Shown: positions 1-64,000 of the stretch, one piece after another
How the letters are laid out: every line of letters begins with the position of its first letter
Numbering within the stretch: position 1 is the first letter of the stretch
Assembly: GCA_964016885.1 (NCBI GenBank)
Contig: OZ024743.1
Coordinates: forward strand, 70,432,001-70,496,000
Length of the DNA: 64,000 bases
Origin: Eledone cirrhosa
Lineage: Eukaryota
Reading direction: 5' to 3'
Translations under genes and position numbers: made by a program
Notes under the pieces: model-generated
What the model saw: only the letters and a program-made list of their open reading frames with translations
Databases searched by the model: none
Told to the model about the DNA's origin: nothing

Positions 1-907
1 GGCAATGTGATCGCTGGAAACTCCACCTCGGCGTTCTATAGAGGATTAGTGGAGGGGAAGAGCGACGACGTACTTGGGGAATCTCTAGGCCTCGACGAAA
101 ATCAACTAGCCAATCTCTTCGGAAGAACTTTCGGGCCGTGGCCTATGGACAACTTCCAGAAATCCCTGGCCTGGCAGTGCTACCGAGGAGCCTTGCCAGT
201 TCGGAATAAACTCTACAGGCATGGAGGTGCCGTCAGCCGGGCATGTCCGAGATGCGCGCAGGGCGACGAAACCGTCCTGCACGCACTCGTCAAGTGTCCG
301 AGAATTGCTGACTTGTGGGTTTATGTCGAACACCTGCTGTCGCGTGTAGGACGAATCCGGTTATCAGCTGAGTCCATCGTGAGGATTGCCCCGCCCTCTT
401 CCTTTAGCCGGGAAGGGCAGGCAGTTTTTATGTCTGGTGGCCATGGCGAAAGAGATAGTATGGTGGACACGTTTGAAAGGGCTGAAGACGAGCAGTTTCC
501 TCTTCGGTGATGCCCTGATTGACTTTTTCAAATTTCATTTGAAAAGGAAAATCAGGGTAGAGAAGGAAGTGCTCTCTTCCCAACATTTTGTTGAAAGACA
601 GGTGAGAGAAGCAAGAATGGCCCGAGTGAATGGGCCTACTCTGAGTATGTGTCTGTAAATTAAAGGTGGAAAACTGGGAGAGGGCACTTGCCCTGGTTGT
701 CAGGGTCACTGTGGCTTTTTAATGGGCTTTCTCCACGAATGTCCCTCGGAAGTATCCCCCCTATTGGGGAATTTTTTCATTGTTCTATTATTACATCCTC
801 TGTCTCTTGTTTTTTACACGCAGAAATGCCCATTTGTACCGCCCTGTATTGTCCTGTACTGTCCTTAAGGTCTACTTTATGTAGACCCTTGTCGTTAATA
901 AAGAAAG

Positions 908-948
<41 letters not shown>
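1..948 (+). mobile_element. Tx1/L1-clade LINE 3' fragment (C-terminal zf-RVT-like region, frameshifted) with 3' UTR and (TTA)n tail
   Basis: ORF 7-510 has CPRC..ETVLHALVKC and continues in ORF 386-658 (KEIVWWTR); ends TAATAAAGAAAGCA(TTA)n at about 910-948; homologous copies at 26 kb and 45-48 kb. Confidence 0.85.
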
Positions 949-949
<1 letters not shown>

Positions 950-1298
950 GTAGAGAGGGAAGTGCTCTCTTCCCAGCATTTTCTTGAAAGATGGGTGAGA
1001 TAAGCAAGAATGGCCCGAGTGAATGGACCTATTCTGAGTATATGCCTGTAAATTGAAAGTGGAAAACTGTGCGAGCGCATTTTCCCTGGTGGTCAGGGTC
1101 ACCATGGCTTTTTTCTTATGGGCTTTCTCCACGATGGCCCTCCCAGGTCTCCCCCCCCCCTATTGGGGAATTTTTCATTATTTATTTTGTTACATCCTCT
1201 GTTTTTTGTTTTTTTTACACGCAGAAATACCCATTTGTACCTTCCTGTACTCTCCTTAATCTCTACTTTGTGTAAACCCTTGTGGTTAATAAAGAAAG

Positions 1299-1344
<46 letters not shown>
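949..1344 (+). mobile_element. second, more 5'-truncated copy of the same LINE 3' end with its own (TTA)n tail
   Basis: 949-1300 aligns with 558-910; it starts directly after the first copy's tail. Confidence 0.85.
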
Positions 1345-1345
<1 letters not shown>

Positions 1346-1761
1346 CTCAGAGGGTCGTGCGGTTAGTGTCCTCAAACAATCCTTCTAGCGGGTCCTGTCA
1401 GAAGCAACAATCTCCAAATGACCCGGCTGGATCCCCAATCATGACCAGCCAAGTGCTCTACCCTAGGGTCTCCAGTCAGATGTTGTTGTTTTGCCGTAAA
1501 ATCTACCAAGCAATTCATTCCTGAGACATTCTAAGCACATGCCCATAGTATCGTAGGTGTGATCTCTCTATTGGGAGAAGGAGTGGCTCTACCTGGACGA
1601 CCATAGACCTAAGGCCCTAAAAACATTACCTGGATGAATCTACCACCACAACGTTGCATTGAGTTCTATCAACATTATCTGCCCCACCAGCACTAACATA
1701 GCGTAATCCATAATAAAGGCTTATATGGATACATATATGTGTACGATATGTTGATGTATAA

Positions 1762-1977
1762 TGGTTTCTTATATAGGCACAAGTCCAGCAACTTTGGGGG
1801 AGGGGGAAGTCGATTAAGTCAACCCCAGTGCGTGACTGGTACTTTATTTTATCGCCCCCGTAAGGATGAATGGCAAAGTTAACCTCGGCGAGATTTGAAC
1901 TCAGAACATAAAGGGTCGTAACTATTGCTGCAAAGCATTGCGTCCGACCCTCTACAGATACTGCCAATCCACCGCCC
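1762..1977 (-). mobile_element. tRNA-derived SINE, family A
   Basis: Reverse complement of the recurrent GGTGGATTGGCAGTATC..GAGTTCAAATC(B box)..TAAAATAAAGTACCAG..TGTGCC consensus seen more than 20 times in the window. Confidence 0.85.
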
Positions 1978-2223
1978 TGATATGTTTATGTATAATAAAC
2001 ATAAGAGACTCACAATGCATGTTTTAAGCCGGTATCATGTCACAGCTATATCAGTGACCGTGTACGAACTGAAGACACTAGTATTTCCTAATTTTATGAC
2101 ACGGTGGCATACGCACATACGCATAGACACACAGAGACGCAGACAGACTCACACAAGCACTGACACACACGAACGCAAACACACACACTCACGTACGCAA
2201 AGACACACCCAAACCGTCACACA

Positions 2224-2300
<77 letters not shown>

Positions 2301-2308
<8 letters not shown>

Positions 2309-2465
2309 TCAATGGAAAATATCTTTATAAAACCATATTTTATGAAAGATATTTTCCATTTATTAATATTATTTATATTAATGATACTCCGGATAAATAC
2401 TGTTGAGTGCTTCTATTCTATAAAGTTAACTTTATTGGAAAATCAACACACCGAATAACTCATTG

Positions 2466-2470
<5 letters not shown>
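2301..2470 (+). mobile_element. fold-back PLE-type short element in (TA)n
   Basis: Inverted repeat AATATTAATCAATGGAAAATATCTTTATAAAA / TTTTATGAAAGATATTTTCCATTTATTAATATT; downstream TTGAGTGCT box. Confidence 0.5.
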
Positions 2471-2515
<45 letters not shown>

Positions 2516-2700
2516 ATACTTGGGAGACGGTCATATTGTTGTAATAATATTGCCAGAAATTATAACAGAACACACTCACTGTTTGGTTGGCTTTCCCTTC
2601 TGTATCTTTTATATCTCCATAGTTAATTCATTCGGCAATCAATGTTTATCATTGATTGACCAACGGTAAAAAATATGGATATAAATACATATATCTAGTC

Positions 2701-2745
2701 TAACAAAGTTCTTTCGTTGCATATCTGCAACATCATCAGTGGTAC
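2701..2745 (-). ncRNA. minimal type I hammerhead ribozyme (partly decayed)
   Basis: Minus strand CTGATGA-T-GTTGCA-gata-TGCAAC-GAAA-GAAC-TT; same variant as 59663-59707. Confidence 0.65.
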
Positions 2746-2770
2746 TGTTATGTTTCCTCCTGCTGTACTG

Positions 2771-2898
<128 letters not shown>

Positions 2899-3041
2899 TA
2901 ATTTCCCCCAATGAGATTTCCCCCTAAGAAAATTTATTCTTAAGGCTTGCTAGATTTGGTTTTGTATATGGTTGATTATGCTAATTAGAAGAAGAAATAG
3001 TATATATTTTAATATCTGATTGATTCTATAGACATTATTTA

Positions 3042-3169
<128 letters not shown>

Positions 3170-3224
3170 TATATATATAAATTAACAGGAGGCTGGACTG
3201 GTGTAATTCCTTGAAAGGTTTATT

Positions 3225-3282
3225 ATACTGTGATAATTTCAATGACCGGGTTCAGTATGAATCCGGTGACATCATCAGGTAT
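3225..3282 (-). ncRNA. type I hammerhead-like motif (decayed stem III)
   Basis: Minus strand ATAC-CTGATGA-[ACCGGATTCA/TGAACCCGGT stem II]-GAAA-TTATC..GTAT. Confidence 0.5.
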
Positions 3283-3546
3283 TTGAAATATAACAAAGGA
3301 ATACAGTAGACAAAATCCATGGGGCTGAAAAATCAGAGACATGAGGGCGACGGAATATTCAGCATCTTCTATCCTGGTCGGCCGCTCTCAAGTCAATAGT
3401 CAAAATTCTAACTAGGAAACCGAATGATACTCGGCTTCAGAGTAAATAAAGTAAATAAAATACAGAGGTGGCAAAACAAAAAATATTTTTTTAAGGAGAA
3501 ACCTTTAAAAAATAATTTTTGAAAATAAAACTTTAAACGCAGAACT

Positions 3547-3618
3547 CCAGGGTCGTCGGCCGTTAAGATGGATTTGGCAGTTTCAACCACTACCAACGGT
3601 ACTGCTGGTCCAACCGGG
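3547..3618 (-). ncRNA. non-circularly permuted hammerhead-like motif, family 2 (core CCGACGA)
   Basis: Minus strand TGGA-cca-GCAG-TA-CCGTTG..GAAA-CTGC..TCCA..TAACGG-CCGACGA-CCCTGG. Confidence 0.6.
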
Positions 3619-3775
3619 ATCACAGCGTCTCAAACATGCCAAAACACTGTCCATGGAAAATGAGACTAGACAAATCAACAATTTGTTTTCGTGCAATAAA
3701 TTATAACACACACACATACACACACACACACATATATATATATAATGTATTTCCGTCGGAAAGGTACTTGTTTTA

Positions 3776-3836
3776 TTCATTCTGACGACTTAAGACAGAC
3801 ATAACCACTGCCTTCAAAAAACCACTGGTTAATGAA
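3776..3836 (+). ncRNA. decayed type I hammerhead
   Basis: TTCATT-CTGACGA-stem II-AAAA(for GAAA)-CCACTGG-TT-AATGAA; same family as 8724. Confidence 0.55.
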
Positions 3837-3862
3837 ATAATTATCTTATGTTGTTTATTACA

Positions 3863-3913
<51 letters not shown>

Positions 3914-4179
3914 CCAAAGATTAATAAGGTTCATTGATTACTCAATGAATATAGTTTTACAATAGAATTGTAACCATCAAGACCGTTGAGGTATGTCATA
4001 CACCAATTTATGAATTTTATCTGACGAGGGCGTACTGAAAAATTAGCACAGTACCTTCGAAATATATATAATAAAACATATATTTTGATTATGTGAATGT
4101 CTTCAGTTATTAATATTCTGAATAATATATATATATATATATATATTATTATTATGTAATAAACAACATAAGGCAATTA

Positions 4180-4239
4180 TTCCATTTACCAGTGGTTTCT
4201 TAAAAGCAAAAGGTTTTGCTTTCAATCCTCAGAATGAAA
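4180..4239 (-). ncRNA. type I hammerhead ribozyme, intact core
   Basis: Reverse complement of 8724-8783. Confidence 0.85.
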
Positions 4240-4448
4240 AATCCTGGTTTGTTTATTGAATATGGATTCTAAAAACAAAAATGCAATCTATATGAAAGTG
4301 AGGCTGGAAAAGGGAGAAGGAAACGAAAAATAAAATAAAATAAAACTACACATGCAAACACACACAAAAAAACACAAAAGCATACTTACACACACACACA
4401 TATATACACATATAATTTGCACGCATACACATATACACATACACACAC

Positions 4449-4513
<65 letters not shown>

Positions 4514-4572
4514 AGCGTACACCTACACACACATACACATATATACACACATATACACATACATATATTCAT

Positions 4573-4623
<51 letters not shown>

Positions 4624-4657
4624 TACACACACACATATATATACACATGTACATATC

Positions 4658-4705
<48 letters not shown>

Positions 4706-5321
4706 CATACATATACACACATATACACATATACATACACACCCACACACCCACACACACACACACACACACATGTGTGTGTACAAGCCTACACATACAC
4801 ACACACATATATATACACACACATATACATAGATTCACACAAACATACAACGTACATACATACACATACATGAATGCACTCCACTACATATTAACACACG
4901 CAAATAAATATAAGAAAAAAATATATAAATAATATTAACAAATATTTGACAGCGATACATGCCCCAGCTAACAGGACAGACACGCGTGGTAAGTAATACA
5001 CACATAAGCACATATACATACGTTCGAAATAGTAAACACACTCTCACACATAAATATACATATACAAATACATAAACACGTACATACACATACATACGCA
5101 AACACGTACACGCATACAATATAAACACACACATGTATATGTAATTATATACACACACACACACATATACATATATATATATATACATACAAAAATATAA
5201 AAATATAAACGCACACACACATATAAATACGTAAACACACATATACATACATAGCTAAACAATTATACACATGCAAATACGTATATATCAAAAGAACGCA
5301 CAACCAAATACAAACACACAC

Positions 5322-5352
<31 letters not shown>

Positions 5353-5636
5353 AACCCACACATACATAAAAATAAATAAAAACACACGCAACATATACAT
5401 ACATACACATACATATACATATATACATATATACATATACATATATATACACATATATATACACATAAATATATATATACATATACACACATACACGTAC
5501 ACATACACACATGCATACACATACACACACACATATACATGTGTGTATGTGTAAAGCTCAGTATTAGATAAGACAAATGAACCTTACATAAACGTATATA
5601 TAGTAGTAAAGTAATAAAGCCATACAAGGCAATTAA

Positions 5637-5694
5637 TCCATTCACCAGAGGTTTCTTAAAAGCAAAAAAAGTTTCCTTCAATCTTCAGAATGAA
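5637..5694 (-). ncRNA. type I hammerhead (cleavage triplet reads GTG)
   Basis: Minus strand TTCATT-CTGAAGA-TTGAAGG..CTTTTAA-GAAA-CCTCTGG-TG-AATGGA. Confidence 0.7.
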
Positions 5695-5996
5695 AAAAAG
5701 CCCTGGTTTATCCACATATACATACATATACACACACAAATATACAAATATATACACACATACAGACACGCACACACACACATATATATATATATATATA
5801 CACATATATATACATATATATACACAGACATATATACATACACATATATACACATACATATATATACATACATACATACACATATATATACATATACAAA
5901 CATATACGTACACATATACATATATACACACAAAAATACATACACATACACATAGGTATATGAAGGGCAAAACAAAAAGAATATATGGGGGGGGGG

Positions 5997-6690
5997 CTAA
6001 GAGGAGGTAAAAATATAAATCCTATACTTTTCTGTGGTACACAAAGAACAATTCTTTGTGCCCCTTTGGTACTCCCTCGAATGGTCTAATATAGACCAAT
6101 CAATAGAGTACGGGATATTACTATCCTTGAGATCCCATACCTTACTTGCGAGGGCCGTTGATGTTCGTTTATCTGAGTGTTTAAAAGAAGCGACATGTGA
6201 GTAAAATCTGGTTTTAAACCTGTCCTGGGTCATACCGACATATCGCTCGCTTCTGGCTGGCTGGTTGTTTATAACTGGCGTTATTTTAGCCTCATAAACG
6301 ACAGATTTTGTGTTACATTTACCCTGCAATGGGCATTCATCCGGCTTCCTGCAACTGCATCCTGGATTTATCCTCGTACGGTTTGAACTGGTGATTTTGG
6401 ATTTCATGGATGGACAACAAGAGTAGCTGATCTTAACTACATTCCTATTAAAAATCTTATAATATCTATGAATAGGAGGAAAATGTTTGTCTAATAGTTC
6501 AAGGAATTTCCTTCCTACATTTGTTTTGACATTTAGAGAGAAGGGGTGTGTGAACCAAATAATCTTCCTTTTCCTGTTATTATGGTTAGTTTTAGGGGGG
6601 GGGGAGTAGGTAAATAAGAAATATTTTTCTGTAAAACCGCTGTTCTTAAGGGCTTTATTATAATAAGGGGCGGCTTTATTAAAAATGTCT
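5997..6690 (-). mobile_element. Penelope-like element 3' fragment (linker + GIY-YIG endonuclease)
   Basis: RKRKIIWFTHPFSLNVKTNVGRKFL..SYSC, CSCRKPDECPLQGKC, VVYEA..YVGMT..FKTRFYSH, CSLCTTEK. Confidence 0.9.
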
Positions 6691-7180
6691 GGTGAATGGA
6701 TTAATTGCCTTGTATGGCTTTATTACTTTACTACTATATATACGTTTATGTAAGGTTCATTTGTCTTATCTAATACTGAGCTTTACACATACACACATGT
6801 ATATGTGTGTGTGTATGTGTATGCATGTGTGTATGTGTACGTGTATGTGTGTATATGTATATATATATTTATGTATATATATGTGTATATATATGTGTAT
6901 ATATATGTATATGTATATATGTATATATGTATATGTATGTGTATGTATGTATATGTTGCGTGTGTTTTTATTTATTTTTATGTATGTGTGGGTTTGTGTG
7001 TGGGTGTGTGTGTGTGTATATATGTGTGTGTGTTTGTATTTGGTTGTGCGTTCTTTTGATATATACGTATTTGCATGTGTATAATTGTTTAGCTATGTAT
7101 GTATATGTGTGTTTACGTATTTATATGTGTGTGTGCGTTTATATTTTTATAGTTTTGAATGTATATATATATATATACAT

Positions 7181-7844
<664 letters not shown>

Positions 7845-8297
7845 GTGTGTGTGTGTGTATATAATTACATATACATGTGTGTGTTTATATTGTATGCGTG
7901 TACGTGTTTGCGTATGTATGTGTATGTACGTGTTTATGTATTTGTATATGTATATTTATGTGTGAGAGTGTGTGTATGTGTTTACTATTTCGAACGTATG
8001 TATATGTGCTTATGTGTGTATTACTTACCACGCGTGTCTGTCCTGTTAGCTGGGGCATGTATCGCTGTCAAATATTTGTTAATATTATTTATATATTTTT
8101 TTCTTATATTTATTTGCGTGTGTTAATATGTAGTGGAGTGCATTCATGTATGTGTATGTATGTACGTTGTATGTTTGTGTGAATGTATGTATATGTGTGT
8201 GTATATATATGTGTGTGTGTATGTGTAGGCTTGTACACACACATGTGTGTGTGTGTGTGTGTGTGTATGTATATGTGTATATGTGTGTATATGTATG

Positions 8298-8339
<42 letters not shown>

Positions 8340-8373
8340 GATATGTACATGTGTATATATATGTGTGTGTGTA

Positions 8374-8421
<48 letters not shown>

Positions 8422-8723
8422 AATATATGAATATATGTATGTGTATATGTGTGTATATATGTGTATGTGTGTGTAGGTGTACGCTCTTTATATATATATA
8501 TATATATATATAATGTGTGTGTATGTGTATATGTGTATGCGTGCAAATTATATGTGTATATATGTGTGTGTGTATAAGTATGCTTTTGTGTTTTTTTGTG
8601 TGTGTTTGCATGTGTAGTTTTATTTTATTTTATTTTTCCTTTCCTTCTCCCTTTTCCAGCCTCACTTTCATATAGATTGCATTTTTGTTTTTAGAATCCA
8701 TATTCAATAAACAAACCAGGATT

Positions 8724-8783
8724 TTTCATTCTGAGGATTGAAAGCAAAACCTTTTGCTTTTAAGAAACCACTGGTAAATGGAA
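8724..8783 (+). ncRNA. type I hammerhead ribozyme, intact core
   Basis: Stem I TTCATT/AATGGA; CTGAGGA 8731-8737; stem II TTGAAAGCAAAA/TTTTGCTTTTAA; GAAA 8764-8767; stem III CC-ACT-GG; GTA triplet 8774-8776. Confidence 0.88.
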
Positions 8784-8885
8784 TAATTGCCTTATGTTGT
8801 TTATTACATAATAATAATAATTAAGCTCTGTTGCTTACATAGAGCACTCTTTTTTCCTGGACTTTTCCGATGGAATTACTTCATT

Positions 8886-8962
<77 letters not shown>

Positions 8963-9730
8963 GAATGATCGAGAATCGGAATATCGGCCCACGAAATCAC
9001 GATAAACAATATCCGACATGTGTGGCAGAGGGCTCAATAGTTTGGATAAACCAGAGTTATAAGTATCGTTAAAATACCAACACACAGAGATCATGCCTAA
9101 AATCACCCGTGCAGCCGAAAAAGAACGACCAGGAAGATTCGGGTCACTCAAATAAAATATCAATAAATTAATAAATTAAATGAATGTAAAAAACTCACCC
9201 GGACCCGCTAGAAAGATGTTAAAATCTAGCTTTATGGGTTTCTGCAATTCCTTAATCAAATCACTATCAGCCCACATAAAAATATGTATGACTTCTAGTG
9301 AGGAGACGAACGAGGAAGAGCTTCTTCAACGAGTTTCCGTTAAAAAATATAGAGAGACCCACAGCCAAAAACGCACATGGTATTCAGCAAGGGAGGGAAC
9401 CCCTATATTAGCGAAAGAATTCGGTGATGTGTAATTTATGTAAAAATACAAAGTATCACATATCGAATCAGTCAAACAAACATAGCGTTCAGAATATAAA
9501 TTGACACAACAAAATCGAGCAGAAATTTGAACCAAAGGTTAATGCTATTACAATTAATGCAATTATAATTTAAATTATTCACAATTTAAAATAAAATACA
9601 TATGTAATTTCTTAACGAAGTTCCACGTTGATACAGACATGTATGTGTGGTAAAGGAGTTCACTTTTCACTCTCATAGATGTAGGTTCAATCCCACAGCA
9701 TAGAATCTGAGCCATGTGTTTACTATTGAA

Positions 9731-10450
9731 ATTAAGACACTCCACTTCGCTCGCGGACTACATCACATCATTAAAAGACTTAAACATCAGCTTCTCCACG
9801 CACTGGGATAATTGTCGGCAGGGCTGCACCGTACAACTTCAAGAGGAAGTGCGATCTCTGCCTCATGGAGCTATATCACATCATAACAGCACCCCACGAG
9901 CTCATCAACAGCAGAGCTGAAACGACGATCAGCTGTACACATCGCTTAAAAATATCCTTCTTCAGATGGGAGAAGGATGAGGAGTGAAACCGTATACCGG
10001 GTCTCCCTGCAACAAGCTTTAACACCTCGGCGGGCAGGCGCTGTAAAAAACATCCGGAAACTAACCATCCATCCCAGACCCAGCTTCAAATGACCCAGGC
10101 GGGCAGGTGCAGAAAAACAAACGTCTCGAAACAAACGTTGCTTACCTAACCCTGTGCGTATCGACAATGGTAACGTTGTAGCCACATCTTGTAACGGATA
10201 AAAAATTTGTCCGGGAAAGACTGCTCTAACACCGGCCAGAGTTAACTCCCTTGACCTACTGCAAAATCAAAACACGCTCTTTTTGCGAAGAATGAACTCT
10301 GACGTGAACTTACCTCCAAAGACATTTTCCGGGCCATGAAAGGAACACTTTTAGTTATTTATGACCTTGAGAAGCCCATCCGGGCGAAACGTACATAGGT
10401 GCTGTTTAAAAATAAACATGTATTAACGGTCTATTCTCCTATTTCTTAAT
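9731..10450 (+). mobile_element. decayed PLE 3' end (GIY-YIG C-terminus) with pLTR and decayed hammerhead at 10364-10400
   Basis: HSTSLADYITSLKDLNISFSTHW then frameshifted KCDLCLME; GCCC-atcc-GGGC-GAAA-CGTAC-ATA-GGT. Confidence 0.7.
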
Positions 10451-10472
10451 TTTCCACGTATATATATATATA

Positions 10473-10765
10473 TGAAAAACTCAGAGCTGTATGGGAGCAT
10501 CCCAAAAGTCAGCTCAAAAGTGACACAGAGGAGACTGAGGTTAGCTGGACATGCTCACCGACATCCAGAGTTGACATTGCACTCAGTGCTCCTTTGGGAG
10601 CCCCTACATGGACACACTAGAAGAGGAAGACCAAGGTTAACGTATGTTGATGCCCTAAGGACAGACACTGGTCTGTTGGAGACGCAGGACATGGCAGCGA
10701 TAATGAGGGACAGAGACCGCTGGAGAGATCTCGTCCATGGATCTCGGGAATTTTACCCGCCTTAG
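10473..10765 (+). mobile_element. RTE-clade LINE 3' fragment ending in (TA)n
   Basis: RRLRLAGHAHRH..LLWEP..RGRPRLTYVD..MRDRDRWR, typical RTE C-terminus. Confidence 0.85.
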
Positions 10766-10860
10766 ATATATATATATATATATTATAAAGGCTAACGTTT
10801 TATATATATATAAACTTAGGAAAAGGAACAAAGATAGGACAACGAACGAAAACAAAACTA

Positions 10861-10932
10861 CAAGGTCTTCAGCCGTGGATATGGACTTCAGGCAGTTTCA
10901 ACTCCCATCAAGGTTACTGCTGGTCCACCTGG
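10861..10932 (-). ncRNA. non-circularly permuted hammerhead-like motif, family 2 (core CTGAAGA)
   Basis: Minus strand CCAGG-TGGAC-ca-GCAG-TA-aCCTTG..GAAA-CTGC..GTCCA..CACGG-CTGAAGA-CCTTG. Confidence 0.65.
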
Positions 10933-11130
10933 GCTCACAGTGTCTGACACAAGCTAAAGCGCTGTCCGTAGAGTAAAAGACCAGACAAAACAATAATTTG
11001 CAGCATATATATATATGTGTGTGCGTGCGTGTGTGAATCTCAGGTTCAATCGGTGTAACCATAGTAAGTAAGTTACTCTTTCGAATGAAACAGCTCTAGT
11101 CCTGTAGAAGCGATTTATATATTAAACATG

Positions 11131-11168
<38 letters not shown>

Positions 11169-11370
11169 CATCATTTTCATTTCATTTTTACGTCCGCTTT
11201 TTCCCTGCTTGCAAGGGTGGGACGGGAACTGATTCTGGCTTGATTTCTACAGCTGGATGCCCTTCCTAACACCAACCTCATTTACAGTGAGTGCTGGGTG
11301 CTTTTTTGCCGTGGCACCTCCACGACCACTTTGCAGTGGAATGATATGGACCCCAGTCCCTATCATCTCA

Positions 11371-11510
11371 TTTCTACAGCTGAGTAAACTGGAGCAATGT
11401 GAAATAAAGTGTCTTGCTCAAGGAAACAACACATCACCCGCTCTGAGAATTGAACTCACAACCTTTCGATTGCAAGGCCAATGCTCTAACCACTAAGCCA
11501 TGTGCCTCCA
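11371..11510 (-). mobile_element. tRNA-derived SINE, family B (CORE-like CCTTGAGCAAG)
   Basis: Minus strand GGCTTAGTGG A box, GAGTTCAATTC B box, CCTTGAGCAAGACACTT; further copies at 48.5-50 kb and 55.5 kb. Confidence 0.8.
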
Positions 11511-11714
11511 TATATATATATATGAATATGAATATGAAGTAATTATGGTCTGATGTATGGTCTTTAAGTGTAATATATTATTACGTTTAGCTAGACTTTC
11601 AGTTCAGTTATCTACTTTTTATTTGCTAGCTAAAACATTAGCTTCATTATTTCTAATATTATAGGTATTAATATTAGCTTTTTGATATTTAGTATTCACA
11701 TCCATATTAAAATT

Positions 11715-11787
11715 TTCCTTTCTGATGAACGATTTCAGACGTCTCTGTTGAGCTCGCCTGTCTTTGTGAAACCTTTGGTAAATGGAA
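11715..11787 (+). ncRNA. type I hammerhead ribozyme
   Basis: CTGATGA 11722-11728; GAAA 11768-11771; CC-TTT-GG-TA then AATGGAA pairing imperfectly with TTCCTTT. Confidence 0.7.
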
Positions 11788-12265
11788 TAATTTTCTTGTG
11801 TTGTTTATTACATAAATAAATAAAATATATATATATTGTGTGTATGTGTGTGTGTGTGTGGTGTCTGCTTGTATATACGTTGGCTGTCAATTTATGTCTT
11901 ATTCGACAGTAAAAGCGATCTATACTGTACTGGTGTCGATATATCATGTCAAGCAATGCCGTTGCATGGCCGCAGGCTAATGACTGAAAGCAGCAAAATA
12001 ATAAAGTAATAGTAATTTCAATTTTAGCAATAGAATATTTTTCAAAATTGTCTTCTTCAAAACAATTAGTTGAGTGCTATTATACAAATTATAAGTATTT
12101 CTGTAAATGTTTATGTAATCATTCTCTCTCTCTCTCAGTCACTTTGTCTCTCTTTCGTTCTCCCTCTCTCTCTCACTTATTTTTTTTATTTAAACACAAT
12201 ATATTGTTGTGATGAGAAAACAGGATAGTGATATTGAATATATATATATATATATGAAAAAGTGA

Positions 12266-12342
12266 GTCCTTCATCAGTGACCCTCCAACCGTCCTCGGCA
12301 TTTCATCGCTTTAAGGGCCATATGCCTCAGGTTGGTGCGAAC
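12266..12342 (-). ncRNA. non-circularly permuted hammerhead-like motif, family 1 (inverted copy)
   Basis: Reverse complement of 12510-12586 within inverted repeat 12251-12362 / 12490-12601. Confidence 0.75.
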
Positions 12343-12509
12343 AACGGCTAAAAAAAGTCGTTCGTCTCTTGTTCACGATTTCACAGAGTTTATATTCATA
12401 GAGATCTGGGACTTGTCTATTTCTACTCACTTTCCGTTGCTTAAACTTTTTTGTTGTTACTCTAGCGTCCCCCTTTGTTTACGTGTCCCAACGACTTTTT
12501 TTAGCCGTT

Positions 12510-12586
12510 GTTCGCACCAACCTGAGGCATATGGCCCTTAAAGCGATGAAATGCCGAGGACGGTTGGAGGGTCACTGATGAAGGAC
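12510..12586 (+). ncRNA. non-circularly permuted hammerhead-like motif, family 1
   Basis: GTTCG-ca-CCAACC-tga-GGCA-TA-TGGCCCT..GAAA-TGCC..GGTTGG-AGGGTCA-CTGATGA-AGGAC. Confidence 0.75.
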
Positions 12587-12641
12587 TCACTTTTTCATAT
12601 GTATCCCATTTGCAACGCCGCAGCTCCATTATTATCATATT

Positions 12642-12697
<56 letters not shown>

Positions 12698-12904
12698 GTG
12701 TGTGTGTGTGTGTTAGTGTATGTATTTATATAGGTATTTATATAGGTATGTATGTTTATATATATGTGTGTGTGACTGGCTTTGTGTGTGTTTGTATTAT
12801 GTATGTGTATATGAATGTTCTCTCTTTCTCTTAATTTTAAGTATAATTTTGACCATCCATCTTGTTGTAAAGAAAGGAAACTGTCGTTGCCGTCTCCATT
12901 GTAA

Positions 12905-13535
12905 TCGTTCATTCTGTGAATAGTAAGAATGTTTTACAGATTTAGAATGTTCGAGATATTGCAGACATTTGTAGATTATGAATTAAGGAGCTATGTTCTT
13001 TCTCCACAAATGCAAGTCCAGTTACACTTTGCTCCAGGTGGGTTGGTATATAACCTATTTCTCCAATAATAACAGGTATGAATATGAGCAATTATATTGG
13101 ATACTGGATCTGCAAACTCCACGTTAATGATCCGTATATATCCTCCTTCTCATTGTACTTACCACATTGACATCGAAAGGGAAACTGACTGTACAGCAAA
13201 CATATTCTTAATGTGTTATTATTCCAAACAACAATATCTAACAGGTTGTGCTATAATTTGGTGGCAGCTTTTGTTTTTGGGTTCCACCAATATTCCTTTG
13301 GGGGTGATTTTCGTCTTCAGTAATGGAATCCAGATCATTCTAGCTATCACATCATGCCTCAAGAGGAGGTAGTACCGGGAAGATATATTAATGTGGTTAA
13401 CCCCTTCAATATTTGTTTCACACAGTCTACATTTATTGTCAACTGATGACCCTCCTCTTTTGTACTGTAGGTACTTTGTGAAGATTTCTTGCTCCTCGAT
13501 TGCATGGAAATATCCTTTTCAAGGTGGGATATTTT
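12905..13535 (-). mobile_element. decayed R4/Dong-like LINE C-terminus (zinc knuckle + restriction-like endonuclease)
   Basis: Manual minus-strand translation: AIEEQEIFTKY..KCRLCETNIEGVNHI..RHDVIARMIW..DIVVW..FDVNV..PVIIGEIG, with frameshifts. Confidence 0.7.
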
Positions 13536-13845
13536 TTGTGTTCTTGTGAAATATTAATTGGTTTATTTATGTGTTTAACATTACCATTCCGTGTATATAT
13601 AAATATGTTAAGATGTATCTAACGTGTCTATACATATATGTTACAACATAGCTAATGTTTAAACATGTACAAATATTTGTATGTAATCTTACCATCTTCT
13701 ATAGCTCAACGTTTCCAATATTTGGTATGTTTCCTTCATATCAGCAGTAATTACACACATGCAAGTATCGGGACTGACCATAACGGTCACTATGTATGTA
13801 TGTATGTATGTATGTATGTATGTATGTATGTATGTATGTATGTAT

Positions 13846-14457
13846 GTTGTCAGGTCACCAGTTGGTGCTACTGGTAACATGTATTCCAGTACAATCTGTC
13901 CCATGGTCGGGTCGTTGGCGACTAAACTGGCAACCCCACCAAGGTTTCTTGGTGAGGAGGGTGACTTTGGATATCCTGCAGGACTAAAAACAAAACCTGT
14001 CAATGGGCAAAGGAGCTCTTAAGAGTCAATGGCCATCCAAAATCACCGGGAGAGATGACTTCTTAGCCTTTGTCAAGGCAGAATTCTAGGAGAAGGAAAA
14101 CTCTGATATAACACCTGCAACCCTGATGGTATCCAATGATGTTGACTTGTTCTTCTTTTTGGTAAATATCATCTTGGTTAAGAGAGTGGGACTGGCTTTG
14201 TGCAGTGCCTTTGCTCACTATAAAAGCTTCACGGCACAGGCATTGCTTTATATCTGGAGATCTCTCTGCACTTGTCGCCACATGGTACCATGGGCCCAGC
14301 ACTATGTGTCAATAATTGTCACAAGTGTAGTGTTTGTACCAGAGTTTTCAAGTCGCTGGCTGGACTAAAAAGTCACACTCGTTCAGTGCATCGGTAGGGG
14401 TTCTCCTACATGGATATAAAGTAGTGGCCGTACTCGAAAACGAGTTGGCAGCCACCA
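13846..14457 (+). mobile_element. apparently full-length non-coding RTE-related element flanked by (TATG)n
   Basis: Same right end (GGCAGCCACC) as 7181-7742; diverged homologues at 17616-18152, 32779-33237 and about 34268-34450. Confidence 0.7.
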
Positions 14458-15457
14458 TGTATGTATGTATGTTTGTGTGTATGTATGTACGTAGGTAGTT
14501 TAAAATGGATAAGACGCGCTGTATATCCTACGGTGCCCCCCCCCCCCACACACACGCGCGCACGCACACACACACACATACTTACACACTCTCACACTCA
14601 CACAGACACACATATATATAGTCAGAATTATCTGCTCTCTTCAGTACGAAGGCCTCCTCAAGCCGTTACCAATTTCTGATGTCATTTGTCACTCTCATCC
14701 TTGTCACACCCATAAATTTGTTTTTTTCATTATTCATCTCATCCTCTGTCTATCTCGACTATGTCAACATGTCCCTCCCCCTCAGTCTCAATTCAATATA
14801 TATCTTTGTCCATCTGTGGTCATTTGTTTGTGCCACATTCCCAGTCAACTTTCATTTTTTCTTTTTTCTTAATATTTTTAAGACACCTCCTTTTGTTTGC
14901 TTGCTTATCCATTGACGACATTTTTTGTCACCTTTATATTGATTCCTAACATCATTCTTCCATACTGTTTTGTGTTGTTCCAACCATCTCTTCTGTATCT
15001 TTACTCACCAATCATGTGTCTAATACATGAGTCATTGCTTTAGGTCACACTCTCCGCGTAAAGGTAATTTTCTCGTCCTATTCTTTGATTTACTAAAAAC
15101 AATCCAAATTAGATTTGTCATTATGCTATATCTTTTTGTGTGCGTGTGGTTGTGTGTATATGTGTGTGTGTGCGTGTGCATGTGTGCGTGTGTATGTATG
15201 TGTGTGTTTGCGTGCGTTTGTGTGTGCGTGTGTTGCGTGTGTGTGTATGAGTGTCTATGTGTGTGTGTGCGTTTGTCTGTGTGTGTATGTGTGTGTTTGT
15301 GTGTGCGTGTGTGTGTATGTGTATGAGTGTGTGTGTATTGCGTGTGCGTATGTGTGTGTGTTTATGAGAGTATGTGTGTGTGTGTGTATGTAGCTGTGGA
15401 TATTTGTTATATTAGGAAGGAAAATGTAGCAGGGATTTAGAGGTCTTTTTCTGTGTG

Positions 15458-15504
<47 letters not shown>

Positions 15505-15645
15505 ATTAATTAAATGAATAAATAAATAATTGTTTAATTTATTAAATAATTAATTAATTAACAAACTAATTAATTAATTAAAGGACTCATAGGTGAATCA
15601 AATTGTAATAATGGGCGAGATATGAATAAAGCATAGTTGTAGGGT

Positions 15646-15960
15646 GGTATAGAAGTCAGGTATCTGAGGTTCTATTTAATGGTGAAGAATTCAGCCAACT
15701 GAGGTTCTATTTAATGGGGTAGAAGTCAGCAAACTGAGGTTTTATTTAATGGGGTAGAAGTCAGCAAACTGGGGTTTTATTTAATGGGGTAGAAGTCAGC
15801 GAACTGAGGTTCTATTTAATGGAATAGAAGTCAGGTAACTGAGGTTCTATTTAATGGGGTAGAAGTCAGCGAACTGAGGTTCTATTTAATGGAGTAGAAG
15901 TCAGGTAACTGAGGTTATATTTAATGGGGTAGAAGTCAGCGAACTGAGGTTCTATTTAAT
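15646..15960. repeat. minisatellite, 9 x 35 bp
   Basis: Unit GGGGTAGAAGTCAGCGAACTGAGGTTCTATTTAAT, no spacers. Confidence 0.95.
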
Positions 15961-17354
15961 ATATCGTAAAACTGGGGAGGAAGACAAATGGAGTGGATTT
16001 ACAAATGATGTAAATTTTAGGTGAACTAATGTGTGAGTGTACGTGTGAGTGTATGTGTGTGTGTGAGTATATGTGTGTGTATATGTGTATGTGCGTGTTT
16101 ATTTGTGTGTTTGTGTGTGTATATGCGTGTGTATATGCGTGTTTGTGTACTTGTGCGTGTTTGTGTATGTATGTATGTATATATGTATGTGTGTATGTGT
16201 GTGTGTATATGTGCGTGTGCGTGTATGTATGTGTATGTATGTATGTGCGTATGTGTGTGTGTGTGTATGTGTGTGTGTGTGTGTATGTGTGTGTGTGCGT
16301 GCGTGCGTGCGTGCGTGTATGTGTTTTCGGGAAATGTTTAGATATTTCATTGTATGAAATATTTTAACAGTTCACACAATGAATACACTCTAAGTATTGG
16401 GTTTTAAATAGATACATCGTATTCTTGCGTGTCAAAATAGATGATTTGTTATCAGGAAAAGCATCTGACCGTAAAACATTGTTTCAAAAGTAATATAAGT
16501 TAGCAGCTTTCATGGAGCCCTGTTATACTAACCCTTGCTTTAGCGGGGACAATAGACTTCAAATGCTTGCGGCTGCGTATGAACATAATGACCTTGACTT
16601 TGAAAAAGACTTCTCATTATGTAACTGTAAATGTTGAGATCTAAGAAAACGTGGTATCACAGAATTTATGTTGATCTATTTTAACATAATGTCAATAAAA
16701 AAAATCAATTTATTTTGAAAATATTTTAATTTTTGTTATAACCATTCGCAAGAATAATAAGTGGAAAAATTTGCATTTAAAAAATAATCTATAAAATTTG
16801 TATTATAATAAATATTAGATTTAAATAAAATTAACTGTATAGGCTAAATACGTAATATAAATTGATATCAGCAACAATGGATATATTCAATTCATTGCAA
16901 ATAATTTTTCAAAAAAAGGGAAACTTTATATAAAATTCTAAGTAAACAAACGAAGATCAATAAGTCTTTTAAGAAAAAAATGAAAAAAGAAGCCTTCATT
17001 TATGCGTGAATCTTGCAGAGATAAGAATAAGTATTTAAAAAATGGTTGCTATTATTATTTCGATTAAAAATACTAATAGCCCATAGAAAATCTAATAAAA
17101 GAAATTTTTTTTAATGTTAGTGACTGCGTTGCTGAATCGATAAAAAAAGTTCAGTTATGGCTGCGATATTGTATAGTTTGAAACATCATGATAGGCAATA
17201 ACCGGTGTAATTAAACAAAGTGTATGCTACTAACAATTGGATCTAAGGACATTCAGTGTAATGAATGTCAAATTCAAATAATGGGTTACGTTGGGGAGTT
17301 ATGAAAAATGTATTTAATTTGTTACACACACGCACACACACACACACACGCACG

Positions 17355-17421
<67 letters not shown>

Positions 17422-17424
17422 GAC

Positions 17425-17606
17425 AAAGAGGGTGATGTAAGATACTAGGTGAAACATAACGCGCCAGAGTACTCAATACTTAGGGTAGTAGAGTGGGTTA
17501 TAGGAAAAGAGTCAGGACCCCGACGACTGAGCTCCGGCCCTTTCGACAGCTAGATCCGACGAAACTGCTGGAGCTCAGCCGTCGGTGTCCTGACGCTATC
17601 CTATTA
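17425..17606 (-). mobile_element. fold-back short element (family also at 18608-18725, 18762-18820, 30809-31006, 61625-61760)
   Basis: CAGGACCCCGACGACTGAGCTCC..GGAGCTCAGCCGTCGGTGTCCTG inverted arms; flanked by microsatellite. Confidence 0.65.
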
Positions 17607-17615
17607 TATATATAT

Positions 17616-18152
17616 GATGACTGCCCCCTCGTTATCGAGTATGGCCATTGCATGATATACCATTATTAATAATTATTAATTAATTCTATCGTGCAATGCC
17701 TGTGCGTGAAGATATTTTTTAAAGTGAGGAAAGACTGTGCACTGAGCCAATCCCACTCTCTGAGCGACAGTAGCTATAACCCGAAAAGAAGAAAAGATCA
17801 ACATCATCGGTAACTACTGAGCCGCACGTTTTATATCGGAGTTATCCCAGTTCCCTGAGTCGCCTTCTCCTAGAAGAATGCCCTGACAAAGGCTAGGGGT
17901 CCTTCACTCCCAGTGGTTTAACCACGCGGTACATGTGTATATAAATATTTACACACTTTTGGATGGCTGTTGACTATTATGAGTTCTTCCGCCCTTTGTC
18001 AGGTTTTGTTATTTGTCCTGCAGGGTGTCCAAAATCACCCTCCTCACCAAGTAAACTCGGTGGGGTTGCCGGTTTAGTCGTCGACGACCCGACCATGCAA
18101 CAGCTTGTACTGGGTTACATGTTACCAGTAGCACTCAAAAGTCACCCGGCAT
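17616..18152 (-). mobile_element. diverged copy of the RTE-related non-coding element
   Basis: Both termini homologous to 13846-14457 in reverse complement. Confidence 0.65.
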
Positions 18153-18429
18153 ACATATATGTATATATATATATATATGTATGTCGGGTGAGATTTATAT
18201 ATATATATAAAAGTATGTATTCCTATGTGTAAATAATGCACACAGGGATACAAGTATTTTCCAACCGTACGGTTCGATGGTAAGTTAATAAATTAACATG
18301 CCAGAACATATAAAATCACGTTCAAGCAAATAGAGAAAAAGTTTTAAAATAAATTTCAAAAAATATATATATATTATATAAATTCAGTGAGAATCGCATT
18401 TCGGCGAGTAGAAAAAGCGAAACGAAACG

Positions 18430-18544
<115 letters not shown>

Positions 18545-18724
18545 ATAACAAGGTATCGTTTAAGGTGATCCAGTTCATTCTTCACTATTTCACTATATAT
18601 ATATATATGAAAAGAGCCAGGAACCCGGTGTTCTGACTCTTTTCCTATTACCCACTCTACTACTCTAAGTATTGAGTCCTATGGTGCGGTATGGTCCACC
18701 TGGTATCGTACAACAAGCTCTTTG

Positions 18725-18763
<39 letters not shown>

Positions 18764-19257
18764 TCCAGAATTAGCCGTCGAAACGGCTTGAGCTTAGCCG
18801 TCGTGGTCCTACTCGTTCCTATATATATATATATATATTTATTTATTTATATATATGTATATGTATGTATATATAAATATTCATATACACGTAAATATAA
18901 TTACATAAGTACCTGTATAACACATTACAGACCTGGACTTCATCGTATGAGAGGGAAATATAGCTCTTAATTTATATACAAAGATAGTCTGTAGTTAGTT
19001 ATGTGTACAAAGAAATCTAAATACATATTATATTTCACGAAAATCATATTAGCTATTACAAGTTTCAGTGAAGTTGATAAGGTTATGTTGTATAAACTGC
19101 AATTTATTACTGAGAACATATTATTGAGTGTTAGAACAATGGAAATATTGAATCAATTACTAGTCAGATATGAAATAGAAAAAGACGTAAGATAGGAGTT
19201 GAAAGGAAATTGTGTGATAATGAAGACTGAATAGATTGGAATTAAAAAAATAGTATT

Positions 19258-19640
19258 AATGGTTTCTACTTTAGGCACAAGGCCAGCAATTTGAAGGGAA
19301 AGTCGATTAAATCGACACCAGTGCATTACTGGTACTTTATTTTATCGACCCCGTAAGGATTAAAGGCAAAACTAACCTCGATGGGATTTGAAATCAGAAC
19401 GTAAAGGGCCGTAACTCTATGGTTTCTGATATAGGCACAAGGCCAATAATTTTAGGGGGAAAGGGAAAGTCGATTAAATTGACGCCAGTACTTTATATTA
19501 TCAACTGGTACTTTATTTTATCGACCCCGTAAGGATGAAAAGCAAAGTGAACCTCGGCGGAATTTGAACTCAGACCGTAAAGGGACGTAACTATGCTGGA
19601 AAGCATGGCGTCCGACTCTCTACCTATACTGCCAATCGCT
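19258..19640 (-). mobile_element. two tandem SINE family A copies
   Basis: Consensus match. Confidence 0.85.
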
Positions 19641-19724
19641 ATAAAATAATAACGGTTTCTAATTTTGGCACAAACCGGCAATTTTTGGTGAGAGAAAAAG
19701 AAGTCGATAATATTGACCTCCCTG

Positions 19725-20551
19725 TACTCTCGGGTCCTAAATAATAGGGGATTTGGAATAAGAAGGGCGTGTGTAGGAAAAGCGAGGGGAGTTGGAATAA
19801 GTGGGAGGGGTAGAATAATCGAGGGTGGTGGAAAACCGATAATTTTTCTAGGTTATCTCTATTGATTTTTTTAAACAAAACCAGAATTAGTCGTTTAGTT
19901 TACATATTGAGAACCCAACCCATCCTATTTATTTCATAACGTATGGGATTTCTTGTGATGTACTTTTTTTTGTTATGTATAATGTTTTTTAATGTCTAAA
20001 GAAAATTAATTGTCGCAGGAATTCTACTACTTAAAATAAAATTTCGCCGGAGATAGATTAGCAAAATTTAATGTGAAGATCGAAGAATATATTTGCTGTT
20101 CATACATACACATACATACGCTCGGCTCTCGAGTAATGCCCCCCCCCCCCCACACACACACCTCACTTAATACTTTTTCAATTGTTTTTCACTGATACCC
20201 CCGCTTTTTCCACAGACACCCAGCTCTTATTCCAACCTGCCGCTTATTAAATTTTGCTACTCTATCTCTAGCGAGCGAAATTTTATTTTAAGTAGTAGTT
20301 TTCTTGCAACAATTGATTTTATTTCTACATTAAAAAATATTATACATCACAAAAAAGTACATTACTAGAAATCCCATATGTTATAAAACAAAAAACAAAT
20401 ATGAGTTGGGGTCTCAATATGTAAACTAAACGACTAATTCTGGTTTTGAATAAAAAAAAAATCAATGGAGACAACGTAGAAATATTACCGATTTTCCAAA
20501 CACCTGCTTATTCCAGCCTACCCCCATCCTATAATTTGGGATGCGAGAATA
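19725..20551. mobile_element. two opposed copies of a MITE-like DNA element (third copy about 48919-49280)
   Basis: AAACCAGAATTAGTCGTTTAGTTTACATATTGAGA at about 19878, inverted at about 20413-20447 and again at 48996; termini resemble TACTCTCGGGTCC. Confidence 0.55.
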
Positions 20552-20913
20552 TACATACATACATATGCCTATCTGTACACATATATACACATATATCTAC
20601 AGGGGCGGTGGAAGCATTTCTGAATTGAGGTGCCAAATTTGGTCAGTTTACTTGTATTGATTAGTTTAGCTCTTTGCAATCTTAAATGGTCAGAAAACTT
20701 CGATATGCGATAAAAATAACATAAATTATAGCGCATATACAAATAGATGCTTTTTGGTAGTCTGGGGAGAAAAATTTAATTATTGTGGGTGACGGCATGA
20801 CACCCCCCCCCCCCCAGCCCCACGCCCCATAGTTGCACCACCCCTGATCTATGCACAGTCACACAAGTTATATGAATCCAATAGATGTCGTGGGTTGAGT
20901 ATTATTATAAATA

Positions 20914-21749
20914 CTAGCAGAAAAACCACCCCTTGGGTGTTTTTTCTGCTAGCACGTGTAGTGTGCATATCGGTATTATACGCATGTATATATGCATGTA
21001 GATATGATACATCAAATAAAATCGTAATTGACAATATACACAGAAATTGAACGAAGTCTGCGTTACACTCTCTTGTAAGTAATCAGTAACGTAATCCATG
21101 ATACATTAAAAATGTAATCAGTAACGTAATCCATGATACATTAAAAAAAGACGATATTATATATAAACTGCATTAGGAGAAAATTGGCGACGGAAATATA
21201 TGAATGTTTATTTAAGCGATCGCTAACCGGAAGTGTTGACATTTGAAAATTTTAAAGAAGTGAATCTTAAAATAAGGAACAAAATGATTTATATTTAATC
21301 AAGAATAACGAAATTTAGTAGATAAATTATGTAATATTCATTCATTATATATTTAAATCGCTGGATTGGCAGTATCTGTAGAGAGTCGGACTCCATATTT
21401 TGCAGCACAGTTACGTCCCTTTACGGACTGAGTTCAAATCCCGCCAAGGTTAACTTTGTCTTTCATCCTTACCGGGTCGATAAAAAATAAAGTACCAGTA
21501 ATACATTGGGATAATTGGTGGCCTTGTGCCAAAAGTAGAAACAATTATTTATTCAAATCCCGCCGAGGTTAACTTTGCCTTTTATCCTTGGATAAAATAA
21601 AGTACCAGTAATGTACTGGGTATTTGCTGGCCTTGTGCCAAAAAGTAGAAACAATTATTTACTCAAATTAATCCAACTTATTTTACAAACGCGATAAAAA
21701 AATATATTCTGGACGCAGTGACGCACTCCTTACTTTATTATAGTTTAGA
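20914..21749 (-). mobile_element. non-autonomous Helitron containing nested SINE A copies (about 21360-21657)
   Basis: Minus strand starts A|TCTAAACTATAATAAAG and ends hairpin + CTAG|T; reverse complement of 22901-23389. Confidence 0.75.
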
Positions 21750-22488
21750 TATGATAATTGTTGACAGAGTATCTGTTAAACTATAAAATACCTTAAGCCT
21801 GTTTTCTATTGAATATATATCGTTACGAAGCAACCTTTGATAATGATCAGAAATATACATTAAGTATAGAACTATTAAGTTAAATTTGAGGGGAAAATTA
21901 ACTACAATATTTTTTTTTTTTTTATAGATAAGAATCTAAATCGATAGGAAGTGGTTTAATAAGAATACGTGGATCACATGTTTGTGAATAAAAATATATC
22001 GTACCATGATGAATATAATATCAAGTAGAGATGGAATTGATCCAAGATTTAAAAAGTGGAATTGATCGAATAAAAAGTGGTGCAATAATATATTCAATGT
22101 TCCATGTTTATTAATTTCTATTGTATATGTTTGAAATAATATCATAACGTAGAGAACGTATGGTGCTTATATAGCAATAGCTGTTTGTGAGGAGCCATTG
22201 TTAGAATATATAGCGAAGAATCTTATGTGGAACGTAATTAGCAAACTAAAGAGAAAATGAAATTTAAAATATAATATGTAGGATTAATAGAATTCAGAAA
22301 GAATGTGAGTGATTCCATATTCAATATATGAATATCTATTTGGAAATATAATAGGTTTAAAGTATTTTAAACTTCTAAAGATACCGAGTTTACATTATTA
22401 CATATCTATAATGATACTCGACCCATGACATCTATTGGATTATATAACTTATGTGTCTGTATACATATATATATATATATGTGTGTTT

Positions 22489-22546
<58 letters not shown>

Positions 22547-22658
22547 ATATATATATTTATATGGCGATGAATTTGTTTTTCAAGGGTTTTGATATGAAAT
22601 CATGTATTGAAACACATATCGTTATATTTGGAGAGGGTCATGGTGTTATAATATTGCC

Positions 22659-22710
<52 letters not shown>

Positions 22711-22900
22711 TTCTTCTTCTCTGGAAGAAATCTCCTGGGTTTAAAATAATAGAAGACAGAGTCTTAGCCAAGTTGAAAATGTTCAAGACACGCCGTCTAT
22801 CACGACGTTGACCCTACGACTACATCGGGAGTTACGTGTCCATGTGTAAACATTGTAACACTGGGACTGATTCTGGGGATTAATAACAACCAGCAACTAA

Positions 22901-23389
22901 TCTAAACTATAATAAAGTAAGGAGTGCGGGACTGCGTCCAGAATATATTTTTTTTATCCCGTTTGTAAAATAAGTTGGATTACGTTGAATAAATAATGAA
23001 TAAATATTACATAATTTATCTACTAAATTTCGTAATTCTTGATTAAATATAAATAATTGTGTTGCTTATTTTAAGATTCACTTCTTTAAAATTTTCAAAT
23101 GTCAACACTTCCGGTTTGTGATCGCTTATATAAACATTCATATATTTCCGTAACTAATTTTTTTCCTACTGCAGTTTATATATAATATCGTCTTTTTTTA
23201 ATGTATCATGGATTACTTTACTGATTATATAAGAGAGTGTAACACAGATTCTCTTCAATTTCTGTGGATATTGTCAATTACGATTTTATTTGATGTATTA
23301 TATCTACATGTATATAAACTTGCGTATAATATCAATATGCACACTACACATGCTAGCAGAAAACCACCCGAAGGGTTGTTTTTCTGCTA
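22901..23389 (+). mobile_element. non-autonomous Helitron
   Basis: 5' A|TC, 3' CTAGCAGAAAAC..GTTTTCTGCTAG|T hairpin end, no target-site duplication. Confidence 0.75.
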
Positions 23390-24031
23390 GTATCTTTAAA
23401 AGGAAGACACAAGTAATTCTCCAAGATACATTACCTCACAAGAAATTCAAGATAGTCATAACTGCAATGACTTTGATCAAAGATATACGGGATCAGGACC
23501 GATTTGCGAAGCTAAACCACAGCAACAACAACAATAACTACAACAACAACAAAATCAAAAGATTGAGAAGGGAAGTAACATTTTGATACGAGCTTTCAAC
23601 AAAGATGAAAGATTGACATTTTATTCTTTGGTCTAGTGATTCTGTCACTGAACGGCCGACACCATCCCTGCAGAGAGAAATATTACATAATTATTCAACA
23701 ACAAATACACCAACTATAATGAAATAAGGTCATGCTAGTGAAAGAACGAACTTTAATAATGACATAAGTAGAAATACAGACAGATGCAATGAGAGTGTCG
23801 GCAGCTAGACCTTGTGGCGATGTACTCGGCTCACCAGAATCATCTAAGGAATTTAATAATTTATTGTTTGCGTCCGTATATATATGTGTGTGAGTGTGTG
23901 AGAGTGGGTGTGAGTGTGTGTGTTTGTGTGTGTCTATGCAGGAGTGGTGGAAAAAGAAGAGCAAATAAAATAGACATATAGTAACTCAGAGAACACACAG
24001 GAAGATATATATATATATACATTTATATAAT

Positions 24032-24062
<31 letters not shown>

Positions 24063-24063
24063 T

Positions 24064-24137
<74 letters not shown>

Positions 24138-24199
24138 TTATACTCTGCTATGTATTGAGTACCTTACTTACTGTTGTTACACCCGATTGAACCCAGGAT

Positions 24200-24900
<701 letters not shown>

Positions 24901-25304
24901 ATGTATGAAGGCAACATGGCTGCACAGTTAATTTCGCTTGGCAATCATAAGGTTCCGTGTTTGATTACATTGTGTGGCATCCATGACAAGTGTCATTTAC
25001 CATAGATTCGGGTCGACCCCAGATTTGTGAGTGAAATTGGGGGTAGTGTTTATGGTGGTTGCTGTTGATTTTTAACCCTCAACTCAACCTTAAACTTTTC
25101 CAGCTATACAGGCATTCCAGGCATGAGCCCCTAATCATTTATTCCTGCATTTTATATTTACTACTACGTTATATTTATTGGGGCGATAACATTTGATTTG
25201 AAGTAGATTTGGCTGCTTTGTCTAGCATGTCGAGCGGTTGAGTACTCACACTCATATTGGCTCGACAGCATTGTAAATAATTCAGGCTTGTTGTTGTTGT
25301 AGCA

Positions 25305-25456
25305 GTGGTGGTGGTGGTGGTGGTGGTGGTGGTGGTGGTGGTGGTGGTGGTGGTGGTGGTGGTGGTGGTGGTGGTGGTGGTGGTGGAGGTGGTGCTGGTG
25401 CTGGTTGGTGGTGGTGGTGGTGGTGGTGGTGGTGGTGGTGGTGGTGGTGGTGGTGG

Positions 25457-25487
<31 letters not shown>

Positions 25488-25815
25488 GCTGGTTGGAGGT
25501 AGTGGTGGTGGTGGTGGTGGTGGTGGTGGTGGTGGTGGTGGTGGTGGTGGTGGTGGTGGTGGTGGTGGAGGTGGTGCTGGTGCTGGTTGGAGGTGGTGGT
25601 GGTGGTGGTGGTGGTGGTGGTGGTGGTGGTGGTGGTGGAGGTGGTGCTGGTGCTGGTTGGAGGTGGTGGTGGTGGTGGTGGTGGTGGTGGTGGTGGTGGT
25701 GGTGGTGGTGGTGGTGGTGGTGGTGGTGGTGGTGGTGGTGGTGGTGGTGGTGGAGGTGGTGCTGGTGCTGGTTTGAGGTGGTGGTGGTGGTAGTGCTGCT
25801 GGTGGTGATGGTGAT
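25305..25815. repeat. (GGT)n array with recurring GGAGGTGGTGCTGGTGCTGGTT interruptions
   Basis: Five GCTGGTGCTGGTT interruptions define a higher-order repeat. Confidence 0.9.
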
Positions 25816-26074
25816 GTAGGTCAACCGTATTCAAGCGGAATTGTCATCAAAAGGCTGTCCTGTTGTGGCCCATCCCGCCGGGTTTTTTGTGGTGGTGTTG
25901 GGGTGGGGAGGGTTCATGTATGTATTTATCGTATATATGCAATATGCCCTGTAACTCCCTATGGGATCGTAGGGGCACTGTAGTGTGCTTTGGCTGTTTA
26001 AACCTGATGGTGTCCAAACACTTTCCAAGTCTGAAAACAGCCGATTTTTTCAAAGAGGGAGACGGAGACAGATA

Positions 26075-26845
26075 AATTTCTTTATTAGCCACAAGGGCAC
26101 AAAAGAAGGGGACAAATACAAATTGGGTGTTTACATACAGGTATATAAAAATAAAACTATTAATACAATAACAAATAACAATTGAAATCCCCAATAGGGG
26201 GAAGGTGTTACACAGGGGTTGTACACACCCCGAAAAAATGTACAACCCTCATCTCCAGGAGCACCAAGAGTGAGTACTCCCTTCTTCTCTTCCTCTTTTT
26301 CCTCAACCTACAGGCTTATATAGAGAGAAGGCCCAACCACTCGGGCCATCTCTGCACATTCACCCACCTTTCATAAAATTTGTTGGGGTACAGCTCCTCT
26401 CTCTCCATCCTGGTTCTTCTTCCAAAATAATATTTGAAAAAACGAATCAGTTGCTCGCCGGAGAGAAAGGTGTCTGACCTCAGCCCTTTTAACCTCGTCC
26501 ACCATATAACCTCTTTCACCATAGCCATAACACATAGGAAAACCGCCTCTCCCTCGTTTTTGAAGCAGGGTGGCGGTTTGATCATGACAATGGACTCGGT
26601 GGTCAACTGGATTGGTCCCATCCGCGACAATAGTCGTTCTACATAGTCCCACAGGTCGGTAACGCCCGGGCAGTGTACAAATGAGTGTGCGACGGTTTCC
26701 TTGTCGCGCACGCATCTCGGACAGATCTTTTTCGAAGGGTCCCTACCTGGGCGCCCGTGTCTGTAGAGCTTGTCTCGAACTTGTAGAGCTCCTCGGTAGC
26801 ACTGCCAGGCCAGGGACTTTTGGAAGTTGTCTATTGGCCCGGGTG
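26075..26845 (-). mobile_element. Tx1/L1-clade LINE 3' fragment
   Basis: ETVAHSFVHC..KEVIWWTR; homologous to 1-948. Confidence 0.85.
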
Positions 26846-26904
26846 GAAGGTCCTACAGAACAGACTGGCTGTTTGTATAGATAGATAGATAGATTTCTTT
26901 ATTG

Positions 26905-26993
<89 letters not shown>

Positions 26994-27034
26994 TAGATAT
27001 AGAGAAAGAATCGAGCCCAATACTTCGAAAGCAT

Positions 27035-27925
27035 GTATGTTAGATGCCTGATGGAGGGTTTTCGCTTGGTTGCACGTCTCTGAACAGTTTCCAGGAGGTC
27101 AATATTGTGAGCAAGATAGGGGTTCCAGACTGGTGATGCAAATTCTATGCCCACATCATAGCTATATACAGCTTTAACTAGATAGCTGGAGAGCGGCTGA
27201 CAAAGGTGTTACTGAGTGATGCCAAGACACTCTCGACCTTCTTGACAATTTTACGGATGTGCTTTGTCCAAAGCAAATCGCTGCTGACAGTAATGCCTGA
27301 GTTTTTCCTCCCAAAATGCATGGTGGTACACTTGTCCACAGCAAGCTTGAGTTGCCAGTCCGTGATCTATTGCTGCATTGTGTCCAGGTTTGATTACAGG
27401 AAAGATCTATAGTGTTCAGGATCTGTCCTATTTATCTCAAGGTACAGCTTGATGTCATCTGCATATTTCAGCACTGTGGCATCTATGTCATTAATATATG
27501 CAACAAACAAAAGGGGACCAAGAACAGATCCCTGCGGTACACCAGATGACATCTTATAAGGGGAAGAATACTGTCCTAGAAATGTGACTACCTCTTTTCG
27601 ACTGAGAATGAAGGACTTCAACCAGTTAAAAAGATTTCCCACCCATTGCAGAGAATTTTGACATAAGTCTTTTGTGTGGCACAGAATTGAAAGCTTTAGC
27701 AAAGTCAATGTAAAGAACATCTACCCATGAGCCGTCATCAGTGAACCCGGTGAAACCTTCAAGAAACTTGATAAGTTGATCACAGCAGCTGGAGTTAGGG
27801 ATAAATCCAAATTGCGAGAGCCGGATAAGGCTGTGAGAATTCCAAAAGTTCCAGAATGTTTCTCTGACACAGGATTCCATCAGTTTGGCAATGCAGCTAG
27901 TAAGACTGGCTGGATGATAGTTGAT
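27035..27925 (-). mobile_element. CR1/L2-group LINE reverse transcriptase fragment, frameshifted
   Basis: SQFGF, YIDFAKAFNSVPH, SGVPQGSVLGPLLF, YADD, EFASPVWNP..LETVQRRATK. Confidence 0.9.
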
Positions 27926-27964
27926 AGGCGACGTGCGGACACCCTGTGTATGTGTGTGTGTGAG

Positions 27965-27995
<31 letters not shown>

Positions 27996-28110
27996 ATAGA
28001 TATATATATAAATATTTATATTGACGAATTCTATTTGTTTGGTTCGTTAAAATTAATGTTTATACACACATTTTATAAATATATATATATTAGATGCATA
28101 TAATAATAAT

Positions 28111-28740
28111 AATTGTTTCTACTTTTGGCACAAGGCCAGCAATTATCCCAGTACATTATGGTACTTTGTTTTATCGACCCCGTAAGGATGAAAGGCAAAG
28201 TGAACCTCGGCGGGATTTGAACTCAGACTATAAAGGAGCGTAACTCTATGCTGCAAAGCATGGAGTCCGACCTACCGATACTGCCAATCCCCCGCCATAT
28301 ATATAATGTGAGTGTGTGTATGAAAATACAACATATATATATATATATAAATTTTAAACGATTGTCAACCCTCTTAAAGCCCCCTCAAGCCAGTGCCAAA
28401 TGCTGATAACCTCTGTCAATCTCATCCATACTATTAGATCAAATCCCGGCGAAAGCAACTCTATCTTTCACCCTTCTAAGGTCGATAAAATAAAGCACCG
28501 TTTACGTACTGTGCATAATTTAGTCAACTTTGCCCCCTCACCCCCAAATAAGCTGGTCCTGAGCCTAAATTAGATAGAGTTTCGGTCCTTTGCGGTCTGA
28601 GTTCAAATGCCGCCGAGGTTAACTTTGCCTTTCATCCTTACGGGATCGATAAATTAAAGTACCAGTAACGTACTGGGGTCGATTTAATTGACTCCTCCAT
28701 CCCAAATTACTGGCCTTGTGCCTATACTAGATATCAATAT
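28111..28740. mobile_element. SINE family A cluster (one minus, two plus partial copies)
   Basis: Consensus match. Confidence 0.8.
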
Positions 28741-29117
28741 TGTATGTAGTCTCTTATAGCTTAGTTTCCTTTCTTATCCATTCACAAGATATAATATCCT
28801 AATGATCTTTAACATGCACGTTTCTATATATTTTAACTGGCTTTGAGCTCATGTTCTGGGATTTTTTTTTGTTTTTATTTCTTTATTTTTGTTTGTTTCG
28901 TTGTTGTTTGTGTTTTTGTTTTCTTGTTGTTTGTCTTTGACCATGTCTCAGCTGTCCATAAGTCATTGATTGTCAATCTGATTCACATAAACTGGAAGGT
29001 AGAGTAAATGAACCGAACATGGCTGGAATAAAATATAATATAAAGAAAACAGAAACCAGTTTCAACATGCGAGTATGAAGTAATGTTATTAAAGACAATC
29101 GTGATACAGATATATAT

Positions 29118-29540
29118 ACATTGGACATCTGGTAGTGGTAAGATACAGGGACACTGGACATCTGGTAGTAGTGAGATACAGATACATTGAACATCTGGTA
29201 GTGGTGATATACAGGGACATTGGACATCTGGTAAGTGAAATACAGGGATATTGGACATCTGGTAGTGGTGAAATACAGGAACATTGGACATCTGGTGGTG
29301 GTGAGATACAGGGACACTGGACATCTGGTAGTGGTGAGATATAGATACATTGGACATCTGGTGCTGGTGATATAGAGGGACATTGGACATCTGGTAGGTG
29401 AAATACAGGGATATTAGACATCTGGTAGTGGTGAGATACAAGGATATTAGACAACTGGTGGTGGTACGATAGAGGGACATTGGACATCTGGTAGTGGTGA
29501 AATACAGGGAATTTGGACATCTGGTAGGTGAAATATAGGG
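29118..29540. repeat. minisatellite, about 13 x 29-33 bp
   Basis: Unit CATTGGACATCTGGTAGTGGTGAGATACAGGGA. Confidence 0.92.
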
Positions 29541-29592
29541 AAATGGAGGATGAAGTAGAGGGGGCGCCTCACAAGTGTGTGTGATGGGCGCA

Positions 29593-30231
29593 CCTATATA
29601 TATAAAACTAAGGATGTCTGTGTGTGTGTGTGTGTGTGTGAGTTTGAATCCTAAAACTCGAGAAGTACCCAACCTATTTTTTTCAAACTTTACATGTGTA
29701 TTACTTGTTTCATGGAGTGTTATGCACATAAAATACAACTTTTTGATCCCCTACGGCCCGCATTAGGTGAAAAACTACGTTTTTTCAGCTTTCTATGTTT
29801 TTTTTTAGCCGTTACGTAAGACCGATTTCCTTGAAATTGTAACTATGTATTAGACAATCTCTTCTTCATGCTGTGAGCAAAGAAAATTCAACTTTTGTAT
29901 GGCCTAGGTCCCGCATTAGGTGAAAAACTTCATTTTTTCAGCTTTGTAGGGCTTTTTGGAGGCGTTACGTTTAGCCGATTTTCCCGAAATTTCAAGGCAT
30001 ATTATGCACATAAAAAAAATTATTTTCTTGATCTACTAGGGCCCGCATTAGGTGAAAATCTGCATTTTTCCTGCTTCATCGAGGAATATCTTAAAGATTA
30101 TCCAGCCATCAGAGTATTCGGTTTATTTTCTTTACATATTGTCCAGGCATGCAGTTTTTCCGCGATTAGATCGGTTGGCGGCCCGCGTTCCAAAATACCT
30201 TATCCCGTTCAACGCCGGGTACCACTGCTAG
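29593..30231 (+). mobile_element. non-autonomous Helitron
   Basis: 5' CTATATATATAAAACT followed by (TG)n; 3' CCCG..CGGG hairpin then CTAG|T; same type of 3' end at 40125-40152. Confidence 0.7.
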
Positions 30232-30425
30232 TGCTAAATAAAATGACATCATGAAAAGTATGATGCAACTATGCTTGAAACATAAAGATTAACTATATAT
30301 ATACATGTACAAGGGCCTGAAGAAAGGTCACTAATTTGAGGCCTCTTGTATTCTGGAGGTATGGTCAATTTGGGGCATTCAAACAGTGGGTAGCGTTTTT
30401 GCTCTCTCTATGAATATAATAAAAT

Positions 30426-30507
<82 letters not shown>

Positions 30508-30510
<3 letters not shown>

Positions 30511-30731
30511 CTTATGTAATAAACATTATAAGACAATTATTCCATATACCAGAGGTTTCACGAAGACACACGAGCTCAGCAGAGACATCTGAAATCGCTC
30601 ACGCTCGTCTGTTTTCGTGAAACCTCTAGTAAATGGAATAATTGTCTTATATTGTTTATTACATAATTAAATAGTTCTGTAGCATACATAGAGCCCTCTC
30701 CTTTCCTTTACACTTCCTACGGAAATACTTC
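30508..30731 (+). mobile_element. fold-back PLE pLTR-type element with 5'-truncated hammerhead halves
   Basis: Arms match 11730-11815; GAAACCTCTAGTAAATGG. Confidence 0.7.
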
Positions 30732-30749
30732 ACACACGCACACACACAC

Positions 30750-30808
<59 letters not shown>

Positions 30809-30810
<2 letters not shown>

Positions 30811-31005
30811 AAAAGAGCCAGGACCCCAACGGCTGAGCTCCGGCCGTTTCGACAGCTAGATCTGAATTCGGATCTAGCTTCGAAACGGCCGGAGCTCAGC
30901 CGTCGGGGTCCTCACTCTTTTCCTATTACGCACTCTACTACCCTGAGTATCGAGTACTCCGGTGCGTTATGGTCCACCTGGTTTTCTTACCATACTATCT
31001 TTGCT

Positions 31006-31006
<1 letters not shown>
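30809..31006 (+). mobile_element. fold-back short element centred on GAATTC (about 30865-30870)
   Basis: Near-perfect palindrome about 30809-30920, followed by a GAGTACTC box. Confidence 0.7.
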
Positions 31007-31036
<30 letters not shown>

Positions 31037-31644
31037 ATTATATTCATAGAGAGAGCAAAAACGCCACCAACTGTTTAAATGCCCCAATTTGACCATACCT
31101 CCAGAGTACAAGAGGCCTCAAATTAGTGACCTTTCTTCAGGCCCTTGTACAAGTATATATATAGTTATTCTTTATGTTTCAAGCATAGTTGCATCATACT
31201 TTTCCTCATGTCATTTTATTTAGCACTAGCAGTGGTACCCGGCGTTGCACGGGAGGTATTTTGGAACGCGGGCCGCCAACAGACCTAATCGCGGAAAAAC
31301 TGCATATTTGATGAAGGTCATGTTATAATATTGCCAGAAATATATAACTATGTTTGTTTCATATCAAAAACATTTCAAAGCTTTTATATATTAACATAGT
31401 TATATACATATATTAACATAGTTATATATTTCTGGCAATATTATAACATGACCTTCCCCAAATATAACAATATTTCTAGTTGCAAATCCCATGGTCGTTC
31501 GTGACCAAAGGGGGTTTTACCCTTATATATATATGTGTGTGTGTGTGTGTTCCAGGTTCAATCAGGGGTAACCACAGTTAGTACGATGAGTCCTTCGAAT
31601 GAGACAGTTCTAGTGCTATAGAGGCCATTATATATATAATACGT

Positions 31645-32025
31645 GGTGGTGGATTAACAGTGTCGGTAGAGGGTCTGGCGCCATGCTTTGCAGCAAAGAG
31701 TTACGGCCCTTTATTGTCTGAGTTGAAATCCCACCGGGGTTAACTTTGCCTTTCATCCTTACGTGGCTGATAAAATAAAGTACCAGTAATACACTGTGAT
31801 AATTGCTGGCCTTGTGCCAAAAGTAGAAATATATATATATAATTGTTTCTACTTTTGGCACAAGGCAGCAATTACCCAGTGCATGACTGGTACTTTATTT
31901 TATCTACTCCGTAAGGATGAAAGGCAAAGTTAACCACGGAGGGATTTGAATTCAGAATAGTAAGGGCCATAACTCTATGCGTCAAAGCATGGCGTCCGGC
32001 CGTCTACCGATACTGGCAATCCACC
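31645..32025. mobile_element. two SINE family A copies tail-to-tail
   Basis: Plus copy 31645-31830, minus copy 31841-32025. Confidence 0.85.
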
Positions 32026-32600
32026 GTATATAATGCGTATAAGTTCAGTTGGTGTACAATATTGGTTTGTAGGCGACACAATTGACCCCACCATTCCAAC
32101 CACTAACACTCGCTATCTTCATCTTGATATGTCGCAACAGACTTGTAATCTAGATCAGATAAACGATGTGGTGGTGATGGTGGTGGTGGTGGCTGGTGGT
32201 GGTGGTGTTGGTGGTGGTGTTGGTGGTGTTGTTGTTGTTGTTGGTGGTGGTGGTGGCGATGGTGGTGATCGTGGTGGTGGTGGTGGTGGTGGTGGTGGTG
32301 GTGGTGGTGGTGGTGGTGGTGGTGTTGGTGGTGTTGTTGTTGTTGGTGGTGGTGGTGGCGATGGTGGTGATCGTGGTGGTGGTGGTGGTGGTGGTGGAGA
32401 TGAAGCTACTACTTTAATGTATGTTTATACAGTTTACAATTTCCCATTACATATGTGTGGAATGCGACTCTTCAAATCCAGTGTCATTTTAATCACGAAT
32501 AAACAAAGCAATTATTGGTCCACAACAAAAATACCTTAGACTTTAATACTGATATAATATATGGGTGTATCTCTCTCTCTCTCCCTATCTCCCTCTCTCC

Positions 32601-32631
<31 letters not shown>

Positions 32632-32778
32632 CCTCCCTCCCTTTCTCCCTCTCGCGCTCTCGCTCTCTCCACAGACCCACACATACATACACGTTTATGT
32701 ATTTATATATATATATATACATTCATGTATATATGTATATATGTATATATATATATATATATGTACACATATATATAT

Positions 32779-33236
32779 GATGGCTGCCCCCTCGTTATCG
32801 AGCATGGCCATTGCACGATATACCATTATTAATAATTATTAATTAATTCTATCGTGCAATGCCTATGCGTGAAGATATTTATTTTAAGTGAGGAAAAACT
32901 GTGCACTGAGCCATTCTTACTTTCTGAGCGACAGTAGCTATAATCTGAAAAGAAGTAAAGATCAACATCATGGGTAACTACTGAGCCACAGGTTTTATGT
33001 CGGAGTTATCCCAGTTTCCTGAGTTGCCTTCTTCTAGAAGAATGCTCTGACAAAAGCTAGAGGTCCTTCATTCCCAGTGGTTTAACCGCGTGATCGGGTA
33101 TCCAGCCCGACTATTTCTATGTCCCCGCGCATATACATGCATATACATATATACATATACATACTCATGCATACATGTATATACATATTTACACATTGTT
33201 GGATGGCCGTTGACTCTTATGTTCTTCCGCCCTTTG

Positions 33237-33237
<1 letters not shown>
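32779..33237 (-). mobile_element. truncated copy of the RTE-related non-coding element
   Basis: Aligns with 17616-18000. Confidence 0.65.
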
Positions 33238-33283
<46 letters not shown>

Positions 33284-33487
33284 GTGTGTGTGTGCGTGTG
33301 TGTGTGCGTGTGTGTGTGTGTGTGTGTGCATATATGTATGTTTATCTATCATGTGTGTGTGTGCATTCAATGAATTACTAGTGGTGGTACCAAACGAGTA
33401 ATCGATTCACCGGCAGAGTGTATATATTTAAAAAAACAATGAAGTTTCGGTCGATACACAATAAAAAACTATATACATGTAAACATG

Positions 33488-33552
<65 letters not shown>

Positions 33553-33564
33553 ATATATATATAT

Positions 33565-33860
<296 letters not shown>

Positions 33861-33940
33861 GGAGAGAGAGAGAGAGAGAGAGCGCGAGAGAGAGAGAGAG
33901 AGATAAATACATATATACGTACATCTATATATTTATATAA

Positions 33941-33990
<50 letters not shown>

Positions 33991-34468
33991 ATGTGTTTAC
34001 ATAATTGTCTGCGTATAAACATCTGTATCTATGTGGGTATGTTAGTATGTAGGAAGGTATATATCTTTCGTTTTTTTTACTTGAATTCTTCCTTTGAGGA
34101 GACGAAGCTCCGTTGCTGGTATTTGAGAAGAAAATATTCAGTGAGACATGTTGAAGTATGAAGAGTGTTTCCCGTCAAGGTCTTTCTTGAGTTATGCTAA
34201 ATCAGCAACTGTGATAAAGACAAGATATTTACAAATGTTTGTCATGGGTGTGAATACTGCTATCATATATCAGGTCACATTTAGACCGTACTGTTATCAT
34301 GTAACCCAGTAGAAGATGTTGCATGGTCGCGTCCTCGGCGATTAAAGTCGAAGCCATAACAAGTTTACTTGGTGAAGAGGGGTATTTTTAAAGATAGCGA
34401 GATAGAAAACAAAACAAAAAATCAAAGTCTGCACAGGAATTCATGAGTGTAATTGGTCATCCAACAGC

Positions 34469-34505
<37 letters not shown>

Positions 34506-34778
34506 TAAATCTACCAAAAGTTTACGGTAGTGTCCAATCCGTATGAAGAACTCAATGTAATCCGGATATCATGAAAAGAGAAGATGCATTCAAAAACTAC
34601 TTTCGGTGAAAAATAAACGGAAAACAGAGTCAAGATAAATTAATAAAATAATAAATAAAAGGTTCTTCTACTACTATATTACTATCCTGACCCTCACTAT
34701 CTCTCTATTGGTCAATTCAAAACCTGTTCCCAAACAGACCTATTGTATTGAATCTTTGTTTTTTTCAATAAACAAATA

Positions 34779-35120
34779 TCATTATTTCTGAAGACAGGCG
34801 GTGGATTGGCAGTATCGGTAGAGGGTCGGACGCCATGCTTTCCAGCATAGTTACGTCCCTTTACGATCTGAGTTCAAATCCCGCCGAGGTTGACTTTGCC
34901 TTTCATCCTTACGGGGTCGATAAAATAAAGTACCAGTAATGTACTGGATAATTGCTGGCCTTGTGCCTAAAGTAGAAACAATTGTTTCTGAAGACAGCAT
35001 ATATATGTGTAGGTATGTATATTCCCTCTGATAGTTTGTATAAATATTGTACATAGATCTATAGAATATGCATACCAACTCTAACACATATATATCCTAG
35101 AAACGATCGTAAAATGATGA
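34779..35120 (+). ncRNA. type I hammerhead with long stem II, split by a SINE
   Basis: Stem I TCATTATTT/AAATGATGA; CTGAAGA; GAAA-CGATCG-TA at 35100-35111. Confidence 0.7.
34798..34984 (+). mobile_element. full-length SINE family A with 13-bp target-site duplication
   Basis: TTTCTGAAGACAG at 34785-34797 and 34985-34997. Confidence 0.92.
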
Positions 35121-35183
35121 ATTTTTTTAATATAAGGAACTGTTTCTTTGTTTATTCATTATTTTATTAATTTATATATATAT

Positions 35184-35243
<60 letters not shown>

Positions 35244-35256
35244 TTATATATATATA

Positions 35257-35485
35257 TAGAAGTAGTAACGCAACAGTTACTTCACCATACCGAGAACAAT
35301 TGTTTCACCTTATGCCGATCTTCAGCTCGGACTGAAGATCCGCATGAGATGAAACAATTGTTCTCGGTATGGTGAAGTAACTGTTGTGTTACTACTTCTA
35401 ACAAACTCGTCCCATTGACTGAGTGCTCTACTACTACGGATATTACCTTCCAGTGTTCTACCTTTATATCTCCTTATAATATATA
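35257..35485. mobile_element. fold-back element with head-to-head minimal hammerheads (35290-35330 minus; 35332-35367 plus)
   Basis: CCGAG-CTGAAGA-TC..GAAA-CAATTG-TT-CTCGG; palindrome 35257-35400; GAGTGCTC box at 35421. Confidence 0.78.
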
Positions 35486-35772
35486 ACCAGCAATTTCTCT
35501 GTCTGTCTGTCCGTCAGTGGAAACACGTGCGCGCGTGGTTGCTATCTCTCTCTCTCTCTCTCTCTCTCCAGCTATCCCTCTCTTTTAGTCCGTCTGTTTC
35601 TCTCACTCTCACTCTTTCTCTTTGTAACACACTAACATTCCTCCCCTCTATCGCTGTGACGAATGGGAAGATGGAGGAGGAAGTGGAGGAGGAGGAGGAG
35701 AGAGTCACTTTGTCACTTCACCTCTGCTTTTCTTTCTCTCCCCTCTCACTCCCTCATTACGTACAGACATTA

Positions 35773-35965
35773 GGGCGGTGGATTGGCAGAATCTGTAGAG
35801 AGTCGGATATCATGCTTCATAACATGGAGTTTTGTCCCTTTACGGTCTGAGTTCAAATACCGCCCAGGTTAACTTTGCCTTTCATCCTCACGGGGTCGAT
35901 AAAATAAAGTACCAGTAATGTACTGGGTAATTGCTGCCCTTGTGCCAAAAGTAGAAACAATTATT
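35773..35965 (+). mobile_element. SINE family A
   Basis: Consensus match. Confidence 0.85.
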
Positions 35966-36183
35966 AGAAACATTGCTTCATTTTTACATATCTAAGCATT
36001 AGTAAAATAACTAATAATTTCAAAAGTAATTTTTCAATTCAAATTGTTATGAACAGCAAAACATTAATAATAATTTTGTTCTAAGAAATATATATACATT
36101 TCTGTGTGTGTAATATATATATATAAACACACAGAAATATATATATATACACACAGAAATATATATACATTTCTGTGTGTGTA

Positions 36184-36220
<37 letters not shown>

Positions 36221-36246
36221 GAAATATATATACATTTCTGTGTGTG

Positions 36247-36300
<54 letters not shown>

Positions 36301-36323
36301 GCACAGAAATATATGGGCATTTC

Positions 36324-36357
<34 letters not shown>

Positions 36358-36826
36358 CTTCCCTAAAACTCAGATGTAGGTGCTACAGAAATATTACCTT
36401 CCCCTTCCTTTCTCCACTTTGGTACTATCAAGAGAAACACTGTCGCTATAGAAACATTACCTTCCCCTCTCCACTGACTTTGGTCACTGAGGCCGAGGGA
36501 ATCGCTGGTTGCTATAGAGACACCTTGCACAAGCCAGAAGTAACCAGTTCGAGGCGGTTCTGACTTGACACCATGCCAAGGACCATTTGAAGTTATATTT
36601 CCATCGTTATATCATAACGTTTATGTATCATAACGTTTATATTTCCGTCACTAATCTCTTTTTCTCCTTTTTCGTTTTAACGTATATTTATTTCAAAGAT
36701 TTCACCGTATAGATAACATATATATTTATACATGCATAAAAGACACACTGAGAGACGGTGAACATGTGGTGCCGAAAACATTTCTCATCCAAATCTCAAC
36801 AATATCAGTATATACACTAGATTTGC

Positions 36827-37030
36827 TAGCAGAAAACCGCCCACCAAGTGGTTTTCTGCTAGTCTATATATATAAAACTGGTGTTGTCTGTGTGTCCTCA
36901 TTTTTGCAAAGTCTATACAAATCCACATTTCTACTCCGATTGACTTCAAACTTGCATTTATATATTCCTTGTGGTCTAAAGATATTAACTTTCGCTTTTC
37001 TTTTTCAATTTTCTGTTGTTAAAGGGTGTT
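36827..37030 (+). mobile_element. Helitron 3' end (CTAG at 36862) abutting a second Helitron 5' end (TC at 36863)
   Basis: CTAGCAGAAAACC..GGTTTTCTGCTAG|TCTATATATATAAAACT. Confidence 0.65.
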
Positions 37031-37161
37031 AGGCGCCGGTTATCGATCTCCGTCACGTTCTCATAATATCTGTCTGTATGCCTCGCTGTCTGCATAACGT
37101 CATTGCTGACGTATTATTTTCGCTACATTCACACACAGACGCGCGCGCGCGCACACGCACA

Positions 37162-37201
<40 letters not shown>

Positions 37202-37359
37202 TACTTATATATACATATATATACACACACATATATACACATATACATACATATATATATATATATATACAAACACATACACATATATAGATATACACAT
37301 ATACACATATATAAATATACACATAAAAATATATGTATATATATATACACACACATATA

Positions 37360-37419
<60 letters not shown>

Positions 37420-37480
37420 CATACACACATATATATATATGCATACATACACACACACATATATATATATGTGTATCTGT

Positions 37481-37755
37481 GTTCCCGTCTATCTACAAAC
37501 GAGGATATTTCAACTGATATCTGGAGTCTAAAAGACAACCACTCCCAATATAAGTTACACTGGGAGATCCTAGCTACGGCTAGATCGTATAACGGAAATA
37601 AAAGACCATGTGACCTCTGCGCCGCTGAGGCCCTGGAAATACTCTATGCCAAAGACCACAGATTAAACCAAAAATTTGAGACAATTTCGGCTTGTAAACA
37701 TAAATTGCACAAAACTTTCCTGTATTACAGCCGCACATTATGCCCTAACGGATAG
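37481..37755 (+). mobile_element. PLE GIY-YIG C-terminal fragment
   Basis: [46 protein letters not shown], homologous to 5997-6200. Confidence 0.8.
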
Positions 37756-38354
37756 TACGAACTATACGCGGATATTTTACGTCTTGATGTGGTAGCTAAG
37801 TATATGTCATATTTATACCATTACTTATTTGTATAGGTAAGTATATATTACTTGTATGTTTTGTGAAGGTACGTATACTTTCTCGTACGTTATTTGCTTG
37901 TATATGTTATGGCGTATATATTATATATACTGGTACATGTGCATATGGTTATGTGTATACGCGAGTTCTGCGTCTGAGTGAGTATGCGGGTTCGTACGTA
38001 TGTAGGGTGTGTGTATATGTGTACTTTGTGTTTTTGTTGACGTACGTCTGTGTACATATGTGTATTTACATGTAGATATGTGTGTGCGCGTTTATACGTA
38101 TTTATGTGTTTATATTAAGCACACACCCCACATATATATTTTTTTTTAATATATATTTTTATGTGTATTTTCTGTATACGTTCGTATGTGTGCGGGTACA
38201 GGCATTGCGTGGGCTCTATATGTGCGTGCGTGTTTTTGTTTGTTTGTTTTTTCTATGTGTACGTGCTTGTATTTGCATACCCATTGCGGGTGCTTTCGCG
38301 TATGCTTGTGTATGTACGTATATGGATGCGTGCATGTATATATTTAATTTCAAT

Positions 38355-38828
38355 TACCTCTGTAATTTATTTACTTTATTATTAAATCTGAAACCGAGAA
38401 TCATTCGGCTTCCTAAATAGAATTTTAGTCTACGATGTCAGTATATATCATATACGTGGTTTTGTCTTTGCGTGTAATTGTTCTCACTGCTCCACAAAAT
38501 GAGGTATTATCTTCGTGTTTTCCGTTCATTGCCAGAGAACGTCTCCACAACCTACCTAATAGAATATTAGTCTACGACTTCATTTATACCATAAACGTGG
38601 TTTTGTCTTTGCGTGTAATTGTTTTTACGCTCCATTTAATGACGTATTATCTTCGTTTTTATCCGTTCTTTGCCAGGGAACGTTTCCACGAACCAAAGTA
38701 TCGTCTTCCTGTATTCCTTCGGTTGCAACGTTTTTTGAAATATTTACTTCTGCGTTCAGAGATTGATTTTTTTTAATTTCAGAAGATCCCGTTAAGCAGC
38801 GATTCTTTGCTTAAACTTTAATCTGTTA

Positions 38829-38898
<70 letters not shown>

Positions 38899-39165
38899 TA
38901 CATTGTAGGTTGCTTTAACCCGTCTTTTATTATTCAAAAAACTTCTTGCCAATAAACATTAACCCTTTGTGCGCGATTCATCTAACTGTAGACCAACAAA
39001 TACCAAAAAAACGGAGCGTTGACAAGAACGATGGCGAATGAATGTTCGAGATAAGCAGTTTCCTCCCGAGCTGTTAGTTGACGCGGGATTCTCTGCTACA
39101 CCTTTTCGTAATAATACCGAACAACGTACTACTGGTCACTCCTTCCTCCAAAAGAGCCGTACAAA

Positions 39166-39242
<77 letters not shown>

Positions 39243-39600
39243 ATAAGAACAGATTAAAGTTTAAGCAAAGAATCGCTGCTTTCAACATTAACGGGATCTT
39301 CTGAAACTAAAAAATTTAATCTGTGAACGCAAAAGTAAGTATTTCGAGAAACGTTGCAACCAAAGGAAAACAGGGAGACGATATTTTGGTTCGTGAAGAC
39401 GTTCGCTGGTAATAAACGGAAAACAAGCGAGGATAATACGTCGTTATGTGGACTGAGAAGAACAATTTCATGCAAAGACAAGACCAAGTTTATGGTATAA
39501 ATGGAGTCGTTAGACTCATATTCTATTTAAAATAACCGAATAATTTCCAGCCCCGGAGTTTAAGAATGATGTAAATAAAATTGTAAACGAAAAGACAGAG
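38355..39600. repeat. diverged inverted pair of PLE 3' non-coding sequence (38355-38830 / 39241-39600)
   Basis: GCAGCGATTCTTTGCTTAAACTTTAATCTGTT and its reverse complement; related piece at about 3400-3470. Confidence 0.7.
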
Positions 39601-39739
39601 GTTATTAAAGTGAAAATTTAGGCCAGTACATACGTATGCGCCGACGGACATACACATACATATACATACGCACAGACAAATACATACACACACACAAACA
39701 CACACACACACACATACACACGCACGCACGCACGTGCGC

Positions 39740-40151
39740 GTGTGTGTAAGCCTTATGCATTTCTACAGTATTTTCACCAAACTTAACACATAGGTTACTT
39801 ATGTACTCCAGATGGTCATGGGCACTTTCATTTTTCCAGATATTGATTATAGGGCCTCCCGGCAGATAATCCCCTTCAACCGCTTCCTTGGAAGTGCAAT
39901 GCAACAAAACGTCATAACTTCTGGAGTTCGCAACCGATTTTCACAAAACTTGACACATGGGCTACGTTTGTTCTACAGATGAAAGTGAATTGGTACATAT
40001 TGAGTAGGGGACACCTGGGGGCAGGAAACCCCTTTGGGAAAAAGCCGATGATTTTGTAAAAGTATAGTTTTCGAAGCAGCACTGAAGTATTGACATAAAT
40101 GGTATACATAATTGCTTTTTAATACCCGAGCAACGCCGGGTACCTCTGCTA

Positions 40152-40152
<1 letters not shown>
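39740..40152 (+). mobile_element. non-autonomous Helitron 3' part
   Basis: CCCGAGCAACGCCGGGTACCTCTGCTAG|T; start approximate. Confidence 0.6.
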
Positions 40153-40195
<43 letters not shown>

Positions 40196-40351
40196 TATGG
40201 CTGTCTTCTCACAAGACAACAGTCTTTTTTACAGACAATCCCCAAGTCAAATTTTCATTTTTCACTTTTCAATTTTTCAACTTGCTATTCTCTTTCCCCT
40301 ATCTTCTACGATAAATATGGATTCTTCTTCACCTTGTTTTGTAATTCTGTC

Positions 40352-40432
40352 GAAGTTACCTGATGAGACCGTCCTATCTTCCATCATAAATGGGTGATGG
40401 AGCTGGACCATTGAAATATGTATAGTGATTTC
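40352..40432 (+). ncRNA. type I hammerhead ribozyme
   Basis: Stem I GAAGTTAC/GTGATTTC; CTGATGA 40360-40366; stem II GTCC..TCCATCA/TGATGGA..GGAC; GAAA 40413-40416; TATGTA-TA. Confidence 0.75.
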
Positions 40433-40496
40433 ACGGAATTAAAATTTGCAGCATGTCTTCCAGTCTGGACTTTTGTTGACGTTATATATATATACG

Positions 40497-40547
<51 letters not shown>

Positions 40548-42476
40548 GTGTGTGTGTGCGTATGTATGTATAGTATATTTGGCAATATACTGTATGTTTG
40601 CCGAGAATTATAGAGGGTGGATTCTTATAGAATTCCAGTAATAATCAGGAGCTGATTAAACAAAGCGATTGCCGATCCAGCAAAAGTTACGTATTAGTAT
40701 TGATGCTCTGAAATAGTGATGTATACATGAATGTATGTATAGTATATTTGGCAATATAGCGTATGTTTAATTAAAAACATTTAGGAGACCATTCGCTAGG
40801 AGTTTTAAAGTAGTCGCTATGCCACTTATTCTCGGCAAAAACGTTATATATATATATATATATATTACAGTGTGTGGACTGGCCAGGCCGTCAGCTTTCC
40901 TGATTGCATGTGACCCCTCTGTGGAACGTGGTAGTACTTTAGAAGCCAATGCAACAACTTTGCTTTCAAAGAAAATATCAGAAGTTCTAGAAACATGAAT
41001 TAAAAATTTTGAACAAAAACAAATAAAAGAATTAAGCATACAAGGGTTAACTTTTACATGAGATCGAGTATAAATCCATATATATAGAGATTTATAGAAC
41101 TTCTGATATTTTCTTTGAAAGCAAAGTTATATTCCTGTCTGTTGGTTTGTTTGTTTGTTCACGAACTCCTCTTATTATTTTGGAGATAGACCCCATAAAC
41201 ATAAATATTCTGAAACTACATTTCCCAGGGTACTTGGATAAGTATATTTCATTTTAAGAAAAGGGTTCCCCGGGGGCTCAAAACCCCGTTGAAAACCCCA
41301 GCTGAAAATTTGTTCCCTTCGATTTATATGAAATTTAAACCATAAGTAAGTGACAAGATATGATGCCTATTCACAAACGTGTTGAATTGTTAATTTGAAA
41401 AAAATATTTACAAGAAACAAAATAAGAATAAGATTTAATAATGTAATTTTGATTTGATATATCACAAAAAATGTTTTGCAATTTTTCATGCATTACATTT
41501 TACATTGTGTAATATTGAAATGCAGAGTTTTTCTCCATAAATTATATCACTAATTTAAAATCAATTATCATTTTCTTACAACAAAATGTGTGAAACGCAG
41601 CAAGGCGCGGGTAATTCGGATAGTATATATATATATATATATAAATATACAAATGGAAGTTCAGCAGAATCGAAGCTCTGGCTGCAGCCATGCTAACGAA
41701 TACAATCGGAATGTGCAGCTAAGCACTCAATAAGGTATTTTATCTTAGAGCAATAACATTACGTTTAGACAGCTTTGCAAATTGAAGACTGCAACCGGTA
41801 AGCCAGCCGCAAGGACCAAAGCAACGAGGTAACCAACTCAGGATAATTTGACAAACCTGGACCATCGCGTTGATATTAAGCAATATCTCCGGTAGGTTTC
41901 TGTGAATTTCGAAATCAACAAATCCACTTGCGGGGTATGCAAGTTATTGGTTTTGGAAGATCGAACAAAGGGTTCACTTTCTCAACAGGTTTCCGTTCTA
42001 TGCTGCTGTCGGGTGTGAACTCAGAACGTAACTATATGCCTTAAAACATGTTGTCCGATACTCTGCCAATCCAAATAGAAACTGCTTCTAAGAAGAAGGT
42101 GACGAAGAAGAATTTTGCTTCTCATTTCGCCTTTTAGTAGAAGAAAAAGATAGAAGTGGGTCTCTCGCCTCGCAATCTCTAGCTTTGTCTCTGTTGCCTA
42201 TCTGTATATTGTTCATATTTACATATCATGAAATCCTTCCTGTGCCTTAGATTTCACGAATATTTCTTTATTCAACATACATCTCCCTCTGTAAGATGAT
42301 AGGATGTAACGTGAAGGAGATTTAGCTGCTAGTTTTAACAGGTTTAGTGATAACATGACTCAAGTTATGAAAATGTTTCCCTAAAGTATCATTTTTATTA
42401 TCGTCATTGATATTTTCATCGTAATCGTCCTCGTCTTTGTTATCGTCGTTGTAATCGTCATTATTTTTATCATTTT

Positions 42477-42550
42477 GGCCGGTTAGCTCGGTTGGTTAGA
42501 GCGTCGTGCTAATAACGCGAATGTCGTGGGTTCGAGCCCTATACTGGCCA
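42477..42550 (+). tRNA. tRNA-Ile-AAT: tRNA-Ile (anticodon AAT), possibly a pseudogene
   Basis: Acceptor GGCCGGT/ACTGGCC, D stem GCTC/GAGC, anticodon loop CTAATAA, T loop TTCGAGC; G in place of A14 and no adjacent oligo-T terminator. Confidence 0.85.
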
Positions 42551-42576
42551 TATTAAAATAAATGTTATATTTAACG

Positions 42577-42760
42577 GCAATGGTAGTTGGCAGTATAGGT
42601 GGAGGGTCGTACTTTGCAGCATAGAGTTACGGCCCTTTATGATCTGAGTTCAAACCCCGCCGAGGTTAACTTTGCCTTTCATCCTTACGGGGTCGATAAA
42701 ATAAAGTACCAGTAATACACTAGTGTAATTGCTGGCCTTGTGCCAAAAGTAGAAACAATT
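42577..42760 (+). mobile_element. SINE family A
   Basis: Consensus match. Confidence 0.85.
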
Positions 42761-43647
42761 ATTTTCATCATTTTGTTATCGTTGTCGTCGGCGCCATTGT
42801 TATCGTCGCTATGGTTACCATGAACGTCGCCGTCATTATCATCGGTTCATCGCCGCCATCTTTATCCTCGTAAGCGTAATCGTTAACCACGCTGTTGTCG
42901 TCGTTAAGTCCGGTCATGTTGATTTCGTCGATTTTCCCGCTCGTTAATGAAACGAGCCATAAAAGTTGTTTTTCCATGTTTCGTCAAAGAAAATATACAC
43001 TATACCTTGATTATCGATTTCATTAGCTCTATCATTGATGACGACAATGATTAATGAGTTAGGGAGGAAATAGTGAGAAATTAATGAACCAACAGTCTAA
43101 CAAATAAACCTTCTTTATCTTGCTACAACGAATTGCTAGAGTTGTTAGAATGTCGGATACACTGAATTGCAATATAAGTAGAGTCGCTCTGCTTTCTCAG
43201 TTAAAATATCACCATTGTAAACTTGTAAACTTTGCCTTTCAGCCTTCCGCGGTTGATACGAATACAGTACCAGTCGAGTCCAGTACTGGGGTCGATTCTT
43301 CTATATCTCTTTCTAATTTCCTCTCTTCTATCACACACACACATATTCTCTCTCTCCCTGTCTCTCCCCGTCCCCACCTCTCTTTTTCTTTCTCCTTCCA
43401 CAGAAGAAATCGTCTGTATTCAGACTTGGAAGGGCTCTGCTAGGTTTATAAATGCCCCAAAACGACCGTACGTCACAGCGGCACCCCCACGACTCCATCA
43501 GAAGTTATGGATGTAGACATATATATATAAAATTAAGTTGAATATATGAAACTTTCCTGTGTTACTACGGCACCCGCTGCGACACCGACGAATACGGATC
43601 TATATATATATATACACACATCCATACTCATATCCATTCATCTATAC

Positions 43648-44965
43648 CAGGGGTCACCAAACTACGGCCCGCGGGCCGGATCAGACCCACGACGTCAGTT
43701 CATCAGGCCCGCCGACGGTACTTGCATTTGCGTGATAAAACGGATGGAACACGAGATGTTTCTAATTCAATGTCTTTTTTCATTTTCAGATCCCGTTCTC
43801 TTCATCCTTTATTATGGCTACTAAGAAAAGAAAAGTGGACGCCGGGTGTCGCGTTTTCAATGAAGAATGGGGAGTAAAGTACTTATTTGTGGAAACAAAG
43901 GACCAGAAAGCTAGTTGCGTGGTATGCAACGAAAGTGTTGCCGTTTTGAAAGAGTACAATCTTCGGCGTCACTATGAAACAAAACATCTATCAACATATT
44001 CAAAGTTTTCTGGAAAGTTACGCTCTGAGAAATATGAGTCCATGAAACGTGGTTTAGAAACTCAAAGAAATTTCTTCACGAGAAAGTTTGCTGAAAATGA
44101 ATCTGTCACTCGTACAAGTTACAAAATAGTGCATAAGTTGGCAGACCGAGGAAAACCGTTTACTGATGGCAACTTCATCAAAGAGTGTATGATGGAAGCA
44201 GCAAATGACTTGTGTCCTGAGAAAGCCGATTTGTTTGGAAGTATCAGCCTTTCGGCAATTTCAGTTGTGCGGAGAACAGAAGAACTTGGAGAGAACATAG
44301 TGCTACAGATACGCGAGAAAGCTAGGAACTTGTGGTATTCTCTGGTGCTGGATGAGTCTACTGATCTCTCGAGTACGTCACAACTTCTCGTGTTCATTCG
44401 TGGTGTCAATTTGGACTTTCAGATAACGGAAGAGTTGGCATCCGTTTGCTGCATGCATGGAACAATAACTGGAAAAAACATTTTCATGGAAGTGCAGAAA
44501 ACTTTGCAACCTTCAGTGGAATCAGCTTCGAGGTGTTATAGTTGATGGAGGAAAAAACATGGCTGGAGTGAGGAAGGGTCTGGTCGGGCAGATCAGGACT
44601 CAGTTGGAAGATTTGCAAATTCCGGGCGCTCTGTTCATACATTGCATCATACATCAGCAAGCACTCTGTGGGAAAGACTTGGATATTTCTTGTGTACTGA
44701 AACCAGTCGTTTCTGCTGTGAACTTCATTCGGGGACATGTACTCAATCACCGTCAGTTCCAGGCTTTTCTTGAAGAAATTGATTCTAATTTCTGTGACTT
44801 GCCTTATCACACAGCAGTGAGATGGCTCAGCTGCGGTAAAGACCTGTTTCGCTTTTACAAGCTCCGAAACGAAATAGATGTTTTTCTCACTGAAAAAGAT
44901 AGAGCTGATCCACAGCTGTCAGATCCTACCTTGCTGTCAAAGTTGTCATTTTTGGTCCATATTTT
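43648..44965 (+). mobile_element. hAT (Charlie/SPIN/GTF2IRD2-like) DNA transposon, left end plus frameshifted, 3'-truncated transposase (43814-44978)
   Basis: Left end CAGGGGTCACCAAACTACGGCCCGCGGGCC; KKRKVD..BED finger CVVC..LRRHYETKH, SLVLDESTD, DGGKNM, HCIIHQQAL, VRWLSCG; frameshift near 44510. Confidence 0.92.
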
Positions 44966-45034
44966 TCAACTTTTGTAGTAAGATGTGTATGTATAGATTC
45001 TATACATACACATCTTACTACAACAGTTGAAAAT

Positions 45035-45549
45035 ATGGATTCGGCTGACAACTGGATGCCTCCCACACGTGACAGTAGCTGTTCGACATAATTCCATAGG
45101 TCGGACACCCCTGGGACAGGTTCTTTTGGCAGGATCTTTGCCAGGGCGTCCGTGCCTGTAGATTTTGTCTCGAGCTGGTAGAGCTCCTCGGTAGCTCTGC
45201 CAGGCCAGAGACCTCTGGAAGTTATCCATAAGTCCTGGACGGAAAGTCCTCCCGAACAGACTGGTCAGTTCGTCCTCCTCGATGCCTAGAGTTTCCCCGA
45301 GAACGCCATCGCACTGATCCTCCACTAATCCCCTATAGAATGTTGAAGTGGAGTCTCCGCTGATTGCCGTTTCCGCTTGGTAGAGGGCTGTGAGCGCCTG
45401 TAGGCAATCGTGGTGCCTAGATATACATCCAATCAGACAGATAGGCACATAGATATACAGACAGGCGGACAGATAGCTAAATATGTAGATGAATAGGTAG
45501 GTAAATAGATAGATAGTTAGATAGATAAGAAGGTAGGTAGATAGATAGG

Positions 45550-45602
<53 letters not shown>

Positions 45603-47999
45603 TGATTGATAGATAGATATATTTCTTTATTTGCCACAGGGACGTACAAAAGTGGGACATTACAAGACGTGACGGCGGGAGTTTTACATAAAAATCATAT
45701 AGCTTTAAGATTAATAAATAACAATAAACTATATATAATAAATTGATTGATAGATAGAGAGATGTGTTTCTATTTATTGCCGCAAAAGAAGGGGACAAAT
45801 ACAAAGGGGGAGATAGATAGATAGATAGATTGATAGATAGAGAGATAGATAAATTTATTTATTAGCCACAAGGGCACAAAAGAAGGGGACAAATACAAAT
45901 TGGGATTTTACATACAGGTATATGAAAATAAAACTATTAATAAAATAACAAATAACAATTGAAATCCCCAATAGGGGGGAGGCGTTACACAGGGGTTGTA
46001 CACACCCCGAAAAAATGTACAACCCTCATCTCCAGGAGTACCAAGAGTGAGTACTCCCTTCCTCTCTTCCTCTTTTTTCTCAACCTACAGGCTTATATAG
46101 AGAGAAGGCCCAACCACTCGGGCCATCTTTGCCACATTCACCCACCTTTTATAAAATTTGCTGGGGTGCAGCACCTCTCTCTCCATCCCGATTCTTCTTC
46201 CAAAATGATATTTGAAAAAACGAATCAGTTGTTCGCCGGAGAGAAAGGTGTCGGACCTCAGCCCTTTTAGAGAGATAGATAGACAGATAGATAGACAGAC
46301 ATATAGATATATTTCTTTATTTGCCACAAGGGCGCACAAGAAAAGGGGACAATACAAAGACACATGTCGGGGATTTTACATACAGTCGTGTAAAAATATT
46401 ATTAAAACAAACAAATTTAACAATCGAAATCCCCAATAGGGGGGAGGTGTTACAAATGGGTTGTTTAATACCTCTTCGATAGAACAACCCTCAACTTCAG
46501 GAGCGTGTTGTGCAAGTTCTCCTTTCTTGCTTTTGCTCTCTTCTTCAACCTACAGGTTTATATACAGAGAAGGCCCAATCACTCGGGCCATTTTTGCTAC
46601 ATTCACCCACCTTTCAGTAAATTTACTGGGGTGCAGTGCCTCTCTCTCCACCCTGATTCTCCTTCTAAAGTGGTACCTAAATAGATAGATAGATATATAG
46701 ATATATTTCTTTATTTGCCACATAGATAGATAGATATATTTCTTTATTTACCATAAAGGCATAAAAAGAAGGGACAAATACAAAGGGGGAGTTTACATAC
46801 AATCGAGTAAAAAGGGTATAAAATGAAAATAATCGAAAACAACCTCAAAAGGGAGGGGACGTGATGGGGGTTGCACACACCCCCGAAAAAGTGTGCAATC
46901 CTTTGCCCGGGGAGCACATGGAGAAGATGCTCCCCTCTCCTTCACTTCTTTACCTACAGGATGGTATACAGAGAAGGCCCATTTACACGAGCCATTCTCG
47001 CCACTATCACCCACCTTTCATAAAACTGGCTGTGGCCAAGCACCTCTCTCTCCATTTTTATCCTTCTTCCGAAGTGATATCGGAAGAAGTAGACCAGACT
47101 ATGGCCAGAGAGGAAGTTGCCTGACCTCAGACCTTTCAATCGTGTCCACCAAACAACCTCTTTCAACATGGCTATTACGCACAGAAAAACCGCCTTTGCT
47201 TCCTTTGTGAAGAGGGGAGGCGGTTTGATTGTCATCACGGACTCGGCGGTCAATCGGCGCCACCCGCGACAGCAGTCGTTCGGCGTAGCCCCACAGATCA
47301 GCTACGCCCGGACATTGCACCAATGCGTGCGCAACGGTTTCTTTGTGACGCACGCATCTAGGGCAAATCTTTTTCGAGGGATCCCTGCCCGGGCGCCCGC
47401 CGTGTCTGTAGAGCCTCTCTCGAACGGGTAGAGCCCCCCGGTAGCACTGCTAGGCTAGTGACTTCTGGAAGTTGTCCATTGGTCCCGGGCCGAAAGTCCT
47501 ACCGAACAGGCTGGCCAGTTCGTCCTCTTCCATGTCCAGCAACTCTCCAAGGGTGTCATCGCCCCTGCTAGCCACCAGCCCTCTATAGAATGATGAGGTG
47601 GATTCTCCACCGATGGCCTGGCCCGCTTGCCAGAGAGTCCTGAGCGCCTGAGCACACTCAGTGTGCCAGTCTCCCAGTTTTCCGGATCTTTGCTTGACCC
47701 AAGACTGCAGCTCGGTGAGCGAGACGAGTCTCGGAAAGGCTCGTTTCACGAACGGAGCCCACACCGGTTGACCAGTGAGGAATACCTGTAGGTGCCGTAG
47801 CCTTAATGCGTGCCTACGCATCATCAACCACGGCATCCCCAGCCCTCCTTTCGAAGGTTGTTGGCAGCAGATGGATCTTCTCACCATAGGAGGGTGTTTC
47901 TTCCAAAGAAATTGGAAGAGCATGCGTTCCAGGGTGGTGAGTGTTTCCTTAGGGCAAGGCACGACAGTCAGGCGGTAGTAAGTGACGGACGCTATCCAC
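45035..47999 (-). mobile_element. nested stack of Tx1/L1-clade LINE 3' fragments separated by (GATA)n; longest about 46740-47999
   Basis: FQFLWKK..QPSKGGLGMP, MDNFQKSLA, ETVAHALVQC, KEVVWWTR; repeated AATAAAGAAATATATCTATC ends on the minus strand. Confidence 0.88.
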
Positions 48000-48275
48000 A
48001 TAGATAGATAGATAGACATACAGATAGGTAGAGAGATAGGTGATATGTCAGACTGGTGATTTTAGTAACTGCTCTAATTACCGTTCTGTTAGATCTCCAG
48101 CTGATCACATATTTTGCTTTATTTTGTGGGGTTTTTTTACATTTGTTTTGTTTTCTTTATTGTTATTTTATTGTTTTTATTCGGCCAGAAATTTTGTTAG
48201 ATAACATTTGACAGTTTGGCACCAGACAGTCTGTATTCAAATGTACTATTATAGTCACATCAACACCTGTGTGTC

Positions 48276-48404
<129 letters not shown>

Positions 48405-48545
48405 GTGCGTGTGTGTGCGCGTGTGTGTGCGCGTGCGTGCGTGTGTGTGTGTGACAGCTCACACATATGCAGGTTTAGCTGGTCGCCTCCAAGGTATATC
48501 TTGTTGGAGGTGTCTTGGATAATTTAATGATAGGGACCCCAGTCC

Positions 48546-50310
48546 TAACATCTCATTTCTACAGCTGAGTAAACTGGATCAAAATGAAATAAAGTGTCTT
48601 GCTCAAGGAAACAACACATCACCCGGTCCGAGAATTGAACTCGCAACCTTTCGATTGCAAGCCTACTGCTTATCCCGGTTTCATGACGTGAAGCGACTGA
48701 GAGTACAAACTCCCCACTGGACAGGACGCCAGTCCATCGCAAGGTTAAACCTCCAGCTATTGCTGGTACTCATTTTCAGCTGAGTAAACTGGAGCAACGT
48801 GAAATAAAGTGTCTTGCTCAAGGAAACAACACATCACCCGGTCCTAGAATTGAACTCACAACCTTTCGATTGCAAGCCCATGCAACCACTAAGCCATGCG
48901 CCTTCACTGTGTGTGTGTGTCCCAAATAATAGGGAGGGGGTGGAGAATCATTTTTTTTATTTGCTAGGTTGACTCGGTTGATTTAAAAAAAAAAACAGAA
49001 TTAGTCGTTTAGTTTACATATTGAGACCTCAACCCATCCTATGTATTTTATAACTTATGGAATTCCTAGTAATGTTCTTTTTTGTCATGTATGTCTTTTA
49101 ATATCTAAAGAAAATTAATTGTCGCAGGAATGCTACCACTTAAAATAAAATTTTGCCGAAGATAGATTAGGAAAATTTAATAAGTGGAGGTGGAGTTGTT
49201 AGAATAAAAGCTGGGGTTGGGGTTGCAAAAAAATCTGAAAAATTAATGGGGGCAGGATGATTATCCGAGCCTAAGGGTACAGATTCAGTCAATCTCGTAA
49301 GCAGTATCGGCAAAGGGTCGGACGCCATGCTTTGGAGCATAGAGTTACTGTCCTTTAGGATCTGAGTTCAAATCCTACCGAGGTTAACTTTGCCTTTCAT
49401 CCTTACGGGGTCGATAAAATAAAGTACCAGTAATGCACTGGGATAATTGCTGGCCTTGTGCCAAATGTAGAAACAATTATAATTGTTTCTATTTTAGGCA
49501 CAAGGCCAGCAATTACCCAGTGCATTACTGGTACTTTATTTTATCGACCCCCGTAAGGATGAAAGGCAAAGTCAACCTCGGCGGGATTTGAACTCAGATC
49601 GTAATTATAATACAAGTTGTTGAGTATTCCACAGACACACGTATCCTTAACGCAGTACTCAGGGAGATTCACTCTGACTCAGTACATAACATGGCTGGTC
49701 CCTTTAATTATAATTACAACCAATCTTGTATTATAGCACAAGTGGCTGGGTATTCTACAGACACACGGCCCTTAACGCAGTTCTCAGGGAGATTCAGCAT
49801 AGTACTGTGTGTGACAAGGCTGGCTTTTCCACCCAATATTATAGTACAAGTGGCTAAACATTTCACATGCACACGTACTCTTAACGCAGTTCTCAGGGAG
49901 ATTCAGCGGCACACAATGTCTGGCAGGTTTGGCCTCTTGAAATATAAGTATATTTCATTCATACAAGCTGGGTGTATTGAAGCAATGTGAATAAAGCCTC
50001 TTGCTCAAGGACACAATGCACCGCTCAGTCCGAGAATCAAATTCATGTCTTTACGATTTTGAGCCAACATTCTTACTATTAAGTCACATTCAAATTTCTC
50101 CGCGTTCAACTTTGCCTCCCATCCTTCCGAGGTCGATAGAATAAAATACCAGTCAAGTACTGGGATCGATTTATTCAATATTTCCCTCCTTAAAATTGAT
50201 GATCTTGTGCTTAAAGTAAAAATCGGGGATTGTCAGTATCAGTAGAGAGTCGGGCAAAATGCTTTGCAGCATCGAGTTACGGCTCTTTATGTTCTGAATT
50301 CAAATCATGC
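48546..50310. mobile_element. cluster of SINE family B and family A copies plus a MITE-like copy
   Basis: Consensus matches; tail-to-tail SINE A pair about 49300-49605. Confidence 0.75.
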
Positions 50311-50770
50311 CGAACTACAGTCAATATAAACAACAACGACATTCCTCGCTCCCACAAGTAGAAAAAAAAAATTGCTGATCTTGTGCTTGAAGTAGAAATC
50401 CTTATTTTCCCCTTATTGGAAGAATATGAAATGAAGTGTCTTGCTCAAAGGTCAAAACTTGCTACCCAGACCATGAATCGAATCCACGACTTTACAATCG
50501 TGAGCCCAACAATCTAACCACTAAGCCACCTCCTTTCACACACACAGAGGTGGGAGTTGGGGATTTGTTATTGGTAGTCATGCTAATATGGAAGGCATTC
50601 TGTCTTTCTATTGAAACCTTTCATGTCATAGATGTTTCTATTGTTGATGTGTAATTATTTTTTCCATAATCAATATAAACCCACACAGTTTTGTAACTTA
50701 TACTCCGTATGACACAACCTCCACTCCTACCACCTCATCCATCAACCGGGCGATAACAATGAAGAAACGT

Positions 50771-50826
50771 CTACTACTACTACTACTACTACTACTACCA
50801 CTACTGATACTACTACCATCACCACA

Positions 50827-50889
<63 letters not shown>

Positions 50890-50915
50890 GCAACTACTAC
50901 CACCACCACCAACAA

Positions 50916-50956
<41 letters not shown>

Positions 50957-51076
50957 ACACCACCACCACAACTAATATACCACCACTACTACTACTACTA
51001 CTAATACTACTACTACAACTACTACTTCTGCTGCTGCTGCTGCTACCACCACCACCACCAACACTACTACTACTAT

Positions 51077-51155
<79 letters not shown>
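50771..51155. repeat. compound (CTA)n/(CCA)n/(TTA)n microsatellite
   Basis: Directly visible. Confidence 0.95.
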
Positions 51156-52042
51156 AATAGTATTACTATAAACGACATTTCTTTTTATCACCTATAAATT
51201 AATAAAATAAAATAAAATAAAATAAAATAAAATAAAATAAAATAAAATAATAAAAAAAATAATAGATCTGTAGAGTAAAAACAGAACAATCCAGATAGAG
51301 GAATAGAAATTTGTTCGAGGTTCACGAAGAAGGTTTTTTTCTCCACAGAGGTAGAATTCTTAGAATCCAATACTATTAATGGTGGCATCTGCATTGAGGA
51401 GAAATGAAAATATGTCCATGAATTGTAACTTATTATTAAATGAAATTCGGATAACTGAGAAGAAAGCCTTCAAAGAAAATGGTTTACCTGGTTAGATTCT
51501 AAAGAGAGAAGAATGGAAAAGTGATAAAAGAATCTAATATTATCATTAGAATATTTCCAATGAACTGAAATATTTTATTTCAATATATTCATTGCTTTAG
51601 CAGTGTGTGTTATTGTTTATTTTTTTTGTTGTTGTTTTTTTTTTAGTTTGTACTGAATATTATTCATTTCCCTCACTCACACAAACTTCCACAAATACAT
51701 ATACATAAACACACACACTCACATACACGGATACACATGTCCTCCCTCACACACAAACACACACTCACATACACGCATACACATGCCCATCCTCACAAAC
51801 ACACACACACGCACACAGTCACACACACACATACACACACTCTCCCTCACACATACACACACTCACACACATACACACACAAACACACATTCACACACAC
51901 AAACACACATTCACACACACAAACACACACACACACACACATCAAAGAGTTATCATGCAATCACTTTGATGTCTTTGAAATACGTATAACAGAATTATAT
52001 AATAAACAGAGAATGTATACATAATATATATATATATACATA

Positions 52043-52126
<84 letters not shown>

Positions 52127-52255
52127 GGATACTATTTATAGTTATGTATATTTTAAACCATAAACAGGGAGGGTCAGTAATTTATTACTACCTTATCACC
52201 AGTAAGATAAATAGCTCAATGTAATAACATCAGTTGTTCTACAGAGCAGTTATAT

Positions 52256-52503
52256 AGAATTCACAAGAATCAAAGCTATGTTCAAAGCATTTATTCACTT
52301 ACAATTGTTTCATCCAAACCTAGGCTTGAGGTCTTCGGAGCATTTTTCAATGTTTGTACATATAATTGACCTCCTATCCATTAGATAGGAGGTCAATTAT
52401 ATGTACAAACATTGAAAAATGCTCCGAAGACTCAAAGCCTGAGTTTGGACGAAACAATTGTAAGTGAATAAATGCTTTGAACATAGCTTTGATTCTTGTG
52501 AAT

Positions 52504-52506
<3 letters not shown>
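52256..52506. mobile_element. 250-bp palindrome carrying two opposed hammerhead-like motifs (plus copy 52420-52466)
   Basis: GCT-CCGAAGA-..TTTGGAC-GAAA-CAATTG-TA-AGT; centre about 52381. Confidence 0.72.
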
Positions 52507-52566
<60 letters not shown>

Positions 52567-52685
52567 AAGTTTATATACGTACATACATACATGTATACAG
52601 ACGTACAGTAGTATGTATATATATACATACATGCACACATATATATGTACGTATGTGTTTACCGAACATTTATATATATATATAC

Positions 52686-53280
52686 AATAATTATTTCTAC
52701 TTTAGGCACAAGGTCAGCAATTATCCCAGTGCATTACTGGTACTTTATTTTATTGACCCCGTAAGGATGAAAAGCAAAGTCAACCTCGGCGGGATTTGAA
52801 CTCAGATCGTAAAGGGACGTAACTATGCTGGAAAGCATGGCGTCCAACCCTCTTCCGATACTGCCAATCCATATATATATACAATAATTGTTTCTACTTT
52901 TTGGCACAAGGCCAGCAATTATCTCAGTATATTACTGGTACTTTATTTTATCGACCCCGTAAGGATGAAAGGCAAAGTTAACCTCGGCGGGAATTGAACT
53001 CAGATCGTAAAGGGACGTAACTATGCTGGAAAGCATAATCCAATCCTCTACCGATACTGCCAATTCACCGCCCTTATATATATATATATATATACAATAA
53101 TTGTTTCTACTTTAGGCACAAGGCCAGCAATTACCCAGTGCATTACTGGTACTTTATTTTATCGACCCCGTAAGGATGAAAGGCAAAGTCAACCTCGGTG
53201 GGATTTGAACTCAGATCGTAAAGGGACGTAACTATGCTGGACAGCATGGCGTCCGACCCTCTACCGATACTGCCAATCCA
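52686..53280 (-). mobile_element. three tandem SINE family A copies separated by (TA)n
   Basis: Consensus match. Confidence 0.9.
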
Positions 53281-53505
53281 ATAATGAGAGGTATACAGAT
53301 ATATGTGCATACATACATATACATGTATATATAAACATATATTTTTCAAAAGTATGTGAGATTGTATGTTGTCGACCTAAAAGAGTGTTGCTCTATGATT
53401 ATGAGAGACAAGATAATCGAAATAATTAGATTGACACAATATCAGAGCTATGTAAAATATGATAAGAAGGAATAATAGACACAATATATACCTATTTTTA
53501 CTTCG

Positions 53506-53596
53506 TCCCGACTGTACAGTTTCGCTGGTCACTATGCAAAAATGTTATATCATAGATATGTAACATTGTTGTGAGGTAAGCCAGCTTATCAAGGGA
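53506..53596 (-). ncRNA. decayed type I hammerhead with extended stem II
   Basis: Minus strand TCCC-TTGATAA-GCTGG..CCAGC-GAAA-CTGTACAG-TC-GGGA; inverted partial copy 53993-54050. Confidence 0.65.
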
Positions 53597-54056
53597 GCAC
53601 CTCAGGGAAGAGCCCTAGCTACATACCTCCGTAGCATGCGAGAAAATCTGAAAAAGGCGGAGGGAGACTCTATCACGTGATACACGGGTCAAGAAAGGGG
53701 TTTAATCCCTTGTAGCAGTGAAAAATATCTCAGAAGGCGGAGGGGGATATGATACATAGGCTACAGAGGGGTTGTAAGGTTGACTAGAAGTGTATATAGT
53801 GTTTGCTTGAAAGCAGTCACTATACTTCCGTTGTTACTCTACCGTGAGGGAGTTAGAGACAATAATTGTTTCTACGTTAGGCACAAGGCCAGCAAATAAC
53901 CAGTGCATTACTGGTACTTATGAAAGGCAAAGAGAGGTATACAGATATATGTGCATACATACATATACATGTATATATAAACATATATTTTCACTGTACA
54001 GTCGGGAGGAAGAAAAAATAGGTATATATTGTGTCTATTATTCCTTCTTATAATAT

Positions 54057-54165
<109 letters not shown>

Positions 54166-54509
54166 TGTGCATTCATTCTTCTATTCTTCTACTGGCTTCA
54201 GGTATTTTGCTAATCATATTGATTTTCAAGGTATTTTGTTAATCACATTGACCAACAGTACATGTTTTTCATGTTTGGTACTTATTTTATCGATTTCTTT
54301 TTGTTGAACTGCTAAGTGACGGGACATATCAGGGATTACATACTTAAACTACTTTCTACCGTTTTCTTATGTGTAGTCTGAGGGAAATTTGGCTACTATT
54401 TCTAGCACCTCAAACTATCAGTTTAATCAGTTGATGTATATAAGAAGTCATATATATTTGTACATAAACAGGTCATGTTATTTCACACAAGCTCATTCAG
54501 TGACCAATG

Positions 54510-54800
54510 TTCGTAGGTCATGTGAGTCACACAAAGTAGCTAAAGTTATCTTTCCTTGGCCGGTGTAAGTCGCGTGGCTCACATACTAGATAAGGTTATC
54601 TTTCATTGGCCTCTACATGTCATGTGACTCACGTAGACTAACTAAAGTTATCTTTCTTGGTCCCGTGTGTTTGTAGGTCACGTGATTCACATAGAGTAGC
54701 TAGGATTATTTTTCATTAACCAGTATAAATCACGTGAATTGCACAAACTAGCTATGGGTATATTTCATTGGCCAGTGTAAGTCACGTGATTTACAGAGAC
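54510..54800. repeat. degenerate tandem repeat, 5-6 x about 52-56 bp
   Basis: Recurrent GTAGGTCATGTGA..TAGCTAAAGTTATCTTTCATTGGCC. Confidence 0.75.
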
Positions 54801-55374
54801 CATCTAATTTAAATGAAGGAGAAAGTTTGTTTCGTCCTTGAAGAGATAGTTTAAGAAGCGGTTGGTGTCATGCAATACTGCGAATTTAATTAAGGTCTCT
54901 ATGGGTATCCCATAGAGCTGTTTTTCTCCCTCATTCATCTTTTTCCTTCATTCTCTGTAGGGGTTAGCTGCATCAAATCCCTAATAATATATTTTCCTCA
55001 AAACATATCCCCTACCTTAGTCACAAGACTGGCACTGCTATTAAAAACAAACTACATTTGACAATACATCTGTAGCACACAACACAAGGATCCCTCTACC
55101 TGGTCATTTGACCTACTAGAAATAGCTGTCAAATTTCTCTTAATTGCCAACGTCTAAACAACAATAACAAACAAATCACATTTCTAATGAAAGACTCTGC
55201 ATAAAATTTACAAATCATTTTTTTTAATAATCAAGAATTTGGAAGGGATTTATAATACAACTTTCTCATTAATATAATTCTCACATTTTCATGATTAATA
55301 TTTTCACGAAATTTGGTAATTTGTCCCTCTCCAACTTCCGTCCTCTTACAGCAACAGCAGCAGTGGCAGTATTA

Positions 55375-55700
55375 AACTGGCACTCCGTCGGTTACGGCGA
55401 CGAGTGTTCCAGTTGATATGATCAACAAAACAGCCTGCTCGTGAAATTAACGTGCAAGTAGCTGAGCATTTCACAGACACGAGTACCATTAACGTAATTC
55501 CCAGGGAGATTCAGCGTGACACAGAATACGACAAGGTATTCCTTCGAATTACAGATGCAACTCATTTTTGCCAGCTGAGTGGACTGGAGCAACGTGAAAT
55601 AAAGTATCTTGCTGAAGGACACAACGTGGCGCCGGGAATTGAACTCGAATTGGAATACGATTGTGAGCTGAATACCCTAACCACAAAGCCAAGTGCCTTC
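55375..55700 (-). mobile_element. SINE family B-related element
   Basis: CAGCTGAGTGGACTGGAGCAACGTGAAATAAAG and CAGGGAGATTCAGCGTGACACAG shared with 48.8 kb and 49.6-49.9 kb. Confidence 0.75.
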
Positions 55701-56101
55701 ATTAGTGGTAGTATTAATTATAAAAGAAATAGCAGGCTATTAGCTATATTGCAAAGGAGCATTGCCATAGGTAGAAATAACCCCCCACCCCTCTCACATT
55801 TTGGCTTCCTATACATCTCCACTTTTGAGTCTTTGAAAGTGAAGCCCCTTGTTTATATGTTTGAAAATAGTTTCTTGATGAAGAAAAACTAAAGCGTAAC
55901 CTAATAGATGAAATATCTAAAATCACCACACCAGCAGAAAAACTAACATTTATAAGCCTTATACGCCCCGAAGAACAGTACATTACTCAAGAATGTAATA
56001 AGCACTTTAACAGAAAATTAAAGTGGCTTAAACGGGCAAAGCTAAATCGGGATACTATAGAGTATACCAATAGATATCCCGACAAAATTGACGGTATCAA
56101 C

Positions 56102-59100
56102 ATGGCCGACACCTCATTATCTGAAGAGTTCAACAATGAAAATACCAACATTTATGGAAACACGGAAATAGATAATAATGAAATGTCTGTGTTACGTCTG
56201 CCACCCAAATTTGCGACATTCAAGAAGGTAAATATGATTAGTTGTCTGTCAGAAATAGAAAAATCATTTACGAAACTACGCTGGAGCATCAAAAACAAAA
56301 ACAAAAGCAACAATATACGCACACACATATACAACACACATCCCAACAACAACAGACACACAGACACAAACAACAATAACAACAACAATAGCAACATACC
56401 CAGATACAACACCAACAATAGCAACATACCCAGATACAACAGACACGCAGACACAAACAACAATAACAACACACACGGAGACAACAATAACAACAACACA
56501 CACATCAACAACAACAACAACAGCAACATACCCAGATACAACAACAACAGACACGCAAACACAAACAACAATAACAACACACACAACAACGATAACACAC
56601 ACACACACGGAGACAACAACACACATCAACAACAACACACATCAACAACAACAACACACACACATTCAATGCCTCTCACCACCACTACAATCTTAACAAA
56701 CACACAGACACAGAAAACAAGTAATGACAGTAGCACAGAAATCAGAGAAATAAGAGAAAGTAATAGGATTAAAAGGAGAAGGGAGACTAAGGACAAAGAG
56801 AATAACCAAGACGAACACACAGACACACAAAATAGGGTAGATAACAACATTGAGCCAGTGGAAAGAGACAGGAGTAATTATGAGAGACATAGAAACAACC
56901 ATGAAGCTGAGGCTGCTGCTGTTGGTGGAAATAGAAACAACACAACTAACAATAGCACTAGTACACATAAAGCAGCAGCCTGGAACTCTCCGTTTTATAA
57001 CCCCTCCGATAAATCATTCGACCTACGACGAGTCCACGCCACGACTTTGCCATTTAACAAACGCACGCAGTTGCCGTCGCAGGTCGATGAACAAACAGAA
57101 GCACAATTTAGTATAGCTAAATCCGAACTTAGAAATATTATAGAACAGTATAGCAAGAAGCATAATAGAATAGAGGACCAGCAACTGGGAGAAGAATCTG
57201 CAAATGGCTTGCGTAAGCTCATGCAGCGCTCGCGTAATGGAGAGATAGCATGCTTTCCAACAGACAAGTCTGGCAGAATGTCGGTTGACAGCCTGCCAAA
57301 CTACATCCAGGCAATGCAACTCCACATCACTAACACAAGAGAGGTAACACCACAGGAGCATGAGGATAGAGAAAAAACCCTCAATGCCCATATGGTGATG
57401 TGGACAAATATAATTCAGCCCAACAAAAGGACTGCCAACAACTTCCAGGCCTGGAACAATGACGTTCCGGCGTTGTATGGGCTTCGAAAAGACCATAAAA
57501 CGGGCTGGGACCCTGTCGCGGGACCACCAACACGGCCAGTCTGTGGGGCTAACATTGCTAGTAACTACAGACTGTCCTACTTCCTCTCCCTGATCATACG
57601 CCCCATCATTGAGATGTCCCCAGATGTGTGTGACAGCACGGAGGACCTCCTCAGCAGAATCGGCGCGGGTAATCGATATGGGGACCTAACAAACTGCATA
57701 ATAGGCAGTATGGATGTTGTGTCCCTGTATCCATCTATTGACGTGGATTTTGCTGTGGAAAAATGCGTCGAAATGATCAGCGAGAGCAAGGTTGGGTTCC
57801 GTGGGATTGATACCAGTGAGCTGGGACTTCTACTTAAGCTTACCCATAGTAATAGTTACCTAGACACTTATGACCTTAGCAACCTGTGCCCTACAAGACC
57901 AGCAAGAGGCAGACCACCTACCATTACCTCAATGGCCAAGAAAACCCACACAGATAGATTGAACGGGTGGACCAGAGCCATACGGACACCCGAAAACCAC
58001 GATGAACTGAAGAAAATGATTGCACATGCGGTAGGGGCCAGCATAAAATTAACCCTTAAGGAACATATGTTCAAATTTAATGGTAAAACATATGCCCAAG
58101 AGGAAGGAGCAGCCATTGGTGTTAGCATTGCAGGCGACATAGCTAACTTGTTCATGGTATGGTGGGACAGTAGACTTAAACAAAAACTTAATGAACAATT
58201 AGAAGACAGCTTAACCCTGATAATGTACTCCCGCTACGTAGATGATATAAACATCGTAGTTAAGACACCCCCACTAAAGAACAGTCAGGAACCAGAGAAA
58301 AACACAATGGAAAGCATCCAGCAAATAGCAAACTCCATCCACCAGAGCATTAGAGTTACTATAGACTACCCAAGTAGACACCCCAACCATCGATTACCTG
58401 TACTAGACACAGAGCTCTGGTTAGATACTATTAACAACCAAAAACAAATCCTCCATTCCCATTATGCCAAACCCATGACTTCCAAACATCTGATCCACCG
58501 AAACTCGGCCATTTCGGACCATACCAAAATCAACATACTGATTGCGGATTTGGTACGGGTGATGAGAAATGTGTCCCGCATGTGCAACCCCGAAGAACTA
58601 GAGAGACACATACAACACTTCATCCACCGTATGCAGTTCTCTGGCTACAATCAGAGAGATAGAATCAGAGTGTATAAAGGAGCCAGAACCAAATGGGAAA
58701 AAATGGTAAATAATGACATAAATGGGACCTGCCCCTTGTATAGGAGTAAATTTTGGAATAGAATAGAAAGAACTAAGAACAAGGCCAATAGAATAAACTC
58801 ATGGTATGATAGCAATAAATACCAGAGTGTAATGTTCATCAATACAACCCCTAGAGGCGAACTAGCCTACAAATTTAGAAGGGCCCTAAAGAAACATAAT
58901 CTCAATATTAAGATAGTAGAAAGACCTGGTACCTCCGTAAAAACACTTATTAGCAAGACATACCCGTTCCAAAGACCCTCATGTATAGATAAGAAATGTA
59001 TAACCTGTAAAATAAGCCCCCATATTAACTGTAAAACTAGAAATGTAGTATATAGCATAAGATGTACTGAAGGACAATGTAGAAACAAAAATATAGTGTA

Positions 59101-59365
59101 CATAGGTGAGACAGCTCGTAGTATAGGGGAACGAATAAATGAACACTGGCGAGACCTCCAAGATAGTAAAGAATCATCTGTGCTCTACCAACATGCTAAG
59201 ATAGAACACAGGGGTAAATTAGAGAGCATAGAAATAAAAATAGAATCCACACACAAGAAAGACGCAATGTTTAGGCAAATTACAGAGGCAGTAAGCATAA
59301 AAGAATTAAAACCAAAATTAAATAGAAAATATGAGTGGAACAGCAACATCACAACTTACAATTAA
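56102..59365 (+). CDS. Penelope-like retrotransposon ORF: Asn-rich insert, reverse transcriptase, Cys-rich linker, GIY-YIG endonuclease
   Basis: PTDKSG, LYGLRKDHK, PTRPV, SMDVVSLYPSI, QEEGAAIG, RYVDD, LPVLD, CIDKKCITC..C, NVVYSIRC..YIGETARSIGERINEH, ITEAVSI..PKLN; frame is open upstream to 55871. Confidence 0.95.
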   Translation: MADTSLSEEFNNENTNIYGNTEIDNNEMSVLRLPPKFATFKKVNMISCLSEIEKSFTKLRWSIKNKNKSNNIRTHIYNTHPNNNRHTDTNNNNNNNSNIPRYNTNNSNIPRYNRHADTNNNNNTHGDNNNNNTHINNNNNSNIPRYNNNRHANTNNNNNTHNNDNTHTHGDNNTHQQQHTSTTTTHTHSMPLTTTTILTNTQTQKTSNDSSTEIREIRESNRIKRRRETKDKENNQDEHTDTQNRVDNNIEPVERDRSNYERHRNNHEAEAAAVGGNRNNTTNNSTSTHKAAAWNSPFYNPSDKSFDLRRVHATTLPFNKRTQLPSQVDEQTEAQFSIAKSELRNIIEQYSKKHNRIEDQQLGEESANGLRKLMQRSRNGEIACFPTDKSGRMSVDSLPNYIQAMQLHITNTREVTPQEHEDREKTLNAHMVMWTNIIQPNKRTANNFQAWNNDVPALYGLRKDHKTGWDPVAGPPTRPVCGANIASNYRLSYFLSLIIRPIIEMSPDVCDSTEDLLSRIGAGNRYGDLTNCIIGSMDVVSLYPSIDVDFAVEKCVEMISESKVGFRGIDTSELGLLLKLTHSNSYLDTYDLSNLCPTRPARGRPPTITSMAKKTHTDRLNGWTRAIRTPENHDELKKMIAHAVGASIKLTLKEHMFKFNGKTYAQEEGAAIGVSIAGDIANLFMVWWDSRLKQKLNEQLEDSLTLIMYSRYVDDINIVVKTPPLKNSQEPEKNTMESIQQIANSIHQSIRVTIDYPSRHPNHRLPVLDTELWLDTINNQKQILHSHYAKPMTSKHLIHRNSAISDHTKINILIADLVRVMRNVSRMCNPEELERHIQHFIHRMQFSGYNQRDRIRVYKGARTKWEKMVNNDINGTCPLYRSKFWNRIERTKNKANRINSWYDSNKYQSVMFINTTPRGELAYKFRRALKKHNLNIKIVERPGTSVKTLISKTYPFQRPSCIDKKCITCKISPHINCKTRNVVYSIRCTEGQCRNKNIVYIGETARSIGERINEHWRDLQDSKESSVLYQHAKIEHRGKLESIEIKIESTHKKDAMFRQITEAVSIKELKPKLNRKYEWNSNITTYN

Positions 59366-59560
59366 GGACAAAATGAAAACACACACACACATAGAACAAA
59401 CAACTTACAATTGAAAACACACACAAAATGAAAACACACACAAGACAAAATGAAAACACACACACACATAGAACAAACAACCAACCAACAATAAATAAAT
59501 AAATAAACAAACAAATATAAATAGAAAAATAGAAAAATGAACACAAACACACACAGACAC

Positions 59561-59616
59561 CCGGATGTGGCGCATGCGCAAACTGAGCACGCAACCCACA
59601 CACAAACAAAATGGCG
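59561..59616 (+). promoter_or_regulatory. candidate pLTR promoter motif cluster (ETS-, NRF1- and YY1-like sites)
   Basis: CCGGATGT 59561-59568, GCGCATGCGCA 59570-59580, AAAATGGCG 59608-59616. Confidence 0.45.
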
Positions 59617-59662
59617 TAGGATAGAAGAAAGGAAAGGCACAGAAACGAAGAAAGAAATCCCC

Positions 59663-59707
59663 AGTCACTGAAGAGGTCACAGAGTGTGTGACGAAAGAAC
59701 TATGACT
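59663..59707 (+). ncRNA. minimal type I hammerhead ribozyme in the PLE 3' pLTR
   Basis: AGTCA-CTGAAGA-G-GTCAC-agagtgt-GTGAC-GAAA-GAAC-TA-TGACT. Confidence 0.85.
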
Positions 59708-59862
59708 ATATATATATAAACAACTATCTGGTTGTGGAACCAACCAACCAACCAACCAGAAATTTATAAATTTGTAAATTTATAAATATATATTAAATTA
59801 AATTGAAGTGAAAGCAACTGGTGCGTGTGTTTCTTATTGGCAACATGACCCTCCCAAAGTAT

Positions 59863-59945
<83 letters not shown>

Positions 59946-59950
<5 letters not shown>

Positions 59951-60082
59951 TCAGATGAAATTCGATTATGTGATATTCCGTCGGCAGGAAAAAACACACG
60001 TCCTTTTGCTCATGCATAAGCCTGCTGGACGCATGAGCAAAAGGACGTGTGTTTTCACAAAATCGAATTTCATCTGAGGATA
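59946..60082. repeat. nested inverted repeat (fold-back)
   Basis: Outer TATCCTCAGATGAAATTCGATT arm, inner AAAACACACGTCCTTTTGCTCATGC arm. Confidence 0.85.
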
Positions 60083-60199
60083 CCGTTCTCATAACAACAA
60101 CAAATGCATGAATTACATCTTTATTGCATGGGAGAACCGTTGAAATAATTATAATGAATAAACGATTTATGCAACAACATCATCTTTATTAATGTTATC

Positions 60200-60534
60200 A
60201 GTATTAGTAGGGGGTCGAACGGCATGCTTTGTAGCATAGAGTTACGGCCCTTTGTGATCTGAGTTCAAATCCCGCCGAAGTTTACTTTGCATTTTATCCT
60301 TACGAGGTCAATAAAATAAAGTACCAGTCACGCACTGGGGTCCATTTAATCGACTTTCCTCCTCAAAATTTCTGACCTTGTGCCTATATAAGAAACCATT
60401 ATTATTACATATATATATTCTGAGTACAAATCCCGCCGAGGTTAGCTTTGCCTTTCATCCTTACGGGGTCGATAAAATAAAGTACCAGTAATACACTGGG
60501 TATTTGCTGGCCTTGTGCTTAACGTTGAAACAAT

Positions 60535-60594
<60 letters not shown>

Positions 60595-60905
60595 TACGAT
60601 CTGAGTTCAAATCCCGCCGAGGTTGACTTTGCCTTTCATCCTTACGGGGTCGATAAAATAAAGTACCAGTAATGCACTGGTTAATTGCTGGCCTTGTGCC
60701 TAAAGTAGAAACAATTATTATATATATATATAGGGTGGTGGATTGGCAGTATCGGTAGAGGGTCGGTCGCCATGCTTTATGGTCTGAGTTCGAATCCTAC
60801 GGAGGTTAAATTTGCCTTTCATCCTTACGGGGTCGCTAAAATAAAGTACCAGTTATACACTGGGATAATTGCTGGCCTTGTGCCAAAAGTAGAAACAATT
60901 ATTAT
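60200..60905 (+). mobile_element. four tandem SINE family A copies
   Basis: Consensus match. Confidence 0.85.
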
Positions 60906-60912
60906 ATATATA

Positions 60913-61620
60913 TCTGTTTGTTTACATGTCTCGCTCATTTCACACTATTCTACGTGTCCCAATAATTTTTTTAGTTATTGTTCGTACCAGCCAGAGGTAT
61001 ATGATCTTTAATGCGAAGAAATACCAAAGACGCTGGAAGATCACTGATGACGGACGTCTTCTCGCTCTAATTTTATTCATATGTATCCCATTTGCAACAA
61101 CGCATCACGCCATTTTCCATTTATATTTTTCCCTCCGCTGTGACCAGTCTGTTTCTTTCTTACTGTTATCCCCTTCTCTCCCCCCTGTATCTCTCACCTT
61201 CATTTCACCCCCTCTGCCAATCACTCTCTCTCAGCTGGCCTCTTCCTCACACTTTCACTCACTCTCTCTCTGCTACTCCCCCTCTCTCACTTCCTCCCGT
61301 CAGACCTGTGCGAAATCCTTTTCTCGCTTACATCTCACACGGCTCGGACGCGTCTGTGTCTCTCCTCGCCCATGATTCGTCGAACTTAAGTTCATAGATA
61401 TCACGGACTTGTTTCCCCTCTTCCTCTCTTTCTGTTGCATTACCGTCTCTGTTTGTTTACATGTCTCGCTCGCTTCACTCTATTCTACGTGTCCCAATAA
61501 CTGTTTTTAGTTATTGCTCGCACCAGCCAGAGGTATATGATCTTTAATGCAAAGAAATACCAACGACTGCTGGAAGATCACTGATGACGGACGTCTTCTC
61601 GCTATAATTGTATTCATATA
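60913..61620 (+). mobile_element. retrozyme-like element: two ~170-bp direct repeats, each with a permuted hammerhead (60980-61055, 61516-61592)
   Basis: CCAGC-caga-GGTA-TA-TGATCTT..GAAA-TACC..GCTGG-AAGATCA-CTGATGA-CGGAC; non-coding pyrimidine-rich interior; (TA)n flanks. Confidence 0.75.
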
Positions 61621-61758
61621 TATATCAGAATTAGCCGTCGAAACGGCCTGAGCTCAGCCGTCGGGGTCTTACTCGTTCCTATTACCCACTCTAATACTCT
61701 AAGTATTGAGTACTTTGGTGCGTTATGGTCCACCTGGTTCCTTACCACATTTCCTTCG

Positions 61759-61823
<65 letters not shown>

Positions 61824-61842
61824 AAAAGAAGTAGAAATAATT

Positions 61843-61878
<36 letters not shown>

Positions 61879-61922
61879 CTTAAAAAGAAGAGAACTAAGG
61901 TTATCTATATAAATCTATTTTT

Positions 61923-62054
61923 AATGCCTACGATCGTTTCCATACAAGTTAAAAGCTTACATACAAAATGTAAACAACAAGTCTATCAGAAGCAATTAAT
62001 TGACAATTAGTTACGCCATACACAATACATCAACACCGGCATATCATCAGGAAT
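61923..62054 (-). ncRNA. type I hammerhead with long stem II insertion
   Basis: Minus strand AATTC-CTGATGA-TATG..(about 100 nt)..GAAA-CGATCG-TA-GGCATT. Confidence 0.6.
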
Positions 62055-62445
62055 TATGAAAAGGGATTGAATTTGACCAGATACATATTTCAAGAAAATA
62101 AGCAGTATCAAATGTTGTGTGTGTGTAAGAGAGAGTGTGTGTGTGAGTGAGTGTGTGTGTGTTTCTCAGTGTGTGTGTGTGTGTTTACTTCTGACATTAC
62201 TCTTTGGCTAAATTCAGAGTGGCGACAAGAAATAAACTCATTAATAACATTAAAAAATACAATATATTCTACTTTATCACTGAGAACGTTTTCCTCGTTT
62301 TTGCATATGCAAGCATTATATGTATATATAAAGTACCAGTAATGCACTGGGTAATTGCTGGCCTTGTGCCTAAAGTAGAAACAATTATATGTATATGTGC
62401 GGGTATGTGTGTGTATATATATATATATATGTGCGTGTATGTGTG

Positions 62446-62518
<73 letters not shown>

Positions 62519-62614
62519 TGTGTATGTGTATGTGTGTGCGCTCGTGTATATATATATATATATATACATTTATGTATATACACACATATATATATACATG
62601 CATACACATACATA

Positions 62615-63148
62615 CCACCACCACCACCACCACCACCATTACCATCACCATCACCACCACCATCACCATCACCATTACCATCACCACCACCACCTCCATC
62701 ACCACCACGACCAACACCACCACCATCTCCACCGCCACCACCACCACCACCTCCATCACCACCACCACCACCACCACCGCCGCCGCCGCCGCCACCTCCA
62801 TCACCATCACCATCACCACCACCACCACCACCACCACCACCACCGCCGCCGCCGCCACCTCCATCACCATCACCATCACCATCACCAGCACCACCACCAC
62901 CACCATCACCACCACCACCACCTCCATCACCATCATCACCACCACCACCACCACCTCCATCACCACCACCACCACCACCACCACCACCACCACCACCACC
63001 ACCACCATCAACTATAGAGGGAGTAGTGAGGTCGGGGAAGTAAGAGTTTGTTGTTCCTAAGGTTAAATTGAGACGATACAGTTGTTTTGAAAATAAATAT
63101 TTTCTCAATGTTTGTTTAAAGATCGCTTTCTTGAGTATGAAATGGAGA

Positions 63149-63228
<80 letters not shown>

Positions 63229-63233
63229 CACAC

Positions 63234-63270
<37 letters not shown>

Positions 63271-63316
63271 TCCACCCCACCACCACCCCACACACACATA
63301 TCCCCCCCCACACACA

Positions 63317-63355
<39 letters not shown>

Positions 63356-63945
63356 ATACGCACGCAGACACACACGCACACACACATATATATATATATA
63401 AATATATATATGGTGGTGGTGGTGGTGGTGGTGATGGTGATGGGGGGGGGGGGGGGGTGATTGAGATGGAGAAGATGGCGATAATAGTGATGGAGGTGGT
63501 GTTGGTGATGGGGGGGTGATTGAGGTGGAGAAGATGGCGATGATAGTGATGGAGGTGGTGGTGATGCTGGTGATGGCGTGGTGGGGGTGATGATGCTGGT
63601 GATGATGGTGATGGAGGTGGTGGTGGTGATGATGATGGAGGTGGTGGTGATGATGGTGGTGGTGGTGGTGATGGTGATGATGATGATAATGGTGATGGAG
63701 TTGGTGGTGATGATGGTGTTGATGATGAGGATGATGGCGATGATGGTGATGATCATGGTGACCATAGCAATTATGCTGATGATGAATATGATTGCGATAG
63801 TTTATGATAGTGATTATGATCATGGTGGTGATGATGATGGTGTTATTGTGCTGATAATGATGTTGATGGTGGCGGCGATGGTAGTGATTATGGTGATGCT
63901 AATGGTGATTATGATGGTGATGGTGATGGTTTATGGTCATAAGGG

Positions 63946-63977
<32 letters not shown>

Positions 63978-64000
63978 GCTGTGGTGCTGGCGGCGGTGGT
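62615..64000. repeat. compound (CCA)n, (CA)n and (GGT/GAT)n microsatellites
   Basis: Directly visible. Confidence 0.9.

Follow-up and report, generated by a model that had tools for sequence, protein, structure and literature searches.

A non-coding repeat family of Eledone cirrhosa with a predicted hammerhead ribozyme of SGC order and a four-way junction

We describe a large family of non-coding repeats in the genome of Eledone cirrhosa in which every unit contains a hammerhead core. The window (the whole 64,000-nucleotide stretch that was analysed, positions 70,432,001 to 70,496,000 of contig OZ024743.1) holds an aged, decaying copy of this family. We think it likely that this locus is a 1.3-unit copy of a tandem family whose type SGC core includes a four-way junction, and that the RNA of the family would cut itself, circularise and be re-inserted at (TA)n by the reverse transcriptase (RT) of a Penelope-like element (PLE) acting in trans. 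The hammerhead layout lies outside the published six-type list; here it occurs in very many copies, supported by covariation, and in the genome of an animal.

A 1.3-unit insertion with two predicted ribozyme repeats

The insertion (60913..61619, plus strand; sequence and repeat alignment) is a 5'-truncated copy of about 1.3 units of the subfamily that we call D. The original prediction had described a monomer delimited by hammerheads; the inserted sequence runs from 60913 to ~61619 and is not bounded by the cut sites. Alignment identified two direct repeats (60913..61086 and 61448..61623, both plus) that are 92.6% identical across 176 aligned columns, and each carries the rearranged motif, as had been proposed. 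From 5' to 3', each repeat contains GGTAT-A (a stem III strand and the cut site), then GAAA (at 61018 and 61554) and then CTGATGA (at 61044 and 61581). By analogy with the hammerhead core, cleavage is predicted at AUA after A61001 (61001..61002, plus) and after A61537 (61537..61538, plus). These sites had been named previously with a spacing of 536 nt, and we located them at that spacing in both repeats. The predicted 536-nt monomer (61002..61537, plus) is 46.6% G+C and 69% pyrimidine and has no conserved open reading frame (ORF). Its sole ATG frame of more than 100 codons starts at 61001, spans 124 aa and occurs in the window copy alone: 38 of the 50 units examined have an ATG at that frame, and 37 of these 38 stop after 9 or 15 codons. 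The interior is thus non-coding, as first suggested.

When compared with the commonest family letters among 22 relatives (175 columns), repeat 1 showed 8 private differences and repeat 2 showed 7, with none in common. Because these changes are not shared, the two repeats were probably identical when they were inserted, and decay came afterwards. The expected (TA)n flanks are present as short runs on both sides. The 5' flank (60901..60913, unstranded; sequence) lies at the tail of a SINE-like repeat, and the 3' terminus is an internal CATAT that merges with (TA)n. Comparison of insertion ends places this 3' end at 61613..61626 (plus), where TTCATAT merges into the target (TA)n and where reverse transcription was probably primed.

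The 3' part of the unit had also been reported to resemble a region near 12360-12490. That homology held up, and we refined its extent to 61391-61592 against 12395-12586, with 74-78% BLAST identity in the ribozyme part. The related sequence is a copy of the young subfamily A with a long 3' end (12395..12645, plus; alignment and genome matches). It is accompanied by an inverted partner with a short 3' end (12255..12360, minus; aligned part ~12266-12358; alignment), and together they form a PLE-type inverted pair with a tail on one side.

Several other features were observed in the window. Four tandem copies of a short SINE-like repeat lie directly upstream of the insertion (60258-60915); this family (D19), which we take to be of the octopus SINE type, occurs in eight other places. 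A near-perfect inverted repeat of ~140 nt at 59940-60090 lies by (TA)n and has CTGAGGA in each arm. A tRNA gene or tRNA-like sequence ending in CCA is found at 42477-42550 (Rfam 56 bits), and fragments of a transposase ORF at 43766-44978 are presumably hAT-like, judging by sequence motifs. A large inverted structure at 4144-8819, with arms up to 99% complementary, surrounds a Nematis-like PLE fragment (5997-6719, minus) and contains hammerhead motifs of type I, at 4232 on the minus strand and at 8731 on the plus strand.

Predicted structure of the ribozyme domain

In both window copies, the core blocks occur in the order site-GAAA-CUGAUGA, which corresponds to type SGC. The motif had been called a permuted hammerhead; the S-G-C order bears this out, and the split in its stem II makes it something other than a simple permutation. 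Helix assignment and alignment of copies place ribozyme domain 1 at 60956..61055 (plus), with core blocks GAAA at 61018-21 and CUGAUGA at 61044-50. Its helices are P1 (60956-59/61052-55), the P2 hairpin (60960-66/60974-80), P3 (60982-85/61013-16), P4 (60987-91/61032-36), stem III (60996-61000/61021-25) and stem I (61002-08/61037-43), with a predicted kink-turn (k-turn) formed by 60993-95 with 61026-31. Domain 2 (61491..61592, plus) has the same helices, with GAAA at 61554-57 and CUGAUGA at 61581-87; an uncompensated change at 61551 creates a mismatch in its P3 (61518-21/61549-52). All pairs of stem I (7/7) and stem III (5/5) are retained in both copies.

The strand 3' of CUGAUGA (GGAC) pairs with an upstream GUCC to form P1, and the strand 5' of GAAA (GCGA) pairs with an upstream UCGC to form P3. 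P2 is a 7-bp hairpin between these two upstream segments. Covariation supports the model that the resulting four-way junction stands in for stem II. P1 places a G-C pair one nucleotide past A9, as in a canonical PLE hammerhead at locus L150, and in Naiad elements and the older families Y and Z described below, P3 terminates in a G-C pair immediately 5' of GAAA. A9.G12 is stacked on by either P1 or P3, and in both cases a block presumed uninterruptible is broken. The motif falls outside the six types of Eckert et al. because the block that they assumed uninterruptible is interrupted.

Stem III leads through a 3 x 6 internal loop into P4 (about 5-6 bp). This loop fits a standard k-turn: three bulged nucleotides precede tandem G.A and A.G pairs. 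Stem I, P3 and P4 come together at their distal ends, with linkers of 0, 4 and 1 nt, an arrangement that requires the stem III arm to fold back; the k-turn would supply the bend. In our model, the k-turn would thereby close the cage, and the kink in the arm may need a k-turn-binding protein. No helix links the free side of stem I to that of stem II in the motif; the junction that stem I, P3 and P4 form distally may serve this purpose instead.

Nested MFE folding did not recover the full pseudoknotted model. An Rfam search of 59500-61800 returned no hammerhead family at E up to 10, and it also missed the canonical minimal hammerhead at 59661. In subfamily D, a downstream pairing (-4.9 kcal/mol) rivals stem I (-5.9) in both window copies. 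A downstream segment found in this subfamily alone (61057-61065 and 61594-61602) is able to pair either to stem I or to the GAAA region and is possibly an off-switch or a sign of decay.

We parsed 205 motifs and kept 176 after dropping 29 that were truncated or failed the filter; the loci are biased to subfamilies A and D. Family-wide presence of the CUGANGA and GAAA blocks is partly imposed by our search patterns. Position H17 was A in 155 of the 176 motifs and C in 21, and never G or U, a restriction that the genome patterns do not impose. The conserved block begins and ends at P1, and the letters just outside it vary freely. The k-turn bulge is always 3 nt long and has 12 different sequences, while the upstream non-bulged k-turn GA is kept in 173 motifs. 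Direct pairing of the strands flanking CUGANGA and GAAA was considered as a stem II and rejected, no such helix being available in any subfamily. Complementarity between the strands flanking the core is limited to one variable pair, possible in 145/176 motifs; at this position beside the core, the other 31/176 have C.A or A.A.

Covariation was scored in 23 chosen representatives. In these, 96.7% of cells pair in the model, and slid-alignment controls gave 26-51% pairing. Two-sided changes were present in 13 of 33 pairs, a level reached by 0 of 500 shuffles; these counts are not independent events, because the subfamilies are related and relatedness inflates them. By helix, the two-sided changes number 4 in P2, 1 in P3, 4 in P4, 1 of 5 pairs in stem III, 3 of 7 in stem I and 0 of 4 in P1. 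One subfamily shows compensation in P3 (3 copies, 2 loci). P1 is invariant in the main family (4/4 pairs), and its assignment rests on the exact boundaries of conservation, on family X and on our by-eye Naiad readings.

Searching the genome with a k-turn descriptor gave 129 matches, compared with 1 for the control. The search led to at least four older repeat families (X, X2, Y and Z; L290-L339) that have SGC order and a k-turn with different helix sequences. In family X, P3 is GUGC/GCAC, P1 has 5 bp and P2 is lacking, and individual copies have decayed; subfamily X2 has U at the k-turn 2n position. These older families lend independent support to the junction.

By analogy with established hammerheads, we predict with good confidence that the family's motif cleaves itself. 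For the two aged copies in the window, retained and lost cleavage seem to us evenly balanced. A different possibility is that the fold has been kept as a non-cutting RNP platform for a PLE protein or for a host k-turn-binding protein, the division of stem II having abolished catalysis. Such a division at the core removes a connection that the cited portion of PMC10085705 assumes to be essential, and the C.A or A.A pairs beside the core in 31/176 motifs point the same way. The behaviour of the catalytic positions argues for cutting. CUGANGA and GAAA are kept, in part because of how we searched, and H17 avoids G and U in 176/176 motifs while switching between A and C. By eye, Naiads of molluscs and crustaceans keep the catalytic positions as well, and the hammerheads of sister Naiads are clean examples of type CSG. 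We consider a non-cutting platform very unlikely.

Distribution and insertion of the family

A 34-nt pattern running from GAAA to CUGANGA had 9,898 matches in the genome, compared with 0 for a reversed control. A variant pattern, largely disjoint from the first, had 2,746 matches compared with 1. Together these strict patterns give ~12,600 matches, far above chance, and the counts are lower bounds; window copy 1, as we read it, fits neither pattern. The family divides into eight or more subfamilies. In a comparison of 12 units, interiors were 70-91% identical to that of the window unit, and most of the 50 units measured were 500-800 nt long. The 121-nt core of subfamily A (12480-12600) showed 100% identity in 40 of the 41 matches listed, and matches to the window's own subfamily D were 89-96% identical. 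The family was also found in contigs of three sequencing runs from one sample, the kind of which is not on record; these contigs are silent on expression. A loose pattern gave only chance matches in metagenomes (59 loci) and viruses (3 loci), with a complete CUGANGA in 0 of the 51 matches listed.

The first 100 matches listed on one contig (C1) represent 67 insertion sites. Tandem copies of 2-9 units were present at 13 of these sites (39 matches), and 6 sites had opposite-strand neighbours. The other 54 sites had no tandem neighbour, so that most sites are single, 5'-truncated copies. The arrays that we fetched consist of exact head-to-tail repeats with variable 5' starts and array-specific variants, and they contain up to nine or more units; units within an array differ in microsatellite length and at some SNPs. 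The family is therefore not confined to solo pseudo-LTR (pLTR) debris that is never tandem, and the arrays at 13/67 sites uphold the view of a retrozyme-like family built on a rearranged hammerhead.

We compared the ends of terminal copies. Among 146 such copies, 144 enter (TA)n 59-184 nt beyond the predicted cut site, mostly at CATAT and with modes near 60-80 and 100-120 nt past the cut. One locus ends at the cut site itself, with the same ATAT microhomology. Inverted pairs combine one short and one long end in 13 of 14 cases. The insertions share the (TA)n target, the internal 3' ends with an optional tail and the inverted, 5'-truncated partner of PLEs, and the tail of inverted pairs is a known PLE signature (PMC8557442, in the part cited here). 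These insertion signatures support the use of PLE machinery, as had been suggested.

The template reaches past the cut. It was therefore no linear cut monomer but either circular or an uncut multimer, and priming took place internally. The RT of an Anolis PLE likewise initiates inside its template, at a start site not homologous to the target (PMC11167929). In a model that keeps the same fold and self-cleavage and dispenses with the circle, RT would copy linear uncut or partly cut multimers, arrays would grow by template jumping or unequal exchange, and the ribozyme would only define RNA ends. Uncut linear RNA explains the 144/146 insertions that extend beyond the cut equally well. Insertions do not require circles, because uncut RNA was the main substrate of Anolis PAc and ribozyme mutants still inserted (PMC11167929). 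The weak fold of the window monomer as a circle (MFE -75.8 kcal/mol, compared with -72.2 +/- 5.2 for 30 shuffles; z = -0.7) and the microsatellite and SNP variation within arrays are also compatible with linear templates. Arrays in which up to nine or more near-identical units begin at arbitrary 5' positions are, however, what copying round a circle would give, and a hammerhead in each unit yields circles in the metazoan retrozymes described in the cited portion of PMC7229834. We judge the circle-free model rather unlikely and lean slightly towards a putative circular RNA from the family. The junction reads joining 61537 to 61002 that had been suggested as a check would be uninformative, because the joined sequence is an ordinary genomic ribozyme present in thousands of DNA copies.

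The preferred model, with self-cutting and circularising RNA, can be laid out as follows. Read-through transcripts of arrays would be cut at each AU(A/C), yielding 500-800-nt monomers that might then be ligated. A PLE endonuclease would nick (TA)n, and the nick would prime within the template, at CAUAU sites that lie 59-184 nt beyond the cut. A PLE RT acting in trans would copy round the circle or along an uncut multimer, which would generate 5'-truncated, inverted and tandem insertions. The ribozyme would come from a Naiad pLTR, and the young subfamilies would use a Neptune-like element.

Relationship to neighbouring Penelope-like elements

The window contains the ORF of a PLE at 55871..59365 (plus) with an RT and, at the C terminus, a GIY-YIG domain, 5'-truncated and 1,164 aa from stop to stop. 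The domain order and the Cys linker described in PMC8557442 suggest that it belongs to the Neptune clade. The protein closest to its RT comes from Octopus vulgaris (73%); Pfam recognised neither PLE protein of the window. The ORF ends 1,548 nt upstream of the insertion, in agreement with the ~1.5 kb given in the original prediction. The implied parental link found no support, since the PLE has a canonical hammerhead, no homology to the units and the SGC motif at 0/30 Neptune-like loci. The two elements lie close together because they share a target.

The canonical minimal type I hammerhead of the Neptune-like PLE lies at 59661..59712 (plus). The element (55871-59870) has two 3' ends about 58 nt apart, and the 31 Neptune-like ends that we compared comprise 17 short, 12 long and 2 other, all at ATAT into (TA)n, a signature shared with the non-coding family. 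The family is very active, with 129 of 150 scored matches 100% identical, ORFs of up to about 1,280-1,300 aa and a tandem spacing of about 4.28 kb. It has no non-microsatellite sequence in common with the units, and the Nematis- and Poseidon-like regions tested share no sequence with them either. The proposed search for autonomous PLEs with the motif in their pLTR found none among 30 Neptune-like loci or in the own 3' ends of 42 GIY-YIG loci. On sequence grounds, the Neptune-like element is a candidate helper and not the parent. Since the young subfamilies depend on an enzyme that is active, and our searches turned up no intact Naiad, the Neptune-like element would be the most plausible present helper, a role for which we see the balance as about level.

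We considered whether the copies could be solo pLTR debris of an autonomous or adjacent PLE, with tandems formed by local duplication only. Such debris would account for the predominance of single, 5'-truncated copies (54/67 sites lack a tandem neighbour), and Neptune-like fragments often lie within a few kb of motif loci. Yet any element-derived sequence that precedes the motif continues the same unit, and screening 169 motif loci with two PLE queries revealed no PLE ORF feeding into the motif. The adjacent PLE has a different ribozyme without homology, and the subfamilies are young and self-propagating. The debris reading is largely refuted, and we regard it as extremely unlikely.

Loci L150 (C1:34.43 Mb) and L151 (C1:35.46 Mb) are near-identical multi-element loci ~1 Mb apart that likely represent a segmental duplication. 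Their motifs lie 2.9 kb apart and were examined as possible pLTR-ORF-pLTR units, an interpretation that we rejected because they are separate insertions around an opposite-strand Poseidon-like fragment. At each locus, the Poseidon-like fragment has canonical hammerheads in which stem II corresponds to the motif's P1, and in the L150 copy (minus) the CUGAUGA-A-GGAC/GUCC helix is identical to P1.

A related layout in Naiad elements

Naiad PLEs have been reported without canonical hammerheads, eight of them being flagged 'HHR_half_core', and cephalopod Naiads have been described as long-inactive remnants (both in the cited portion of PMC8557442). We read ten Naiad 3' ends from the published consensus file (PMC8557442, File S5) by eye, without computation. 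Naiad_Ovul and the record that precedes it (Naiad_Obim by metadata order) have S-G-C order, a 6-bp stem I, a 5-bp stem III, a k-turn, a 5-bp P4, a 6-bp P3, a P2 hairpin and a 4-bp P1. Their P2 loop also occurs in subfamilies C, G and H of the present family. Naiad_EuTe, from a clam shrimp, has P1, P2, P3, P4 and stems I and III and lacks the k-turn. The helix sequences of these three records are wholly unlike those of the family described here, and the wiring is the same. Naiad_Esco has S-G-C order and stems I and III with a less clear junction. Read in this way, the layout is present in Naiad consensus sequences of octopus, squid and clam shrimp. The 3' ends of Naiad_Omin and Naiad_Adux (both incomplete), Naiad-1_Skow and Naiad_Ppla showed no motif by eye. 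Naiad_Hpol and its preceding record, from nematodes, have clean type CSG hammerheads with an extra closing helix; type CSG was previously known from only two metagenomic sequences. By these readings, 6 of the 10 ends contain a non-circularly permuted hammerhead. The tail of the record before Naiad_EuTe was too unclear to classify and is not among the ten.

Old copies resembling the Naiad version are present in the genome (L320, L390 and L392). A weak short-motif scan, run without a Naiad protein query, found no Naiad ORF, marked by an N-terminal GIY-YIG and DKA, beside 20 and 17 Naiad-type loci, and none of the 28 genomic matches to a short Naiad motif has Naiad architecture. A GIY-YIG profile search returned C-terminal-endonuclease proteins and no Naiad in the 7 matches inspected of 150. 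With Pfam PF01541, 30 of 150 matches and 12 extended loci had a C-terminal endonuclease wherever an ORF was called. From the sequence comparisons, we infer that the ribozyme may derive from a Naiad pLTR. We are somewhat inclined to a broader model in which the core-opened SGC wiring, a seventh hammerhead layout whose k-turn is possibly protein-switched, is the missing ribozyme of Naiads from crustaceans to cephalopods, with CSG in nematodes. In octopods, it would have passed into a circular-RNA retrozyme family of 12,000 copies, which outlasted the parental Naiad through its use of another PLE clade.

Discussion

Non-circular hammerhead layouts were previously known almost only from environmental sequence, as far as the cited portions of the literature go. 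The reported lack of hammerheads in Naiads had served to argue that PLEs can do without them (PMC8557442, in part). Should the motif prove to cut, this argument would lose its basis in some Naiads at least, the hammerheads having been overlooked through descriptor bias. The type I models used in the cited sections of retrozyme surveys may have missed a whole class of animal circular-RNA elements. A natural k-turn within a ribozyme would also allow a direct test of host-protein control of self-cleavage. We found no description of the motif in literature on hammerhead permutations, retrozymes, Penelope and Naiad elements, k-turns and cephalopods, a survey that lay mostly outside subscription papers and outside the Eckert and Li supplements.

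We compared the motif to known type SGC hammerheads, which cleave in vitro (Eckert et al. 2023, PMC10085705). Both have the order site, GAAA, CUGAnGA, crossing stems I and III, a short linker between stem I and GAAA and an intact core. The six layouts were argued to form a complete list, with core blocks assumed uninterruptible; here, in contrast, the stem II strands pair with a third strand in a four-way junction and the block is interrupted. The motif also has a k-turn in its stem III arm, whereas the word 'kink' is absent from the cited text. The published SGC examples (HRIMA-1) are environmental, with none from genomes of known organisms in the portion cited, while the motif here resides in a mobile element of an animal genome.

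In a standard k-turn, tandem G.A and A.G pairs come after a bulge of 3 nt, and the included angle is 50 degrees (PMC5689011, in part). By sequence consensus, the predicted k-turn shares the bulge and tandem pairs between two helices, and it differs from the standard examples cited there in lying inside a natural ribozyme arm. The same core is present in the minimal type I hammerheads of Neptune-, Nematis- and Poseidon-like pLTRs in this genome, which differ from the motif in that their order is C-G-S, their stem II is closed and their stem III is very short.

The family resembles the Naiad clade (Craig et al. 2021, PMC8557442, as cited in part) in its (TA)n targeting, tails and inverted 5'-truncated copies, and by eye it has the split-stem-II SGC layout of the Naiad_Ovul, preceding-record and Naiad_EuTe 3' ends. 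Unlike a Naiad, for which the cited portion flags only 'HHR_core/half_core', the element has no ORF.

Finally, the family resembles metazoan non-LTR retrozymes as described in the cited parts of PMC7229834 and 10.64898/2026.07.22.740005. Both consist of non-coding tandem units with one hammerhead each and a G+C content <50%, and both occur in thousands of copies, as monomers to multimers, alongside PLEs. The ribozyme here is not type I, in contrast to those retrozymes, so the type I descriptors of the surveys would miss the family. Its units are 500-800 nt long, compared with a typical 150-450 nt, and Li et al. report 51-972 nt. Retrozyme circles are described there as highly self-paired, whereas the RNA predicted here, known from DNA, is pyrimidine-rich and weakly self-paired.
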